From an uncultured Candidatus Saccharibacteria bacterium (GTDB lineage: Bacteria > Patescibacteriota > Doudnabacteria > UBA920), in NCBI GenBank assembly GCA_964512925.1, contig CAZEKH010000001.1:39445-103444 (forward strand): 64,000 nucleotides of DNA, given 5' to 3'. Shown here in pieces: positions 1 through 64,000 of the stretch (the stretch's first letter is position 1; every line of letters begins with the position of its first letter). Made by a program: the position numbers and the translations under genes. The notes beneath the pieces are model-generated. The model was given only the letters and a program-made list of their open reading frames with translations. It made no database searches and was not told where the DNA came from.

Positions 1-339
1 AGACTTGATAATCACATTGTCCTTAGTCTGATACATATCTATATTCAACTGTCCTTCATAATCTGACATCCAGCCTTCTTCTTGCTGTTTTTCCTTAACA
101 ATACCAACCTCTTCCACAACCTCAACGTCCTGTTCATCGGCTTCATCTTCAACTGTCAATTCCTCAGCTTCCAATTCAGTCATTTTTTCAGGTTTTTTTG
201 ATTGTGAAACAGCTACAGGCTCTGCTTCATTTTCGTCTGTAATATTTCCGCCCATTATTTTCCCGAAAAAGGATGGTTTTTCTTTCTTTGGCATAGCAAT
301 ATAAATTGTTTAATCTATGTTTCAATCATATATTATTGC

Positions 340-1434
340 CTAAATTTCGTCAAACTGTTTCAAAAGAACCTTAGAAGGGCAAATTTCAGGGTATAAGATG
401 AGTCTTTTTGAAGCATTTAAAGAAAGGCTCTGCTTAAAAGCGCCTGTCTGAAGCTCATCTTTCATTATCTTAATAATGTCGGACGAACTTTCGAGCGCCA
501 AACCCCTTTTGGCTAAAAATTCTAAATTTATCTCCTCCCCGCCTGGCAGACAATGGGTGATAATCATAGGCAAGTCAAACCGCAAGGCCTCGGCAGTGGT
601 TAGGCCTCCTGGCTTGGTTAAAAAAATATCAGCTATGGCGTATAGTTTTTCCATTGGCGAAAAAAAAGCCAACGGCATAATATTTGCGCCGACATATTTC
701 ATTGCTAAAAATTTTCTATTTTCTTCATTTTTTCCGCACAACACCAAAACTTTTGTATTAATCCAATTTTTTAATTCCTCCAATATTTCAGAATTATTTT
801 CTAAGCCCATTGAGCCACTGCCTACTAAAATAACTTTTTCTTCAGGTTTAATGCTTAGATCTTCTCTAACTTTTTGCTTATCAACTAAAATTTGTGGCAT
901 CAGGGTCATACCGCAAATATATATTTTTTCCGGGGCAACTCCCAATTTTAGCATCTCCTGTTTTTGCTCCTCTATATTTGCCAGATAAAAATCCGCTTCT
1001 TTATAAACCCAATACGGGTGAAAATGGTAGTCAGAAAACGCAATGCCAAAAAGTTTTTTGTACTCGCCGCGTTTTTTCATCAACGCGATCAATGCTGATG
1101 CTGTTGCTTGTGTAGTAATGACACAATCCGGTTGATATTTTTCAATTTCCGCTTTTGCTCTCAGATAATTTTTTCCCGCAACTTTATACCTTAAAGGTAA
1201 AGTCAAACGGACAAACATTTTACTGTTATGTAAAAATCTCCAGACAAAAGGTATTTTCGTTAAAATAAAATGGTAAAGGCTTTTCCCAAAAGATACCAAC
1301 TTGCCCTTTTGAACTTCCAGCACATCTTTTAACAGCACCTCAAACCCTGCTTGCTTTAAATCAAAAGCAATATTCTCGGCAATAACCTTATGCCCAAGCC
1401 CAACTGAAGTATAAAATATTAAAACTTTTTTCAT
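340..1434 (-). CDS. Glycosyltransferase, GT28 MGDG-synthase/MurG-like family
   Basis: 364 aa. N-terminal MKKVLIFYTSVGLGHK glycine-rich motif and overall layout resemble the monogalactosyldiacylglycerol synthase / UgtP family. Start overlaps the stop of the upstream gene by 1 nt (TAATG). Confidence 0.55.
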   Translation of the reverse strand: MKKVLIFYTSVGLGHKVIAENIAFDLKQAGFEVLLKDVLEVQKGKLVSFGKSLYHFILTKIPFVWRFLHNSKMFVRLTLPLRYKVAGKNYLRAKAEIEKYQPDCVITTQATASALIALMKKRGEYKKLFGIAFSDYHFHPYWVYKEADFYLANIEEQKQEMLKLGVAPEKIYICGMTLMPQILVDKQKVREDLSIKPEEKVILVGSGSMGLENNSEILEELKNWINTKVLVLCGKNEENRKFLAMKYVGANIMPLAFFSPMEKLYAIADIFLTKPGGLTTAEALRFDLPMIITHCLPGGEEINLEFLAKRGLALESSSDIIKIMKDELQTGAFKQSLSLNASKRLILYPEICPSKVLLKQFDEI

Positions 1435-2081
1435 TAACTTTTTATCAGCGGCTTAATAACTTCAAAAGCTTTTGCAATATGATCATCCTCAAATACTAAA
1501 GACAACTCATTGCCCACTGAAATTACTTCATTGACCGGAACATTTTCCCAAGCTAAGGCTTTCAGTAGATTATAATACACCCCCGGTATTTTAATCGTAT
1601 TTTGGGAGAAACGCAAAATTATTACTGACTGCTGATCCAGCCTAAACAATAAATCGTCTTTTTGGCAATGCTTGTAAACCTCCAAAGCTCCCTCGCTACT
1701 GATAAAAAGCGTGGCCTCATTTTCGCCTTGAGCGGAAACCAAATACAAATCTTTCTTTATGCTCTGCAAAACCTGTTTTTGCAGCTGAAAATAATTTGTA
1801 TTCAGTTTAAAAACAAACTCGGTAATACCGGACTTCAAACTTAAAGAGACTGGCAATAAATTTTTGTTTTTCACGCCCAGATTATGCTTAGCCGGTTTTT
1901 TTAGTCTTTGCAAGGCCATTACAATAGCCCCGGTGCCAATTTTTTTATAGGCCAAAGCTTCAATCTTCGCCCTAATCTTCCTGGCTAAAGCAGTTTGATT
2001 AATAATCCCCAAATCCAAAGCCTCTTCCAGAAAAGGAGTGTCTTTCACTGCTTGTTTTACCAACGATGCTATGGTTTTCAT
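1434..2081 (-). CDS. Hypothetical protein, possible ACT-like regulatory domains
   Basis: 215 aa ORF translationally coupled to the downstream glycosyltransferase. C-terminal VPGVYYNLLKALAWENVPVNEVISVG segment is ACT-like. No confident family assignment. Confidence 0.3.
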   Translation of the reverse strand: MKTIASLVKQAVKDTPFLEEALDLGIINQTALARKIRAKIEALAYKKIGTGAIVMALQRLKKPAKHNLGVKNKNLLPVSLSLKSGITEFVFKLNTNYFQLQKQVLQSIKKDLYLVSAQGENEATLFISSEGALEVYKHCQKDDLLFRLDQQSVIILRFSQNTIKIPGVYYNLLKALAWENVPVNEVISVGNELSLVFEDDHIAKAFEVIKPLIKS

Positions 2082-2186
2082 AATGTTATATATATAACAC
2101 TTTTTGTTATTTTTGTAAAATTATAAAAATAAATTTACATCCCAAATATAATAAATTATCTTATGATGTCAGAAAAGGAGGGCCAA

Positions 2187-2363
2187 ATGAAACGCTCACA
2201 AAAGAAGATCATCTCTTTACGTGCGCTGTGCCAAGAGATGGAGACTCTTATTGGGCTGATAAACGATTATCAGCCCGGGTCATTGCTGTGGCTGGGCGGA
2301 GTAAAAAGACAGTTGGCGGCCATCCGCCGACTGATAAACCCCAACAAAAGACGGCGTCGATAA
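2187..2363 (+). CDS. Small basic hypothetical protein (58 aa from the ATG preceded by AGGAGG)
   Basis: ORF with AGGAGG RBS 7-8 nt upstream of ATG at 2187. Arg/Lys-rich C-terminus. Followed by a perfect 13-bp stem terminator at 2347-2381. Confidence 0.35.
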   Translation: MKRSQKKIISLRALCQEMETLIGLINDYQPGSLLWLGGVKRQLAAIRRLINPNKRRRR

Positions 2364-2387
2364 CGACGCCGTCTTTTCATTTATTCA

Positions 2388-3278
2388 CTAAATCCAATTA
2401 CTCAAAATTTTTGCCAATTCTTTTTCTTTACCCGAAAAACTATGGTCAGCGCCTTTAAGTAAAACATAATCAAGATTGGGTCTTAAAGCTTTGAGTTTTT
2501 CCAAAGCCTCAGCTGGCGGCCCTGAAGTGAATTCGTCGTTCTCCCCATAAACCACTAGACTGGGTTTATGCAGCTTTTTAAAATGTCTAAGCAAAGGCTT
2601 TTTAGAAAGCTTGGCTTTGCCAAAAAGTTCCAAAAAAGGAAATACATTATAATCCCCGTCAGGGTTTGCGATGTCATAAAAACCCTGGTAGGAAAAAACA
2701 AATCCCTGAGACATTTCCCCTATCAACTCTTCGCCTTTGCCTTTTTTAATTTTATTTTTACTTTCTAAAAGAAGCTTCCAAAACTTGTTTTTACCCAGCA
2801 TTTGGCAGTATATACCCACGTCATCTCCCCCGCACAACAACATATATCTGGATATTGGATTTTTTGGGCGATAATAATTATACACGCATATTTTATTTGC
2901 CCCAGTGGAATGTCCTGCTAAATAAAACTTTTTATAGCCTTGGGTTTTTAAAAAACCAATTGCCGCGTCAATGTCAAAAATGCATTCCTTGATTTTTTCA
3001 TACGCCATACCGTACAATTTTTTTTCTATTTTCTTGCCTTTTTTTACTTTGATCTTCTGTATAACTCCGGCTCCGCGGTTGTTAAAAAACAAACTTGTAA
3101 CATCTTTTTTAAAAAGCTCGCCCGCATATATTCCATTTTCTTCCTGTTTGTAAAACACCGAAGAGTTACCGTTGCCGTGAAGCCAAATGCAAACCGCTCC
3201 CTTTTTCTTTGCCTCATACAAAAGCCCAGGCAAGGTTAGCCCGTCTTTGGTTTGAAATTGTACAAATTTTGGATGCAT
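2388..3278 (-). CDS. Alpha/beta hydrolase fold protein
   Basis: 296 aa. GHSTG nucleophile elbow (GXSXG), HGNGNS oxyanion-region motif, C-terminal GADHSF. Confidence 0.6.
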   Translation of the reverse strand: MHPKFVQFQTKDGLTLPGLLYEAKKKGAVCIWLHGNGNSSVFYKQEENGIYAGELFKKDVTSLFFNNRGAGVIQKIKVKKGKKIEKKLYGMAYEKIKECIFDIDAAIGFLKTQGYKKFYLAGHSTGANKICVYNYYRPKNPISRYMLLCGGDDVGIYCQMLGKNKFWKLLLESKNKIKKGKGEELIGEMSQGFVFSYQGFYDIANPDGDYNVFPFLELFGKAKLSKKPLLRHFKKLHKPSLVVYGENDEFTSGPPAEALEKLKALRPNLDYVLLKGADHSFSGKEKELAKILSNWI

Positions 3279-3289
3279 AACTATTAGTT

Positions 3290-4036
3290 TTACGGTTGAT
3301 ATCTGATGCCCAATTCCGGGTAAAATGCCTTATTGCTGATAGCAAAAACTATTAAATTCACAACATCTTTCACGTCCAAAGAATTGCTTAAATCCCGATT
3401 GTTGCCAGCTGTTTTAAACAAGAGGGTTTTTATCATACCCGGGTATATGCCCATAACCTTAACCCCGCTGCCAGCCAATTCTTCCTGCATCCCTTTGGTA
3501 AATCCAGTGATAGCCCATTTGGAAGCCTGATACACAGCTCTTTCCGCTTTGGCATAAATTCCGGCCTGAGAAATTATATTTATAACCAAACCTTGTTTTT
3601 GTTTCTTCATATATGGCAACACGAGTTTTGTTAAAAGGATAGTACCCAAAGTATTTACCTCCAAAACATCGCGGATCTTTTTGGAATCATTATCTTCCAA
3701 CTTCCCTTGGATCCAAAGCCCAGCGTTGTTTATAAGCACATCTATTTTCTTAAACTTTTTCAAAGTTTGGATAATCACTTTTTTTAGCTGCTCTTCTTTA
3801 GTCACATCGCCAGGTAAAATCAAAAACTGTTCTTTCTTAAAGTCTTTCAAAAGTTCTGTTTCCAGGGCTTTGCATTTTTTTATATCCGGCGCAAAACCAC
3901 AAACCAAAAACCCCTGGGATAACAGTTCTTTTAAAGTCTCTTTTCCAATCCCGCTAGTTACCCCGCTGATCAAGACAACTTTGGTTTTTTCTTTTGTTTG
4001 CATAGAATTTAAATGTATTAAAATTAGTTCAATCAA
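3290..4036 (-). CDS. SDR family NAD(P)-dependent oxidoreductase
   Basis: VVLISGVTSGIGKE (TGxxxGxG) cofactor motif and YQASK (YxxxK) catalytic motif. Confidence 0.8.
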   Translation of the reverse strand: MIELILIHLNSMQTKEKTKVVLISGVTSGIGKETLKELLSQGFLVCGFAPDIKKCKALETELLKDFKKEQFLILPGDVTKEEQLKKVIIQTLKKFKKIDVLINNAGLWIQGKLEDNDSKKIRDVLEVNTLGTILLTKLVLPYMKKQKQGLVINIISQAGIYAKAERAVYQASKWAITGFTKGMQEELAGSGVKVMGIYPGMIKTLLFKTAGNNRDLSNSLDVKDVVNLIVFAISNKAFYPELGIRYQP

Positions 4037-4466
4037 CTATTGATTTACTCATCCCTTTGATCTCTAATTTTAACCTTACTAATTTTCCTTTTCTTTTTAC
4101 AATATTTTTATAATCCCACTGGATTTCTTTAGCCTTTTTTAACCATTTTTTAAGCTCACTAATTTTTATTTCGCTCACATCCTTATAAAATATTTCAGCA
4201 GCTTTAAATTTTCCTTCTGGGATCAAATCTTCTTCTTGAAATGTCTGGCCGCTAAAAAACATCAGGGAAACTCTCTCATCTTTTCTGACTGAGTAAGAAA
4301 CCACAGGATTTCCGTCCAAAAACCAAACGGGTGAACCGTGCCATATCTTTGACTCAGACTCTTTAAGCGCATTGCCAATTTCCAATCTTAGCAATTCACA
4401 AATTTTTTTATTATTCTTTGTCTGCGCAGTGTTGTAAGCTTTTATGGTTTCATACAGCTTTTTCAT
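4029..4466 (-). CDS. DUF1801 (YdhG-like) domain protein
   Basis: 145 aa. Pattern WHGSPVWFLDGNPVVSYSVRKDERVSLMFF resembles the DUF1801 family. Overlaps the SDR gene by 8 nt. Confidence 0.4.
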   Translation of the reverse strand: MKKLYETIKAYNTAQTKNNKKICELLRLEIGNALKESESKIWHGSPVWFLDGNPVVSYSVRKDERVSLMFFSGQTFQEEDLIPEGKFKAAEIFYKDVSEIKISELKKWLKKAKEIQWDYKNIVKRKGKLVRLKLEIKGMSKSIVD

Positions 4467-4471
4467 AAAAA

Positions 4472-4909
4472 TTATTTAGTCTGATTATATCTTGGATCAA
4501 AATCTACCATCCATTCAATTCCATATTTGTCTCTAAACATACCAAAGTACGAACCCCAAGGACTGTCGCCTAAAGGAAATTCAACAGACCCGCTGGCTGA
4601 AAGTCCGTTGAACAATCTCTCGGCTTCTTCTTTACTTTCTGCGCTTATAGAAATTTTACTTCTGTTTTCGTTTTCGCTTACTTTTCCCATACTTTCTGGG
4701 ATGTCATTGCCCATTAAGATGTTTTTGCCGATAGGCAAAGCAATGAGCATTATTTTATTTGCCTCGTTTTCTGCCACAGGGAATTCGGAACTGGCAAGGT
4801 CTTTGAGGCGCATAACTTTTACAAACTCCCCACCAAAAACTGATTTGTAAAAGTTAAATGCTTCTTCAGCATTCCCGTTGAAATTTATATGCGGATTGAT
4901 TGTTGCCAT
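4472..4909 (-). CDS. VOC-family / PhnB-like protein (3-demethylubiquinone-9 3-methyltransferase domain fold)
   Basis: N-terminus MATINPHINFNGNAEEAFNFYKSVFGGEF is characteristic of the PhnB-like glyoxalase-fold family. Confidence 0.6.
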   Translation of the reverse strand: MATINPHINFNGNAEEAFNFYKSVFGGEFVKVMRLKDLASSEFPVAENEANKIMLIALPIGKNILMGNDIPESMGKVSENENRSKISISAESKEEAERLFNGLSASGSVEFPLGDSPWGSYFGMFRDKYGIEWMVDFDPRYNQTK

Positions 4910-4953
4910 AGTTTTTATTGTTAATGTTAATAATTTTTACTTCATCTAAATTC

Positions 4954-5044
4954 TGGCGGAGAGGGAGGGATTCGAACCCTCGAGCCCCTTGCGGAGCAAC
5001 CGGTTTTCGAGACCAGCGCACTAGACCACTATGCGACCTCTCCA
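4954..5044 (-). tRNA. tRNA-Ser (anticodon CGA), long variable arm
   Basis: Reverse complement GGAGAGGTCGCATAGTGGTCTAGTGCGCTGGTCTCGAAAACCGG...GGGTTCGAATCCCTCCCTCTCCGCCA. Anticodon loop CTCGAAA. Long extra arm. CCA encoded. Confidence 0.8.
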
Positions 5045-5244
5045 TACTTTTATTTACAAATAGATTCCCGCTTTCGCGGGAATGACAGCAAGTAAATATA
5101 TTATAAACAAAAACCCGATGCTTGTCAGCTGTTTTTCAAAACAAAAATTTAAAAAGATTCCTGTCAACTATGACACAATTGTGTTACGTTTGACAGGAAG
5201 CTTTTTATAAAAAATTATTTAGTCTGCCACATTAAAAACAAAAG

Positions 5245-5277
5245 AAGGGCGCCCTCTCATGCAAGAGGGTGCCCTTT
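5245..5277 (-). terminator. Rho-independent terminator for the murF-alr-ddl operon and the zinc-ribbon gene
   Basis: AAGGGCGCCCTC-loop-GAGGGTGCCCTT hairpin, with a T-run on the minus strand following it. Confidence 0.6.
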
Positions 5278-5293
5278 CTTAATTTAAATTAAG

Positions 5294-5548
5294 TTATTTC
5301 TTTTTCCATCTTGGGGCAAAGCCGGCCATAAACGCAAACAGGTGGGCTTTCAGCTTGCTTTCCCCGCGTGCGACTATGGCATCTACCATAGCTTTTTTAA
5401 AACCTTTCAGGTCATCGCCCTGGTAACAGAGCTCACCTCCAGAATAACAGTACGAACAATATTTTTCATTTTCCCTATTTGCGCCTTTTGGATCTTTTTT
5501 AAAAGGCATAAGGCAACTTTGGCAATTTCCTTCCAATGTATATTGCAT
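5294..5548 (-). CDS. Zinc-ribbon domain small protein
   Basis: 84 aa with CxxC...CxxC pairs (CQSC, CSYC). Last gene of the murF operon. Confidence 0.45.
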   Translation of the reverse strand: MQYTLEGNCQSCLMPFKKDPKGANRENEKYCSYCYSGGELCYQGDDLKGFKKAMVDAIVARGESKLKAHLFAFMAGFAPRWKKK

Positions 5549-5574
5549 GGTTATTGGTTATAAATTATTAGTTA

Positions 5575-6765
5575 TTATTTTTTCAGCTTGCTTCCCTTAC
5601 TTCCTCCCAAATTTTTCAGCACGCTGGATTCAAAGGTGTAGTTTATGCTTCTTTTGAGTTTATATTCTTCTTCCGCAAAAGCTATAAGCTTTTTTAAAAG
5701 CTCTGGCAGCTCAAGGCCCGAAGCTTTCCATAAGTGATGGTAAAGCGTTCCCGGAAGCGGGTTTATTTCGTTGGCAAAAAACTCTTTAGTTACTTTGTTG
5801 TACAAAAAGTCCACGCGCGCTATACCGCTGCATTCAACCGCTTTGTAAACCTCTTTTGCTGCTTCTTGGATTTTTTTTGTTATATCTTCCGGAAGACGCG
5901 CGGGTATGACCAGGCTATTTTGGGCTTTACCGGTTTGCCCTCCCCCGTCAGTAATGTATTTGTCTTCAAAATCAAACAGGTCTTTGGAAAATACCGACTC
6001 TTGCAAAAGCGAAGCAGTCAGCGTTTCGTTACCTATCACGCAGCAAGTTACGTCCATAAGGTTTTCCACCACCTCCTCTACAATAACTTTGTTGTCATAA
6101 AAAAAGGCCACTTCGAGTTTCTGCTCTAGCTCTTTCTCATCCTTGGCTTTTCCAATGCCGATGGACGAGCCAAGATGGACCGGCTTAACCATCGCAGGAA
6201 AATTTACTGATTTACTGATTCTCTGATTTACTGATTCTCTATTCTTCTCCCAATCTGATTTACTGAAAAACACATACTTCGTCGTAGGGATACCGGCTTT
6301 TTCAACCATGATCTTTGTCAGAGCTTTGTCCATAGAAATAGCGGACGCAGGAACGCCGCAACCAACATACGGAATTCCAAACATTTCAAAAAGCCCTTGC
6401 AAAGTGCCGTCTTCCCCATATGTACCGTGCATAGCCGGAAAAGCCAGATCTATAACAGTTTCTTTACCAAATAACCCTTTTTTCTTAAACACCATCTTCC
6501 CCACTGACTCCTGCATATCTAAGTAGTATTCGCAGAATTCATTTTGGGCTCTCTCCCCAAGTTTGGGGAGAGCTGGAGAGAGGTTGTTAGTTAAAAATTT
6601 CAAATCCCCCAACTCCTCGCCCAACATCCATTGGCCTTGCTTGGTTATGTAAACCGGTACAACTTTATGATTTAAAGCTTTCAGCCCGTTGATCACCAAA
6701 TTTCCGGTAATGATGGAAATATCATGCTCCACCGAGCCTGAGCCAAAAAATACTCCGATTGTCAT
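5575..6765 (-). CDS. ddl: D-alanine--D-alanine ligase
   Basis: MTIGVFFGSGSVEHDISIITG N-terminus, ATP-grasp layout, VKPVHLGSSIGIGKA motif. Contains an internal GC-rich palindrome and a period-8 tandem repeat. Confidence 0.9.
   Translation of the reverse strand: MTIGVFFGSGSVEHDISIITGNLVINGLKALNHKVVPVYITKQGQWMLGEELGDLKFLTNNLSPALPKLGERAQNEFCEYYLDMQESVGKMVFKKKGLFGKETVIDLAFPAMHGTYGEDGTLQGLFEMFGIPYVGCGVPASAISMDKALTKIMVEKAGIPTTKYVFFSKSDWEKNRESVNQRISKSVNFPAMVKPVHLGSSIGIGKAKDEKELEQKLEVAFFYDNKVIVEEVVENLMDVTCCVIGNETLTASLLQESVFSKDLFDFEDKYITDGGGQTGKAQNSLVIPARLPEDITKKIQEAAKEVYKAVECSGIARVDFLYNKVTKEFFANEINPLPGTLYHHLWKASGLELPELLKKLIAFAEEEYKLKRSINYTFESSVLKNLGGSKGSKLKK
6203..6262. repeat. Period-8 tandem repeat (TTTACTGA / TTCTCTGA units) inside ddl
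   Basis: tttactgatttactgattctctgatttactgattctct...gatttactga. Encodes SVNQRISKSVN. Confidence 0.6.
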
Positions 6766-6794
6766 AGATAATAAAAGTTTATTATTTAAATTTT

Positions 6795-7952
6795 TTACAA
6801 AACCACACGTTTTAAATATTGCGGAATCCTGATTGGAACACCATACCTGTTTGTCTCACAAATTTTAACAATATTTTCAATTGAGTTTAAATCTTCGTTT
6901 TTTGAACTGATTATCTGCACAGGATCTTCCAGCTCTACTTTTTTCAACATACTAACATCCACTGAACACATATTCATACTCACCTTGCCCACAATCGGAC
7001 AAAAGATTCCGCCGATCTTAAAAAAACCTTTGTTTGAAAGCCTGACATCAAGACCCTCGTTATAACCAACGGGTACAGTTGCCACTGTTGTTTTTTGTAA
7101 CACCTCGTAAGTATTATTGTAACCTATTTTTTCTCCAGGCAAAACTGTTTTAACAGAGGTAATAATTGAATACATTTCCAAAGCTGGTTTTAACTTAAGC
7201 TGGCTGAACTGAGATGTGTTAAAACCATACAGCCCAATCCCCAACCGTCCTACATTTGCATTTATATCGGGAAGAAAAAAAGCGCCAGCAGTATTTGAAG
7301 TATGAAAATATTTTACCTTGCTAAATTTATTTTTTATTTCGGAAACAACTCTGCCCCATTTCTGTATTTGTAATTTTGTGAAGACATCACTCTCCCCGTC
7401 CGCATCGGCAAAGTGACTGCACAAACCTTCTAAGATAAAATTTTTATTACTTTGAATTATTTGAGCCGCTTCAGCAATTTGATTTTCCAAAATTCCCTGC
7501 CTGTGCATCCCAGTATCTACTTTCAAATGAAAATAAATTTTTCTTTTTAAATTTGCATTTAAATTTTGTATTTGTTTCAAATCAATTAAAGCGTAACTAA
7601 CATTTTCCAAATTCGAATTAATTTGCTCCACAGTTGCGTAACCCAAAACCAAAATTTTGGTTTTTGTTCCTTCTCGCCTTAACACCAAGGCTTCGTAAAA
7701 ACTGTCTACGACAAAAAATGGACAACCTTCATCGTCTAAAATTTTTCCTACTTCTTTCAAGCCGTGGCCATAGGCGTTACTTTTTAAAACCGGAGCAAAA
7801 GAAACCTTTGGGTAAGCACTTCTAAAAATTTCCAGGTTGTGCAAAATCGCATCTTTAAAAATCCGTACTTCTATGAGCGGCTGGTAATCATTTCTGAACA
7901 ACTTTGATATTTGATTCGCCGACTGACGAATAAATTTTGATATATAGAGCAT
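6795..7952 (-). CDS. alr: Alanine racemase
   Basis: PLP-binding motif VLKSNAYGHG near the N-terminus. 385 aa. Located between murF and ddl. Confidence 0.9.
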   Translation of the reverse strand: MLYISKFIRQSANQISKLFRNDYQPLIEVRIFKDAILHNLEIFRSAYPKVSFAPVLKSNAYGHGLKEVGKILDDEGCPFFVVDSFYEALVLRREGTKTKILVLGYATVEQINSNLENVSYALIDLKQIQNLNANLKRKIYFHLKVDTGMHRQGILENQIAEAAQIIQSNKNFILEGLCSHFADADGESDVFTKLQIQKWGRVVSEIKNKFSKVKYFHTSNTAGAFFLPDINANVGRLGIGLYGFNTSQFSQLKLKPALEMYSIITSVKTVLPGEKIGYNNTYEVLQKTTVATVPVGYNEGLDVRLSNKGFFKIGGIFCPIVGKVSMNMCSVDVSMLKKVELEDPVQIISSKNEDLNSIENIVKICETNRYGVPIRIPQYLKRVVL

Positions 7953-7969
7953 TCTACCTCTCCCTTAAT

Positions 7970-7991
7970 CCCTCCCCTCTCAAGGGGAGGG
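7970..7991. promoter_or_regulatory. Family-A palindrome CCCTCCCCTCTCAAGGGGAGGG (SD-containing hairpin) upstream of the alr start
   Basis: Perfect pyrimidine/purine hairpin. On the minus strand its purine arm plus AAGGGAGAGG lies 7-17 nt before the alr ATG. Confidence 0.5.
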
Positions 7992-8062
7992 TATGGGTGG
8001 GCTTTAAATCTTTAAATTCTCGCAAAGTGAGATCACGCTCTGCGTGACATTAAATCTTAAAT

Positions 8063-9544
<1,482 letters not shown>

Positions 9545-9554
9545 ATTTTTTTAT

Positions 9555-9595
9555 CCCCTCCTTTCTAAGGAGGGGTGTCCCGATCTGATCGGGAC
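9555..9595. promoter_or_regulatory. Two adjacent palindromes (CCCCTCCTTTCTAAGGAGGGG and GTCCCGATCTGATCGGGAC) in the murF 5' leader
   Basis: On the minus strand, AGGAGGGG lies 10 nt upstream of the murF ATG. Family-A hairpin. Confidence 0.5.
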
Positions 9596-9610
9596 GGGGT
9601 GGTTAAAGCC

Positions 9611-9958
9611 TCACAAATTTTTCTTTATCTCTTGAATCACACCTTCTAGATTAATTATTACATACTGGCTCTTTAACCTTAAAACTTTTATGCCGACTGA
9701 ATGCAAAAACTCATCCTTTTCTCTATCTTTCTTAAATTTGTCCGAACTATTGTGACTTGCCCCATCGAGCTCTACAGCCAACTTTATCTCAGGACAATAA
9801 AAATCCAAAATATAATCCCCAACACTGTGTTGTCTCCTAAATTTTCTTCCCAAATTTTTACTTTTTAAACAATTCCACAAACGGGCTTCGGCTGGTGTTA
9901 GGGATTTTCTTAATTTTTTTCTAATGTCTTTTAATTCCGGCTTATTATTTAAAAGCAT
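9611..9958 (-). CDS. DUF559 endonuclease-domain protein (Vsr-like fold)
   Basis: 115 aa. LTPAEARLWNCLK...FRRQHSVGDYILDFYCPEIKLAVELDG is typical of DUF559. Confidence 0.75.
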   Translation of the reverse strand: MLLNNKPELKDIRKKLRKSLTPAEARLWNCLKSKNLGRKFRRQHSVGDYILDFYCPEIKLAVELDGASHNSSDKFKKDREKDEFLHSVGIKVLRLKSQYVIINLEGVIQEIKKNL

Positions 9959-9994
9959 AAAACAACCACTCCACCCTGTCGGGTCCCCCTCTTC

Positions 9995-10795
9995 TTACAA
10001 AGGAGAGGATAAAAATTCCTTTAAAGTCTTTACAAACTCCTCTGGTTGGTCTAAGAAACTAAAATGCCCTGAGTTCTGAAGAATTTTGAATTTTGAATTT
10101 TGAATTAAGGAATGCATTTTTTCACCAAACTCAACCGGGGTGTCTTTGTCGTTCTCACCCCAAACCAACAGTGTAGGAATTTTTATTTGTTTTAAGTCCT
10201 CGGTTAAATCTTCCTGTGTTACATTTATAAAAGTTTCCCGAAGTTCCGGCGTTGCCAAATAGTCTTCTGCTCCAATCGTCTTATAAATACTCTTCCGTAA
10301 ACCCTGCATAAATTTTGGTTTAAAAACAGGTCTTGCTATTTTTGCAACAAAACCATAAACACTTTTTTTTGATCCACTCACAGCAAATCCCGCTGCATCT
10401 ACCAAAACCAGTTTTGTCAGCCTTCCGCGTAATTCCGCGTTACCTTCTGCATAAGTCCGCGTTGTTTTAATAGCCACTCTCCCCCCAAAACTATGCCCCA
10501 CCAACACAACATTTTTAAGTTCTAACTTTTCTAAAAAACCTTTTACTAATTCTGCATAATCCCCCACTGTCCAAGAAGTCTTTGGCGCAGGCGAACCACC
10601 AAATCCAGGAAGGTCAACAGTGTAACAACTGATTTGCTGATTGACTGATGCACTGATTAACACACTAGCTATCCGAGCCCACACTTCTTTATTGCTCCTC
10701 CAGCCATGCAAAAACACAACAGACACTTCACTATCCCCTGTTCCAAATTGTTTATATGATAATAAATTTTTTTCCACCACAATTTGCTGATTCAT
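9995..10795 (-). CDS. Alpha/beta hydrolase
   Basis: VVLVGHSFGGRVA nucleophile elbow, FLHGW oxyanion region. 266 aa. Contains in-frame period-8 and period-7 DNA repeats. Confidence 0.7.
   Translation of the reverse strand: MNQQIVVEKNLLSYKQFGTGDSEVSVVFLHGWRSNKEVWARIASVLISASVNQQISCYTVDLPGFGGSPAPKTSWTVGDYAELVKGFLEKLELKNVVLVGHSFGGRVAIKTTRTYAEGNAELRGRLTKLVLVDAAGFAVSGSKKSVYGFVAKIARPVFKPKFMQGLRKSIYKTIGAEDYLATPELRETFINVTQEDLTEDLKQIKIPTLLVWGENDKDTPVEFGEKMHSLIQNSKFKILQNSGHFSFLDQPEEFVKTLKEFLSSPL
10629..10658. repeat. Period-8 CTGATT-based repeat inside the alpha/beta hydrolase gene
   Basis: ctgatttgctgattgactgatgcactgatt. Encodes SASVNQQIS. Confidence 0.5.
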
Positions 10796-10832
10796 ACTTA
10801 TATATTAACATTCATTGAGAAATCATTAAACC

Positions 10833-10873
10833 CCAACAAAAACACATAACATTATGTTATGTGTTTTTGTTGG
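10833..10873 (-). terminator. Long perfect hairpin terminator abutting the 3' end of tRNA-Pro
   Basis: CCAACAAAAACACATAAC-ATTAT-GTTATGTGTTTTTGTTGG. Confidence 0.55.
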
Positions 10874-10945
10874 TCGGGATGCTGGGAATTGAACCCAGTC
10901 TACACGCACCCGAAGCGTGCGTACGACCGGCATACTCCATCCCGA
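10874..10945 (-). tRNA. tRNA-Pro (anticodon CGG)
   Basis: Reverse complement CGGGATGGAGTATGCCGGTCGTACGCACGCTTCGGGTGCGTG...GGGTTCAATTCCCAGCATCCCGA. Anticodon loop TTCGGGT. Confidence 0.7.
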
Positions 10946-10984
10946 TAGAGAATATTATAACCAAATTTGCCAAATAAATACAGG

Positions 10985-11212
10985 CTAACTATTTGGATAG
11001 CGCCTAAAATCATTTATAAACCTCTCCATCTGCCGGTTTATATATATTAGCCTTTCCTCTATCCGATACTCCAAAGCCCGCTCCTCCTGTTCGCTTTCCG
11101 GTATGTTGTCATAATAATCATTTACAATATCTGTAAACTCATTACGAATCCCCTGCAGCCTCTCCCGCCGTTCGCGATGCCGACGGGTGGCAGCTTGCTC
11201 GTCAAATGCCAT
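10985..11212 (-). CDS. Hypothetical small charged protein
   Basis: 75 aa ORF, Arg/Glu-rich, no recognisable domain. Confidence 0.3.
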   Translation of the reverse strand: MAFDEQAATRRHRERRERLQGIRNEFTDIVNDYYDNIPESEQEERALEYRIEERLIYINRQMERFINDFRRYPNS

Positions 11213-11245
11213 AAAAAAAATTTAATATTTTAAATATTATACACC

Positions 11246-11281
11246 AAAAACACGCTCCGATGTAAAATCGGAGCGTGTTTT
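11246..11281 (-). terminator. Hairpin terminator immediately 3' of tRNA-Ala(GGC)
   Basis: AAAAACACGCTCCGAT-GTAAAA-ATCGGAGCGTGTTTTT. Confidence 0.55.
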
Positions 11282-11357
11282 TGGTGGACCATACCGGATT
11301 TGAACCGGTCGCCTCTTCCATGCCATGGAAGCGCTCTACCAAATGAGCTAATGGCCC
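11282..11357 (-). tRNA. tRNA-Ala (anticodon GGC)
   Basis: Reverse complement GGGCCATTAGCTCATTTGGTAGAGCGCTTCCATGGCATGGAAG...GGTTCAAATCCGGTATGGTCCACCA. G3:U70 Ala identity pair. CCA encoded. Confidence 0.85.
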
Positions 11358-11396
11358 AGTTTTGTTATTACGATTGTTATTATTTTAGTATTCATT

Positions 11397-11648
11397 CTAC
11401 CTGGCTTTTTTTATTTCGTCTAGTGTTTGCTGCCAGCTTTTTGCCTGCTCCCGAAACGCGGGAATCACGCCAATAGTATTTAAAACCCATCCCAATAATA
11501 TAAGCCCTAAAGCTACACCAACTATGCTTCCAAGCCCTTGCATCATCCCCCGCACAAAAGCCCGCCACCAGCTCTCGGTTTTATGAAAAATTCCAAGTAG
11601 ATGTTGATCTAATTTTTCTAACTGATTTTTTAATTCGGGATCAAGCAT
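11397..11648 (-). CDS. Small membrane protein (hypothetical)
   Basis: 83 aa with one hydrophobic helix (GLGSIVGVALGLILLGWVL). Confidence 0.4.
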   Translation of the reverse strand: MLDPELKNQLEKLDQHLLGIFHKTESWWRAFVRGMMQGLGSIVGVALGLILLGWVLNTIGVIPAFREQAKSWQQTLDEIKKAR

Positions 11649-11808
11649 AAAAATATATTGAAAATGAATTTTTTACATTATATCAAACTTTTAAAACTGT
11701 TTCTAAATTTTTCTTCTTTTTTTCAACAAAAAATCCTACACAGATATTTAATTAAATAACTGTAACCAGTCTTCTGCTTTGAAAAATCACAAGAAATAAC
11801 AAAATTCT

Positions 11809-11883
11809 TGGTGACCTCGGCTGGAATCGAACCAACATCAATAGCTTAGGACGCTACTGCTCTATCCATTGAGCTACGAGGCC
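11809..11883 (-). tRNA. tRNA-Arg (anticodon CCT)
   Basis: Reverse complement GGCCTCGTAGCTCAATGGATAGAGCAGTAGCGTCCTAAGCTAT...GGTTCGATTCCAGCCGAGGTCACCA. Anticodon loop GTCCTAA. Confidence 0.75.
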
Positions 11884-12062
11884 ATAACTAAGATTTGTCT
11901 TATTTGATTTAAATATTTCAAATAAATGCATAAAATCAAGTAGAAAAAGTATATCAGAAAAATCAGTATGTTAAAATGCCTATGATGATACTTTGAATTT
12001 TGTTTTTGAAAGCTTCAACATTTGGCAGTAAACCTAAATGAATATGAAAAGAATTAATATTT

Positions 12063-13415
12063 ATGATTTACAACACATTTATTAAAAAAGTTAAATATCA
12101 GCACATCTTTTTGCAAGCTGGAATTTTTTTATTGATTCTCAGCATATTTTTTTCTGTAAGAAAAGTGTTTGAATTACCAGAATCATACATATTTGGTCAA
12201 TTTTCTGATTTTACGACTATTTCCTTATATTTAAGCGATATTATTGGTATATCTTTAATATGTTTACTTTTTTATCTTAAATATAAGAAAAAAATTGAAT
12301 ATCGGATGTCCGATATTTATATATTATTAATTTTCTGGCTTATTTCAAAGCTTTTATTATTTCCTTTAAAAGCAAGCTACATATCAATCTTTTTCACTAT
12401 AAAGCTAATATTTCTGCTATTTGTTGCATATGGAACAGATATTATCTTTACCCATTTAAGAACAATAAAAGTTAAGATATCCCCTATATTTATAAGGATT
12501 TTTTTAATTCTTACCTCATTCCAAGCATTTTTAGCGATTCTCCAGCACATTCAGCAAAAATCCCTTGGCTTGTACCAATTAGGGGAGTCACATATTGGAC
12601 CAAATATTTTAGGGACGGCAAAAGTAGTTTCAAATGACATATTGACAATTCGGAGTTACGGGACATTTCCACATCCCAATGTTTTGTCAGTTTTTCTCGT
12701 TTTTGGCTTAGGAATTTCTATCTATTTGTTACTTGAAGCCAATTCGCTAAGGTTAAAGATTTTATACTCTTTACTTATCATACTAAACACAATCGGTTTA
12801 ACCTTATCTTTCTCCAGAGCAGGATATTTGGCTTATTTACTATTTATTTCGTTCTTTACAATTGTACTTGTTTATAAAAAATATAAAGTTTCCAAATTTT
12901 TCCTTCTGGTTTTGCCCATAATCCTATTTTCAGTAATTCTTTCATATTCAATTTTTAAAAATGAAATCACTCCTCGCTCTGTTACTAAAGATCCGGCCTT
13001 CAGCGAAAGAGTCTTTTTAAACAAAATCGGCTTAAATATGATTAAAAACAACTGGTTTTTAGGAGTTGGAGCAGGGGAGTCAGTGCTTCATATGGAACAC
13101 TACTCAGATACCCCCCTCAAACTTTGGCAAAAGCAACCAATACATAACTATTTTCTACTTTCTTCATCAGAGCTTGGACTCCCTGGATTGATTCTTTTTC
13201 TTTTTATCTTCGCCAACAGTCTGATTGGATTAATAAAAAAACTATATATTTGTTTTTCATCTTACTACTTACTACTTACTGCTTTGTTACTTGTCATACT
13301 GTTTTTAATGCAATTTGACCATTATTTCTACACTTTAAACCAACCACAGTTACTTTTGTGGATGTTTTTAGGACTAGTTTCATCTGAAACAAAAAAATCC
13401 CCAGTAGGGGATTAG
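12063..13415 (+). CDS. O-antigen ligase family (Wzy_C) polytopic membrane protein
   Basis: 450 aa, about 10 TM segments, LSFSRAGYLAYLLF motif typical of the Wzy_C/WaaL family. Confidence 0.7.
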   Translation: MIYNTFIKKVKYQHIFLQAGIFLLILSIFFSVRKVFELPESYIFGQFSDFTTISLYLSDIIGISLICLLFYLKYKKKIEYRMSDIYILLIFWLISKLLLFPLKASYISIFFTIKLIFLLFVAYGTDIIFTHLRTIKVKISPIFIRIFLILTSFQAFLAILQHIQQKSLGLYQLGESHIGPNILGTAKVVSNDILTIRSYGTFPHPNVLSVFLVFGLGISIYLLLEANSLRLKILYSLLIILNTIGLTLSFSRAGYLAYLLFISFFTIVLVYKKYKVSKFFLLVLPIILFSVILSYSIFKNEITPRSVTKDPAFSERVFLNKIGLNMIKNNWFLGVGAGESVLHMEHYSDTPLKLWQKQPIHNYFLLSSSELGLPGLILFLFIFANSLIGLIKKLYICFSSYYLLLTALLLVILFLMQFDHYFYTLNQPQLLLWMFLGLVSSETKKSPVGD

Positions 13416-13437
13416 GGTTTTAAAAAATATATATTGA

Positions 13438-13908
13438 TTATTTATGGTACTGTTTGCCGGTTAGTATAGTAAATGCTCTGTATATTTGCTCTTCCAAAAT
13501 AACCCTTGCCATATTGTGAGGGAAAGTTAAAGGGGAGAGAGATACTGAGTAATTTGAATATTTTTTTAAACTTTGATGCAAACCCACGCCACTACCTATC
13601 ACAAAAACCATTTCCCTGCCAAAACCGCCAATTCTTTCTAAAAAAACCGCAAACTCTTTTGAGGTTCTAAGCTGACCGGCTTCTTCCAGTAAAATTACCA
13701 CTGCGTCTTTTGGTAAATGAGCGATAATCTTTTCAGCTTCCTGTTCTTTGATTTTTTCAATATCAAAATTTTTTTTATAAGCAACTTCCTGAAGCTCAAC
13801 AATTTTAATTTTTAAGAATGGCAAAAGCCTTTTTAAATATTCTTGTTCCAGGTCTTTATATGCCTGCTCTTTAAATTTTCCTAAAACAATAATTTGAATT
13901 TTCAACAT
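13438..13908 (-). CDS. rlmH: 23S rRNA (pseudouridine1915-N3)-methyltransferase RlmH
   Basis: 156 aa SPOUT family. MLKIQIIVLGKFKE N-terminus and C-terminal PHNMARVILEEQIYRAFTILTG match RlmH. Confidence 0.85.
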   Translation of the reverse strand: MLKIQIIVLGKFKEQAYKDLEQEYLKRLLPFLKIKIVELQEVAYKKNFDIEKIKEQEAEKIIAHLPKDAVVILLEEAGQLRTSKEFAVFLERIGGFGREMVFVIGSGVGLHQSLKKYSNYSVSLSPLTFPHNMARVILEEQIYRAFTILTGKQYHK

Positions 13909-13953
13909 ACATATATTTTAGCAAATCCTGTATAATAAAACTATTAAATAAAA

Positions 13954-14505
13954 ATGAAAAAATCATTAAACACATCTGGCTTTACTTTAATTGAATTACT
14001 GGTTGTCATAGCTATAATCGGAATTTTATCTTCGGTTGTTATGGTAGCTATGAGAAACGCCAGAGAAACTGCAAAAAATTCTAAAACCCTAGCGGATTTA
14101 AAACAGATTCGCACTGCTCTGAGTATGCTTGAAGCCGATACAGGCAAATGGCCAAACGGTTGTCCTGTTGACACAACAGGCAACCCTGAAGTAGCTTTGG
14201 ATTTGCCGGCTGCGGGCATCAAGTCCTTGCCAACAGTCGGTTCGTATGGCGGTTCTTGTATTTGGACAGCCAGCGATATTGCCCTTTGGCGCGGACCTTA
14301 TGCGCCTGTTACAGTGGATGTTTGGCAAAGCAGTTACTATTTTGATCCGGACTTTTACACATGCGAAGAGGGATTAACCGTCAAACATGCTGTGATCCAG
14401 AGTTATGGCGCAAACCGAGAACAAAATTATTTAAGCAGCAACATCAACGCAGGCTCTGCCTGCCTGCTGCAAGAGAGTGACGACATTTATATGCTTTTAA
14501 AATAA
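13954..14505 (+). CDS. Type IV pilin / pseudopilin-like protein (prepilin N-terminal cleavage/methylation domain)
   Basis: GFTLIELLVVIAIIGILSSV class-III signal peptide right after the short leader. 183 aa. Confidence 0.85.
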   Translation: MKKSLNTSGFTLIELLVVIAIIGILSSVVMVAMRNARETAKNSKTLADLKQIRTALSMLEADTGKWPNGCPVDTTGNPEVALDLPAAGIKSLPTVGSYGGSCIWTASDIALWRGPYAPVTVDVWQSSYYFDPDFYTCEEGLTVKHAVIQSYGANREQNYLSSNINAGSACLLQESDDIYMLLK

Positions 14506-14599
14506 ACCTTGATTTATTAACAAAACTAAAATATAATTGGCTCTATAAATAAATTATTATTATGCGGAAACTCGACCCGTCACAAAATTTATAAATTAA

Positions 14600-14656
14600 G
14601 GGCCTATGGTCCAGTGATAAGACACAGCATTCGCATCCTCCTACATTACTTTTGTA
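14600..14656 (+). pseudogene. Degenerate 5' tRNA-like fragment plus hairpin immediately upstream of tRNA-Ala(CGC)
   Basis: GGGCCTATGGTCCAGTGATAAGAC... has an acceptor/D-arm-like start and shares GCATTCGCAT with the downstream tRNA-Ala anticodon loop. It does not fold as a full tRNA. It ends in the hairpin CCTACATTACTTTTGTAGG. Confidence 0.35.
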
Positions 14657-14730
14657 GGGGATATAGTAAAATGGTATTACGCGGCATTCGCATTGCCGAG
14701 GTTCGGGTTCGATTCCCGATATCTCCACCA
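14657..14730 (+). tRNA. tRNA-Ala (anticodon CGC)
   Basis: GGGGATATAGTAAAATGGTATTACGCGGCATTCGCATTGCCGAGGTTCGGGTTCGATTCCCGATATCTCCACCA. G3:U70. Anticodon loop TTCGCAT. Confidence 0.85.
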
Positions 14731-14878
14731 AAAGTAATTTCGGACGGACAAGCTGCCGGGACGAGAGTTCGACTCTTGCTAGACGCAGCAGACAAATTTT
14801 TATTCTGTTTTTAAACTCAAAACTTTTTTTCTGGTTAAATAGAAACTTAGTGTTTAAAAAAATTTATATATTTATATT

Positions 14879-15445
14879 ATGTCAGACTATACACGTAATC
14901 CGGACGAACTTTACGAGCCCCAAGCCCCCGCCAAAACAAAACCAATGGAGCGCAATCCTACTGCGCAAGAGGTCACAGAAGCATTAATCAGCGTCGAAAT
15001 AGCGAGTTTAGCTGATGAATACGACAATCCAAGATCCCAATCTTCAAAAGACTCCTCAGATTTTAAGGAAAAACCAAAACAAGGCGCTTGGTTTGAATAC
15101 ATTTGTAAGCGTGAAGAAATACAACCTGGCATGCTAGCAATCTGTCAAAAAAAAGATAACAGCGTAGGCATATTTGATTTTGGTGGGAAAGAATTCATTT
15201 TTCTTTATACCAATGACCAGGCCAAAATTTCAGATACCCAATTGCATAAATATATGGAAGCCATACAAAAAGCTGGATATACTGAACCTTTAACTGTCGT
15301 CCCAATAAGAGATTTAAAAATTTTTGACGATCTAAAAGCAGATGTGAATATTATGTTAGACGCTCCATTATCCAACAAACAGCAAATTAATATTTCTAAC
15401 TTAGAAGTAACATCAACAGATCTGAATGATAAAAGTCTGGAATGA
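14879..15445 (+). CDS. Hypothetical protein
   Basis: 188 aa, no recognisable motif. Followed by a bidirectional hairpin terminator at 15503-15534. Confidence 0.4.
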   Translation: MSDYTRNPDELYEPQAPAKTKPMERNPTAQEVTEALISVEIASLADEYDNPRSQSSKDSSDFKEKPKQGAWFEYICKREEIQPGMLAICQKKDNSVGIFDFGGKEFIFLYTNDQAKISDTQLHKYMEAIQKAGYTEPLTVVPIRDLKIFDDLKADVNIMLDAPLSNKQQINISNLEVTSTDLNDKSLE

Positions 15446-15502
15446 TTATTTTGCAAATAAATTCTTTTATCTAAGACCATAAATATAATATCAATTCAAA
15501 AC

Positions 15503-15534
15503 CCCGTCCTTTGCAAACAAAGGGCGGAGTTTTG
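15503..15534. terminator. Bidirectional hairpin terminator (CCGTCCTTTG...CAAAGGGCGG)
   Basis: A-run before and T-run after. Lies between convergent genes. Confidence 0.5.
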
Positions 15535-15558
15535 TTTATAAAAACTTAAATGTGATTT

Positions 15559-16146
15559 CTATAACTTTTTAAATTTCTTTGACACGTACAGGCTGAACAA
15601 AAAAAATAAACAGAAAATACCCAGCAAAACCAACTCGCCGTATTTCAAAAAACCCAGCAAGGTTTGATACGATGAGCTAAAAACATAAGCCAAGGTTCCA
15701 AAAATACTCAGCCAAATCACGACAGATAAAAAACCAAATCCAATATATTGTTTCATTGGAAACTTTAACACTCCAAACCGCAACAGCGCAGTACGATGCA
15801 GGCCATAAACAAATTTGGACAACAACATTACTTTAAACGGCTTTTCTAAAAAATGATTGTCAAAACGTCCTACCATTTTATGTAAAAAACCAACAAATTT
15901 TTCAAACCGGTGCAAATGCCTGCCAATATAATACCAGATCTGCTGCTCTAAAAGAGCGCCAAAAACCACGGACAACAGTACTGGCCAAAACCCAAGACTG
16001 CCCTGAGTTACTGCAAAGGCAGCTGCAAAAACTGTAATCATTGCCTCGACTGACATCCCTAAAACAATAGCCAAGTATGCCAAAATAGGGGACAGGGTTA
16101 AAAAAACAAAATCCATAAACAAATAAATAAAAATAACTCCCCACAC
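15559..16146 (-). CDS. DedA / VTT-domain family membrane protein
   Basis: 195 aa, 4-5 TM segments. Conserved glycine/glutamate pattern (GALLEQQIWYYIGRH) as in DedA/TVP38. Confidence 0.55.
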   Translation of the reverse strand: MWGVIFIYLFMDFVFLTLSPILAYLAIVLGMSVEAMITVFAAAFAVTQGSLGFWPVLLSVVFGALLEQQIWYYIGRHLHRFEKFVGFLHKMVGRFDNHFLEKPFKVMLLSKFVYGLHRTALLRFGVLKFPMKQYIGFGFLSVVIWLSIFGTLAYVFSSSYQTLLGFLKYGELVLLGIFCLFFLFSLYVSKKFKKL

Positions 16147-16240
16147 TCACTTTGGTATTATACCACTGACCGGCTATAAAATCTTCTCATGATATAACAA
16201 CAACCATTGCCTAAAAGATTTTAAACTATCTGCAATAAAC

Positions 16241-17755
16241 TTAGGCGCTATGCAACACCTCAATTTTTGCTCCTAAAGTTTTCAAACGACTAACAAGATC
16301 CTCATATCCGCGGTTAATAGAATACACATTACGAAGAACGGAAGTTCCTTTGGCTGCCAGCATACCAATCAAAATAATAGCAGCCGGCCGAAGGGCGGGC
16401 GGACAGATAACTTCAGCCCCTTTAAGCTCACTTACACCTTCTATTTGTACCCGATGAGCGTCCAGCAAAGTCAGATTGGCCCGCAATTTAGAAAGCTCTA
16501 GATAATAAATTGCGCGATTTTCATAAACCCAATCATGGATTAAGGTCCTGCCTTTTGCTAGAGCGGCAAGAGGCACAAAAAATGGCAAATTGTCTATATT
16601 TATCCCGGCATTTGAAGGCAGGGGATGAATTTTTTCTGTAAGAGCTGTTAAATTACCAGTCGCCATGGTTTTGATGTCACACAATTTCGTATAACCATTT
16701 TGGCTGAGATAGTTTTTAATTATTTTATACTTAAAACCCATTTTTTCCATCTTTAACAGCTCCATCCGTAAAAACTCTATGGGACACCTTTCAATTGTTA
16801 TGTTGGAGCTCGTTGCCGCCGCCAAGGACAAAAAAAGCATTGACTCAATAGGATCCTCGCTTACTGCAAATTCTATATTTCTATCTATCTCATCTACACC
16901 CTCAATCTCCAAAGTTGAAGAGCCAATACCGGAAATTTTTACTCCCAATTTTTGCAAAAAGAAGCAGACATCCTGCACCATATAATTAGCCGAGGCCAAG
17001 CGAACAGTGGTTTTTCCAGGACATAACGCAGCCGCCATCACAATATTTTCTGTTACCGTATCACCCATTTCATATAAAGTGATATCAGCGGCTTTCAGAT
17101 TTTTAGCAGATATTTCATAATGATCGTGAATGGTTTTTATTTTTATTCCCAATCTCTCTAAAGCAAACAAGTGCGGAGCAACTGTGCGCTGACCCAGTTT
17201 GCAGCCACCAGCAAATGGTAGAGAAAATTCGGGCAAAAAATGCGCCAAAGGACCCATAAGCATAATCACGGTGCGAGTTTTTATCGCTGCTTGAATATCC
17301 AACTGCTGAATGGCAAATATTTTCGGCGGCTTTATAAGCAAGTCATTATTTTGCCATTTAACGCTGACCCCAATACTGCTTAAAACCTCAATTATTCTAT
17401 ATACTTCTTCAATCTTCGGAACATTTTTTAAGGTTGTCGCTCCCTTGTTTAAAAGCGAAGCGCACATCAAACCCAAAGCGCAATTTTTAGAAGTATTGGT
17501 TCTGACAGCGCCGGAAAGTTCGCGCCCTCCCTCAATCTTAAAATTCAACTGTTCAGAGGCTAACGAAATTATCTTTCTGTTTAACACCCCGGAAATTTTT
17601 GAAAGCATTTCGGTAGAAAAATTCTGCAAACCTTTTTCCATACGCGCAACTGCTGACTGACTAGTTTTTAAACTTTTGGCAAAATCTGCCTGGCTTATAC
17701 CTTGTTTTTGCCTGAGCTTTTGAATAAACTTTCCGATAGTTTTGGCTTCAATCAT
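16241..17755 (-). CDS. murA: UDP-N-acetylglucosamine 1-carboxyvinyltransferase homolog with N-terminal HTH_XRE domain
   Basis: Residues ~1-65, IGKFIQKLRQKQGISQADFAKSLKTSQSAVARMEKG, form an XRE helix-turn-helix. The remainder is an EPT-fold MurA with AGGCKLGQRTVAPH (catalytic Cys loop) and MurA-like N-lobe. Confidence 0.8.
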   Translation of the reverse strand: MIEAKTIGKFIQKLRQKQGISQADFAKSLKTSQSAVARMEKGLQNFSTEMLSKISGVLNRKIISLASEQLNFKIEGGRELSGAVRTNTSKNCALGLMCASLLNKGATTLKNVPKIEEVYRIIEVLSSIGVSVKWQNNDLLIKPPKIFAIQQLDIQAAIKTRTVIMLMGPLAHFLPEFSLPFAGGCKLGQRTVAPHLFALERLGIKIKTIHDHYEISAKNLKAADITLYEMGDTVTENIVMAAALCPGKTTVRLASANYMVQDVCFFLQKLGVKISGIGSSTLEIEGVDEIDRNIEFAVSEDPIESMLFLSLAAATSSNITIERCPIEFLRMELLKMEKMGFKYKIIKNYLSQNGYTKLCDIKTMATGNLTALTEKIHPLPSNAGINIDNLPFFVPLAALAKGRTLIHDWVYENRAIYYLELSKLRANLTLLDAHRVQIEGVSELKGAEVICPPALRPAAIILIGMLAAKGTSVLRNVYSINRGYEDLVSRLKTLGAKIEVLHSA

Positions 17756-17808
17756 ATATTTTAGACTTAAGATTATTATCGCTTACATTATATCATATAT
17801 GATATTAT

Positions 17809-17835
17809 AAAACAACCCGCCTAGGCGGGTTGTTT
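17809..17835 (-). terminator. Hairpin terminator AAACAACCCGCC-TAG-GCGGGTTGTTT
   Basis: Perfect 12-bp stem downstream of the small minus-strand ORF 17848-18087. Confidence 0.5.
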
Positions 17836-17847
17836 GATGTAAATTTG

Positions 17848-18087
17848 TTAAAGCTGGAAAACCTGCTTAAACCAGGCTTCTAAAAAATGCGTTTTTTGGT
17901 TATAAAAATATACCGCCAAAACCACAGTCAAATAAAGCAAATTGAGCAAAACCAACCTCACCAAGTCGTGCTTGATCACAGTATATTCCTCAGCCTCGGA
18001 AAACATCTGGACATTTTGACTGTTATTTTTTTTCAATTTTTGGGACATAAACAAATAATTAATAGTCATTAAAATAAATATTAACAT
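17848..18087 (-). CDS. Small hypothetical membrane protein
   Basis: 79 aa with one hydrophobic segment. Weak support. Confidence 0.25.
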   Translation of the reverse strand: MLIFILMTINYLFMSQKLKKNNSQNVQMFSEAEEYTVIKHDLVRLVLLNLLYLTVVLAVYFYNQKTHFLEAWFKQVFQL

Positions 18088-18134
18088 TTAGGGGATTTGA
18101 AAGCAAATGGTCTTAGTGTTACAATAAGCAAGCT

Positions 18135-18629
18135 ATGCAAACATTTTTTAGCCAAAATCCCAATTTTATTGGGTATATTCTGACTTTATTTGCCCTGACG
18201 CTTTCAGGTTTGGCGCTGTATAAGATCAAAAATCTGAACAGTTTAAAAAAGAAATTTTTCCAAGGGTCCGATGGCGCTGACCTGGAAAATATTCTGAGAG
18301 TTTTGGACAGCAACTTGCAGGATTTGCAAAATCAGCAACTATATTTGGAGCAAAAATTGCTGGATCTGACAGAAGACGGGTCGTACGCAATAAAAAAAAT
18401 CGGGCTGGTGAAATTCAACCCGTATGAAAACAGCGGGGGAAATTTAAGTTTTTGCATTGCCCTCTTAAATGGCAAAAATTCGGGTTTAATACTGACTTCT
18501 ATGCACGGACGAGAGCATAACCGAATCTATACGAAAAAAATAATCGGTGGAAAAAGTGAAATAACACTGACAGAAGAAGAAATCAAAGCTGTCAACCTTG
18601 CTCAAGGACAAAAAGATTTCAACCCTTAA
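18135..18629 (+). CDS. DUF4446 family protein
   Basis: 164 aa. N-terminal TM, coiled-coil. C-terminal VKFNPYENSGGNLSFCIALLNGKNSGLILTSMHGRE matches the DUF4446 signature. Confidence 0.55.
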   Translation: MQTFFSQNPNFIGYILTLFALTLSGLALYKIKNLNSLKKKFFQGSDGADLENILRVLDSNLQDLQNQQLYLEQKLLDLTEDGSYAIKKIGLVKFNPYENSGGNLSFCIALLNGKNSGLILTSMHGREHNRIYTKKIIGGKSEITLTEEEIKAVNLAQGQKDFNP

Positions 18630-18674
18630 ACATTAATTCAGGCTTTTAAACAAGCCTTGGAACAAATCTAAAAT

Positions 18675-19085
18675 ATGAACAAAATTTTTGAAGAAAGCCA
18701 GAGCCAGCAGGCTGACACAGTGGTGGGACCTTCAGTAAAAATTCAAGGTGATTTAAACAGCGAGGGTAACATCCGCATCGAAGGTCAGGTTTCCGGAAAA
18801 GTCAAAACCAGCCAGAGCGTATTTGTCATTCAAGGCGCAAAAATCACCGCCGATGTAGTAGCCGGCAATGCGGTTATTGGCGGTGAAATTCAAGGTAATT
18901 TAAAAATATCCGGGCAGCTAATTTTGCAGCCTACGGCTAAAATTTTGGGCGACATTGCCTGCCAAGTTTTGCGGGTGGAAGACGGTGCGGTTTTTTCCGG
19001 CAAATGTTCTATGAACACCGGGGAAATGGTTTCCACCAATGGAAAAAAGTCGGTTAAGCTTGTTGAGGAAATAGAGCAAGAGTAA
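18675..19085 (+). CDS. Bactofilin (polymer-forming cytoskeletal protein, DUF583)
   Basis: Repetitive beta-helical pattern IQGDLNSEGNIRIEGQVSGKVKTSQSVFVIQGAKITADVVAGNAVIGGEIQGNL. Confidence 0.8.
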   Translation: MNKIFEESQSQQADTVVGPSVKIQGDLNSEGNIRIEGQVSGKVKTSQSVFVIQGAKITADVVAGNAVIGGEIQGNLKISGQLILQPTAKILGDIACQVLRVEDGAVFSGKCSMNTGEMVSTNGKKSVKLVEEIEQE

Positions 19086-19152
19086 TTTTCTAAAAAAATA
19101 ACGATAACAATAACCATTACGATAACAAAAAGGATATTATTTATCGTTAACA

Positions 19153-20031
19153 GTGTTATTGTTATTTTTATTGTTATGGTTTACCGCTATGTACTACTAC
19201 ATCCTTGACCAGGGCAGCCTGCCGATCGACAAATTTGAAAGACTGCAAACCGAAGTCACCGGACTTTTGGCGGAGTTTAAAATTGCCGGAGAAATGGGCA
19301 GGGTAACACCTCTTCGGCACGTTTCCGAACTGGTCAATGTAGCTAGCCAAAGAGCGGTTAAAACCCTAGTCATCTGTGGCTCAGACGACACTTTTAACCA
19401 GGTCGTGGTTGCGCTAAAAGGACGGGACTTTCTTTTGGGCTTCATCCCGCTTGATGAAGAATCGTACTTGGGAAAAATACTCGGTTTAGACAGCGTATTT
19501 ACTGCTGTTAAAACCATTGCGGCTCGCCGGGTGGAAAAAATCGACCTGGCTAAGATTGGCGGCAATTACTTTTTAAGCTATCTGGAATTCGGCGTTACCA
19601 GCCAAAACTTAAAAGGCCTAAGCTGGTTTTCATCCCTGAGACTTTTGTCCATTGAACCCAAAAAATTTAACATCCGCATAGACGACTCGTACAATGTTGA
19701 GATTGAAGCCCTGGGCGGAATGCTGACCAATACCCGCTCCACCTCTTCTAAAAACGCTAGCATCGCCAACCCAACTGACAGCAGTCTTGATCTTTTACTC
19801 CTAGAACCTCTAAATAAAATGCAGATTTTGCAATACAAAAAAGACATCGCTGAAGGCACTTTGGAAAATGTGCCCAAAACCACAGTCATCAAATGCCGAA
19901 AAGCGGAATTCATCGAACCTCGCGGCACCAACCTAACCATGCTCGGCCGCGTTGTAGCCAAATTCCCGGCCGCTGTTGAAATCATCCCTCAAAGACTCAG
20001 GATGATAGTCGGAAAAAACAGAACATTTTAA
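19153..20031 (+). CDS. Diacylglycerol-kinase catalytic-domain (DAGK_cat/YegS-like) protein with degenerate motifs
   Basis: VICGSDDTFNQVVVAL and LGFIPLDEESY align to the GGDGT / GTGND motifs of DAGK_cat, but the key residues are substituted. Confidence 0.5.
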   Translation: MLLLFLLLWFTAMYYYILDQGSLPIDKFERLQTEVTGLLAEFKIAGEMGRVTPLRHVSELVNVASQRAVKTLVICGSDDTFNQVVVALKGRDFLLGFIPLDEESYLGKILGLDSVFTAVKTIAARRVEKIDLAKIGGNYFLSYLEFGVTSQNLKGLSWFSSLRLLSIEPKKFNIRIDDSYNVEIEALGGMLTNTRSTSSKNASIANPTDSSLDLLLLEPLNKMQILQYKKDIAEGTLENVPKTTVIKCRKAEFIEPRGTNLTMLGRVVAKFPAAVEIIPQRLRMIVGKNRTF

Positions 20032-20090
20032 TTCACGGATGCGCAGATAGGGACAAATAACACTAATTTTAAATTCTAATAAAAATATAA

Positions 20091-20122
20091 ACCGGCAGAA
20101 CGCTTACGCGCCTGCCGGTTTT
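20091..20122. terminator. Bidirectional terminator CCGGCAGAACGCTTACGCGCCTGCCGG plus T-run
   Basis: GC-rich stem flanked by A-run and T-run. Confidence 0.55.
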
Positions 20123-20149
20123 TGTATGCGTGGCAAGGATACCCGTCCA

Positions 20150-20413
20150 CTAAGGCTTCTTGCGTTCACGAAAGCTCACCAGCCACTTTTCCAAATCCGG
20201 CTCGTCTTCGGTATACAAAACGACTCGCAGACCATCTATGCGGACTATTCGATACCAAGCTTCACCGGTACCCCAATAAACCCGAACCTTGCTCTCAACC
20301 AGCGTGACAAGCTGATTCCCCGAAAGCAAAGCAGAGTCTTCTTTCATCTCTTGCCATCCCTGGTCATATATCCACACTGACTCATCTAATGGTTTGTTGC
20401 CAAAATATCTCAT
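20150..20413 (-). CDS. Hypothetical protein in a GC-rich islet
   Basis: 87 aa ORF. Local GC about 50% versus about 36% for the window. Confidence 0.35.
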   Translation of the reverse strand: MRYFGNKPLDESVWIYDQGWQEMKEDSALLSGNQLVTLVESKVRVYWGTGEAWYRIVRIDGLRVVLYTEDEPDLEKWLVSFRERKKP

Positions 20414-20540
20414 ACCCGCCTCCTGTTAACTTATTTGAAGTGTCATTTTTTTGGTTATAAATGACTTTAAAGAATATTGTATTGCTAAAACAATGTAAAT
20501 ATTGTATTATACAAGTGTCAGAAAATATTACACTTTTTAT

Positions 20541-21275
20541 ATGAATAAGGAATTATTAGAAAATTTGGGCTTAACTAAAATAGAAAGCCAAATTTATTTA
20601 GCTTCCATAGAACTAGGGGAGTCGCTCCATAAACAGTTGGCTGAAAAAGCCGGGATTAAACGTCCCACACTCTATGAAAATCTGCCAACACTTTTTAAAA
20701 AAGGTTTAATCTCTAAAACCGTTAAGGGGAAAAGAATTCTCTTAGTTGCCGAAGACCCTCAAAAATTTTATGAAGCCAAAAAATCCCAATTAGAAATATT
20801 TCAAAATCAAATTCCGCTGCTACAAGCTTTAATGCTTACAGCAAAATCTAAACCAAAAATTTCAATTTATGAAGGCATAGAAGGAATAAAAAAAATTTAT
20901 AAAGATCACATTGAGCAAGCTCAATCCATATTAGAAATAGTGGGTATAGAAAAAATCCATCCCGAAATTGCCAAATACATTAAAAAAGATTATGTCTGGG
21001 CTAGGGTAAGAAAAAAGATAAGTTTAAAAATGTTAATCAGCGGGCCCACAGTAGCTGGAATATTTAAAATGGAATCTGACCCCTTTGAGCTGCGCGAAGT
21101 TAAAAATATTGACGGCAAAAACTTCCCCATCCCTTTAGGTTTAAACATTTATGGCAATAACATCTCATTTGCGGTCTATCGCGAAGACAGCGAGCCGATT
21201 GGTTTGATCGTCCGAAGCAAAGAAATAGCCACCACCCTTAAGTCGCTGTTTAATTTCATTTGGGACAACGTCTAA
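20541..21275 (+). CDS. TrmB-family transcriptional regulator
   Basis: N-terminal wHTH LGLTKIESQIYLASIELGESLHKQLAEKAGIKRPTLYENLPTLFKKGLI. Upstream ATTGTATT direct/inverted repeats. Confidence 0.75.
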   Translation: MNKELLENLGLTKIESQIYLASIELGESLHKQLAEKAGIKRPTLYENLPTLFKKGLISKTVKGKRILLVAEDPQKFYEAKKSQLEIFQNQIPLLQALMLTAKSKPKISIYEGIEGIKKIYKDHIEQAQSILEIVGIEKIHPEIAKYIKKDYVWARVRKKISLKMLISGPTVAGIFKMESDPFELREVKNIDGKNFPIPLGLNIYGNNISFAVYREDSEPIGLIVRSKEIATTLKSLFNFIWDNV

Positions 21276-21350
21276 ACAAAATACTCGTCACAATACTGTA
21301 AAAGATTTTGGATCATATGCAATAGATGTAGAGTAAGATTTCTCATTTGC

Positions 21351-21507
21351 TGTCATCCCGGAATTTTTAAGGGCAGTTAAAAATATCCAGCCTGCCTGAA
21401 TGATTCAGTCAGGCGGGGATCCAGGGGTTAATCTTATATTCTATGTTTAAATATATAATCCTGGATCCCGGCTCTCTCCGCCTGCTGGCGGATCGGCCGG
21501 GATGACA
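21351..21507. repeat. Family-B composite palindromic element (MITE-like) with 11-bp terminal inverted repeats TGTCATCCCGG / CCGGGATGACA
   Basis: Nested inverted repeats: GGGGATCCAGGGG versus CCTGGATCCCGG, and GCCTGCCTGAATGATTCAGTCAGGCGG. Related copies at 31635-31712, 35257-35318, 44169-44198. Confidence 0.55.
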
Positions 21508-21667
21508 TAAAAACAGATAAACCTGTATTAAATTTTTTGCTCTCATTAAATTGAGCATAATCCAGATTTTTATGATCCATATTTTTTGCCTTGATTTTAT
21601 TGCAAAAATATAGTAAAGTTAATTGGTTAATTCAATTTATTTAATAATTTCTCCCACCTCCCCCTTA

Positions 21668-21688
21668 CCCCTCCTCGGGCAGGAGGGG
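21668..21688 (+). promoter_or_regulatory. Family-A SD-containing hairpin CCCCTCCTCGGGCAGGAGGGG in the infB leader
   Basis: The 3' arm AGGAGGGGAGG ends about 10 nt before the infB ATG at 21700. The 5' arm CCUCC is identical to the 16S anti-SD core. Confidence 0.55.
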
Positions 21689-21699
21689 AGGTGTCAAAA

Positions 21700-23628
21700 A
21701 TGGATTTATCTTCTTTGTCTTCCCAACTGAATATCTCCATCCAGGACTTGCGCTTAAAAGCTAAAGCGAAAGGTTTTGTCATATCCCCAAGAGCCAACAA
21801 GATAGACAACAGTTTGGCAAAACAGATTGCCGAAGCTTTGGCCCCGAAACCCATATCCCAGCCTGACGCTCCTAAAATCCCAAAGCTGGTTAAACTTCCT
21901 TCTTTCATAAAAGTCCGCGACTTTGCCGTAGCTTTAAACCTGCCGGTTGTAGAAGTAATAAAAACCCTGATCAAAAACGGCGTGATGGCAACTATCAACG
22001 AAGAAGTAGATTTTGAAACCGCCAGCATTGTGGCTTCTGACTTAGGTTTTGAAGTGGAAACCAAAGCCGACCAAACCCTGGCGGATTTTGGCGCGGGTTT
22101 TTTGCACGAAGTGGTTAAAGCGGAAAAAGAAGAAAATTTAAAACTAAGAGCTCCGATAGTCGCCATTATGGGACACGTTGACCACGGAAAGACCACACTC
22201 TTAGATACAATCCGCAAAACCAAGGTGGCAGAAGGGGAATCTGGCGGCATCACCCAGCATATCGGCGCCTACCGCGTAAAAAAAGACGGAAAATTCATCA
22301 CTTTTTTAGACACCCCGGGACACGAAGCATTTTCTGAAATGCGCGCCAGGGGAGCGAATGTGACTGACATTATTGTTTTAGTCGTCGCCGCAGACGACGG
22401 TGTAAAACCGCAAACTTTGGAAGTTATCAAGCGCGCGCAATTTGCAGGCACGCCGATGATAGTGGCTATAAACAAAATAGACAAACCGGAAGCCAATATA
22501 ATCCGCATCAAACAAGAGCTGGCCGGACAAAATGTTTTAACCGAAGAATGGGGCGGTAAAACCATTGCCTGTGAAATTTCCGCCAAACAAGGAACCGGTA
22601 TAGACAATTTGTTAGAAATGATTTTACTGACAGCTGAGGTGGAAAATTTGCGCTCAAACCCCCAGGGTAAAACTGTCGGGACTATCATTGAAGGACGGAT
22701 GAGTCACGGTAAGGGTCCAACTGCAACTGTCATAATTCAAAATGGAACTTTAAAAATAGGCGATGTTGTTGTGGCAGGCGCGGCTTTTGGCCGGGTCCGT
22801 TCTTTGGAAGACGAACACGGGAAAAAACTCAAAGAAGCCGGCCCGTCTGTGGCAGCGCAAATCTCCGGACTTTCCGACGTTCCGCAGGCCGGAGATATTT
22901 TGCAGGCGCCGCAAACTTTGGACGAAGCCAAACAAATTGCTTTAAACGCATTAAGAAAACTCAAGAGCCACAAACTTTCAGCCAAAAGCTCGCTCATCGG
23001 GGATACTTCCACCAAAACTCTTAATCTGGTTATCAAAGCGGATGTTGCGGGGTCTTTGGAAGCGATCAACGGCTCCATTGCCAAGCTAAAAAATGACGAA
23101 GTTAAAATCAATATTATTTCCGACGGCATCGGCGAGGTCAATGAAACAGATGTTTTGTCTGCAGCCAATGCCAAAGCCGCTGTCATAGCTTTCCGCGTCA
23201 AAGTAAACTCCAAAGCCGAAAGCCTGGCTAAACAAAAACAAGTTGTAGTGGACTTTTACGACGTGATATACGAACTGGTGGAAAATATTACTTCTGCGGT
23301 TATCAAACTCTTTACTCCGGAAACAGAAAAAATTTCCCACGGTAAGGCCAAAATCCTGGCAGTATTTTTGACGGAAAAAAACAATATGATCGTGGGCGGC
23401 AGAGTAGAAGAAGGGGAGTTAAAAAAGATCGGACACATCGCCATTTGGAGGGATGGGGTGGAAATAGGCAAAGCTGACATAACTGAGCTGCAGCAAAACA
23501 AACAAACCACCAAAGCCGTCCTGGCTGGCAGCGAGTTTGGCGTCAAACTCAAAACCCAAACCAAAATCAAAGAAGGCGATGTACTGGAAAGTTATGAAGA
23601 AAAGATTAAGATTAAAACATTAAATTAG
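21700..23628 (+). CDS. infB: Translation initiation factor IF-2
   Basis: G-domain [27 protein letters not shown]. Start could alternatively be GTG at 21691. Confidence 0.95.
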
Positions 23629-23686
23629 CGCTTAGGGATTAGCTTTTAGCTGTTAGGTTATATTTAAAATTTAAAATATATTACCC

Positions 23687-23727
23687 AAAACCCGCCCCGA
23701 TGTCTATCGGGGCGGGTTTTGTTTTTT
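23687..23727 (+). terminator. Rho-independent terminator after infB
   Basis: AAAACCCGCCCCGAT-GTCT-ATCGGGGCGGGTTTTGTTTTTT. Confidence 0.65.
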
Positions 23728-23830
23728 GACATTTTAAAAACTTTGCTTAAACTCTTGCCAAGATGCTAAAATATGTATAGAATATTTAGCTAAACTAAAT
23801 CAGTTGAATTATTAATAACCTCTCCCCATT

Positions 23831-23853
23831 CCCTCTCCAAGTATTGGAGAGGG
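23831..23853 (+). promoter_or_regulatory. Family-A hairpin CCCTCTCCAAGTATTGGAGAGGG in the rbfA leader
   Basis: The 3' arm GGAGAGGGAG lies about 15 nt upstream of the rbfA ATG. Confidence 0.45.
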
Positions 23854-23870
23854 AGCCTATATGGAAAGCT

Positions 23871-24227
23871 ATGAAAAAAGTTATAAAAAAAGACACAAAC
23901 AGGATTGCTAAAGTAAATTCGCTGATAGAACACGCGCTTGGTCCGGTTTTACGCGAGTTTTTGGAAAACCACAAAGGCCTGGTTACCATCAGTAAAGTGG
24001 AAACCTCGCGAGATATGAAATGGACAAAAGTTTGGATTTCTATTTTTGGGGGCGATGACCAAAAAATCCTGGACTACCTGACAAGAAATATTTATGAGCT
24101 CCAAGGCGAACTTAATAAAAATTTTGCCACCAAAGTTATCCCGCGTTTACAATTTTTTCTGGACACTAGTCCCAGATATGCCGAGCATATAGACGAGGTG
24201 CTTAGGGAAATACACAAAGAAGCTTAG
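23871..24227 (+). CDS. rbfA: Ribosome-binding factor A
   Basis: KH-like RbfA pattern RIAKVNSLIEHALGPVLRE...ISKVETSRDMKWTKVWISIFG...IPRLQFFLD. The ORF-track start at 23844 is a TTG, and the in-frame ATG at 23871 is preferred. Confidence 0.85.
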   Translation: MKKVIKKDTNRIAKVNSLIEHALGPVLREFLENHKGLVTISKVETSRDMKWTKVWISIFGGDDQKILDYLTRNIYELQGELNKNFATKVIPRLQFFLDTSPRYAEHIDEVLREIHKEA

Positions 24228-24291
24228 TATTTTGTATAAAGTATTTAGTATAAAGCTTAATACATAATACCAACTACTTAATACTTTAAAG

Positions 24292-25257
24292 ATGAACGAC
24301 ATATTTTTACAAGCTCAAAGACTAATCAACAACTCTCAAAATATCCTCCTAACTATGCATGAACGGATGGATGGGGATGACGGAGGCAGTCTTTTGGCTA
24401 TGGCTATACAGCTGAAAAAACTTGGAAAAAACATCGCCTGCTCCATAAAAAAAGGCGTGCCACCCTCTTTGGCTTTTTTGCCGGAAAGCCGGCTGATTAT
24501 GGACGACATTGAAACTGACAGTTTTGATCTGCTCATAACTTTTGGTTGCTCCAGTTTAAAAAGAACTGGCAGTACCAACATCCAAAATCTAAAAACCACA
24601 AACCCAAAACTAAAGACTCTCAATATTGACCACCATCCTGACAACGAAAACTTTGGCGATGTCAATGTGGTTGACTCGGAGAAATCCTCAGTGGCGGAAC
24701 TGGTTTATGAACTGTTCAAATTCTACAAATGGCCTGTAGATAAAAATATCGCCACCTGCCTGTTAACCGGCATCATCACTGACACGGGGCGGTTTATGCA
24801 CTCAAACACCCAAGGTTCAACTTTAAAAACCGCCGCGGAACTGATGGAAAAAGGCGCGCTCACTAACCAAATCATCAAACATGCCTACAAAAACAAACAA
24901 ACCTCAGGTTTTAAAGCCTGGGCTAAAGCGCTCAAAAACGCTCGCTTTGATAAAAAAAATAAAATGGTAATTTCAGTTATTTCGGAAGAAGACCAAAAAG
25001 AACTGGGTAATCTGCCGGGCGGAGTTTTTGACGGTGTGGTTGAAACTTTAAACACCATACCTGAAGCAAAATTTTCGCTTTTCATCCGGCAAGACGGCGA
25101 AGTGATCAAAGGCAGCCTGAGAAGCGACACATATAAAAATACGGACGTACAAAAAATCGCCAAACTTTTTGGCGGCGGGGGGCACAAACTGGCTTCTGCC
25201 TTTACCATCCCTGGGAAACTTGTGAAAGACAAAACAGGGGAGTGGAAAATAGTTTAA
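24292..25257 (+). CDS. nrnA: DHH-family phosphoesterase (NrnA-like bifunctional oligoribonuclease/pAp phosphatase)
   Basis: MHERMDGDDGGSLLAMA (DHH motif I region), NIDHHPDNENFGDV (DHH), C-terminal DHHA1 GGGGHKLASAF. Confidence 0.8.
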   Translation: MNDIFLQAQRLINNSQNILLTMHERMDGDDGGSLLAMAIQLKKLGKNIACSIKKGVPPSLAFLPESRLIMDDIETDSFDLLITFGCSSLKRTGSTNIQNLKTTNPKLKTLNIDHHPDNENFGDVNVVDSEKSSVAELVYELFKFYKWPVDKNIATCLLTGIITDTGRFMHSNTQGSTLKTAAELMEKGALTNQIIKHAYKNKQTSGFKAWAKALKNARFDKKNKMVISVISEEDQKELGNLPGGVFDGVVETLNTIPEAKFSLFIRQDGEVIKGSLRSDTYKNTDVQKIAKLFGGGGHKLASAFTIPGKLVKDKTGEWKIV

Positions 25258-25357
25258 ATTCCTAATTTACCTAATTATTCTAATTGTTCTAAATAAAACC
25301 CAAACTTTAATTTAAAAATTAGAGATTAGAGATTATTTAGGGCACTTAAGTTAATTA

Positions 25358-25376
25358 GTCCGCCGGTTGGCGGAAG
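25358..25376. terminator. Family-C palindrome GTCCGCCGGTTGGCGGAAG between convergent genes
   Basis: Perfect GC-rich stem between the nrnA 3' end and the FMN reductase 3' end. Confidence 0.4.
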
Positions 25377-25377
25377 G

Positions 25378-25950
25378 TTAATTGGTGTTCCTAGCTTTAG
25401 ATAAGGCTTCTGCCCACCAGACTAGATTTTTCAAAAGGCCGTCGGCCTTTTTTTCGTAAGATTCGTCCGTCAAATTCCCAGTTTCGTCAAAAGCATTTTG
25501 TACTGGACCAAAAGGCACTGTCTCACGGATTGCCACCGCTCCAAAATTTTCTATCACTGGTCTTATCTGTTCCATAGCTCTCAGCCCGCCAAACTTCCCG
25601 TCAGAAACCCCGCACAGACCAAAAGGTTTTTGTGTAAATTCGTTGTACAGCCAATCAAGCGCGTTTTTTAAAACTCCGGTATAACCGTGGTTATATTCTG
25701 AAACTATTAAAACAAAAGCGTCTGCATTTTTTGCTATCTCGCTCCATTTCTGCACATTTTCGTAAGGGTAAATACCTTTCAGTCCCACCGGTACCATTGG
25801 TGAGTCAAAAAACGGCAAAGGCATTTCCACAAAATCAACAACCTGGGACATATGTCCCAGGGCTTTTATTTTATTTTCCAAATATTTGGCCGGATAAAGG
25901 CTCCTGCGTTCTTTTCTCACCGACCCGAGCACTACGGGAATATTGAGCAT
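25378..25950 (-). CDS. NAD(P)H-dependent FMN reductase / flavodoxin-like oxidoreductase
   Basis: 190 aa. MLNIPVVLGSVRKERRSLY N-terminus is typical of the NADPH-dependent FMN reductase family. Confidence 0.7.
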   Translation of the reverse strand: MLNIPVVLGSVRKERRSLYPAKYLENKIKALGHMSQVVDFVEMPLPFFDSPMVPVGLKGIYPYENVQKWSEIAKNADAFVLIVSEYNHGYTGVLKNALDWLYNEFTQKPFGLCGVSDGKFGGLRAMEQIRPVIENFGAVAIRETVPFGPVQNAFDETGNLTDESYEKKADGLLKNLVWWAEALSKARNTN

Positions 25951-25965
25951 ATAAAAAAATAGAAA

Positions 25966-26745
25966 TTATTCTTCCTCGGACTCGGATTGTAAAACAGCTT
26001 CCTCTAAATATTTTTTAGTGAGATTAAATTTCTTTATAAGTTTAATAAGCGTAGAAAAACCAATAAGGCCTTCAAGTTCGATATGTGGCTCCAATCTTGC
26101 GCCAAGCTGTTTTATGCTTGTATATAGAACGGTTGGAGCGCTTCTTTCTTTGGCTAATTCTCCTTTTGGGTGAACATTTTGCAAGTCAATAAGTTGTAAC
26201 CGTTTTAGTTCTTCTGTAATACCAGAAATAACAGCGATCAGGTATTCTACGTTCTGCCTAATATCGTCTGATTTGTCCTTTACTCTTTGTGCATAAAGGT
26301 TGTATTCCTGCAGGTATGCCAGAGCCTTTCCAGCAAGTCCAGAAAATTGTTCGCGCACACGTTCAACACTACCTACTTTTGCACCAGCTACGACACCACT
26401 TCGTTCCAAAGCTTCCACAAAACGAATGACGATCTCGTCTTGTCTGACTATTGCAACACCTTCGTTTTGTTGATCAAGCGTACTAATCTCAGCCTCAAGG
26501 GCTTCAAGTTCTAGCGAGATAGCTTTTTGTTCGTTTTTCGGCAGTCTTTCAAAAGCGCCCTTGAAAGACTGCTCTACTTTTGCGGACGGTAACTCTCGGT
26601 ATTGCCACCCAGCTCGTTTAACGAATAAAAGCTGTATTGATATTTCAGGAGTTTTTACTTCTCCTCTCTTTTCTTGAGGAGAGATACCACTTTCAAATTT
26701 TTCTTGCATAATTTTGTTATTAGGTAATAATGTTAAATATAGCAA
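25966..26745 (-). CDS. Hypothetical protein
   Basis: 259 aa, coiled-coil rich, moderately elevated GC. No family recognised. Confidence 0.35.
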   Translation of the reverse strand: MLYLTLLPNNKIMQEKFESGISPQEKRGEVKTPEISIQLLFVKRAGWQYRELPSAKVEQSFKGAFERLPKNEQKAISLELEALEAEISTLDQQNEGVAIVRQDEIVIRFVEALERSGVVAGAKVGSVERVREQFSGLAGKALAYLQEYNLYAQRVKDKSDDIRQNVEYLIAVISGITEELKRLQLIDLQNVHPKGELAKERSAPTVLYTSIKQLGARLEPHIELEGLIGFSTLIKLIKKFNLTKKYLEEAVLQSESEEE

Positions 26746-26870
26746 TTTTAGGATAAAAAATTTTCTTCCCTCAAAATGCGAAATTGTTAATTCTTTTTTA
26801 CCCCCAAAATTGAATACAAATTAGTCGCCGAGCGAGGCGAGACGAACCAAAACTCTTTGACTTTTCCTTT

Positions 26871-26956
26871 CTGGTGCCCGGGGAGGGACTCGAACCCTCA
26901 AGCCTTACGGCACACGCACCTCAAGCGTGCCTGTATACCAGTTCCAGCACCCGGGC
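26871..26956 (-). tRNA. tRNA-Leu (anticodon GAG)
   Basis: Reverse complement GCCCGGGTGCTGGAACTGGTATACAGGCACGCTTGAGGTGCGTG + long variable arm + GAGGGTTCGAGTCCCTCCCCGGGCACCA. Confidence 0.85.
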
Positions 26957-27125
26957 AAATCTAAAACGACTTGCTAATTATATCTAATGCGCGTTTTATT
27001 TTCAAGCGCTTTGTACAGTACCTTGCTCTAAAACTCTCTCTCTGTTAAAATTTGGCTACACAAAAGGAGGAATAATTCGCAAATCTGCGGTGTTTCTCCT
27101 TTTACTTTCGCGAAAGTGAGATTAT

Positions 27126-27924
27126 ATGGATCAGTTTGAAGCAAGATCAAAGGTGATCGTGGCGCTTGATGTAGCTTCTGTTAGCGAAGCAATCAAGCTC
27201 GTGCAAATGTGGATGGTTCATGTGGGCGGATTCAAGGTGGGTCTTGAACTCATCTATAGTACCATCATGTCGCTCATTACGCTCACACCCAGTGTGGCGG
27301 AAAACCTGCTCAGCGAACTACGTAGGCTGTTTCACCTGCTCGGCAACAGCGAATTTTTGGACGTCAAGCTCGGCGATATCGGCAATACTGTAGGTGGCGC
27401 GTCAAACGCCATCTGCCGGCTATACCCGGCAATGTTCAACGTCCACGTTTCGGCCGGCTCGCCCGCTCAGGGCAGCGCGTCAAAGCATCGACACAATGAC
27501 GAAAACATTCAACTTACAACGGAAACCCCTACTTCTGGGGGTCACATTGCTCACAAGCCTTGGGGAAAGTGAGCTTGTTGAACTGGGTTTGAAAAACCAG
27601 GAAGACACAGAGCCCAGGCGTCTTGAGATCGTTGTACGATGGGCAAAGTTTGCACAGCAGAACGGCTGCGACGGCGTGATTGCGTCTCCTCTTGAAGTTG
27701 TCGCTATCCGCCAAGCCTGCGGGCCAGACTTCTTGATATTTACGCCCGGCGTTAGGCTACCTGGCTCACAAATCCATGACCAGAAAAATGTTGCGACCCC
27801 CGGGCAAGCAATTCTATGGGGAGCAAGCGGAGTTGTGGTTGGCCGGGACATCACCGGCGCCAAAGACCCGGTCGCGGCAGCAAAGCTGGTCGTTCAAAAT
27901 ATTCTGGAAATACACGGAAGGTAA
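27126..27924 (+). pseudogene. pyrF: Orotidine-5'-phosphate decarboxylase split by an apparent frameshift near 27450-27470
   Basis: Frame A (27126-27572) gives KVIVALDV...DVKLGDIGNTV...NVHVSAGS. Frame B (27394-27924) continues PLRAARQSI...LLLGVTLLTS...LIFTPGVR...VVVGRDIT. Both are needed for a complete OMP decarboxylase. Local GC about 55%. Confidence 0.7.
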
Positions 27925-27926
27925 AA

Positions 27927-28628
27927 ATGCAAGTCCCATCAGGAAGAATTTTCACCGCTGATGATTTGATCATCTTGCGGGCAATGGTGTCGATTGGGTT
28001 CGTTCAACACAGAGAACAACCATTCACGCTCAAATCTGGTATCCAGTCTAACGTCTACGTCTTCGGAAGGGAAGAGATGACCGACAATCCCGTCATGGAG
28101 GTGATGGTGGGGGAAAAGATTGGCAGGCTCATCAGTCAGGTGGCAGTTCCTGAAGATCGAGAGATCTGTTTGATCGGTATTCCAACCGCCGGCACGCCGT
28201 TCGCCCAGGCAACAGCCATGGCCTGCTGTAACAAACTCTTCGTGAATGACAGGCCAATCGTTCACCGCCAGATGAAAGAGGTTACAAAACAGCACGGTGC
28301 ACACCCCGGATGGATTGTTGGTCGCCCGCGTGAAGACCAGAGCTATTGGCTGGTAGACAATGTCGCCACCAACGGCGCATCCAAACCAGAGGCTCGGGAA
28401 AAAATGCGCGCTGACCACTACCCGGATCCGGCCGGAGTAATTATCTGGATTGACCGCCAGCAAGGGGCAGTCGAACTTCTCAAGCGTGAAGGATTTGATC
28501 GAGTTTTGGTTGCATATAACCTGCTCGACATCACCTACGCGTTCGGGGAAATGCAGCTGTGGCCAAAAACGGCCGTCGACGCCGTGCAAAAAGAAATCGA
28601 AGATCACTCGTTTTTACCAAACGCGTGA
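27927..28628 (+). CDS. pyrE: Orotate phosphoribosyltransferase-like type I PRTase
   Basis: FTLKSGIQSNVYVF, LIGIPTAGTPFAQATA and the PRPP-binding loop YWLVDNVATNGASK. GGAAGG RBS, start 2 nt after the pyrF stop. The track ORF starts earlier at 27816, inside pyrF. Confidence 0.6.
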   Translation: MQVPSGRIFTADDLIILRAMVSIGFVQHREQPFTLKSGIQSNVYVFGREEMTDNPVMEVMVGEKIGRLISQVAVPEDREICLIGIPTAGTPFAQATAMACCNKLFVNDRPIVHRQMKEVTKQHGAHPGWIVGRPREDQSYWLVDNVATNGASKPEAREKMRADHYPDPAGVIIWIDRQQGAVELLKREGFDRVLVAYNLLDITYAFGEMQLWPKTAVDAVQKEIEDHSFLPNA

Positions 28629-28644
28629 CCCAATGCCAGAGAAA

Positions 28645-28687
28645 AGCGCGGGACCGCTCATAAACGGACCCGCGCTGAATTTTTTTG
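28645..28687 (+). terminator. GC-rich rho-independent terminator after pyrE
   Basis: AGCGCGGGACCG-CTCATAAA-CGGACCCGCGCT followed by GAATTTTTTT. Confidence 0.65.
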
Positions 28688-28713
28688 ATATAATGTTTAG
28701 GCAACAAGATTCC

Positions 28714-28743
28714 CTCCGCCTCCACCAGTTGGCGGATGGCGGA
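28714..28743. repeat. Family-C related palindrome CTCCGCCTCCACCAGTTGGCGGATGGCGGA
   Basis: Overlapping inverted repeats built on CCGCC...GGCGG. Confidence 0.35.
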
Positions 28744-28812
28744 TTAAATGTAATAAAAAATACTACAAATATTCACCCCTCCCCATTCGGCGAGCTCAGG
28801 GCAGGCTCTAAC

Positions 28813-28832
28813 CCTCCCCCTCAAGGGGAGGG
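28813..28832. repeat. Family-A palindrome CCCTCCCCCTCAAGGGGAGGG (near-identical to the copy at 7970)
   Basis: Perfect hairpin, not adjacent to a start codon. Confidence 0.45.
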
Positions 28833-28879
28833 AAAATATAAGGAATGACAGATAAAATTTTACAAATAACTCACCCCAT

Positions 28880-28903
28880 CCCTCTCTTTGAAAAAGAGAG
28901 GGG
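28880..28903 (+). promoter_or_regulatory. Family-A hairpin CCCTCTCTTTGAAAAAGAGAGGG in the leader of the RNHCP gene
   Basis: The 3' arm GAGAGGGGG ends 7 nt before the ATG at 28910. Confidence 0.5.
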
Positions 28904-28909
28904 GTTAAT

Positions 28910-29221
28910 ATGACATTCACTAAAAAAACTGAAAATTTCACTTGTAAACACTGCGGACACAAAGTAAAAGGCAACGGCTTTACTAACCATTGTCCAAAAT
29001 GTTTGTATTCCCGCCACGTGGATGTTTGGCCCGGGGATAGGAAAGAAGAATGTGGGGGACTGATGGAGCCTGTGGGGATGGAGCTAAAAAACGAAAAATA
29101 TATTTTAACTCACAGGTGCCTGGTTTGCGGCAAAGAAACCCACTGCAAAGCCAGCAACAATGACAGCATTGACGCCCTGACAAAGCTCTCAGAGAAGCTT
29201 GTCAAAAAAACATTTTTTTGA
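28910..29221 (+). CDS. RNHCP-domain zinc-ribbon protein
   Basis: FTCKHCGHKV...GFTNHCPKCLYSRHVD...CLVCGKETHC. The RNHCP motif is present as TNHCP. Confidence 0.55.
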   Translation: MTFTKKTENFTCKHCGHKVKGNGFTNHCPKCLYSRHVDVWPGDRKEECGGLMEPVGMELKNEKYILTHRCLVCGKETHCKASNNDSIDALTKLSEKLVKKTFF

Positions 29222-29282
29222 TATATTATGCATTAGTCCCTATATAAATTCGTGTGAATAAATCACGAAGAATACTTCATAA

Positions 29283-29339
29283 GGGCGATTAGCTCAGCTG
29301 GTTAGAGCGTCCCGATGCACATCGGGAAGGCCAAAGGTT
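29283..29339 (+). pseudogene. 5' tRNA fragment: first 27 nt identical to tRNA-Val, Cys-type anticodon arm (GCA), truncated in the T-stem
   Basis: GGGCGATTAGCTCAGCTGGTTAGAGCG-TCCCGATGCACATCGGGA-AGGCCAAAGGTT, then TATATATG (no T-loop or acceptor 3' strand). Confidence 0.5.
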
Positions 29340-29344
29340 TATAT

Positions 29345-29617
29345 ATGTTTTACGTATATATATTACAAAGCTTAAAAAATAACCGCTATTATATCGGATC
29401 AACTAATAATGCAGAAAGGAGATTAGCTGAACACAACGCTGGAATAAACATTTCTACAAAACCATACAGACCGTGGAAGATAGTTTTTTGTCAGTCTTTC
29501 GAAAGTAAAGATACAGCCCATAAAGCTGAATTAAAGTTAAAAAAATATAAAAGCAAATTAATTTTAGAACAAGTAATTAGGGATAAATATATAAGGGCGA
29601 TTAGCTCAGCTGGTTAG
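29345..29617 (+). CDS. GIY-YIG nuclease family protein (YhbQ/UPF0213-like)
   Basis: MFYVYILQSLKNNRYYIGSTNNAERRLAEHNAG is a canonical GIY-YIG core. AAAGG RBS. The 3' end with its stop codon lies inside the first 25 nt of tRNA-Val. The track ORF starts at 29315, within the tRNA fragment. Confidence 0.75.
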   Translation: MFYVYILQSLKNNRYYIGSTNNAERRLAEHNAGINISTKPYRPWKIVFCQSFESKDTAHKAELKLKKYKSKLILEQVIRDKYIRAISSAG

Positions 29618-29671
29618 AGCGACTCGTTTACACCGAGTAGGCCAAAGGTTCGAATCCTTTATCGCCCACCA
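29595..29671 (+). tRNA. tRNA-Val (anticodon TAC)
   Basis: GGGCGATTAGCTCAGCTGGTTAGAGCGACTCGTTTACACCGAGTAGGCCAAAGGTTCGAATCCTTTATCGCCCACCA. Confidence 0.85.
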
Positions 29672-29718
29672 CGCTTAGCGTGGTGAATGGTACGCTCAGC
29701 GTACCCACCATATACCAC
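29669..29718 (+). repeat. Conserved tRNA 3' trailer with two hairpins (CACCACGC-TTA-GCGTGGTG; GGTACGC-TCA-GCGTACC)
   Basis: A near-identical approximately 50-nt copy sits in opposite orientation 3' of tRNA-Ile at 40105-40154. The first hairpin incorporates the tRNA ACCA end. Confidence 0.6.
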
Positions 29719-29828
29719 TCGATGACTCTGGTATATGGCACAGCCAATAAAAGTAGAAAGTGGTAAAGTTATCAAGTTTTTCCTTTCAACATTACGAACT
29801 TGATAAACTTTAAACTAAAATGTTATGC

Positions 29829-29903
29829 GCCTCGGTAGCTCAGTGGTAGAGCAGACGCCTGAAGAGCGTCGTGTCGTCAGTTCGATTCTGACCCGAGGCA
29901 CCA
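29829..29903 (+). tRNA. tRNA-Phe (anticodon GAA)
   Basis: GCCTCGGTAGCTCAGTGGTAGAGCAGACGCCTGAAGAGCGTCGTGTCGTCAGTTCGATTCTGACCCGAGGCACCA. Confidence 0.85.
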
Positions 29904-29946
29904 GACATATTGAATATTTTATAGTTTTTGATAAACTATAAAATAC

Positions 29947-30020
29947 GCGGCTATGGTTCAATGGTAGAACAATACCTTGCCAAGGTATGGACAGGGGTTC
30001 GATTCCCCTTAGCCGCTCCA
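29947..30020 (+). tRNA. tRNA-Gly (anticodon GCC)
   Basis: GCGGCTATGGTTCAATGGTAGAACAATACCTTGCCAAGGTATGGACAGGGGTTCGATTCCCCTTAGCCGCTCCA. Confidence 0.85.
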
Positions 30021-30355
30021 AAGAAAAATGCTTCACCCCTATGGTGGAGCTTTTTTCTTTGGTAAGGATATAGGAGAACCGTAAGTTCAACCACGCCCAC
30101 AATAGCCTATAAAAAACAACTACAAGTTATAAATAATGGGTCATGTCCCCATTGTCCCACCTGGTGGATAGTTTTGTTTCTAATCCCACTAGTAAATATT
30201 GTAGTTGCGGTAATGGTCTGGATGGCTTTGGCAGAAAGAATGCACAAACCTTCCTGGTTAGGAATTTTGATCATAATTCCGATCATAAACATAGCCATAC
30301 CAGGTTACCTGGCTTTTTCTGAACAAACAACCACACCTATAAATTAAAGTCATAT

Positions 30356-30380
30356 AAAACCCCTATTTTATAGGGGTTTT
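30356..30380 (+). terminator. Perfect hairpin terminator AAAACCCCTAT-TTTA-ATAGGGGTTTT
   Basis: Follows a possible small membrane-protein ORF (about 30178-30351) not in the ORF track. Confidence 0.55.
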
Positions 30381-30710
30381 ATATTGTATTACAGAAAAAA
30401 CTGCATTTGACACCTATTTTTATTGGCTTTTTTTATGCTGTTTTTTTTCTAGCTTAAATAAAAGACTTTTTTAATCATTTTTTAAGCTGTTATTTTGCCG
30501 GAAAAAAGCTTTTCTCTCATATATAAAGCAAAAAGAGTCATTTTAGTCTTGATTTTTTACCTCAAAATAGGGTATAATATCTTTACAGTGCTGTGAAAGC
30601 GCTTTTTTATTTGCCTTTGCAAAGCACTGGACTTTCGCATCTAGCGAAACGATTGCGTTCTTAATCGAACGGTCAGCAATCGTTCTTTAATACCTATATC
30701 AGAAAGGAGT

Positions 30711-31451
30711 TTGATTCTAAGAATGAAAGCTCTTTTTGCCATCAGGTCTGTCCTGGCTAAAATTGATTTAGTCAGCGCAATTGCCCTGCTGATAGTTGTT
30801 CCGACCATTTACCCGGAACTGGCTTTCGCAGCTGAATTGTCAAAGACCGCTCAGGCTGAAACCGCCATAATTTTTGAAATCAAAAACCCCTCAGTTCTTT
30901 TACAAAAAAAGCCAACATCAAATTCCCCGATAGAACAGATTGCGGAAACTGTTGAACTTGCAAGCATTGAAGATATACAAAATTCAGATCCGTTAGTTGT
31001 AAAACTAACCGATTATTTAAACAAACATAATTCCCCGCTTGCAGAATACGCGCCGGAAATCGTCAAACAACCCCAATGGCAGAGATCTCTAGCTATTTCC
31101 TGGGTTGAGAGCAATTTCGGCAAACGTTGTTATACCAACAACTGTAGCGGCATCGGCGTAGCTCCCGGTCATCCTTTATGGAGATCTTACGCGACTAAAT
31201 TGGACTGGTTTAAAGATATGTGCCAGCTGATGGAAAAACCGATGTACAAAGTAAAATACACCACCTTTGAACAAATGCGCGGCATTTATGTTTACCCTGG
31301 AAGCAGCTCTTGGGTAAACGGAGCAAAGAAGAAGTATGCTGAGCTGATGGAAATAACTACTCAGGCTGAACAAGAAAAGCTTGCGGCTGTTGAAGTTAAA
31401 ACCCACAACGACAATCTGCACACCTTTCCGGAGCTGGCTATAGCCAGATAA
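30711..31451 (+). CDS. Hypothetical secreted protein (signal peptide, Cys-containing C-terminal domain)
   Basis: N-terminal hydrophobic signal-like segment LAKIDLVSAIALLIVVPTIYPELAFA. No confident family. True start may be the internal ATG (MKALFAI). Confidence 0.45.
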   Translation: MILRMKALFAIRSVLAKIDLVSAIALLIVVPTIYPELAFAAELSKTAQAETAIIFEIKNPSVLLQKKPTSNSPIEQIAETVELASIEDIQNSDPLVVKLTDYLNKHNSPLAEYAPEIVKQPQWQRSLAISWVESNFGKRCYTNNCSGIGVAPGHPLWRSYATKLDWFKDMCQLMEKPMYKVKYTTFEQMRGIYVYPGSSSWVNGAKKKYAELMEITTQAEQEKLAAVEVKTHNDNLHTFPELAIAR

Positions 31452-31457
31452 AACTTT

Positions 31458-31481
31458 AAACCCCCGCCAAAGCGGGGGTTT
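31458..31481 (+). terminator. Terminator AAACCCCCGCC-AA-AGCGGGGGTTT
   Basis: Perfect 10-bp GC stem right after the stop codon. Confidence 0.6.
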
Positions 31482-31526
31482 AAAGTTGCCAAACACCGAA
31501 ATTTTGTTTAAAATTATATGGTTATT

Positions 31527-31601
31527 GGCGCGATGGTGAAGCAGTAACACTGCGGTCTGCAAAACCGCCACGCGTGGGTGCAAATCCCACTCGCGCCTCC
31601 A
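31527..31601 (+). tRNA. tRNA-Cys (anticodon GCA)
   Basis: GGCGCGATGGTGAAGCAGTAACACTGCGGTCTGCAAAACCGCCACGCGTGGGTGCAAATCCCACTCGCGCCTCCA. Discriminator U73. Confidence 0.85.
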
Positions 31602-31628
31602 ATAAATAAGAGTCTCAACGAGGTTTAA

Positions 31629-31732
31629 GGTCTGTCATCCCTTCGGGAGATCCCCCGTAAGGGGGACAAAACCGCCACGCGTGGGTGCCATCCCTCCGGG
31701 AGATGTAAACACAAATCCCACTCGCGCCTCCA
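31629..31732 (+). pseudogene. Partial tRNA-Cys 3' duplicate interrupted by two family-B-related hairpin insertions
   Basis: GGTCTG [TCATCCCTTCGGGAGATCCCCCGTAAGGGGGAC] AAAACCGCCACGCGTGGGTGC [CATCCCTCCGGGAGATGTAAACAC] AAATCCCACTCGCGCCTCCA. Outside the brackets it is identical to nt 33-75 of the intact tRNA-Cys. Confidence 0.55.
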
Positions 31733-31807
31733 CTGCTTCGTCCGCCTAGGGCGGACTACGCAGTGCAAGCAAAAAAATCTTTAACATTATAAAAACATTA
31801 CATACCT

Positions 31808-31894
31808 GCCCGGGTGGCGGAACTGGCATACGCTACTGACTTAAGATCAGTCGCCCTTACGGGATTGAGGGTTCAACTCCCTCCCCGGGCACCA
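31808..31894 (+). tRNA. tRNA-Leu (anticodon TAA)
   Basis: GCCCGGGTGGCGGAACTGGCATACGCTACTGACTTAAGATCAGT + long variable arm + GAGGGTTCAACTCCCTCCCCGGGCACCA. Confidence 0.85.
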
Positions 31895-32164
31895 TTTAGT
31901 TATCAACATTTGACAGGGAAATTATTGGGTGGTAAATTATTTTTACTGATTAAATTTTTGAATTGAAACAAAGTCACAGATTTTCAATTTCTTACAATTC
32001 TAAAAAGTCAACCCAATGGCTTAGTTTGTTGTAAACGGATTCAGATTTGAATTACGTTTTTTTTATTACCTAAAGCCTTGACAAAAATATAAAAAAATAG
32101 TATAGTATGCGGTTACAACTTTTTTAAGCATATTACTTTAATTCTTCAACTTTTGTTGTAAACT

Positions 32165-33550
32165 ATGACAACCAAATCCGCTTCCAAACATAAAAACGGT
32201 TTTAAAAAATTCTGGCGCCTTGGACTGGAAGACTTTAACACAGGCAATTTTACCATTGGCCCGGATGGGGAACTGATTGTAAGGGAAGGCAACTTCCAAT
32301 ACAACATTTTTGATATTGTAAAAAAATACGGCACATCCACGGAAATTGTGTTTCCTACCATCATAGAAAACCGTGTGAGGGATTTGATTGAAACGTTCAA
32401 TGCTTATATCAAAGTTTTAAGCTACAAAGGAAAGTTTTTTTACCACTACGCGATGAAAGTCAACCAGAACAAGGAGTTTGTTCTGCCGGCCGTGGCAGAG
32501 GGGGCAAATCTGGATGTGGCTTCAGCCAATGAATTGTATTTGGTAAAAAAAATGATTGAGCAGGACAAGTTTAACGCTAAAATCCGCGTCATTTGCAACG
32601 GACCCAAAACTCCCAAATATATGGAGCTGATTGAAGAACTAAAAAGCAAAGGACTGATAGTAATCCCAATCATAGAAGACCACGTGGAGCTGGAACGGAT
32701 GCTTAAGTTTAAAGGCGAAGTCGGCATACGAGTTAACTTAAATGTCAAAGTAGACAGTCATTGGGACAAACGCTATAACCGCTACGGTTTTACCGAGTCA
32801 GAACTTTTGTCTTTGGGAAAAATCCGAAATCTGTCCGTCCTGCATTACCACATCTCCAGCCAAATAGAAAAAACCGAAGGCTTTGTTGCTCCTTTAAAAC
32901 GAGCTTTAGACCTGTACGCCAAACTCAGAGAAAAAAATCCGGGGCTTGATACTTTAGACTTAGGCGGGGGAGCGGCGGTGCCTTATGAAAAAAAGAAGCC
33001 GATATATTCGGGAAAAAATTTAATTCAAAACATAGTTAAAACCGCCAAAAACCACTGCGACAAACTTGGAGTAAAACATCCTGATCTGATAGTGGAATGG
33101 GGCAGATACGTGGCAGCCCCGGCCCAGATCACCATCTATAAAATTTTGGCGGAAAAAACCGTAGACAACAAAGGCAAAAACAAATGGTATGTCATAGACG
33201 GGAGTTTTATGAACGACCTGATAGACACTTGGGCGATCCACCAAAAATGGCACGTTACTCCAGTAAACTATATGAATGCCAAAAAGCTGGAAAAAGTCTG
33301 GCTGGCCGGCTCCTCCTGCGACTCTGACGACAAATACACTGCCGGCGGCAGCTATATCCTTTTACCCAAGCTCTCAGACTGCGACGAACTCTATATCGCG
33401 CTTTACGACACAGGCGCATACCAGGATTCCCTGGCTTCCCACCACTGCCTGCTCTCGAGCCCAGCAAAACTCATAGCGCAAAATGGAGAAATCAAAGTAG
33501 CCAGAAGAAGAGAGCAACCGGAAGAAGTTGGCAAACAATTTGGTTGGTGA
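32165..33550 (+). CDS. PLP-dependent decarboxylase, Orn/DAP/Arg decarboxylase family 2 (SpeA-like arginine decarboxylase)
   Basis: The N-terminal YNIFDIVKKYGTSTEIVFPTIIENRVRDL resembles SpeA. The PLP lysine lies in the context HYAMKVNQN. GGGAAVPY glycine-rich loop. Confidence 0.7.
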   Translation: MTTKSASKHKNGFKKFWRLGLEDFNTGNFTIGPDGELIVREGNFQYNIFDIVKKYGTSTEIVFPTIIENRVRDLIETFNAYIKVLSYKGKFFYHYAMKVNQNKEFVLPAVAEGANLDVASANELYLVKKMIEQDKFNAKIRVICNGPKTPKYMELIEELKSKGLIVIPIIEDHVELERMLKFKGEVGIRVNLNVKVDSHWDKRYNRYGFTESELLSLGKIRNLSVLHYHISSQIEKTEGFVAPLKRALDLYAKLREKNPGLDTLDLGGGAAVPYEKKKPIYSGKNLIQNIVKTAKNHCDKLGVKHPDLIVEWGRYVAAPAQITIYKILAEKTVDNKGKNKWYVIDGSFMNDLIDTWAIHQKWHVTPVNYMNAKKLEKVWLAGSSCDSDDKYTAGGSYILLPKLSDCDELYIALYDTGAYQDSLASHHCLLSSPAKLIAQNGEIKVARRREQPEEVGKQFGW

Positions 33551-33696
33551 TTGACATTGAACAAAAGAGCTTGTATCTACAAGCTCTTTTTATTTTTTTC
33601 AAAACAAATCAACCCTAAAAACCTCATTTTGTCCATTTTATGGTATAATACTTATGGAAGCGTAAATTGCTAAAATAAAAACTTCCAAAAAGAAAG

Positions 33697-33933
33697 GTGG
33701 TGAGTTTCTTGAAAATTCTTCACACTGTCACTTTTATCCTCGTTGTCGTCGGCGCCCTTAACTGGGGACTGGTCGGCGCGTTTGATTTCAATTTGGTGGC
33801 TAAAATCCTAGGCACAGGTATGGCCGCCAATGTAGTTTATATTTTAGTCGGCCTGGCTGCTGTATATGAGGTTGCCACCCATAAATCCAGCTGCAAAGCT
33901 TGCGATTCCGGAATGGCTAAGCCTACAATGTAA
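33697..33933 (+). CDS. DUF378 small membrane protein
   Basis: VGALNWGLVGAFDFNLVAKILG matches the DUF378 signature. Confidence 0.7.
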   Translation: MVSFLKILHTVTFILVVVGALNWGLVGAFDFNLVAKILGTGMAANVVYILVGLAAVYEVATHKSSCKACDSGMAKPTM

Positions 33934-33952
33934 ACTGGTTGTGCACAAATTT

Positions 33953-33986
33953 AAACCCCGCCCTTTCTTAAGAAAAGGCGGGGTTT
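33953..33986. terminator. Bidirectional terminator AAACCCCGCCCTTTC-TTAAG-AAAAGGCGGGGTTT
   Basis: Lies between convergent DUF378 and rpsA. Confidence 0.6.
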
Positions 33987-34006
33987 GTAATTCACAGTTT
34001 GAAGAT

Positions 34007-35215
34007 TTATTTTGCTTCTTCAACTTCAGTCTTCTCTTCAGATTTTTCTTCTTTTTTTGGAGCCTCGGTCATCGCTTTAAGTGAAAGACCCAAACGGTGT
34101 TCTGAAGGTTCTATAGATATAATTTTAAATTCTTTTTCTTCGCCGATTTTTACAACCTCTTCAGCGTTCTTAATCGAGGAATGGGACAGTTCCATAGTAT
34201 GGCAAAGCCCTTGAATGTCTTTGTCCAGTTCTACAAAAACGCCATACGGCATAATTTTAGAAATTTTTCCTGAAACTGACTGACCGATTTGATATTTTTT
34301 TACAGCAGAAAGCCACGGATCGTCCTGCAACTGCTTGATAGACAAAGACACGCGTCCTTTGTCTATGGAAATAACTTTGGCCTTTACCTTGTCGCCAACT
34401 TTCAAGATATCTTTCGGATTTTCTATGCGCTGCCAAGCCAGCTCGGAAATATGCACCAAACCTTCCAGCTCGCCAAACTTCACAAAAGCGCCGAAATCAA
34501 CCACCCCGGTAACATTGCCATCCACAACCTGGCCGATTTTCAAAGTGGAAAGCTTATTTTCCATTTCTTTTTCAAACACAGCCTTTTCTGACACAATCAG
34601 CTTTTCTTCCTCGCTGTCTGCGGTGATAACCTGAACGTCAAACAGCTGGCCGATAAAGCTTCTTAAAATCTCTAAAATTCTGGACTTGTCGCCATCTTCC
34701 ACGCGAGGATAGTGTTCCAAAGACAGCTGGGAAACAGGCAAGAAGCCTGTTACGCCGTTGACTTCCACCATCAGCCCGCCTTTGTTGGCATCCAAAATTT
34801 TGGTGCGCAAAACTTCCTTTTTATCCATTTTATCCCGCAAAGTCTGCCAAACTCTTTCCTGACCGGCCTGGCGCATAGACAACTCCACTATGCCGTCTTT
34901 GTTTTCCGACTCCACAACTGAAACAAATACGCTGTCGCCGGCTTTAAGGTTTGCCAGAGTGGTCTGGTCGTCATACAGCTCGCGGCCTCTGACTACACCA
35001 ATGCCGTAGCCTTCTAAATCTACATACACTTCATTTTTACCAACAGAGATTAGTTTGCCTTCCACCATATCTCCTGGCTTTAAAACTTTTATATCAATAC
35101 CTGCAGAAACCAAATCCTGCATCGTTTGCGCAGACTTGGCTTTTTCCGGAAAAGTGGCCGGCTGAATTGTGGTGGCTACTACTGGTTGGGCTGGGGTTTG
35201 AATATTGTCTTCCAT
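34007..35215 (-). CDS. rpsA: 30S ribosomal protein S1
   Basis: Four tandem S1 domains (GDMVEGKLISVGKNEVYVDLEG..., GDSVFVSVVESEN..., GQVVDGNVTGVVDFGAFVKF..., GQSVSGKISKIMPYGVFVEL). Start chosen at the ATG (MEDNIQ). The ORF track extends to a TTG at 35248. Confidence 0.85.
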   Translation of the reverse strand: MEDNIQTPAQPVVATTIQPATFPEKAKSAQTMQDLVSAGIDIKVLKPGDMVEGKLISVGKNEVYVDLEGYGIGVVRGRELYDDQTTLANLKAGDSVFVSVVESENKDGIVELSMRQAGQERVWQTLRDKMDKKEVLRTKILDANKGGLMVEVNGVTGFLPVSQLSLEHYPRVEDGDKSRILEILRSFIGQLFDVQVITADSEEEKLIVSEKAVFEKEMENKLSTLKIGQVVDGNVTGVVDFGAFVKFGELEGLVHISELAWQRIENPKDILKVGDKVKAKVISIDKGRVSLSIKQLQDDPWLSAVKKYQIGQSVSGKISKIMPYGVFVELDKDIQGLCHTMELSHSSIKNAEEVVKIGEEKEFKIISIEPSEHRLGLSLKAMTEAPKKEEKSEEKTEVEEAK

Positions 35216-35256
35216 AAAATAATTTAATTCTACAAAATACTTTAACAATTTGATTT

Positions 35257-35318
35257 TGTCATCCCGGCCTTGCTTGCCCGCCGTAGCCTTGGCGAAGGTG
35301 GAAGCCGGGATCCGGGGT
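35257..35318. repeat. Family-B element (TGTCATCCCGGCC ... GGAAGCCGGGATCCGGGG) in the rpsA 5' leader
   Basis: Shares the GTCATCCCGG / CCGGGATCC arms with 21351-21507. Confidence 0.5.
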
Positions 35319-35580
35319 AAATAAAAACAACGAATAATTTAATTATCGTTGAATGTTAGTTAAAATCTTTTGCATTGGGGTTAATGATTAAAAGCGCCTG
35401 TCTTTAGCTTATTTGTGGTTAATTGTTAAAAAGTTATTATCTCGGCGCTAGTTCAAATAAGCCTATATATTATACTTAATTTTTATAAAAATGCAAGCCC
35501 CAAAACCCCTTTCTTTTTTCCCTAAAAAGCCTTATAATTACTACAGAACTTTTATAAATTTAGCTACCGATAACTACTGA

Positions 35581-35598
35581 TTCTGTAGGCATCTGTAG
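35581..35598. repeat. Family-D repeat TTCTGTAGGCATCTGTAG (second copy at 40970-40987), with upstream inverted partner CTACAGAAC at 35541
   Basis: 17 of 18 nt identical between the two copies. Confidence 0.4.
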
Positions 35599-35626
35599 TG
35601 TACTTTTAAGCTAATTTCTCGTAGTT

Positions 35627-36253
35627 ATGCAAATACAATATTTCGGACTGTCTTCGTTTAAAATCACCACAAAAGAAGCAACCATCATCACTGATCCTTT
35701 TCATAAAGACTCAGGCCTTACTCCTCCCAGGGGAGCCGCAGACATCCTAATGCTGTCTGAAAAAAACAGTAAAAAATACTCCGCTGTTTCTGGCGTATCT
35801 GGCGAGCCTTTTTTAGTTTCAGATCCAGGCGAATACGATATAAAAGGAGTGTCCATTGCCGGCATCCCGCTCAAACAAGAAAACGGTTATGTAACTGTCT
35901 TTCTTATAGAGAGCGAAGACATCCGCATTTTAAATCTTACGCATATCAAAGACTGGAACATCAAAGAAGACGAACTGGAAAGTTTGGGGGAGATAGACAT
36001 CCTTTTGTTGCCAGTCGGGGGCAATACGGTTTTTTCCGCGTCCCAGGCTGCCAAAGTAGTAAATGAAATAGAACCAAAGATAGTGATCCCATCAGAATAC
36101 AAAATGCCAGATTTGATATTTGATTTGGACGGAGTGGAAAAATTTGTAAAAGAAATGGGCGGCAAAAAAGAAGAAATGGAAAAGCTGACTGTGAAAAAGA
36201 AAGAGCTGACCGAAGAAGGAACCAAATTAGTAATACTCAGCCCACTAAGATAA
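35627..36253 (+). CDS. MBL-fold (UPF0173-like) protein with degenerate metal-binding motif
   Basis: MQIQYFGLSSFKITTKEATIITDPF has the UPF0173/beta-lactamase-fold layout. The expected HxHxDH is replaced by LSEKNS. Confidence 0.45.
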   Translation: MQIQYFGLSSFKITTKEATIITDPFHKDSGLTPPRGAADILMLSEKNSKKYSAVSGVSGEPFLVSDPGEYDIKGVSIAGIPLKQENGYVTVFLIESEDIRILNLTHIKDWNIKEDELESLGEIDILLLPVGGNTVFSASQAAKVVNEIEPKIVIPSEYKMPDLIFDLDGVEKFVKEMGGKKEEMEKLTVKKKELTEEGTKLVILSPLR

Positions 36254-36273
36254 ACTGGCTGTAAATTTCTAAT

Positions 36274-36290
36274 TTCCGCCAGCTGGCGGA
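36274..36290. terminator. Family-C perfect palindrome TTCCGCCAGCTGGCGGA
   Basis: 16-bp palindrome 20 nt after the stop codon of the MBL-like gene. Confidence 0.4.
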
Positions 36291-36365
36291 CTAATTGACC
36301 TAATTTATAACCAAAAACGATATTCGTATCATTCGCGTGAATTCGTATATTAGTGTCGCTACCAA

Positions 36366-36569
36366 ATGTCTTTTTTATCCAAAATCCAAAACTCTTCCCG
36401 CAGCGCCAAGGTCCGATTTATTGTTATGGTAATAGTTATCGTCGCGATTCTGCTTACTGTCCTCTGGATATTTACTTCCCGCATCGGCAAAACCGGCCCC
36501 AAAGAAACCGGCATCTTCCAAACCCTGGGCAGGGGAGTAAAAGATGTGCAAGATAATTATAAAAAATAG
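36366..36569 (+). CDS. Small membrane protein (hypothetical)
   Basis: 67 aa, single TM (FIVMVIVIVAILLTVLWIF). Confidence 0.3.
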   Translation: MSFLSKIQNSSRSAKVRFIVMVIVIVAILLTVLWIFTSRIGKTGPKETGIFQTLGRGVKDVQDNYKK

Positions 36570-36582
36570 ATATTTAAAATAA

Positions 36583-37131
36583 ATGATTGAAAAATATCAG
36601 CCATCGCCAGAAAAAATTGTTGAAATTGAAAATCCGCTTCCGTTAGTAAATACTCTCTTAGCTCTTTGTAAGTCCGAGCAATATCCCATTATCTTTCAAC
36701 ATAAAAAACAAATTGCTCGTCTTCAAGTAAAAAAAGAACCATCAAGTTTAGTTCTTGAAAATTTTGATGCTCCACACTTAAAGTTAATTCAATCTGGCGG
36801 CGAAACTACATTGACCGAACTTTCAAAAAAATGTGCCGAAAAATTTAAAAAGATAAACCCAAAAATTGTCGATAAATTTTTTCTTCCCGAACATCAGGGC
36901 ACAGTCAGGGCATTTTTTAAGGACCTTGCAAATCAAGAAACCGCGCATCAACTTTTTTTAAATCCAAGCAGACTAATTGATATATTATTACAAATAAAAT
37001 TTTATTACGAATCTTGTTTACAGCAAAAAAATCAACTGGGAGAAAACCCTTCGCCCCAAATTTCAACAAGAAACAGACGGTTAGCCCAGCGGCTTAGAAA
37101 GCGCATAAGAGAACCGACCGATGAAAAATAA
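36583..37131 (+). CDS. Hypothetical protein
   Basis: 182 aa. Basic C-terminus (RNRRLAQRLRKRIR). No family recognised. Confidence 0.4.
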   Translation: MIEKYQPSPEKIVEIENPLPLVNTLLALCKSEQYPIIFQHKKQIARLQVKKEPSSLVLENFDAPHLKLIQSGGETTLTELSKKCAEKFKKINPKIVDKFFLPEHQGTVRAFFKDLANQETAHQLFLNPSRLIDILLQIKFYYESCLQQKNQLGENPSPQISTRNRRLAQRLRKRIREPTDEK

Positions 37132-37163
37132 AAAATTAATATTCAGATTAAATAACACTTACT

Positions 37164-39629
37164 ATGCCTAAAGATTCATCACAAGAACTGTCCAGCGACA
37201 TTGGAGAGATCAAGCCCCGCACCATAGAAAGCGAAATGCAGGAGTCATACCTTGACTACGCTATGTCTGTTATAGTTTCGCGCGCCCTGCCTGACGTGCG
37301 CGACGGGCTTAAGCCAGTACACAGGCGTATTTTGTATGTAATGCACGAGCTAGGCCTGAGGCACAATGTCAAATTTAGAAAATCCGCAGCTGTAGTTGGA
37401 GATGTGCTTGGTAAATACCACCCGCACGGCGACACCGCGGTTTACGACTCTATGGTGCATATGGCGCAGGAATTCGCAATGCGCTACCCGCTGGTGGACG
37501 GCCAGGGAAACTTTGGCTCAATGGACGGCGACCGTGCTGCGGCTATGCGTTATACCGAAGCCCGTATGTCTGCCTTAGCCGAGGAACTGCTTTTTGACTT
37601 GGATAAAGAAACCGTTGCCTGGCGGGATAACTACGATGCCACCAGAAAAGAACCGGTGGTACTGCCAGGAAAGCTTCCCAACCTGCTTTTAAACGGCACT
37701 TTGGGCATTGCCGTTGGTATGGCAACTGACATCCCGCCGCACAACCTTTGCGAAGTGGCGGACGCCATAGTCAAGCTTATAGACGAGCCTGAAGCAACAG
37801 TTGAAGATTTATTGGAGTTCATCAAAGGTCCGGACTTCCCTACGGGGGGCATCATCTACGATGTAGCAGCGATAAAAAATGCCTATGCCACCGGCAAGGG
37901 CAGTATAGTAATGCGCGCTAAAACCGAAATTCACGAAACCAAATCCGGCGCTTTCCAGATACTCATTCACGAAATTCCTTATAGGATAAACAAAGCGACC
38001 CTTCTGGAAAAAATCGCCGATCTTGTAAATGAGAAAAAAATCGAAGGGATTAAAGACGTGCGCGACGAGTCGGACAAAGACGGAGTTAGAATTGTAGTTG
38101 ACCTGAAAAAAGACGCCCTGGCTAACAAAATCTTAAACCAGCTTTTTTCCTTTACTCAGCTACAGGAAACTTTCCATATGAATATGCTGTCTTTGGTGGA
38201 CGGCATTGAACCCCACGTGCTTAACCTTAAAACTGTTTTAGAAAAATACCTAGAGCACCGGCAGATTGTCGTGCGAAAACGCACAGAGTTTGAACTCAAA
38301 AAAGCCAAAGAACGCGAACACATCCTGGAAGGCCTAAAAAAAGCTTTAGACCATATAGATGAAGTTATAAACACCATCAAAAAGTCGCCGACCAAGGAAG
38401 AGGCTAAGGCAAACTTGATGAAAAAGTTTAAGCTATCCGACCTGCAGGCAGACGCTATTTTGGAAATGCGCCTTCAGACTCTAGCTGGCCTGGAAAGAAA
38501 AAAAGTTGATGACGAGCTAAAAGAAAAACGCGCGCTCATAGCCGAACTGGAAAGTATTTTAAAATCCATAAAACGGATCCTCGGAATCATCAAACAAGAA
38601 GTGTTGGAAATGAAAGAAAAATACGGAGATGAAAGAAGAACCCAGGTGATGAAAAACGCAGTTGGAACTTTTTCAGCCGAAGATCTGATCCCGGAAGAAA
38701 ATGTGATTATTACCATCACTAAATCAGGCTACGTAAAAAGGCTGGCTCCAGATACTTACAAGAGCCAGGCGCGGGGCGGCAAGGGAGTCATCGGCCAGAG
38801 TCTGAAAGAAGAAGACGTGGTGGAAAAACTCATTTCTTCTCATACTCACGACGACATCCTGTTCTTTACCAACAAAGGCAGAGTGTTCCAAACTAAAGTT
38901 TATGAACTCCCGGAAGGCTCCAGAACTTCCAAAGGCCAGGCTTTGGTCAACTTCCTTCAGCTGGGCGCTGGGGAAACTGGACAAGCTGTTTTAACTCTTT
39001 CTAAAAAAGACGACGCTAAATTTTTGGTGATGGCCACGAAAAACGGCCTTGTCAAAAAAACCGCGCGCGAAGAGTTTGCCAAAGTCAGAAGAAGCGGAAT
39101 GATTGCTTTGGGCCTTAAAGACGGCGACGAGCTCAAGTGGGTGGACACCACCTCCGGCGAAGACCAAATAATGCTTTCTACAAAAGAAGGTAAAGCTATA
39201 CGTTTTAAAGAAAAAGATGTAAGACAAATGGGCAGAGGAGCTTCGGGCGTAACCGGTATGCGCTGCAAGAAAGGCGACGAGATTATCTCTATGGATGTCA
39301 TAAGAAAAGAAGTAAGCGCTAAAGATTTGGAAGTTTTGATAGTTACAGAAAACGGCTTGGGCAAAAAGACGGAACTCGAGTACTACAAAATCCAAAACCG
39401 CGGCGGGTCAGGAGTAAAAACCCTCAAAGTGACCCCGAAGACCGGCAAGATAGTTGCGATGTATATCTTAAACGCCAAAGAAGAGCACGACCTGGTTATC
39501 ATCTCGGAAAAAGGTCAAACCATAAGAACGCCTTTAAATGCTGTTTCTACCTTAGGCCGCGCCACCCAAGGCGTAAGAGTTATGAGGCTGGATGAAGGGG
39601 ATAAAGTTGCAAGCGCTACGGTGATATAG
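37164..39629 (+). CDS. gyrA: DNA gyrase subunit A
   Basis: [26 protein letters not shown] (active-site Tyr region), GyrA box and C-terminal beta-pinwheel repeats. Confidence 0.95.
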
Positions 39630-39785
39630 GTTGTAGGTTTTAGGAATTAGTAAATACAAAAGCCAAATTATAAAATTAAAAAACATCCAAATTTGATTTG
39701 GATGTTTTTTAATATATTTTATTGCCAAACAAAGTAACAAGAAGTCCGTTTATTAAAATACTTAGATGATTATGCTTTTTGTCGC

Positions 39786-40064
39786 TCAAGCCGCAATAAT
39801 GAACAATGTTGGTAATATTATTTTTTTTAATCGCTTAACGAAAATAGCCACGTCTGAGTAGTTTCCCACCACATCTATATCATGCTCCGTATAGCCTCTT
39901 CCGGCCAATCCGCCAACAATCTCTAAATCCAGTCCTTCTAAAGAAGGTTTGACTTTTTCAATCTGAATCTTTGGCCATTGTTTCCCCAAAATTTTAGTCA
40001 GCCTGTGTCCAAATATTTTAGACCCGAACGAACATAAACTACATTTGATTTTATATGAATCCAT
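39786..40064 (-). CDS. Minimal nucleotidyltransferase (Pol-beta superfamily) domain protein
   Basis: GGLAGRGYTEHDIDVV fits the hG[GS]x9-13DxD NTase motif. Confidence 0.4.
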   Translation of the reverse strand: MDSYKIKCSLCSFGSKIFGHRLTKILGKQWPKIQIEKVKPSLEGLDLEIVGGLAGRGYTEHDIDVVGNYSDVAIFVKRLKKIILPTLFIIAA

Positions 40065-40104
40065 AAATATTAAGGACAGATATACTTACTACCCATAGCG
40101 CTAC

Positions 40105-40154
40105 ATAAAAATATGGCGGGTACGCTGAGCGTACCATTCACCACGCTAAGCGTG
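40105..40154 (-). repeat. Second copy of the two-hairpin tRNA trailer (3' of tRNA-Ile)
   Basis: Reverse complement of ACCACGCTTAGCGTGGTGAATGGTACGCTCAGCGTACCCGCCATAT. Confidence 0.6.
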
Positions 40155-40228
40155 GTGGGCGTGCCTGGACTCGAACCAGGGACCCCGAAGGTATAAGCTT
40201 CGTGCTCTAACCAGCTGAGCTACACGCC
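40152..40228 (-). tRNA. tRNA-Ile (anticodon TAT, AUA-reading)
   Basis: Reverse complement GGGCGTGTAGCTCAGCTGGTTAGAGCACGAAGCTTATACCTTCGGGGTCCCTGGTTCGAGTCCAGGCACGCCCACCA. Anticodon loop CTTATAC. Confidence 0.75.
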
Positions 40229-40348
40229 CGTGTAACTAAGGAGTATTATAGAAAAAATTCACCAATGAAGCAATAGGTCTATTTTGCAAAAAATTTAAAA
40301 GGGTGTATATTTTAGGAAAGTTCTTGTCTTTCCTTTTAGGAGGCTTCG

Positions 40349-40885
40349 ATGAAACTCACGGCCGGATACGACTTGCCGCTCGCGGCACAATTTTTTCGCC
40401 GATCGTTTACGGATATTATTGTGGGTGGAGGTGTGCCTGGTGTCCACTTTCTACCGATAGAGGTTGACTGGATGTCAGAGAGACTTGGTCAGACAACCAC
40501 CATCAATCTGGATCGCAAATTTGGAGGAGTGTGGTTTAAGGGAGATGCCAAATCCCTTGCGGCAGCCACTAGGACATACAACCGCAATAGAGTCATGCTC
40601 CAAGCCGCAGAAATCGCCGCTGTGTCATTAATGGCTTACAAGGGTCTGATCCAGCAGGGTGGATTGATTCCACAAAAAGATGATACTCATCAAATCTGTT
40701 CAGCCCTGTTCCTAAATGCATCAAAGTGGCCATATCACACAGAACAAACCAAGTTTGTTTTGGCCAGACTTTCGCTTCATACCGTACCCTGGCTGAAACT
40801 ACTGAGTCTGGTTCCTAGAAACGACTTGATTGAGATGATCTGGAACAGACCATCTTCAATTCTTGTTCTGCCAGGCGACGAATAG
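40349..40885 (+). CDS. Hypothetical protein in a GC-rich islet next to tRNA-Ile
   Basis: 178 aa. Local GC about 50%. Followed by a GC-rich terminator. Confidence 0.4.
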   Translation: MKLTAGYDLPLAAQFFRRSFTDIIVGGGVPGVHFLPIEVDWMSERLGQTTTINLDRKFGGVWFKGDAKSLAAATRTYNRNRVMLQAAEIAAVSLMAYKGLIQQGGLIPQKDDTHQICSALFLNASKWPYHTEQTKFVLARLSLHTVPWLKLLSLVPRNDLIEMIWNRPSSILVLPGDE

Positions 40886-40926
40886 CCAGAGTTTGTAAAT
40901 TGATGATACGAGATTCCCCCGGCACG

Positions 40927-40967
40927 CTGTAAATATGCGTGCCGGGGATCATTTTTTAAAAAATATT
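40927..40967 (+). terminator. Terminator CCCCGGCACGC-TGTAAATAT-GCGTGCCGGGG plus T-run
   Basis: 11-bp GC stem, then ATCATTTTTT. Confidence 0.65.
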
Positions 40968-41238
40968 TTTTCTGTAGGCATTTGTAGCGCATCTTTGCAG
41001 TTTCTGTAACCCCTAGACAAAACCTAAAATATTTGCTATTCTATATGTAGAAAAGCTATTTCTTCTTCCGCCAACTGGCGGAGAGAACGAAACAAAAACT
41101 ATCGCTTGGCCAAAATTAGCCAGGCAACATAAAAAAATTTAAAACCGCCAAAATTAGCGGTTTCTCAACTCCCTTCATTTCAGGGGGTTCGGCTAAAAGG
41201 TTTGCTTTTAGTCACAATCTCTTCTTTAGGCTTTTTCT

Positions 41239-41274
41239 AAAAAACCTCTCCCCAAGTAAGGGGATAGGTTTTTT
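41239..41274. repeat. Family-A hairpin AAAAAACCTCTCCCCAAGTAAGGGGATAGGTTTTTT
   Basis: Palindrome flanked by complementary A-run and T-run. Could act as a bidirectional terminator. Confidence 0.45.
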
Positions 41275-41375
41275 CAATTATTCCACAATACACAAACCAA
41301 ACCCATAGATTCGATCTAGTTTATCTTTTTTTCATTTTAAGTTAAAATATAAAAACATTAACCACAAATATCCAT

Positions 41376-41648
41376 ATGGACGAAGAAGAACTAAAAATTT
41401 GGTACGAAGAAAAATATCATAAACTTTTAGGCATAACTTTTGAAGAATGGCTGGAATCCAGCCCTAAAAGTGAAGACCAGGCTTACGCGCGTATGGAAGA
41501 TATTGACCGCGAACTGAAGGCAACCGAGGACGAATATCACGACTCCACTGGCGATGAAAAATGGCAGTTGGAAGAGTATAGGGAAAAAATGCGCAACGAA
41601 TACCAGATGCTTGAAGAAATGTTCGGTCTTCAAAGTCATGATGAGTAA
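41376..41648 (+). CDS. Acidic hypothetical protein
   Basis: 90 aa, Glu/Asp-rich. Confidence 0.35.
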   Translation: MDEEELKIWYEEKYHKLLGITFEEWLESSPKSEDQAYARMEDIDRELKATEDEYHDSTGDEKWQLEEYREKMRNEYQMLEEMFGLQSHDE

Positions 41649-41756
41649 AATTTTCATTTATCAATTTTCCCAACAAAGCGGAACTCCAAAGAACATTGGG
41701 ACAATTTTATATCAACCAAAAAAGTAAACAATCAAACCTTAAGTTACATTATTTAA

Positions 41757-43901
41757 ATGTTTCAAATTGTTGTATTTTACATTATTTTTTCCTTGTTTGG
41801 ATTTTTAGGCCTGCCCCTGGTCAGAAGGGCGGGTCTTTCAGAAAAAGCACCTGTGCTTTGGGTGGCGGGAAAAATAGCCGGGCTTTTAACATTTGGTTAC
41901 TTAGTTTGGTTCTTAGCTTCCCTAAATCTTTTAGACTATCAAAACAAACTTGTAATCAGCCTAGGATTTTTGACTTTTGGCATCTACGGAATTTTTGATA
42001 CCTATAAACATTTAAGCGGTAAAACCAGACCTGAAAAAAAATCCTGGCTGCTGTCACTTGTAAAAACCGAGGCAATTTCTTCAGTGTTATTTTTAGCCTA
42101 TCTATACATCAGGTCATACCATCCGGATATCTATGACACTGAAAGATTTATGGATATGGCGTGGCTGACCTCTTCTGGGAAAACCAGCACATTCCCTTTT
42201 TTAGATCCCTGGTATCAGGGTAAAACCGTCAACTACTATTACTACGGCTCATATCTAATGAGCCTTATAGCCAACTTAGGACGGGTGCCATATGTTTACG
42301 CTTATACAGCGGCTTTGGGAGTTTTGTATTCCGGCGCCTGTATGCTGGCCGGAGTATTAACTTATGAGATCACCGCAAAAAAATCCTATGCCGCTTTATC
42401 AGCTTTTTTAGTCACCACGGCTGGCACGCTTTTTTACTCGGGTTGTGTTTTAAAAGGGTTTTTTCAAACCCCGGAAACGGTTTGTTCGTGGACGTCTTCA
42501 ACGCGCCTGTTTACTCCTTCATACATCATCAACGAAATTCCATCATATAGTTTTACAGTCGGGGATTTACACGCTCATTTTTTAGCCCTGCTCCCATTTT
42601 TGTTTAATTTGATCCTGGTCTATGGATTTGTTAAAACTGAAAAACCGAACAAATTATTAACTGTACTTTTATCTTTTGGTTTTGCAACTTCTTTCTTATC
42701 CAATTCCTGGGATGCCATAACTCTCAGTGTTTTATTGGCTTTGGCCGTGTTATATAAGTTTTACGAAACTCATGAACAACAAGGAAGACATTATATAGCT
42801 AGGATAAAAAGTATCAGTCCTTTTATTGTTTCCGCGGGGCTTGCGGGTTTGTTGTCTGGACTGATGATTCTTCCATACATCCTCAAATTCCATCTGCCGG
42901 TTTTGGGTTTCAAATTTGTGCCACAATATGTGTGGACCAACAAACTTATAAATTCCCAGTGGCCAACGCCTTTTTCCGCCTTTTTTGGAATGTGGGGTGT
43001 ATTTCTGATTGGAATTTTCTGGCCTTTATGGCATTTAAGAAAAAAACTTGTAGAACTAAAGTTTCCGCTGCTTTTAACCGCGACTTCGTTATTTTTTCTC
43101 GTTTTTGTAGAGTTATTTTTTGTGGCAGATATTTATTCAGTGGCCAATCCGCCCTATTTTAGAGCCAACACAGTGTTTAAGTTTGGCTATCATATTTGGA
43201 TTATGCTGTCTGTTGCGTTTAGCGTTATGCTTTGGGCGATTTTAAACCCCCAGAGCTTTTCTCTCAACTCTAAGAAAAAAGCAGTTTTTCAAAACAAATA
43301 TTCAGGTTGGATAAAATTTGGCGTATGCGTGTTTATATTTTTCAGCCTATACTACCCGTACCAGGCATTAAAGCAATATTACGGATTGTTTGGTGGCAGT
43401 TTCAAATCAGCGTTCGGTCGATCCTTAGACGGCTCGGAGTTTATGAAAAATACTGGCATTGGCGACTATGAAGCGGTTAAATTTATCAACCAACATATCC
43501 AAGGCAGGAAAGTCTTGATGGAAGCCGTGGGTGACAGCTATAAATACAACGGCAGGATTTCGGTTTTTACCGGAATGATCAACCCCATCAATTGGCTGTC
43601 TCACGAATGGACTTGGAGGCTGGATGCTGAAGCGGCAAAAAAAGCCAAGCCCGGAGAGCAGGTAGAGACCGGTTACGGCAAAGTTTCTGCCATTGGTCAG
43701 GATGTAAAAACAATTTACGAGACGCCGGATGTAAATATGGCCAAAAGCTTGCTTGGAAAATATCAGGTTAAATATGTTTATATCGGCTCTTTAGAGTGGA
43801 GCACATACCCGGCTTTGCAAGAAAATAAATTTGCATCTTTGGGAAAAATTATCTACGACGCAAACGGAGTTAAAATATACCAAGTAGTAGGTAGTAGATA
43901 G
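41757..43901 (+). CDS. YYY-motif (DUF2298 / chlor_Arch_YYY) large polytopic membrane protein, putative glycosyltransferase
   Basis: 714 aa, more than 12 TM segments, conserved TVNYYYYGSY motif. Confidence 0.7.
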   Translation: MFQIVVFYIIFSLFGFLGLPLVRRAGLSEKAPVLWVAGKIAGLLTFGYLVWFLASLNLLDYQNKLVISLGFLTFGIYGIFDTYKHLSGKTRPEKKSWLLSLVKTEAISSVLFLAYLYIRSYHPDIYDTERFMDMAWLTSSGKTSTFPFLDPWYQGKTVNYYYYGSYLMSLIANLGRVPYVYAYTAALGVLYSGACMLAGVLTYEITAKKSYAALSAFLVTTAGTLFYSGCVLKGFFQTPETVCSWTSSTRLFTPSYIINEIPSYSFTVGDLHAHFLALLPFLFNLILVYGFVKTEKPNKLLTVLLSFGFATSFLSNSWDAITLSVLLALAVLYKFYETHEQQGRHYIARIKSISPFIVSAGLAGLLSGLMILPYILKFHLPVLGFKFVPQYVWTNKLINSQWPTPFSAFFGMWGVFLIGIFWPLWHLRKKLVELKFPLLLTATSLFFLVFVELFFVADIYSVANPPYFRANTVFKFGYHIWIMLSVAFSVMLWAILNPQSFSLNSKKKAVFQNKYSGWIKFGVCVFIFFSLYYPYQALKQYYGLFGGSFKSAFGRSLDGSEFMKNTGIGDYEAVKFINQHIQGRKVLMEAVGDSYKYNGRISVFTGMINPINWLSHEWTWRLDAEAAKKAKPGEQVETGYGKVSAIGQDVKTIYETPDVNMAKSLLGKYQVKYVYIGSLEWSTYPALQENKFASLGKIIYDANGVKIYQVVGSR

Positions 43902-43982
43902 CCTGCCCGAATGCAAAGCAAACAAATAAGTAGTAAAATTTTGGCAATCCTTCGCAATTATATAATATTGGGCAATTAATTT

Positions 43983-44735
43983 ATGCTTTACGTTGTTGCA
44001 ACACCAATTGGAAATTTGGGGGATATAACCCTCCGCGCAATCGAGGTTTTAAAGTCTTGCGATTTTGTGATTGCGGAAAACCCAGGGTACTCACGGAGGC
44101 TTTTAGAATATATAGATGGGTTACCATTAAATTCCAATATTATAAAAACGCTGACTGAGGATATTTACCCTGGATCCCGGATCGAGTCCGGGATGACAGC
44201 TAAAATTAGCCGCAAAGAAGTTTGTCAATTTGCGGAACATAACGAACAACAGGTAGTCAAAGAACTTTCCAGAAGGCTGATAAAAGAAACCGCCTGCCTT
44301 ATAACTGACGCCGGGACTCCGGGCGTTTCTGACCCAGGCTTTAGGCTGGTAAGAGAGTGCGTTGCGCAAGGTGTTGAAGTATTACCTATCCCAGGAGCCA
44401 ATGCCGCCGTTGCCGCGCTTTCTGCAAGTGGACTTCCAACTGACAAATTTATGTTTTTAGGTTTCCTTCAAAAAACAGCGGCTAAAACCGTGTCCGCCCT
44501 ACAGTCTGCAGAAAGCGCGGAAGCCACGGCGATTTTCTATGAATCCCCGGAAAGAATTATAAAAACCCTAAGCTACATCTCCAACGCTTTTCCAAACAGC
44601 CGGGTGGTTGTGGCCAGGGAACTTACCAAGCTCCACGAAGAATTTTTACGCGGAAACCCGGACGAGGTCATCCAGATGCTTAAAGAAAAGCCTTCAATAA
44701 AAGGCGAGCTGACCGTATTAATTTCATTTAAATAA
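43983..44735 (+). CDS. rsmI: 16S rRNA (cytidine1402-2'-O)-methyltransferase RsmI with an internal approximately 30-aa insertion
   Basis: MLYVVATPIGNLGDITLRAIEVL and ITDAGTPGVSDPG match RsmI. The insertion spans the family-B palindrome at 44169-44198. Confidence 0.85.
   Translation: MLYVVATPIGNLGDITLRAIEVLKSCDFVIAENPGYSRRLLEYIDGLPLNSNIIKTLTEDIYPGSRIESGMTAKISRKEVCQFAEHNEQQVVKELSRRLIKETACLITDAGTPGVSDPGFRLVRECVAQGVEVLPIPGANAAVAALSASGLPTDKFMFLGFLQKTAAKTVSALQSAESAEATAIFYESPERIIKTLSYISNAFPNSRVVVARELTKLHEEFLRGNPDEVIQMLKEKPSIKGELTVLISFK
44169..44198. repeat. Family-B palindrome CCTGGATCCCGGATCGAGTCCGGGATGACA inside the rsmI coding sequence, in frame
   Basis: Encodes PGSRIESGMT. Arms are identical to the terminal repeats of the 21351-21507 element. 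Confidence 0.55.
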
Positions 44736-44778
44736 AATTGTTTGACAACAGTATTACAGATGTAATACAATTATAAAT

Positions 44779-45009
44779 ATGAGAACAATACTTAACCTTT
44801 CAATCCCCCCCCAAACTGCCACAGTAATAAAAAAGCGCGCTAAAATGCGTGGCTTTACTAGCACAAGCAGCTACATCCGCTTTCTTATTGATTCAGATAA
44901 TGACAACTTAATAACAGAAAAACAACTTTTACAAATAGCAAAAAAAGCTGACGCTGACTACAACACCGGAAAGTTGATTAAAGCTAAATCACTAACGGAG
45001 TTGCTATAG
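44779..45009 (+). CDS. Putative antitoxin (RelB/ParD-like small protein)
   Basis: 76 aa ORF directly upstream (3-nt gap) of a RelE/ParE toxin. Confidence 0.45.
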   Translation: MRTILNLSIPPQTATVIKKRAKMRGFTSTSSYIRFLIDSDNDNLITEKQLLQIAKKADADYNTGKLIKAKSLTELL

Positions 45010-45012
45010 CAT

Positions 45013-45285
45013 ATGGTAGTAACCGACATATTTTATGGCCAGGATTTTGTAAAGCAATTTAAAAAACTGCCGAAAGAAATTCAGGTTTTTTCGATATCCA
45101 AAGAAAAATTATTTAAAGAAAACCCCCTACACCCCTCACTAAGGCTACACGGTTTGAAAGGAAAACTGGATGGCCTTTTTTCTATTTCAATAAACTTAAG
45201 CTATAGAATCATTTTTAAAAGAAAAGAGAATGGAAATATTATTTTTATCTCTATAGGCAAACATAATATATATAAAAATCTATGA
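45013..45285 (+). CDS. RelE/ParE-family type II toxin (YafQ-like mRNA interferase)
   Basis: LHPSLRLHGLKGKLDGLFSISINLSYRIIFKRKENGNIIFISIGKH is the canonical RelE/ParE C-terminal motif. Confidence 0.75.
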   Translation: MVVTDIFYGQDFVKQFKKLPKEIQVFSISKEKLFKENPLHPSLRLHGLKGKLDGLFSISINLSYRIIFKRKENGNIIFISIGKHNIYKNL

Positions 45286-46001
45286 GCGGACACTCTAAAT
45301 GGAGCCAAATAAAAAGAACAAAGGGCGCGCTCGACCAAAAGCGCGGGCTTTTATTTTCCAAACTTTCCAAAAAAATTTCCATTGCGGTCAAAGAAGGCAG
45401 GGGCAGCGGGGATCCAAACGCAAACTTTAAACTGAAAGGCGCCATAGAATACGCCAAAGGCTTGGGTATGCCCAATGACAACATAGACAGGGCTATAAAG
45501 GCGGCAACAGGCGCAGGAGCCCAAACTATCCACGAAGCTGTATACGAAGGCTATGGGCCCTTTGGCACGGCCTTTTTAGTTGAATGCGCCACAGACAATA
45601 CTAACCGCACCTTTCAAAACATAAGACATATATTTTCTGAGCATAACGGATCCATTGGCGCCCAAGGCTCGGTTGCCTGGCAATTTGAAACCAAAGGACA
45701 AATACTCGTAGAGCGTGACCAAAATATTGCAAACCTGGAACTTATAGCCATTGACGCGGGAGCAAAAGACGTAAGGGAAAGCCAGGAAGGGCTTGAGGTT
45801 TACACGGATATACACAATTTAAACGAAATTAAAACTGTTCTGGCAGCAGCGGGCGCTAAAATTGCCAAAGCGGAAATAATAAAAGAGTCTTCCCAAGGCG
45901 TTGATCTTACCGAAGACCAAAAACCAAAAGTTGACGCACTATTTGCAGCCTTAGAAAATGATGAAGACGTTATTTCTGTTCATACCTCCGCTAATCTATA
46001 A
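45282..46001 (+). CDS. yebC: YebC/PmpR-family DNA-binding regulator
   Basis: MSGHSKWSQIKRTKGALDQKRG N-terminus. Overlaps the toxin stop (ATGA). Confidence 0.9.
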   Translation: MSGHSKWSQIKRTKGALDQKRGLLFSKLSKKISIAVKEGRGSGDPNANFKLKGAIEYAKGLGMPNDNIDRAIKAATGAGAQTIHEAVYEGYGPFGTAFLVECATDNTNRTFQNIRHIFSEHNGSIGAQGSVAWQFETKGQILVERDQNIANLELIAIDAGAKDVRESQEGLEVYTDIHNLNEIKTVLAAAGAKIAKAEIIKESSQGVDLTEDQKPKVDALFAALENDEDVISVHTSANL

Positions 46002-46036
46002 GTCTTCCATAATACATAATACTTAATTCAATATAC

Positions 46037-46525
46037 ATGATAGTTCTCGGTATTGATCCCGGAACAGCCACCACCGGTTATGGCATAATCCAAACTCAAA
46101 AAAACCAGCTTCAGCTGGTGGATTTTGGCATTATTTCCACTGATAAAAAACTGTCAGACTCGGAACGTTTGGAAATTCTTGGCAGCGATGTGGAAGAGTT
46201 GATAAAAAAATACAAACCAAAATGCGTTGGGGTAGAGAAACTATTTTTTACCACCAACCAAAAAACTGTAATGACAGTATCGCAAGCCAGGGGAGTTGTG
46301 TTGTATGTTTGCAAAAAAGCCGGCATTCCGATACTGGAATACACACCGCTTCAGGTAAAAAGTTTTATCTGCGGTTATGGCAAAGCGGACAAAAAACAAG
46401 TGCAGTTTATGGTACAAAAAACCTTTGCCTTAAAAAAACCGCCCAAACCAGATGACGCGGCAGACGCCATAGCCATCGCCCTATGTGCCGGACATTTTTT
46501 TAAACAAATAAACAGGCTTAAATAA
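46037..46525 (+). CDS. ruvC: Crossover junction endodeoxyribonuclease RuvC
   Basis: MIVLGIDPGTATTGYGII. Confidence 0.9.
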   Translation: MIVLGIDPGTATTGYGIIQTQKNQLQLVDFGIISTDKKLSDSERLEILGSDVEELIKKYKPKCVGVEKLFFTTNQKTVMTVSQARGVVLYVCKKAGIPILEYTPLQVKSFICGYGKADKKQVQFMVQKTFALKKPPKPDDAADAIAIALCAGHFFKQINRLK

Positions 46526-46774
46526 CAACTGGACATAATTTTTTTTAAACAGTATAATTTTTCTACAATTCTTTTGAATTGAAACTAATCATTCGTTTTG
46601 CTAAACAAAACGAAAAGAAAGGTAAAAACAATGTATTTATTTGAAGACAAACCCATAGCTGATGATATGACTGACGCGGGCTCTGCTGACGACACTGCGG
46701 CGGATGAAACAACAGAAGAAAAAAAAGATGAAGAAACTTCAGAAATGTAATTTTTGATCTAATCATAAATTACA

Positions 46775-46804
46775 AAAATCTCCCCGATATATTGGGGAGA
46801 TTTT
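46775..46804. terminator. Family-A palindrome AAAATCTCCCC-GATATATT-GGGGAGATTTT, bidirectional terminator after tyrS
   Basis: Perfect stem with flanking A-run and T-run. Confidence 0.55.
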
Positions 46805-46812
46805 AAATTTCA

Positions 46813-47976
46813 CTATTTCAACTTTACAAATTTTCTTTTTCCGACCTGAATCAGTATCTCATTTTTGCCATCAATTTCAATTAGCCTGTCTTCTGCTGTC
46901 TCTTGGTTTATTTTAACCCCTTTTTGTTCAATAAGTCTGCGGCTTTCGGTTTTACTGGAAGACATACCCACAGAAACCAATAGCTCTGACAATTTATAAT
47001 TTCCGGGTTTTAGTTGTTTGGTTTCTATATCTTCCGGCAAATCGCCTTTAGAGAATTGGCTAATAAATCCATCTTTGGCTAAAACCGCTTCCTTGTCTCC
47101 GTGGTACAGCCTGGTTACCTCTTCGGCCAGTTTTAATTTTTGATCTCTAGGATTTGGCAATTTTAAAATCTGATCAACCTCTTCTAAAGATACGCGGGTT
47201 GCCAAAGTAAAATATTTTTTTATCAGGCTATCCGGGATAGACATTATTTTTCCAAACATCTCTTTGGGACTATCGGTGAGATTCACCGTATTGCCCCAGG
47301 AAGAAGACATTTTGCGCCCATCCGTGCCTTCCATCAGTTCGGTCATCAGGATGTTTTGCGGTCGCTGTTTATAGGCTGGCTGGATAGCACGGCCAGCCAG
47401 CAAGTTAAACCTCTGGTCAGTGCCGCCAAGTTCCACATCCGCCTTTACTGCCACTGAATCATACCCCTGCATCAGGGGATACATAAGCTCTCTAAAAGAA
47501 ACCCGTTTTCCAGCTGAAAGTCTTTTAGCAATATTTTCCCTGGCGCAAAACTCATGCACGGAAAACAAGTCGGCTATTTTAGCAATCTCCATAAACCCAA
47601 GTTTTTTCAGCCATTTGGAGTTATAATGCATCTCGGCTTTTTTTGGGTCTATAATCTTTGAAGCCTGGGCAAAATAGCTTTTCAAATTGGCTTTAATGGT
47701 TTTCTCGTCAAGCATCGGACGTTCTGAGTCTTTATCTGAAGTGTCGCCCACAAGCCCGGTAAAGTCGCCAACTATAAAAACCACTTTGTGTCCCAGCTCC
47801 TGAAAAGCCCGAAGCTTCCACAACACCACGGCTCTGCCAATATGCAAATTGGGGGAAGTGGGGTCAATGCCCAATTTTACACGAAGTTTCTTTTTTGAAT
47901 TTAGTAAATTTTCTAAATCCTGCCTATCTATAACCTCACTTACCCCCCGAGTTAAAAGTTCTTGAATTTGGTTCAT
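46813..47976 (-). CDS. tyrS: Tyrosine--tRNA ligase
   Basis: HIGH motif (PNLHIGR), KMSSS, C-terminal S4-like domain. Confidence 0.9.
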   Translation of the reverse strand: MNQIQELLTRGVSEVIDRQDLENLLNSKKKLRVKLGIDPTSPNLHIGRAVVLWKLRAFQELGHKVVFIVGDFTGLVGDTSDKDSERPMLDEKTIKANLKSYFAQASKIIDPKKAEMHYNSKWLKKLGFMEIAKIADLFSVHEFCARENIAKRLSAGKRVSFRELMYPLMQGYDSVAVKADVELGGTDQRFNLLAGRAIQPAYKQRPQNILMTELMEGTDGRKMSSSWGNTVNLTDSPKEMFGKIMSIPDSLIKKYFTLATRVSLEEVDQILKLPNPRDQKLKLAEEVTRLYHGDKEAVLAKDGFISQFSKGDLPEDIETKQLKPGNYKLSELLVSVGMSSSKTESRRLIEQKGVKINQETAEDRLIEIDGKNEILIQVGKRKFVKLK

Positions 47977-48000
47977 AAAAATTGCTAAAAAATCAATAAT

Positions 48001-50967
48001 ATGTGGAATTATAACATCTTTTCAGCATTTATAAAAACAGTTATAATAAGCTATATGCGCGTATATAACTTCAAAGATTCGCCAAAAACAACAGCAAAAA
48101 AAAATAAGCGGTCTTTTTTATCTGCCCAAATCTGCTCTAAAATAGCCTGGCCAAAAAAATTCAAATTTGGCTTTTTTAAATTTAAAAAAAGAAATTTTTT
48201 CTCCTGGGTGCTCCGCCTAACAGCTTTTGGCATAGTAGCTTTAGCTGCATTGTTTTTGTATTATTCCAAAGACTTGCCCAACCCAAACCGCCTAGTAGAC
48301 AGACAGGTGGCTGAAAGCACAAAAATATTTGACCGGAACGGCGAACTTTTATACGAAATTCACGGAGAAGCCAAACGAACCCTGATTAAGCTGGATCAAA
48401 TTCCTACCCTTGCCCAAAAGGCTGTCATCGCCATAGAAGACAAGGATTTTTACAAACATAGCGGCATTTCCTATACCGGAATATTGCGCGCAGTTTATCA
48501 GGATATTTTGCAGCTGAAAAAATCCCAAGGCGGCAGCACTATCACCCAACAATTCGTAAAAAATGCCATTTTAACCAGAACAAAAAGTTTTGACAGAAAG
48601 CTACGGGAAATTATTTTAAGCATTGAATTGGAAACCAGGTTTTCAAAAGACCAAATTTTAGAATTTTATTTAAATGAAATGCCTTACGGCAGGAACGCTT
48701 ACGGTATAGAAGCGGCCAGTAAAACCTACTTTGGCAAAAACGCTAAAGATATAAATTTGGCGCAAAGCGCTTACCTTGCCGCTATCCTGCAGGCGCCAAG
48801 TTTTTACAACCCGCTTGGCCCCAACAGAGACAATCTGGATAATAGAAAAAATACAGTTCTCAGGCTTATGCGAGAACAAGGATACATCACAGATGAAGAA
48901 GAAAAAACGGCTAAAGCTGAAGTTGTAGAATTCACCAAAATAAAAACTGGACTTTTAGCCCCGCATTTTTCCCTGATGGTGCAAAGTTATCTGGCAGGCA
49001 AATACGGCGAAAAAAGCCTGGAAGAAGGGGGTTTAAAAGTTTATACATCTCTGGATTTGGGTTTGCAAAAAATTGCTGAAACAGCGGTCAAAAAAGGCGC
49101 TGACAATAATGTAAAAAAGTATAGCGCTTACAATGCCGCCTTGGTGGCGATAGATCCTAAAACCGGACAGGTGTTGGCAATGGTAGGAAGCAAAGACTAT
49201 TTTGGCGAAAGCGAACCTGAGGGTTGCAAACCAGGTGTGAATTGCAAATTTGAACCCAATGTCAATGTGGCTTTGTCGCAAAGACAGCCGGGTTCCAGCT
49301 TTAAGCCTTATGTGTATGTAACAGCGTTTAAAAAAGAATTTGGCTATGCGCCGGCCAGTATGCTAATGGATGTGGTAACAAATTTTGGCAGCTTCGCAGG
49401 AAAATCTTATATCCCGCATAACTACGACGGCGCGGAGCATGGGCCGGTTTCTATGCGCACGGCATTGGCAGGCAGCTTAAATATTCCGGCGGTAAAAACT
49501 TTGGCTTTGGTCGGGGTTGAAAATGCCGTGCAAACCGCGCGCGACCTTGGCATAACCAGCCCAATGTCTGACTGCGGACTGTCTTTGGTTTTAGGCGGAT
49601 GTGAGGTAAGGCTTCTGGACCATACGGCAGCTTATTCTGCTCTTGCAAATGGCGGAACAAAAAATCCAATGACTTTTATTTTAAAAATTGAGGAGCCGGG
49701 CGGAAAAATTTTAGAAGAATACAAACAAAATGCCCAAGAAATTTTAGACAAACAGGCCGTGTATCAACTAACAAGCATTATGACCGACAACAACGCGCGG
49801 AGTTTTGTCTTTGGCTCAAATTCGCCCTTGACACTCCCAGACAGGCAAGTGGCGGCTAAAACCGGCACCACCAACCTCTGGGGCAACGGCTGGACAATGG
49901 GATTTACACCATCCTTAGCAGCGGGGGTCTGGGTAGGAAACAATTGTGGCAGTGATGAAAAACACCCGGATTGTTTAATGAAAAAAAACGCGGATGGGGT
50001 ATTGGTAGCAGCCCCGATTTGGCGGGATTTTATGTTAAACGCCTTAAAAGGCACTCCGCCTGAAACCTTCCAAAGGCCGGCCGGCATACAAGACATCGCT
50101 GTTGATTCAGTATCTGGAAAACTCCCAACCGGCAGCACTCCGTCTACAAAAACCGAAGTGTTTGCGGACTACAATATCCCTACTGCTTACGACGATGTGC
50201 ATTTAAACGCGCCTTTTGATTCTCAAACCGGCCTGCCTGCCAATGCCGATACTCCCATTGAAAAAATTACCTACAAAACCTTAACGGTTTTTCGCAGTGA
50301 AAAACCCACCAACCCGAACTGGGAAGAGCCGGTAAAAATCTGGGCAGAGAGTCATGGTTTTGGTTATAACCAAAACGGGTTTTCCGACCAAAATGCTCAA
50401 CCACAAAATCCAGATGCTTCGCAGATAAAAATCACTGAACCTGCTTTAAATATACCTATAAAAACAAATAATTTTAAATTTTCTGCTACTGTAACCGGGA
50501 AAAATCCGATTATAAAAGTGGAATTCTACCTAAACGGACTACTACTGAGCACTTTAAACCAAACTCCTTACGAGATAATGGTTGATAAAAATTTAACTGA
50601 CGGCCAGCATACATTGGCAGTAAAAGCGACAGATACCGCCGGTGTTTCCGGCGCCGATTTCAGCCAGATCATCATAGCGCGCAGTCAGGGACTTAAACTT
50701 GTAAATCCCGCCAATAACAGCTTGATAGTCTTTCCTTTAAATCTGAAAGCGGAGTCTTCAGAAGAATATACAGATGTTGAATTTTTCTATCAGAAAACCG
50801 GGTCTGACAAAATATCCATCGGGAAAACTTCTCCCGGCTCAAACGTCGCCGGCAAATACCAATATTTACTTGACTGGCAAATTTCTCCGGGAACAGGAAC
50901 TTTTGAAGTTTTTGCTGAAACAGGTAGCGGAATTTCTAGCAAAAAAACAATTATTGAAATTCCATAA
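48001..50967 (+). CDS. Class A penicillin-binding protein (PBP1A-type) with extended C-terminal Ig-like region
   Basis: GT51 motif AVIAIEDKDFYKHSGIS. Transpeptidase motifs PGSSFKP, SLN, KTGT. About 250 extra C-terminal residues. Start may be the internal Met (MRVYNF). Confidence 0.85.
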   Translation: MWNYNIFSAFIKTVIISYMRVYNFKDSPKTTAKKNKRSFLSAQICSKIAWPKKFKFGFFKFKKRNFFSWVLRLTAFGIVALAALFLYYSKDLPNPNRLVDRQVAESTKIFDRNGELLYEIHGEAKRTLIKLDQIPTLAQKAVIAIEDKDFYKHSGISYTGILRAVYQDILQLKKSQGGSTITQQFVKNAILTRTKSFDRKLREIILSIELETRFSKDQILEFYLNEMPYGRNAYGIEAASKTYFGKNAKDINLAQSAYLAAILQAPSFYNPLGPNRDNLDNRKNTVLRLMREQGYITDEEEKTAKAEVVEFTKIKTGLLAPHFSLMVQSYLAGKYGEKSLEEGGLKVYTSLDLGLQKIAETAVKKGADNNVKKYSAYNAALVAIDPKTGQVLAMVGSKDYFGESEPEGCKPGVNCKFEPNVNVALSQRQPGSSFKPYVYVTAFKKEFGYAPASMLMDVVTNFGSFAGKSYIPHNYDGAEHGPVSMRTALAGSLNIPAVKTLALVGVENAVQTARDLGITSPMSDCGLSLVLGGCEVRLLDHTAAYSALANGGTKNPMTFILKIEEPGGKILEEYKQNAQEILDKQAVYQLTSIMTDNNARSFVFGSNSPLTLPDRQVAAKTGTTNLWGNGWTMGFTPSLAAGVWVGNNCGSDEKHPDCLMKKNADGVLVAAPIWRDFMLNALKGTPPETFQRPAGIQDIAVDSVSGKLPTGSTPSTKTEVFADYNIPTAYDDVHLNAPFDSQTGLPANADTPIEKITYKTLTVFRSEKPTNPNWEEPVKIWAESHGFGYNQNGFSDQNAQPQNPDASQIKITEPALNIPIKTNNFKFSATVTGKNPIIKVEFYLNGLLLSTLNQTPYEIMVDKNLTDGQHTLAVKATDTAGVSGADFSQIIIARSQGLKLVNPANNSLIVFPLNLKAESSEEYTDVEFFYQKTGSDKISIGKTSPGSNVAGKYQYLLDWQISPGTGTFEVFAETGSGISSKKTIIEIP

Positions 50968-50969
50968 AT

Positions 50970-52154
50970 ATGTTTTCTTGGATATTTATCATTTCTGCGG
51001 CTATCTCTCCAACCTATATAATAAAATTGAATTTTTTTCACATTCCCTCAAACTTGCTTATGTTGTGGATAGCTTTAGTCTGGGTATTTTTTGCTCTTTG
51101 GATAATTCACAAGCGATTATTTTTTGACTTTGTTTTATACCTAAAACAGATCAACAAAAAATTAGCATTAAGCGTTTTTCTATTCTTTTGCGCTTCAGTT
51201 TTCAGCTTGTTATACCCCAACTTTTCCATAAAAAAAATGGCTCAGTTCACAGTTTGGTTTTTACAGCCATTAAGCCTGTTTTTAATCGGCAATTATTATT
51301 TTTTCAAATACCCAAAGTCTAAAAGTTTTTTACTTAATTCATTTTATGCGCTTGTGGCGGCTATGGGCTTTTATGCCGTTTTACAGTATACAAGTCTGTG
51401 GGGCTTGCCTGAAATGTACTGGGGCAATAACATTGAACCCAAGAGGTCTTTAAGTTTTTTCGCGCACCCAAATTTCTACGCTCTGTTTTCCGCCCCGCTT
51501 CTCTCTTTTTTAATCCCAGATCTATTTTTCAAAATAAAAAATCAAAGCTATAAAAACAAACTTTGGCTGATATGTTGGGGAGTTGGTGTTTTAGGCCTTC
51601 TATTTTCTATGTCTAGGGCCGGCTGGCTTGGACTCGCCGCAGCCGGACTTTTATATTTGGTCACAGCCGCGGATAAGATTCTAATAAAAAAAATTATAGT
51701 TACGTTTATGGTTTTGGTTTTGGTATTACTATGCATCCCAAATTTCCGCTACAGGCTTATCCTGCCTTTTTATAAAGAAAAGTCTTCAATTTCCAGACTT
51801 TCCTTATGGCATACGGGTATAAAAGGCATAAAAGAATCTCCATTTTTCGGTCTCGGGCTTACAGGATTTGCCCAAAAATGGCCGCAGCTAAACACTGACC
51901 CAAACCTGGAATCGCATAATTTCCCGCATAATATTTTTTTAAACTTTTGGCTTGAAACCGGTCTTATGGGTCTTGTGTCAATAATTTCAATTTTTATATA
52001 TGGCATAGCAACTGGTTTAAAAACCAGGCAAGATATTTATAAATTCGGCGTTGCGCTATTTTTAGTGTGCCTTATAACCCAGGGTTTGATTGATAATCCG
52101 TATTTTAAAAATGACCTAGCTTTGATGTTCTGGCTGATTTTCAGCCTATTATAA
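50970..52154 (+). CDS. O-antigen ligase family (Wzy_C) membrane protein, second paralog
   Basis: FSMSRAGWLGLAAAGLLYL motif. About 10 TM segments. Confidence 0.7.
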   Translation: MFSWIFIISAAISPTYIIKLNFFHIPSNLLMLWIALVWVFFALWIIHKRLFFDFVLYLKQINKKLALSVFLFFCASVFSLLYPNFSIKKMAQFTVWFLQPLSLFLIGNYYFFKYPKSKSFLLNSFYALVAAMGFYAVLQYTSLWGLPEMYWGNNIEPKRSLSFFAHPNFYALFSAPLLSFLIPDLFFKIKNQSYKNKLWLICWGVGVLGLLFSMSRAGWLGLAAAGLLYLVTAADKILIKKIIVTFMVLVLVLLCIPNFRYRLILPFYKEKSSISRLSLWHTGIKGIKESPFFGLGLTGFAQKWPQLNTDPNLESHNFPHNIFLNFWLETGLMGLVSIISIFIYGIATGLKTRQDIYKFGVALFLVCLITQGLIDNPYFKNDLALMFWLIFSLL

Positions 52155-52186
52155 AACCCTTCAGCTGCTGAAGGGTTTTTTTATAA
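52154..52186. terminator. Bidirectional terminator AAACCCTTCAGC-TGC-TGAAGGGTTT
   Basis: Perfect 11-bp stem between convergent genes. Confidence 0.6.
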
Positions 52187-52654
52187 CCTTGATTTGATAA
52201 CAATTTGCCTATAAGGCTCCTCACCCCAACTTTCACTGGACAGTTCGGGAAAATTTTCCTGGATGTAGGAATGCACAAATCTCCTGTCAAAAGCCGGCAT
52301 TGTTTCAAGTCTGACTGCGCGACCGGTCTTTTTGATATGCAGAGCGGCTTCTTTGACTGTTTCTTTTAAGAACCATTCCCGCTTAATATTATAATCATCA
52401 ACATCCAAAGAAAATCTGGGCGTCTGGGCAAATCCCAATTTCTTAAACGCAAGACTCTGGATGATGCTTTGGAGAGCTTTTAAAACCACTCCGTGTTGCC
52501 CGATAAGTAAAAAAGAATCAGGGGTGGAAATATTGAAAACCAATCCCCGGTTTATGCTTTCCTCAAACTCTACCTTTGGCGCAGAGATTTTCATTTTTTC
52601 TAAAACCTCAAGTACCAAATTCTTTATCTGTTCAATTTTGTCGTAATCAGTCAT
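52181..52654 (-). CDS. Jag/KhpB RNA-binding protein (KH + R3H)
   Basis: 157 aa. Position downstream of yidC. R3H-like C-terminus (RRFVHSYIQE). Confidence 0.75.
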   Translation of the reverse strand: MTDYDKIEQIKNLVLEVLEKMKISAPKVEFEESINRGLVFNISTPDSFLLIGQHGVVLKALQSIIQSLAFKKLGFAQTPRFSLDVDDYNIKREWFLKETVKEAALHIKKTGRAVRLETMPAFDRRFVHSYIQENFPELSSESWGEEPYRQIVIKSRL

Positions 52655-52667
52655 AAAATTTAAACTG

Positions 52668-53369
52668 CTATTTTTTTAAAACATAATATTGCTGACCTAT
52701 GGAGAAAACCGTGGTGGCAACCCAATACAATAAAAGTCCGCTGGGAATTTTAAACTGCCAAGCCGCAAAAATTGTCATCAAGGGCATCATATACAACATA
52801 TTTTTATTTAGGGAGGCGCTGAAATCTTCCCCGGAAGGAGAGGGGGCCTGGTTTTTGGGCATCATCATTTTTGATTGCACAAACTGCAAGCCGGCAGCCA
52901 ATAAAGCCAAGACAATGCTGGTTTCCGCCAAATTTAAAAAGCCAAATGAAATTTGATGAACATTTTCCGGCCTGTGGACAAAACTGTAAAGTCCAGATAA
53001 ATTGCTTTGCAATCCGTTGCTAAAAACCTGGTATAGCCCTATAAAGACGGGTAATTGTATAAACAAAGGCAGACAAGAAGACAGGGGATTCACTCCGTGT
53101 TCTTTATATAAATCCATCATTGCCTTGGCTTGCTGCTCTTTGTTATTTTTATGCTTTTCCCTCAATTCAGTCAGTTTTGGCTGTAGGTTAGCCATCGCCT
53201 TTTGGCTTTTGAGCGATTTTTGGAAACTGGGAGCCATAGCAAGCCGGATTAAAAAAGTAATCACAATAATTGCCAGGCCCAGATCCTGTCCTGGAATCCA
53301 GTTGTAGAAAAAAATTAAAACATTTAAAAGCGGCCTGTAAACTATTTCGTTGTAAATTGTCGAAAACAT
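52668..53369 (-). CDS. yidC: Membrane protein insertase YidC (short Oxa1-like form)
   Basis: 233 aa, five TM segments. Conserved LAIIVITFLIRLAMAP and C-terminal basic tail. Confidence 0.85.
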   Translation of the reverse strand: MFSTIYNEIVYRPLLNVLIFFYNWIPGQDLGLAIIVITFLIRLAMAPSFQKSLKSQKAMANLQPKLTELREKHKNNKEQQAKAMMDLYKEHGVNPLSSCLPLFIQLPVFIGLYQVFSNGLQSNLSGLYSFVHRPENVHQISFGFLNLAETSIVLALLAAGLQFVQSKMMMPKNQAPSPSGEDFSASLNKNMLYMMPLMTIFAAWQFKIPSGLLLYWVATTVFSIGQQYYVLKK

Positions 53370-53382
53370 ATTTTATATAAGA

Positions 53383-53613
53383 TTAAATTTTGTCTACTCG
53401 CGGGGTGGAAAAAGGGTTGCACCTAAGAATGCGCTTAACTGCCATATAAAGACCCTTCACGGCCCCGTATTTCTCTATTGCCTGTTTTGAATATTCGCTG
53501 CAGCTGGGATAAAAACGGCAAAAACCAGATGGGTACAATGCCCGAAAAAAACCATGGTCGGGCGAAAGAAATTTCTGATATAACTTAATAAAAAATATTA
53601 ACAAATTTCTCAT
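53383..53613 (-). CDS. yidD: Membrane protein insertion efficiency factor YidD
   Basis: FLSPDHGFFRALYPSGFCRFYPSCSEY signature. Confidence 0.85.
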   Translation of the reverse strand: MRNLLIFFIKLYQKFLSPDHGFFRALYPSGFCRFYPSCSEYSKQAIEKYGAVKGLYMAVKRILRCNPFSTPRVDKI

Positions 53614-53614
53614 A

Positions 53615-53953
53615 TTAGTCCTTAATCATGCGGTTTTTTCTTAAAAGGGAATCCAGAGAGGCTAACAAAAGTTTTTCGTCCAGGTTTCTTTTGGGTTTAA
53701 TAAAAACCATATAATTGCCAGGAAAAATTTTGGTCAATCTTTTTTTTAAATATTCGCGCAAGATTCTTTTTAAGCGATTTCTTTTTGTTGCCAGCTTACT
53801 TACTTTTGTGGACACAACTATGGTAAAAGAAGGATAATCTTTAGAATCTTTATGGTATTTCACGCTAAAATCCGGGTTAAAAAAATTCCGCCCGGCTCGC
53901 AAAACAAGCTGAATATTCTTGCTTCCTGCCAAACGGTTTTTTTTATTGAACAT
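53615..53953 (-). CDS. rnpA: Ribonuclease P protein component
   Basis: RNR motif region KRNRLKRILRE. 112 aa. Downstream of rpmH. Confidence 0.85.
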   Translation of the reverse strand: MFNKKNRLAGSKNIQLVLRAGRNFFNPDFSVKYHKDSKDYPSFTIVVSTKVSKLATKRNRLKRILREYLKKRLTKIFPGNYMVFIKPKRNLDEKLLLASLDSLLRKNRMIKD

Positions 53954-53962
53954 AGAATGTAT

Positions 53963-54097
53963 TTAGATGGCGAGTTTTTTTCTTCCCTTAGCTCTCCGCT
54001 TGGCCAAAACAGCGCGTCCGCTTTTTGTTGACATACGGTTTAAAAACCCGTGCCTAACTTTTCTTCTTTTTTTCTTTGGCTGATATGTCCGTTTCAT
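53963..54097 (-). CDS. rpmH: 50S ribosomal protein L34
   Basis: [44 protein letters not shown] (44 aa). Not in the ORF track because it is under 60 aa. Confidence 0.9.
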
Positions 54098-54099
54098 AT

Positions 54100-54356
54100 T
54101 TTTTTAATATTTTGCTAATTAACAATTATTTATCTGCCTGCTAATTATACTCAAGTTATATCTTTTAGTCAATGTTTAGGTATTTTAAACCCGCATAACA
54201 ATCTTGTCAGCCTGACTTCACAGCCTATCCACAGCATATCAACAAGACCAATAAATTTTCTCATTATTATGCGAAAAAATTTTATTTTACATGTTGATAA
54301 CCCCCAGCTAAAATATTTAAAGTATTTAATGTATAAAAATAAAATCAAAAAGATTT
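54100..54356. promoter_or_regulatory. Candidate oriC / dnaA promoter region (DnaA-box-like CTATCCACA)
   Basis: AT-rich spacer between divergent rpmH and dnaA containing CCTATCCACAGC. A further AT-rich region with TTTTCCACT / TTATCAACA lies between dnaA and dnaN (55701-55873). Confidence 0.4.
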
Positions 54357-55700
54357 ATGACAAACCAGCAACTGTGGCAAGCAATTTTGGGAAGCCTGGA
54401 AATTTCCTTAAGCAAAGCAAATTTTAATACCTGGTTTAAAAATACTTCAATTATTGAAAAATTGAGCGATACGATAGTAATAGGCGTGCCAAGCACCTTT
54501 AACAGGGATTGGATAGCTGCCAAATACCACGCTGAAATGCTGAAAAGCTTAAAAAGCATTGCCCCGGAAATAAAAGAGATAAAATATCAATTAAATTCCC
54601 AAACCGCCAGAATCCAAAACACGCCGCAAAAAACAGCTGATGCGAACTCTTTACAAAAAAGGCCTTTAGAACAGCAGATTTTTTTCAACCTTAACCCCAA
54701 ATACACGTTTGAGACTTTCATTTTGGGGAAAAACAGCGAATTGGCTTATGCCGCCAGCCAAGCTGTGGCAAAAAATCCAGGCGGGCAATACAATCCGCTT
54801 TTCATTTATGGGGGAGTGGGTTTGGGCAAAACCCATTTGATGCACGCGGTTGGTCATAGCCTTTTAAGCTTGAAGCCGAATGCTAAGATTATATATGTAA
54901 CCTCGGAAAAATTTACCAACGACTACATCAATTCCATCGGGCAGAAAAAAATTGAGGATTTTAAAAAAAATTATCGCAGCGCAGACTGTTTAATGGTAGA
55001 CGATATTCAGTTTTTGGCTGGTAAAGAAGGTACCCAGGAAGAATTTTTTCACACCTTTAACGAGCTGAGGGATAACGGCAAACAAATTATCATCACCTCT
55101 GACAGACCTCCAAAAGAAATTCCCGCCATTGAGGAGCGGTTGGTTTCGCGTTTTGAGTGGGGAATGCTGGCTGATATTCAAGCTCCCGACTTGGAGACAA
55201 GGATGGCCATCCTAAGAATGAAAATGCAAAAACGCAACATCTCAATTTCAGAAGATGTCCTTTTTTACATAGCGGAAAACGTTCAAAACAATGTCAGGGA
55301 ACTGGAAGGCGCTTTAAACCGCCTGGCGGTCTATCAACAAATGGAAAACCGAGGGCTGATTTTAGAGCAAGCAAAAAGCATCTTGGCTAGCGTTATTGGG
55401 GCAAAGAAAAAAATCACCTCGCCCAAAAGAATAGCTGAAATTGTCGCTGATTTTTATAACATCACAACCGAAGACCTGATAAAACAATCCAGAAAAAAAG
55501 AATTTGTCAAACCAAGACAAATTGCAATGTATCTGATCCGTAAAGAACTAGATAGTTCATTTCCTTCAATTGGGGCGTTTTTTGGGGGACGGGATCATAC
55601 AACAGTTATGCATGGGGTAGAAAAAATCACCGGTCAAATTAAAGCGAAGGTTGAGTTTAAACAAGAGGTGGATTTAATTGAGGATAAACTGTTTAACTAA
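54357..55700 (+). CDS. dnaA: Chromosomal replication initiator DnaA
   Basis: Walker A GGVGLGKTHLMHAVGH. Box VII. C-terminal DNA-binding helix. Confidence 0.95.
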   Translation: MTNQQLWQAILGSLEISLSKANFNTWFKNTSIIEKLSDTIVIGVPSTFNRDWIAAKYHAEMLKSLKSIAPEIKEIKYQLNSQTARIQNTPQKTADANSLQKRPLEQQIFFNLNPKYTFETFILGKNSELAYAASQAVAKNPGGQYNPLFIYGGVGLGKTHLMHAVGHSLLSLKPNAKIIYVTSEKFTNDYINSIGQKKIEDFKKNYRSADCLMVDDIQFLAGKEGTQEEFFHTFNELRDNGKQIIITSDRPPKEIPAIEERLVSRFEWGMLADIQAPDLETRMAILRMKMQKRNISISEDVLFYIAENVQNNVRELEGALNRLAVYQQMENRGLILEQAKSILASVIGAKKKITSPKRIAEIVADFYNITTEDLIKQSRKKEFVKPRQIAMYLIRKELDSSFPSIGAFFGGRDHTTVMHGVEKITGQIKAKVEFKQEVDLIEDKLFN

Positions 55701-55873
55701 TGTGTGTAACTCTTTTAAATTTCTTGGGCGGTGTTTATTGGAACGGATAAAAAAATCTTTTCCTTTTTTAATCCACCAAAAAAATATTTGTTTTTATTTC
55801 ATCGCCCAATAAAAATCAGGTTAAAAAATCTTTTCCACTTATCAACAATACTTATTATTATTAATTAATATTT

Positions 55874-56974
55874 ATGCATATAATCTGTACACAAGAAAAT
55901 TTAAAACTCGGATTATTAGCAGTAGGAAAAATAACTACACTAAGTAACACACTGCCGGTGCTGGGAACAGTTTTATTAAAAGCCGAAAATGGAATGCTCC
56001 AACTTTCTGCGACAAATCTTGAAATTGCCGTTCAAACCCAAGTGCGGTGTAAGGTGGAAGAGGTCGGAGCTTTTTCCGTTAACTGTAAAACTTTTACGGA
56101 TTTGGTTAATAATTTTCCAAATAAAAATATTTCTTTAAAACTTAAAGATTCGGCTGTTGAGGTAGATAGTGAAAATTATCATACAAAAATAAAAACCTTT
56201 TCCGCTGAGGAATTCCCCTTGATTCCACCGACGGAAAATTTAAAAACAGTAAACGTTAAGGCTCAAGAGTTTAAAAAAGCGGCGGGAAAAGTTGTTTTTT
56301 CCGCGTCAACAAACCAAACCCAGCCAGAAATTTCCGGTATATTGTTTGGTTTTCGCCAAAACCAATTAAAACTTGCTGCCACAGACCGCTATCGTCTGGC
56401 AGAGAAAAAAATCTTTATTTCGGAAGAAGTAACTCAGCCGGGCGAGGTGATTGTGCCGGCAAAAGCGGTTTTAGAGGCGGTTAGGATAGCTTCTGCTTTT
56501 GATGGGGATATGAGTGTTGGTTGGAGTTTGGGTCAGGCGGTTTTTGTCATTGGGGGTACGACAATTTTCAGCCGGCTGGTTGACGGGCAATACCCGCCTT
56601 ACGAGCAGATCATCCCCGCGAGTTTTCAAGCTGAGGCGGTTGTGAAAAAACAAGACTTGGTGGGCGCGCTTAAAGCGGTTGGGGTTTTTAGTCAAAATAA
56701 CAGTAGTATGGTTTTGGATTACAATAACGAGAGCCAAAAATTTAACTTGTCCAGCGAGGCTGGGGATTTGGGTACTGGCAGTGTGGAGTTGGAGGCGGAA
56801 ATTAGCGGCGGGTCTGGCAGTTTGGTGGTTAACTTTCACTACCTTTTGGATGCTTTACAAAATATGGATTCGGACAAAATCAAGTTTCGTTTTAACGACG
56901 ATTCTTCTGCGATTTTAGTGGTTCCTATAGAAGAAAAGGACTACCTATATTTAGTGATGCCTATAAAAACATAG
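55874..56974 (+). CDS. dnaN: DNA polymerase III beta sliding clamp
   Basis: 366 aa, three-domain clamp pattern, position after dnaA. Confidence 0.9.
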   Translation: MHIICTQENLKLGLLAVGKITTLSNTLPVLGTVLLKAENGMLQLSATNLEIAVQTQVRCKVEEVGAFSVNCKTFTDLVNNFPNKNISLKLKDSAVEVDSENYHTKIKTFSAEEFPLIPPTENLKTVNVKAQEFKKAAGKVVFSASTNQTQPEISGILFGFRQNQLKLAATDRYRLAEKKIFISEEVTQPGEVIVPAKAVLEAVRIASAFDGDMSVGWSLGQAVFVIGGTTIFSRLVDGQYPPYEQIIPASFQAEAVVKKQDLVGALKAVGVFSQNNSSMVLDYNNESQKFNLSSEAGDLGTGSVELEAEISGGSGSLVVNFHYLLDALQNMDSDKIKFRFNDDSSAILVVPIEEKDYLYLVMPIKT

Positions 56975-57017
56975 TTTGGAGGTGTGTATTCAATTTACTA
57001 AAAAAGAAAATTTACAT

Positions 57018-58103
57018 ATGAAAGTAAAAAATCTAACCATCAAAAACTTCCGGAATTATCCGGAATTAAATATTGAAATAAGTCACGATATGATTGTTTT
57101 AAGCGGTCCAAATGCCGTGGGAAAAACCAATCTTTTGGAATCGGTTTATTTCGCTTCTTTGTTTAAATCTTTCCGCGATGATAATGAGTTTATTTTTTTA
57201 AAAAATACTGATAGCGCTGAAATAAAAGTTGTGGTGGAAAAAGCTGGGAGCCAAAATGTTTTGGAAATTTATTTGGCAAAAAAAGATAAAATCTTAGCTA
57301 ATTTTTTCATTGACGGGGTGAGAAAAAAACGCAAAGAAGCCCAGGGTTTTTTGCGTGTTGTGATATTTGATCCGACTGATGTGGATATGTTCACAAAGAA
57401 TCCGGAAGCCAGAAGAAAATATTTAAATATGGTTTTGTCGCAAAAAGACCCGGAGTATTTGGATATTTTAAGCGCTTATAAAAAAATTGTTTACCATAAA
57501 ACTAGGTTGTTAAGCGATCTTAAGCATGGAATGTCGTCTGCTTCGGATTTGTCAGATTGGAACGAGCAGTTGGCGGAATGGGGAAAAAAGATAATATTTG
57601 TCAGGAAAAAATTTATTGATTTTTTAAATCGTGATTTGTCGGATATCTACACTTCAATCTCCGGTTTTCATCGGCCTGTGGAAGTTGTTTATGAAACCTT
57701 GAACGGGCAAACTGAAGAGGAAATAAAAGAGTCTTTTTTAGCCAAGTTAAAATTATATGAGAAAAAAGAAAAACTAAGCGGTTCTTGTCTGGTTGGTCCG
57801 CATCGGGATGATTTTTTCTTGAAGAGTGAGGGTTTGTTTTTACCCCCATTTTCTTCCCGCGGCGAGCTAAGAAGCCAGGTTTTGGCGTTAAAAATAATGG
57901 AGCTTGAATATTTAAGCCGGGATGGAGAAAAGCCCATACTTTTGTTGGACGACGTGTTGTCCGAGCTGGACGAAAGCCGCAGGAATTTTTTGCTTAAATA
58001 CCTGCAGGGCAGGTTTCAGACTTTTATAACCACGACCCACCCGCTTGAAATGCCTGCTCAGCACATAACGTTAAGCCCAGCCCCTGAAGAAATAAAAATA
58101 TAA
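57018..58103 (+). CDS. recF: DNA replication/repair protein RecF
   Basis: MKVKNLTIKNFRNY...GPNAVGKTNLLESVYF. ATG at 57018 preferred over the TTG at 56976 that abuts the dnaN stop. Confidence 0.9.
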   Translation: MKVKNLTIKNFRNYPELNIEISHDMIVLSGPNAVGKTNLLESVYFASLFKSFRDDNEFIFLKNTDSAEIKVVVEKAGSQNVLEIYLAKKDKILANFFIDGVRKKRKEAQGFLRVVIFDPTDVDMFTKNPEARRKYLNMVLSQKDPEYLDILSAYKKIVYHKTRLLSDLKHGMSSASDLSDWNEQLAEWGKKIIFVRKKFIDFLNRDLSDIYTSISGFHRPVEVVYETLNGQTEEEIKESFLAKLKLYEKKEKLSGSCLVGPHRDDFFLKSEGLFLPPFSSRGELRSQVLALKIMELEYLSRDGEKPILLLDDVLSELDESRRNFLLKYLQGRFQTFITTTHPLEMPAQHITLSPAPEEIKI

Positions 58104-58107
58104 AAAT

Positions 58108-58413
58108 ATGTCTTACAAAACACAATTTACAAAAATCGGAAAAGTTATAAAAAACGAAATAAACAACCAAAAAATTAATGAAGCCTTTTTACGCCACCAA
58201 GTTCTCAAAGCTTGGGAAAGGACAGCTGTCTCTTTCTTCAAAGAAGCTGAAAAGCTAACCAAGGCTCTGGATTTTAAAAAAGGAGTTTTGACCGTAGCTT
58301 GCCTGGATGAAAAATTGGCGTATCAGTTGAAAATTTTAGCATCCCGGATCATTTACGCGGTCAATAATTTTTTAGGTAAAATATTGGTTTATAGCCTGCG
58401 CGTGGAGAGTTAA
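58108..58413 (+). CDS. DUF721 domain protein (DciA-like)
   Basis: 101 aa in the canonical post-recF position. Confidence 0.55.
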   Translation: MSYKTQFTKIGKVIKNEINNQKINEAFLRHQVLKAWERTAVSFFKEAEKLTKALDFKKGVLTVACLDEKLAYQLKILASRIIYAVNNFLGKILVYSLRVES

Positions 58414-58415
58414 AT

Positions 58416-59144
58416 ATGTCATATTTTTTAACCAAACAACAAATTCAAATAGGTGTTTTAGATACTTTGTCAGGGGATGAAGCGGCGCATATTTTAAAAT
58501 CCAGACGGATGAACAAAGGCGATGTGTTAGAAATTCAGGATACTTTGGGGGGAAGATATAAAGCGGAAATAAAAGAAATAGATAGAAAGAGTTTGAAATT
58601 CATTGCGGTTAAAGAGCTGGTGGTACCTTTGGAGCCTGATGTTAAGGTGTCTTTATTTATTTCTTTTATCAATGAAAAGTCTTTGGATTTTGTTTTGCAA
58701 AAAGCCACGGAACTAGGCGCTTATGAAATTGTTATATTTAACTCCCACAACACAGCCTACAAGTTATCAGTGGATCAGTTTGTCAGTAAATCAGTCAGGT
58801 GGCAGAAAATTTTATGGGAAGCGGCCAAGCAGTCGGGGCGTTCCTTGGTCCCAAAACTAAGTTTTTTAAATGATCTAGATATAGCTATTTCAGAACTGAA
58901 AAAAACAGAGAAAATATTTTTATGCGACTCTGAAGGGGTTGGTTTAAAAAATCTTGGCATTTATGATCAATCTTTTAAATCCTGCGCAATCGTCATTGGT
59001 CCCGAAGGCGGATTTACCGCGGATGAGATTAAGCAAATGAATTCTTTAGCTAATGTTGAGGCCATAAAGCTTTCCAACTTTACTCTCAGGGCAGAAACCG
59101 CAGCCTTAGCCGCCCTGTCAGCGGTTTTAAATTCAGCCCGCTGA
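58416..59144 (+). CDS. rsmE: 16S rRNA (uracil1498-N3)-methyltransferase RsmE family
   Basis: VIGPEGGFTADEI motif, PUA-like N-terminus. Confidence 0.8.
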   Translation: MSYFLTKQQIQIGVLDTLSGDEAAHILKSRRMNKGDVLEIQDTLGGRYKAEIKEIDRKSLKFIAVKELVVPLEPDVKVSLFISFINEKSLDFVLQKATELGAYEIVIFNSHNTAYKLSVDQFVSKSVRWQKILWEAAKQSGRSLVPKLSFLNDLDIAISELKKTEKIFLCDSEGVGLKNLGIYDQSFKSCAIVIGPEGGFTADEIKQMNSLANVEAIKLSNFTLRAETAALAALSAVLNSAR

Positions 59145-59165
59145 ATTTTGTAAAAAAACTTAAAA

Positions 59166-59190
59166 AATAACCCCGCTAAGTGGGGTTATT
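59166..59190. terminator. Bidirectional terminator ATAACCCC-GCTAAGT-GGGGTTAT
   Basis: Lies between convergent rsmE and the cytidylyltransferase gene. Confidence 0.5.
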
Positions 59191-59656
59191 TAATAGGATT
59201 ATTTTCTTTTGCTTTTTGTATCAGCCAGCTGGAGCTTTGGATTTTGCCGGAGCGGCCGACATTGTAAACCATTTTTATATTTAAGCGTTCACAGGTTTTA
59301 ATATCGTAATATAGAGAAGAGTTAGGGTCGTTAGCATTTGCTTCGTTTCGGTCACCTCCGTTGGCAAAAATATCAGGCTTTATTTTTTCCAACTCTTTAG
59401 AAACACCCATTGCCAGAGCTCCTTCAGGGTTTTCGGGGTGAGAAGTGAGAGTAACCTCATCTACATACCGGATAGCTTCGATGATAGCTTTTCTTTCAGC
59501 TTCTGGCATAAACTCCACGCCTTTTTTTTTTCTTAGCCAGTTGTCGTTGTTAACTATGACTATAAGTTTATCTCCCAGTTCTTTGGCTTCTTTAAACATT
59601 TCCACGTGGCCGATATGGAGCGGGTCAAACCCGCCGGAAACCGCTACTACTTTCAT
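59186..59656 (-). CDS. Cytidylyltransferase-like nucleotidyltransferase (TagD/RfaE-domain-II-like)
   Basis: VAVSGGFDPLHIGHVEM (HxGH) motif. 156 aa. Confidence 0.7.
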   Translation of the reverse strand: MKVVAVSGGFDPLHIGHVEMFKEAKELGDKLIVIVNNDNWLRKKKGVEFMPEAERKAIIEAIRYVDEVTLTSHPENPEGALAMGVSKELEKIKPDIFANGGDRNEANANDPNSSLYYDIKTCERLNIKMVYNVGRSGKIQSSSWLIQKAKENNPIK

Positions 59657-59666
59657 AGGTTTATCA

Positions 59667-60206
59667 TTAATTGTGAAATTTCAAGCTATGATTGGTATTT
59701 TTTTCGTATAAATCCAAGATTATTTTTTCTATGGCAGAAGGGTTGGGCACGTTGGTAAACTCAAATTTTTCCACTGCCGCGGCTGTCTGCACATATACAT
59801 CTCCGTAGTTGAAGATCGTGCCGAAAACCCCAGAAATTTCCGAAGTTACATCCTCTATTTTATCTATATGCAGTTCTGAAACCACGTGGTGAAAAAGCCC
59901 GACCTGGTCCACATCTACAATCCTAAGGTCGGTGATGATCTGGATATTTAGATAATAAAACACAAAAATTAAAAATATTGTCAGCATAATCAGCATCATA
60001 AACAGCCTGGTAAATAAAAGTGTGATAACCCCGATTTCTCCATCAAAGAGTCCGGGCGCCCAGGTTTGTCCGTATATCTGAAATAGCACCAGGGTAACGA
60101 TGAAAAAAATAGGAATGAGCATTTTTAAAAACAAGTGAAACCAGTGTTCCCTGACTACTAAATAAACAGTTTCATTGTCCAGCTGGCTGGGAAAAAGTTT
60201 GTGCAT
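59667..60206 (-). CDS. Bacterial PH-domain (bPH_2/YdbT-like) membrane protein
   Basis: Two N-terminal TM helices followed by a PH-like domain. Confidence 0.45.
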   Translation of the reverse strand: MHKLFPSQLDNETVYLVVREHWFHLFLKMLIPIFFIVTLVLFQIYGQTWAPGLFDGEIGVITLLFTRLFMMLIMLTIFLIFVFYYLNIQIITDLRIVDVDQVGLFHHVVSELHIDKIEDVTSEISGVFGTIFNYGDVYVQTAAAVEKFEFTNVPNPSAIEKIILDLYEKNTNHSLKFHN

Positions 60207-60210
60207 AGTT

Positions 60211-60423
60211 TTAGTTTAAAATCTGAGACAGCAGTGTTTGAGAAGAAGTTAAAAAACTCAAAAAAATCAAAGCATAACAAAGGCTTACTACAAAAGCAAA
60301 AGTTCTGGATTTGCCGTAGCGGAGTAAAATATAGATGCCAAAAACAGAAAAAAAACCGATTAGCCCCAAAGCTATATAGTAGACTGCGGCGATTAAAATT
60401 TTTGGGTTGAAAAAAATATCCAT
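60211..60423 (-). CDS. Small membrane protein (hypothetical)
   Basis: 70 aa with two hydrophobic segments. Weak support. Confidence 0.25.
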   Translation of the reverse strand: MDIFFNPKILIAAVYYIALGLIGFFSVFGIYILLRYGKSRTFAFVVSLCYALIFLSFLTSSQTLLSQILN

Positions 60424-61460
60424 TAGATTAAAGTTTGTTGATTTAAGCTCTCCGGAAGGGGTATTTGCAGGTGCTGAAAAGCCGCTTTGGTTGCCTGTCT
60501 GCCTTTCGGATTTTTGGTTAAAAGTCCCAAGCGCAAAAGAAAAGGTTCGTGGACATCGGTAATGGTATCTTCCTCTTCCCCGGTTGCGGCAGCCAGGGTT
60601 GCAAGGCCGACTGGCAGGCCCTTAAATTTCTGCGTCAGAGCTTCCAGGATGCGGCGGTCGTTTTTATCCAAACCAAGCTGGTCAACTTCCAGCATTAAAA
60701 GAGCTTCTTTTACCGAATTTAGGTTAATCTTATCATACCCGCGGACTTGGGCAAAATCCCTAACGCGTTTTAAAAGACGGTTGCCTATGCGCGGAGTAAG
60801 GCGGCTACGTTGGGCCAGTTCCCAGGCGGCTTCATTTTCCAAAACGCTGTTTAAAATCCGCGAGCTTCTTAAAAGTATTTGCTGCAAATGTTCAGGCTCA
60901 TAATACTCCAGGCGAAAAATCCCGCCAAAGCGGTCGCGTAAGGGGGCCGACAAAAGTCCGATTCTGGTAGTGGCGCCGACAAGGGTAAATTTGGGGAGTT
61001 CCATCCGGATGCTTCTAGCTCCTGGCCCTTTGCCGATGACTATATCTAGCACCCCGTCTTCCATTGCAGGGTATAAGATTTCTTCAACAGCCCGATTCAG
61101 TCTGTGTATTTCGTCAATGAACAAAAAGTCGCCTTTTGATAAATTGGTTAAAAGCGCGGCCAAATCGCCAGCTTTCTCAATAGCCGGACCAGAAGTGATC
61201 TTTATTTGAGCGCCCATTTCTTTGGCAACGATATGGGCAAGCGTGGTTTTTCCCAAACCAGGCGGTCCGTAAAACAATAAGTGTTCCAAGGTTTCTGCGC
61301 GCTGGCGGGCAGCTTGCATTGTGATCAGTAGATTTTTTTTCAAGATTTCCTGGCCGATATATTCGTCCAAAGCTTGGGGGCGCAGAGTGAGCTCTGTAAC
61401 TATCTCTTCAGGGTCTAAAATTTCCTCGGAGGAAATATTTTCGCTGGTTGATTCAATCAT
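60423..61460 (-). CDS. ruvB: Holliday junction branch-migration helicase RuvB
   Basis: [26 protein letters not shown]+ sensor motifs. Confidence 0.95.
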
Positions 61461-61464
61461 ATTG

Positions 61465-62814
61465 TTAGTTAATAACCGGGCTTGTTAGGTTTGTAGTCGG
61501 GCTTGTGCTTGGAATAAATTGTTCAGTTTTGTGAAAAAGCGCCGGGGATTGGTAGGTGGAATTAAAAATATCTTTTTTGGTTTCCCCATTTTTGGTTACT
61601 TCGCGGGTCCAGGTAGCTTTCATTGAACCATCGCTTTTTTTATCATAAATTACCGGCTGATACAAAGTTACTTGCCTGCTGTCTTTGGAGCCGTAAAAGT
61701 CAAACACCAGATGGTCTTTGTCTTTAAAATACGGCCAAACCAGTATGGAGCCCGGCGTGTCGTTGATGAATTTTAAATCAATAACTCCTGGGTAAATAGT
61801 GGCATCTGTTCCTTGGGGGCTGTAGTATTGAACCGCGTAAGAATGATTTCTTCTTTGGGTGATCGGCAGGCCGGCTTTCATCGCGGCTCTAAAAGTTGTG
61901 GACGATACTTGGCATAAGCCGCCTCCAAGTTCGGGCTGTGTTCCGTCTTTTTTGATGACGAGTTCGGGCAGAAAACCTTCCGACGCTTCTACCGGCCCCA
62001 GGTTTTGGTTAAAGCTGAAAATTCCGCCTTCGGGGATAATGACGCCTTTGATTTTGTTGGTACCGATTTCAATATTATGCCTGCGGTTTTTTGGGCTGCC
62101 GGAAAAAGTGGATTCTCCCCTGGCGATCAGTTCGTTAATTCCCAGGTCATTGGTTTCAGATAAATTTTTGGTTGGCTTGCTGGTTATGGCTATCAGGTCA
62201 GCTGTGTTTAGAGACTTGGCCAAAGACTGTAAAATTTCCTTAGTGGTGGCTAAAACATTTAAGATAGAACCGTCAGCCGGCGCTGTAAACTTTTCAGCCC
62301 GACCATTTACAATAACCAATTCAGGCTCAACAGGCTTGCGGTTGAATTCATTTAAGGCAAGGTTTTGGATATATGAATAAACCAGTCGGGGATTGTGTGT
62401 ATATAAAGTTTTTGTTTTAGCCGCTGAAATTGGTTCAAGTCCCGCAGCTTGCTTTAGCGCATCGCGCAAGTCCAGTTTTTGCCTGAAAAAAAGGCTTTGG
62501 TCAAAAACTGTTACCGAATCCTGCCATTCAGCGAGAGTTTGTTCAGGGATTAGGTATTCTTGCTCATTATGCTTTAAAGTCATCCCCTGACTGTCAGCCG
62601 CCTGAGCATAATGTATAGCAAAATAATTCAGCAGAATTATCAAAGATAATCCAAGAAGTATTTTCAAGTATTTATCCGCTGTCTCTCTACTATATTTCGG
62701 GTTTTGTTTTACGGGTAAACCAGTATGAAAAGAGTTATATCCAATCGACCCAATTTCAGGCAGGAAGGCGCGGAATTTATTTTGAGTTGTGTGTTTCATT
62801 CGAAAAAAATCCAC
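61465..62814 (-). CDS. VanW-family protein
   Basis: [12 protein letters not shown]...[12 protein letters not shown]...[11 protein letters not shown]...[17 protein letters not shown] match the VanW domain. N-terminal TM. Confidence 0.7.
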
Positions 62815-63209
62815 AATGTTTTTTTTGGAAAATATTTTTTTATTTTATCCGCCCATTCTATTACAGTTATATTTTTTGGGTTTTCCCATATCTCCTTAAG
62901 CCCTAAAGCCTGCGCTTGGCGAAAATTTTTTAGCCTGTACAGGTCAAAATGGTATAGGTTTGCATCAGGGCATTTTGGCAAATTGATAGGGATAATATTT
63001 AAAAGGGTGAAAGTGGGGCTTTTAATTTTGAGTTTTGCCCCCAGCTCTTTGGCTAAAAATTTGGTAAAAGTAGTTTTTCCGGCGCCTAAATTGCCCACCA
63101 GAGCCAGAACTTCTCCGCCTTTCAGCTTTTTGGATATTTGCTTGGCTAATAGCTTGGTTTTTGCCAAAGGGAATGGGTGTTTAAGCCGTATCATTTTTAT
63201 ATTGTACAA
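62796..63209 (-). CDS. tsaE: tRNA threonylcarbamoyladenosine biosynthesis protein TsaE
   Basis: GEVLALVGNLGAGKTTFTK P-loop. About 137 aa. Confidence 0.8.
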   Translation of the reverse strand: MYNIKMIRLKHPFPLAKTKLLAKQISKKLKGGEVLALVGNLGAGKTTFTKFLAKELGAKLKIKSPTFTLLNIIPINLPKCPDANLYHFDLYRLKNFRQAQALGLKEIWENPKNITVIEWADKIKKYFPKKTLWIFFE

Positions 63210-63311
63210 TGGATTGACGCTTTGGGCAAAATCTTTTATACTTTACTATTCTGTGCGTTTATCTATGTAAATACAAGGGTAAAGCCCAGACTTCTTAAAG
63301 AGTTAGTTTTT

Positions 63312-64000
63312 ATGGAAATAGGACTCCACCAACAAATTTTCAATCTGATAAAAAAATCCAATCGAACGGTTATTGTTTTGCCAAAAAATCCGACCATTGA
63401 CGGTTTTTCCGCGGCTTTGGCTTTGCGGCTGTTTTTACTTAAGCTGAATAAAGAATCCGAAGTGGTGAGTTTAAGCAAGGCGCCTGAAGCTTTGAGTTTT
63501 TTGCCCGGCATTTCTGAGATCAAACAAGATATCAGTAGTTATGATGGCTTGGTGATCGAGCTTAACACCGCAAGCAGGGGTTTGGATGAGCTGAGTTATC
63601 AGACCGAAGATGGGAAGCTAAAGATATTTATCAAAGCCAAATCTGGTAAATTTTCTTCCAGCGATGTTTCTTTTACCTCTTCAAAACTACCGATTGACTG
63701 TTTGATTTTTTTGGAATGCCAAAGCTTGGAAGATGCTGGCAGTCTTTTGGAGAAACACGCAGAACTTTTTCACCAAACTCCAAAAATCAACATAGACCAT
63801 TCGGCCTCCAACGAACAATTCGGAGCTGTCAATTTAGTTGATCTGTCTGCCACGTCAGTGTCAGAAGTTTTGTCTGGCTTGTTTAAAGAATATGAAGAAC
63901 AAATGGTTGATGAAGATATTGCCACTTGTTTGCTTTCCGGCATTATCCATAAAACCGACAGCTTCCAGCATTCTAAAACCACCCCGAACTCTTTTATCCA
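63312..64000 (+). CDS. DHH-family phosphoesterase paralog (NrnA-like), 3' end outside the window
   Basis: Open frame from ATG at 63312 to the window end. TVIVLPKNPTIDGFSAALAL and NIDHSASNEQFGAVNLVD parallel the DHH motifs of the 24292-25257 protein, but with DHS instead of DHH. Confidence 0.5.
   Translation, partial: MEIGLHQQIFNLIKKSNRTVIVLPKNPTIDGFSAALALRLFLLKLNKESEVVSLSKAPEALSFLPGISEIKQDISSYDGLVIELNTASRGLDELSYQTEDGKLKIFIKAKSGKFSSSDVSFTSSKLPIDCLIFLECQSLEDAGSLLEKHAELFHQTPKINIDHSASNEQFGAVNLVDLSATSVSEVLSGLFKEYEEQMVDEDIATCLLSGIIHKTDSFQHSKTTPNSFI

Follow-up and report, generated by a model that had tools for sequence, protein, structure and literature searches.

How does a conserved rRNA methyltransferase come to carry some thirty residues that its canonical counterparts lack? 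The question is posed by an rsmI gene lying in the window, by which we mean the whole 64-kb stretch of DNA that was analysed. A first-pass annotation of this DNA had proposed that a palindromic element was inserted in frame and tolerated as a loop of the protein, and that proposal is supported by the canonical REP unit, the empty sites and the REP dimers described below.

The rsmI gene and its product

The open reading frame at 43983..44735 (plus strand) encodes a protein of 250 aa that contains AENPGYSRRLLEYIDGLPLNSNIIKTLTEDIYPGSRIESGMTAKISRKEVCQFAEHNEQQ. Equivalog score and solved-structure fold identify this product as RsmI, the 16S rRNA C1402 2'-O-methyltransferase. The protein passes the cut-off of the NCBIfam equivalog TIGR00096 (214.5 bits vs 167.9), covers profile positions 1-220 of 275, matches Pfam PF00590 (E=1e-27), and aligns with the E. 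coli RsmI structure PDB 5HW4 at E=2e-41. An AF2 model of moderate quality (mean pLDDT 75.6) finds its best Foldseek matches in 3KWP, 9PZG and 5HW4, with TM values of ~0.6-0.7. Only the NTD and core domains are present; the window protein stops 3 residues past the 5HW4-aligned core and has no counterpart of the E. coli C-terminal domain, which is likewise absent from the RsmI proteins of relatives without the extra segment.

Two side claims of the first-pass annotation concern the gene itself. Its description of rsmI as essential is unjustified, the gene being deletable in E. coli. It had also raised the possibility that the motif AENPGYS is lineage-specific, and here it was on firmer ground: AENP is a lineage trait that replaces AEDTR in every aligned Doudnabacteria-type RsmI. 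Since AENP is invariant whether or not the extra segment is present, it is unrelated to the insertion.

An extra segment in the alpha2-beta3 loop

Alignments to homologs and to 5HW4, together with the AF2 model, delimit a variable segment, DGLPLNSNIIKTLTEDIYPGSRIESGMTAKISR, at residues 45-77 (44115..44213, plus strand). Its 33 residues compare with four (GAWP, DVRD or DIRG) in alleles that are empty at this site, which makes the window allele 29 aa (87 nt) longer, and close relatives without an insert have RsmI proteins of 221-222 aa vs 250 aa in the window. Against 5HW4, query residues 45-82 (38 in number) stand opposite chain residues 47-54 (8), so the earlier claim that a segment of about 30 residues is missing from canonical RsmI is borne out by both comparisons, the solved structure and the relatives. 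The same difference appears in the spacing between the motifs AExxxxx and F.EHNE: 31 RsmI genes drawn from many phyla were parsed and 27 of them have 15-16 residues here, compared with 45, by manual count, in the window.

In the AF2 model the segment falls between a helix (residues 34-46) and a strand (79-82), that is, in the alpha2-beta3 loop. Residues 51-61 are modelled as a weak helix and pLDDT drops below 50 at residues 60-71; a loop of low model confidence is in keeping with a tolerated insertion, and the ~29 added residues are probably disordered. The dimer interface of E. coli RsmI is formed by alpha4-alpha6 and beta5-beta8 (PMC5053481), and the rRNA contacts are D45/T46/R47 and H68 at beta-to-alpha ends (PMC13037946). 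As modelled, the insert lies outside this published interface and is separate from the published contact residues.

RsmI has in its alpha2-beta3 loop a naturally permissive site. The reading frame and the invariant motifs are unbroken in all 72 alleles that carry an insert (filled alleles) among the best 120 homologs. The location of the loop, at the end of alpha2 opposite the rRNA-contacting AE(D/N)xx motif and outside the dimer interface, may be what makes insertion tolerable. Because the loop is clear of the interface, the added peptide, for which mostly disorder is predicted, would leave the enzyme undisturbed, and RsmI with its insert would be expected to stay active.

A REP unit within the coding sequence

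Positions 44169-44198 have the exact sequence CCTGGATCCCGGATCGAGTCCGGGATGACA and include a perfect 8-bp inverted repeat, ATCCCGGA/TCCGGGAT, with a 5-nt loop (44174-44194; 8/8 pairs complementary). Read on the minus strand, 44171..44198 is an intact TGTC-tagged REP unit, delimited by its sequence, by hairpin z-scores and by the family definition of PMC3733652. It begins with the tag TGTC, an unpaired terminal tetranucleotide (44198-44195), and continues through a stem arm ATCCCGGA (44194-44187), the 5-nt loop CTCGA (44186-44182), the second arm TCCGGGAT (44181-44174) and the tail CCA (44173-44171). In the frame of the gene the unit translates to PGSRIESGMT. The REP sequence is open in five of its six reading frames, and can therefore be read through.

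A chance origin of the palindrome is excluded. With up to two mismatches allowed, the hairpin pattern has a single match in the window and none in 100 shuffles; its folding energy is -16.7 kcal/mol (z = -2.9) for the plus strand and -17.1 kcal/mol (z = -3.2) for the minus strand; and the family pattern GGATCCSS...SSGGGATGAC has four occurrences in the 64-kb window where none is expected. The 28-nt palindrome is very probably a canonical REP element of the CGTC/TGTC superfamily, and the identical 28-mer was found in two unrelated metagenome loci, L153 and L192.

REP-derived sequence extends somewhat beyond the unit, over 44162..44200 (minus strand), with GGGTAAATA after the tail and GC before the tag, as in intergenic copies. 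In blastn-short comparisons, 44162-44180 (TATTTACCCTGGATCCCGG) matches 35305-35323 at 18/19 positions and 44187-44200 (TCCGGGATGACAGC) matches 21349-21362 at 14/14, in agreement with the earlier remark that the rsmI palindrome shares its arms with other elements. The remainder of the insert is an AT-rich left part, DGLPLNSNIIKTLTE (44115..44161, plus strand), which resembles P0022 NVIKIFTTSDEESL and P0002 NSKTIQSDSEESL at the protein level. Within these 47 nt there is no hairpin and no recognisable REP. The idea of an insertion built on a palindrome thus holds insofar as the insert is in frame and REP-derived, but the palindrome-derived DNA covers only ~39 of the 99 nt and the site, as discussed below, is old.

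Other copies in the window and in metagenomes

All told, the 64-kb window holds four units with the tag, stem and tail of the rsmI unit, the other three being intergenic. Two of these form a head-to-head dimer (21351..21507), its left unit at 21351-21423 on the plus strand and its right unit at 21462-21507 on the minus strand, each with a long structured loop. The third is a single REP at 35257..35323 (plus strand), which reads TGTC-ATCCCGGC-(35-nt structured loop)-GCCGGGAT-CCG followed by GGGTAAATA, and sits between divergent S1-domain and Lactamase_B_3-like genes. Bases beyond the core are common to the rsmI unit and two of the three intergenic units (21351 and 35257). The loops of the three intergenic copies are structured and 23-57 nt long, and the window has no 5-nt-loop copy besides the rsmI unit. 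A second REP type, which belongs to the same superfamily and has CGTC-1 geometry (TGTC-ATTCCCGC-GAAA-GCGGGAAT-CTA), adjoins tRNA-Ser at 5061..5087 on the minus strand.

A scan of metagenomes recovered at least 135 units at no fewer than 120 loci, on contigs ranging from 32 to 72% GC. Among the matches listed, canonical geometry was seen in 88 of 135 units and a CCA tail in 127 of 135, and head-to-head dimers occurred at 10 loci vs a single locus with a tail-to-tail dimer.

Filled and empty alleles among relatives

The best 120 homologs are ~65-77% identical to the window RsmI. Source names of homologs read Candidatus Doudnabacteria, from which the host of the window gene is taken to be a Doudnabacteria-like (CPR) bacterium. 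The insert site is empty in 48 of the 120 and filled in 72, with 9-101 residues, and the two kinds of allele are intermixed across the tree. No residue is conserved within the insert or at its junctions. At greater distance (39-53% identity), eight Doudnabacteria-type genes encode 220-226 aa, and every one of them is empty. An assembly artefact as the source of the insert was rejected, since the 72 filled homologs stem from many independent samples. An intein or a self-splicing intron was likewise rejected, on size and junctions: the insert measures 33 aa (99 nt), its counterparts 9-101 aa, and their junctions are unconserved. Minimal sizes of inteins and introns exceed 33 aa (99 nt).

These data bear on the possibility that the loop expanded under selection for a function, for example a CPR-specific contact with the ribosome or a partner, the palindrome being incidental or exapted raw material. 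An insert is kept in 72 of 120 homologs with its frame intact, and the weak helix predicted at residues 51-61 would fit such a role. Moreover, the C-terminal domain absent here is required by E. coli RsmI to bind the 30S subunit, so that a compensating element is conceivable. Yet all the deeper relatives that also lack this domain are empty; insert lengths that vary between 9 and 101 aa, the want of any conserved residue within, the low pLDDT, and proteins 93-94% identical that differ in the presence of the insert all speak against selection, and we consider a functional expansion very improbable.

The rsmI inserts of four relatives (L003, L081, L085 and L209) are clear head-to-head REP dimers, with a tagged left unit where the window has 44115-44161. 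That of L011 is an apparent dimer whose left unit is partly degraded. All five share codon position and frame (V-I... on the left, ...M-T on the right) and fold with energies between -29 and -48 kcal/mol. Given these dimers, the window insert would consist of one intact unit and a decayed partner, the left 47 nt being, to judge from the relatives, what is left of the partner and the spacer of a former head-to-head dimer.

Inserts of the sequenced relatives comprise several stem families, and they range widely in state. L208 has several units within 315 nt. In L210 the tags of the insert are decayed, and both stem families found in it form a dimer elsewhere in the locus. The inserts of L207 and L001 are decayed. 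The protein of the closest relative, P0002, has the same length as the window RsmI. The first-pass annotation had regarded relatives with a segment of the same length and no palindrome as telling against an insertion; L001/P0036 is indeed filled without a palindrome in its DNA, but its length differs, with an insert ~20 residues longer than the empty alleles. Decayed copies of this kind form part of a continuum and do not refute the insertion idea, since alleles at either extreme, empty or with an intact dimer, are found as well. Further copies of the insert family were sought in the relatives' own 15-20 kb flanks and almost none were seen except in L210 and L004, although 20 kb flanks are too short to judge how well an insert family matches its genome.

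Tag signatures can be recognised at the protein level at each end in 47 of the 72 filled alleles, about two thirds, while the peptide sequence is unconserved. Together with the stability of the hairpin, and with the many proposals of REPs as RNA or DNA elements (PMC3733652), this could suggest that the hairpin is kept for a nucleic-acid role, such as mRNA stability or an RNase site, translational pausing, or gyrase or protein binding, with the peptide a by-product. That said, the palindromic structure is lost in many alleles, 48 have no insert at all, there is no terminator-like or promoter-like site at the rsmI REP, and continuing renewal explains the retained tags equally well. We give a role of this sort very little credence.

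Shared flanks and mosaic genes

All filled alleles share derived flanking residues, Y-I-D-x-L upstream and often A-K-L-x-N downstream, which the empty alleles do not have. Because these flanks are limited to filled alleles, there is no pair that offers a clean before-and-after view of insertion. The two closest filled/empty pairs are mosaics. P0003 and P0056 are 93.7% identical as proteins, and at the DNA level their identity is 98.3% across nt 1-116, falls to 46% in the 28 nt ahead of the insert and is ~91% beyond it; for P0055 and P0106 the DNA identity is 69% in the first 100 nt and 100% in the last 345. The pairs come from short metagenome contigs, and chimeric assembly is a possible source of the mosaic pattern. 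With derived flanks common to the filled alleles and mosaicism in the closest pairs, independent insertions were rejected as the sole cause of the interspersed tree.

At the junctions, no direct repeat is present in L081 (TTACC/TGTCAT on the left, ATGACA/AATATA on the right), in L003 (TTGCC on the left, AGAAAA on the right) or at the right junction of the window (GGGATGACA/GCTAAA), and a MITE with target-site duplication was rejected for the junctions examined.

Might a single REP nonetheless have jumped recently into an empty rsmI, the rest of the segment being unrelated? The unit is perfect in all eight stem pairs, has identical copies elsewhere and shares flanking bases with intergenic copies of its own genome, so the unit itself would seem young or recently converted. 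However, the closest relatives (P0002, P0006 and ~70 others) are filled at the same codon and share the derived flanks YID(G/S)L ... K(L/I)xxKE, the REP accounts for less than half of the 99 nt, and neither a target duplication nor an empty allele with window-like flanks was seen. A recent transposition as the whole explanation is unlikely.

Proposed origin and fate of the insert

The reading that we favour, with a probability of roughly 80%, is that the ~29 extra residues are the remains of REP DNA inserted in frame in the alpha2-beta3 loop of RsmI. The rsmI site is old, hypervariable and polymorphic, common to a Doudnabacteria subclade, and its alleles are mosaic. The order of events and the mode of REP movement are matters that we infer. 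The filled state would have arisen within the subclade, a date suggested by the empty sites of all the more distant relatives. Since then the site may have served as a nearly neutral landing pad, at which REP units, usually as head-to-head dimers, would decay, be replaced by other stem families, or accumulate, while homologous recombination would shuffle filled and empty alleles among lineages. In the window genome, the right unit is intact and akin to the genome's own intergenic copies, and the left unit would have decayed.

A stronger version of this scheme is possible, though we hold it to be doubtful. The RsmI loop could be a recurrent and perhaps sequence-directed landing pad for CGTC/TGTC REP dimers, with units from various stem families time and again integrated or converted in situ, so that the insert matches the repertoire of the genome while the flanks are homologous. 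If this were true, REPs would be actively mobile in CPR genomes, and pairs of filled and empty alleles could be used to work out how CGTC-type REPs are mobilised.

Broader significance

The translation of selfish palindromic DNA within housekeeping genes now extends to the candidate phyla radiation, whose small genomes are commonly considered streamlined. To our knowledge, no Patescibacteria/CPR genomes were available when the CGTC superfamily was described in 2013, and a limited literature search turned up nothing specific on palindromic repeats or MITEs in Patescibacteria. Here a single loop of a conserved rRNA methyltransferase takes up 9-101 residues across dozens of lineages, and length heterogeneity among CPR orthologs can stem from REP insertions. 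The translated signatures PGSRI.SGMT, VIARSASDEAI, VIPSASEESL and IPAKAGIQ are recognisable and can be masked in annotation and alignment. The polymorphic rsmI site also provides material for studying the spread of CGTC-type REPs.

Relation to known palindromic repeats

The CGTC-tagged REP superfamily was described by Di Nocera, De Gregorio & Rocco (2013, BMC Genomics 14:522; PMC3733652) in 5 phyla, mainly Alphaproteobacteria. By that account, a unit has the tag CGTC (often TGTC, also CCTC), a stem of 8-9 bp that opens with an A-T and a T-A pair, a loop of 4-5 nt and an unpaired 3-nt tail with consensus CCA; most units are paired head to head, tags outermost, some copies lie in frame within genes and encode 20-30 aa, and no transposase is associated (PMC3733652). 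In the sections of the paper covered here, rsmI does not figure among the named insertion targets, nor is there a comparable hypervariable site at which one codon has received several stem families (PMC3733652). The rsmI unit agrees with this description in its tag, its stem (which starts AT), its loop and its tail. Head-to-head dimers occur at 21351-21507 of the window and in L003, L081, L085 and L209, the rsmI copy of the window being itself a singleton, and the 23-57 nt loops of several window copies exceed the 4-5 nt given there.

Rickettsia palindromic elements (RPE), reportedly introduced by Ogata and colleagues in 2000 and 2002, are alike in being palindromic repeats that lie in frame in conserved protein genes, are absent from orthologs, and are translated and tolerated. 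They are proposed to lie on protein surfaces. Two of them, RPE-4 and RPE-6, are CGTC-4 and CGTC-1 REPs according to PMC3733652, and the RPE targets include genes of RNA-modifying enzymes, such as tRNA pseudouridine synthase B. The RPE host differs, however, in being an obligate intracellular alphaproteobacterium, and RPE-1 is longer (100-150 bp) and unrelated in sequence. The resemblance of the rsmI insert to RPE is best taken as a functional analogy only.

REPINs are GTAG REP doublets said to be mobilised by REP-associated tyrosine transposases (RAYTs), in work credited to Bertels and Rainey in 2011 and to Nunvar and colleagues in 2010. There, too, the replicating unit is a single long hairpin made of two inverted REPs and the short spacer between them, and singlets are often remnants of doublets, but the tag of the rsmI unit is TGTC and not GTAG. 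Bacterial MITEs, exemplified by those of Coxiella burnetii (PMC5896051) and reviewed in PMC10969869, are likewise small, non-autonomous palindromic repeats that can land in genes and alter proteins. What defines a MITE is the pair of terminal inverted repeats from a parent IS together with target-site duplications, whereas no parent IS is known for the rsmI inserts. In-frame insertion of palindromes has precedents in Rickettsia and other bacteria, and the rsmI locus is a further instance of it rather than a new kind of system.

The rsmI gene and its product

The open reading frame at 43983-44735 (+ strand) encodes a 250-aa protein that is identified as the 16S rRNA methyltransferase RsmI by its sequence matches to Pfam PF00590 (profile search, E=1e-27), to the NCBIfam equivalog TIGR00096 (214.5 bits; equivalog cut-off 167.9 bits) and to the E. 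coli RsmI structure 5HW4 (E=2e-41). The first-pass annotation had described an extra segment in this protein, built around a palindrome, and both its peptide DGLPLNSNIIKTLTEDIYPGSRIESGMTAKIS and its DNA CCTGGATCCCGGATCGAGTCCGGGATGACA (44169-44198) were recovered exactly. The segment (residues 45-77, 44115-44213) splits the 5HW4 alignment of the window RsmI into two stretches, with query residues 45-82 opposite chain residues 47-54, and the surplus over the E. coli protein is indeed about 30 residues. The gene was also supposed to be essential; in E. coli it is not, as the construction and use of a delta-rsmI strain show (PMC13037946).

An AlphaFold2 model of the window protein (mean pLDDT 75.6) has the RsmI fold, with 3KWP, 9PZG and 5HW4 as the top Foldseek matches (TM about 0.6-0.7). 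The model places the insert between helix 34-46 (alpha2) and strand 79-82 (beta3), with pLDDT below 50 at residues 60-71 and a single, weak predicted helix at 51-61. The published E. coli dimer interface (alpha4-alpha6 and beta5-beta8; PMC5053481) and the rRNA contacts within the same domain (D45/T46/R47 at the start of alpha2, H68 past beta3; PMC13037946) all lie outside the alpha2-beta3 loop. The rRNA-contact residues occupy the beta-to-alpha ends of this sheet, and from alpha/beta topology the alpha2-to-beta3 loop would sit on the opposite edge. Such a placement would explain how the protein tolerates the extra residues.

Two further peculiarities of the protein are shared with its relatives. 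The C-terminal domain, found essential for 30S binding by E. coli RsmI in a 2026 cryo-EM study (PMC13037946), is absent from the window protein and from all Doudnabacteria-type homologs; of the 275 positions of TIGR00096 the former covers only 1-220, and its chain stops 3 residues past the core. In addition, AENPGYS (44071-44091) stands in place of the rRNA-contacting AEDTR(H). The form AENP(G/x)YS is invariant in the aligned sequences (101/101), and AENP recurs at 14/14 Doudnabacteria-type genome loci, whether filled (with extra residues at the loop site) or empty; every examined Doudnabacteria-type RsmI reads AENPxYS or AENPxxT, with or without an insert. The 17 RsmI genes parsed from other phyla carry AEDT. 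The motif is thus a feature of the lineage and is unconnected with the insert. A T46A/R47A double substitution in E. coli RsmI lowers activity by only about 35% (PMC13037946).

The palindrome as a member of a REP family

The core of the insert is a perfect 8-bp inverted repeat with a 5-nt loop (44174-44194). Its folding energy is -16.7 kcal/mol for one strand and -17.1 kcal/mol for the other (z about -3), and the hairpin pattern, at up to two mismatches, occurs once in the window and in none of 100 shuffles. Neither a terminator-like nor a promoter-like site was found at the element. Read on the minus strand it is C-TGTC-ATCCCGGA-CTCGA-TCCGGGAT-CCA-GG. As described by Di Nocera et al. (2013; PMC3733652), repeats of the CGTC-tagged REP superfamily have an unpaired CGTC tag, in many cases TGTC; the stem, 8-9 bp long, nearly always begins A-T, T-A, the loop measures 4-5 nt, and the tail has 3 nt, mainly CCA. 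According to the same authors they occur chiefly as head-to-head dimers with the tags outside, include intragenic in-frame copies such as Rickettsia RPE-4 and RPE-6, and are associated with no transposase. The rsmI element has every sequence feature of this superfamily. Direct reading of its sequence shows five of six frames open, the one stop being the TGA of the tag.

Could the palindrome have arisen by chance? Three intergenic units in the window share the tag, a 7-8 bp stem and the tail of the rsmI unit: 21351-21423 (+) and 21462-21507 (-), which form a head-to-head dimer, and 35257-35314 (+). All three have long, structured loops. The family pattern thus occurs four times in the window against zero expected. 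The similarity extends beyond the palindrome, with GGGTAAATA past the tail matching the 35257 copy at 18/19 positions and the GC ahead of the tag falling within a 14/14 match to the 21351 copy. A scan of metagenome contigs with TGTCATCCCGG-N(5-35)-CCGGGATCC returned at least 120 loci and at least 135 units. Among the matches listed, contig GC ranged from 32 to 72%, 88/135 units had canonical stem and loop geometry, 127/135 ended in CCA, dimers were head-to-head in 10 loci and tail-to-tail in 1, and the exact 28-mer of the window recurred in L153 and L192, both contigs of high GC. The rsmI element thus belongs to a widespread, strongly conserved repeat family and is no chance palindrome.

Other hairpins are scattered through the window. 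A second REP type, TGTC-ATTCCCGC-GAAA-GCGGGAAT-CTA, lies at 5061-5087. Several G+C-rich hairpins, for example ACCCTCCCCCTCAAGGGGAGGG, cluster in the intergenic region 28700-28900 and may represent further families of small repeats; one of them has a TGTCATTCC tag ahead of it (28850, minus strand). Downstream of tRNA-Cys (31527-31601) come a hairpin with a TGTC tag (from 31633) and then a repeat of the final 42 nt of the tRNA (31667-31732), broken in the T-arm by a hairpin-bearing insert of about 24 nt, CATCCCTCCGGGAGATGTAAACAC. This repeat may be either a tRNA fragment disrupted by a REP or a duplication resembling an att site.

Filled and empty alleles

Among the 120 best RsmI homologs (65-77% identical, several source-named Candidatus Doudnabacteria), 48 have an empty site of only 4 residues (GAWP, DVRD or DIRG) and 72 are filled with 9-101 residues. 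The site is empty in each of eight Doudnabacteria-type genes at greater distance (39-53% identity, 220-226 aa), and 27 of 31 RsmI genes parsed from many phyla keep the canonical motif spacing of 15-16 residues, so the filled state is the derived one. It gives the window protein a net 29 extra aa.

The filled alleles carry REPs of more than one kind. Head-to-head TGTCAT...ATGACA dimers occupy the inserts of metagenome loci L003, L081, L085 and L209, and apparently that of L011, whose left unit is in part degraded; these five fold as long hairpins (-29 to -48 kcal/mol), and their stem families vary between ATTGCGAG and ATCCCGG/ATTCCGG. The L208 insert (315 nt, -118 kcal/mol) has several tags, and palindromes have been lost from L207 and L001. 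The L210 insert retains no intact tags; its units have stem ATTCCCGC with a GAAA loop and stem ATCCCCGA, respectively. Elsewhere in that locus the ATTCCCGC family and the closely related ATCCCGGA family are paired as a head-to-head heterodimer (17148-17211) within the 3' end of a called Wzy_C-family gene (16186-17328), possibly a second intragenic insertion in a relative.

All intact copies in rsmI use a single reading frame, GTC-AT. (V-I) on the left and ATG-ACA (M-T) on the right, and by a rough tally at protein level each end shows its signature in 47/72 filled alleles. Two or three tandem right-hand ends in some homologs (P0017, P0027, P0054) indicate that units were added one after another. 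Of the window insert, the right-hand unit alone is intact; its left 47 nt (44115-44161) are AT-rich, form no hairpin and resemble, as protein, the decayed left units of homologs P0022 and P0002, which suggests a decayed left REP unit.

Filled and empty alleles are intermixed in a neighbor-joining tree with the insert masked, and presence differs within pairs of 93-94% identity. Such pairs are not simple before-and-after insertions, and their DNA identity is mosaic. P0003 (filled) and P0056 (empty) are 98.3% identical over nt 1-116, 46% over the 28 nt ahead of the insert and about 91% past it; P0055 (filled) and P0106 (empty) are 69% identical over the first 100 nt and 100% over the last 345 nt, with the caveat that these are short contigs open to chimeric assembly. 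All filled alleles share a derived upstream flank, Y-I-D-x-L, and often A-K-L-x-N-K-E downstream; empty alleles retain the ancestral H-(I/F)-G (compare E. coli HFGI). The most economical reading of these sequences is that the filled class would have had a single origin or very few, that filled and empty segments would have been swapped through homologous recombination, and that REP sequences would have turned over inside the insert. Identical flanks in alleles of different stem families, and the likeness of the window unit to intergenic copies of its own genome, are compatible with renewal in situ and do not prove it.

The rsmI neighborhood

Between rsmI and yebC lies a two-gene module (44742-45285). 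A sequence resembling a strong promoter, TTGACA-18-TACAAT (44742-44771), stands ahead of its two genes, a 76-aa ORF with no Pfam match (44779-45009) and a 90-aa HigB/YafQ/RelE-like toxin (45013-45285; PF05015, E=2e-6). In relatives L081, L083 and L210, yebC follows rsmI after about 25-40 nt, and the module looks like a lineage-specific toxin-antitoxin insertion. Directly upstream of rsmI is a DUF2298 membrane-protein gene (41757-43901, 714 aa). In L081, L083, L209 and L210 that position is taken by an ORF of 92-93 aa, to which 41376-41648 in the window probably corresponds; synteny is otherwise kept here, so the DUF2298 gene looks like an insertion specific to this lineage. Two relatives have a 23S rRNA intervening-sequence protein gene (bAvd-like, PF05635) beside rsmI, upstream of it in L208 (2596-2964) and downstream in the P0002 contig.

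Comparison with known systems

The rsmI element is no GTAG/RAYT REPIN, since its tag is TGTC, and strictly speaking no MITE either, since it lacks a target duplication. By mechanism and sequence criteria it is an intragenic CGTC/TGTC-type REP. A limited literature search found no earlier report of such repeats for Patescibacteria, and on that basis the host phylum is new. Also new are the target gene and the case of a single loop in which, over a whole clade, REPs of several families have gathered and been replaced, the site being filled in some alleles and empty in others. Whether the loop is an actively used landing pad for CGTC-type REPs is doubtful, at perhaps three chances in ten; if true, it could show how these repeats move. 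The phenomenon itself is the one represented by the Rickettsia palindromic elements and by the intragenic REPs that Di Nocera et al. listed (PMC3733652).
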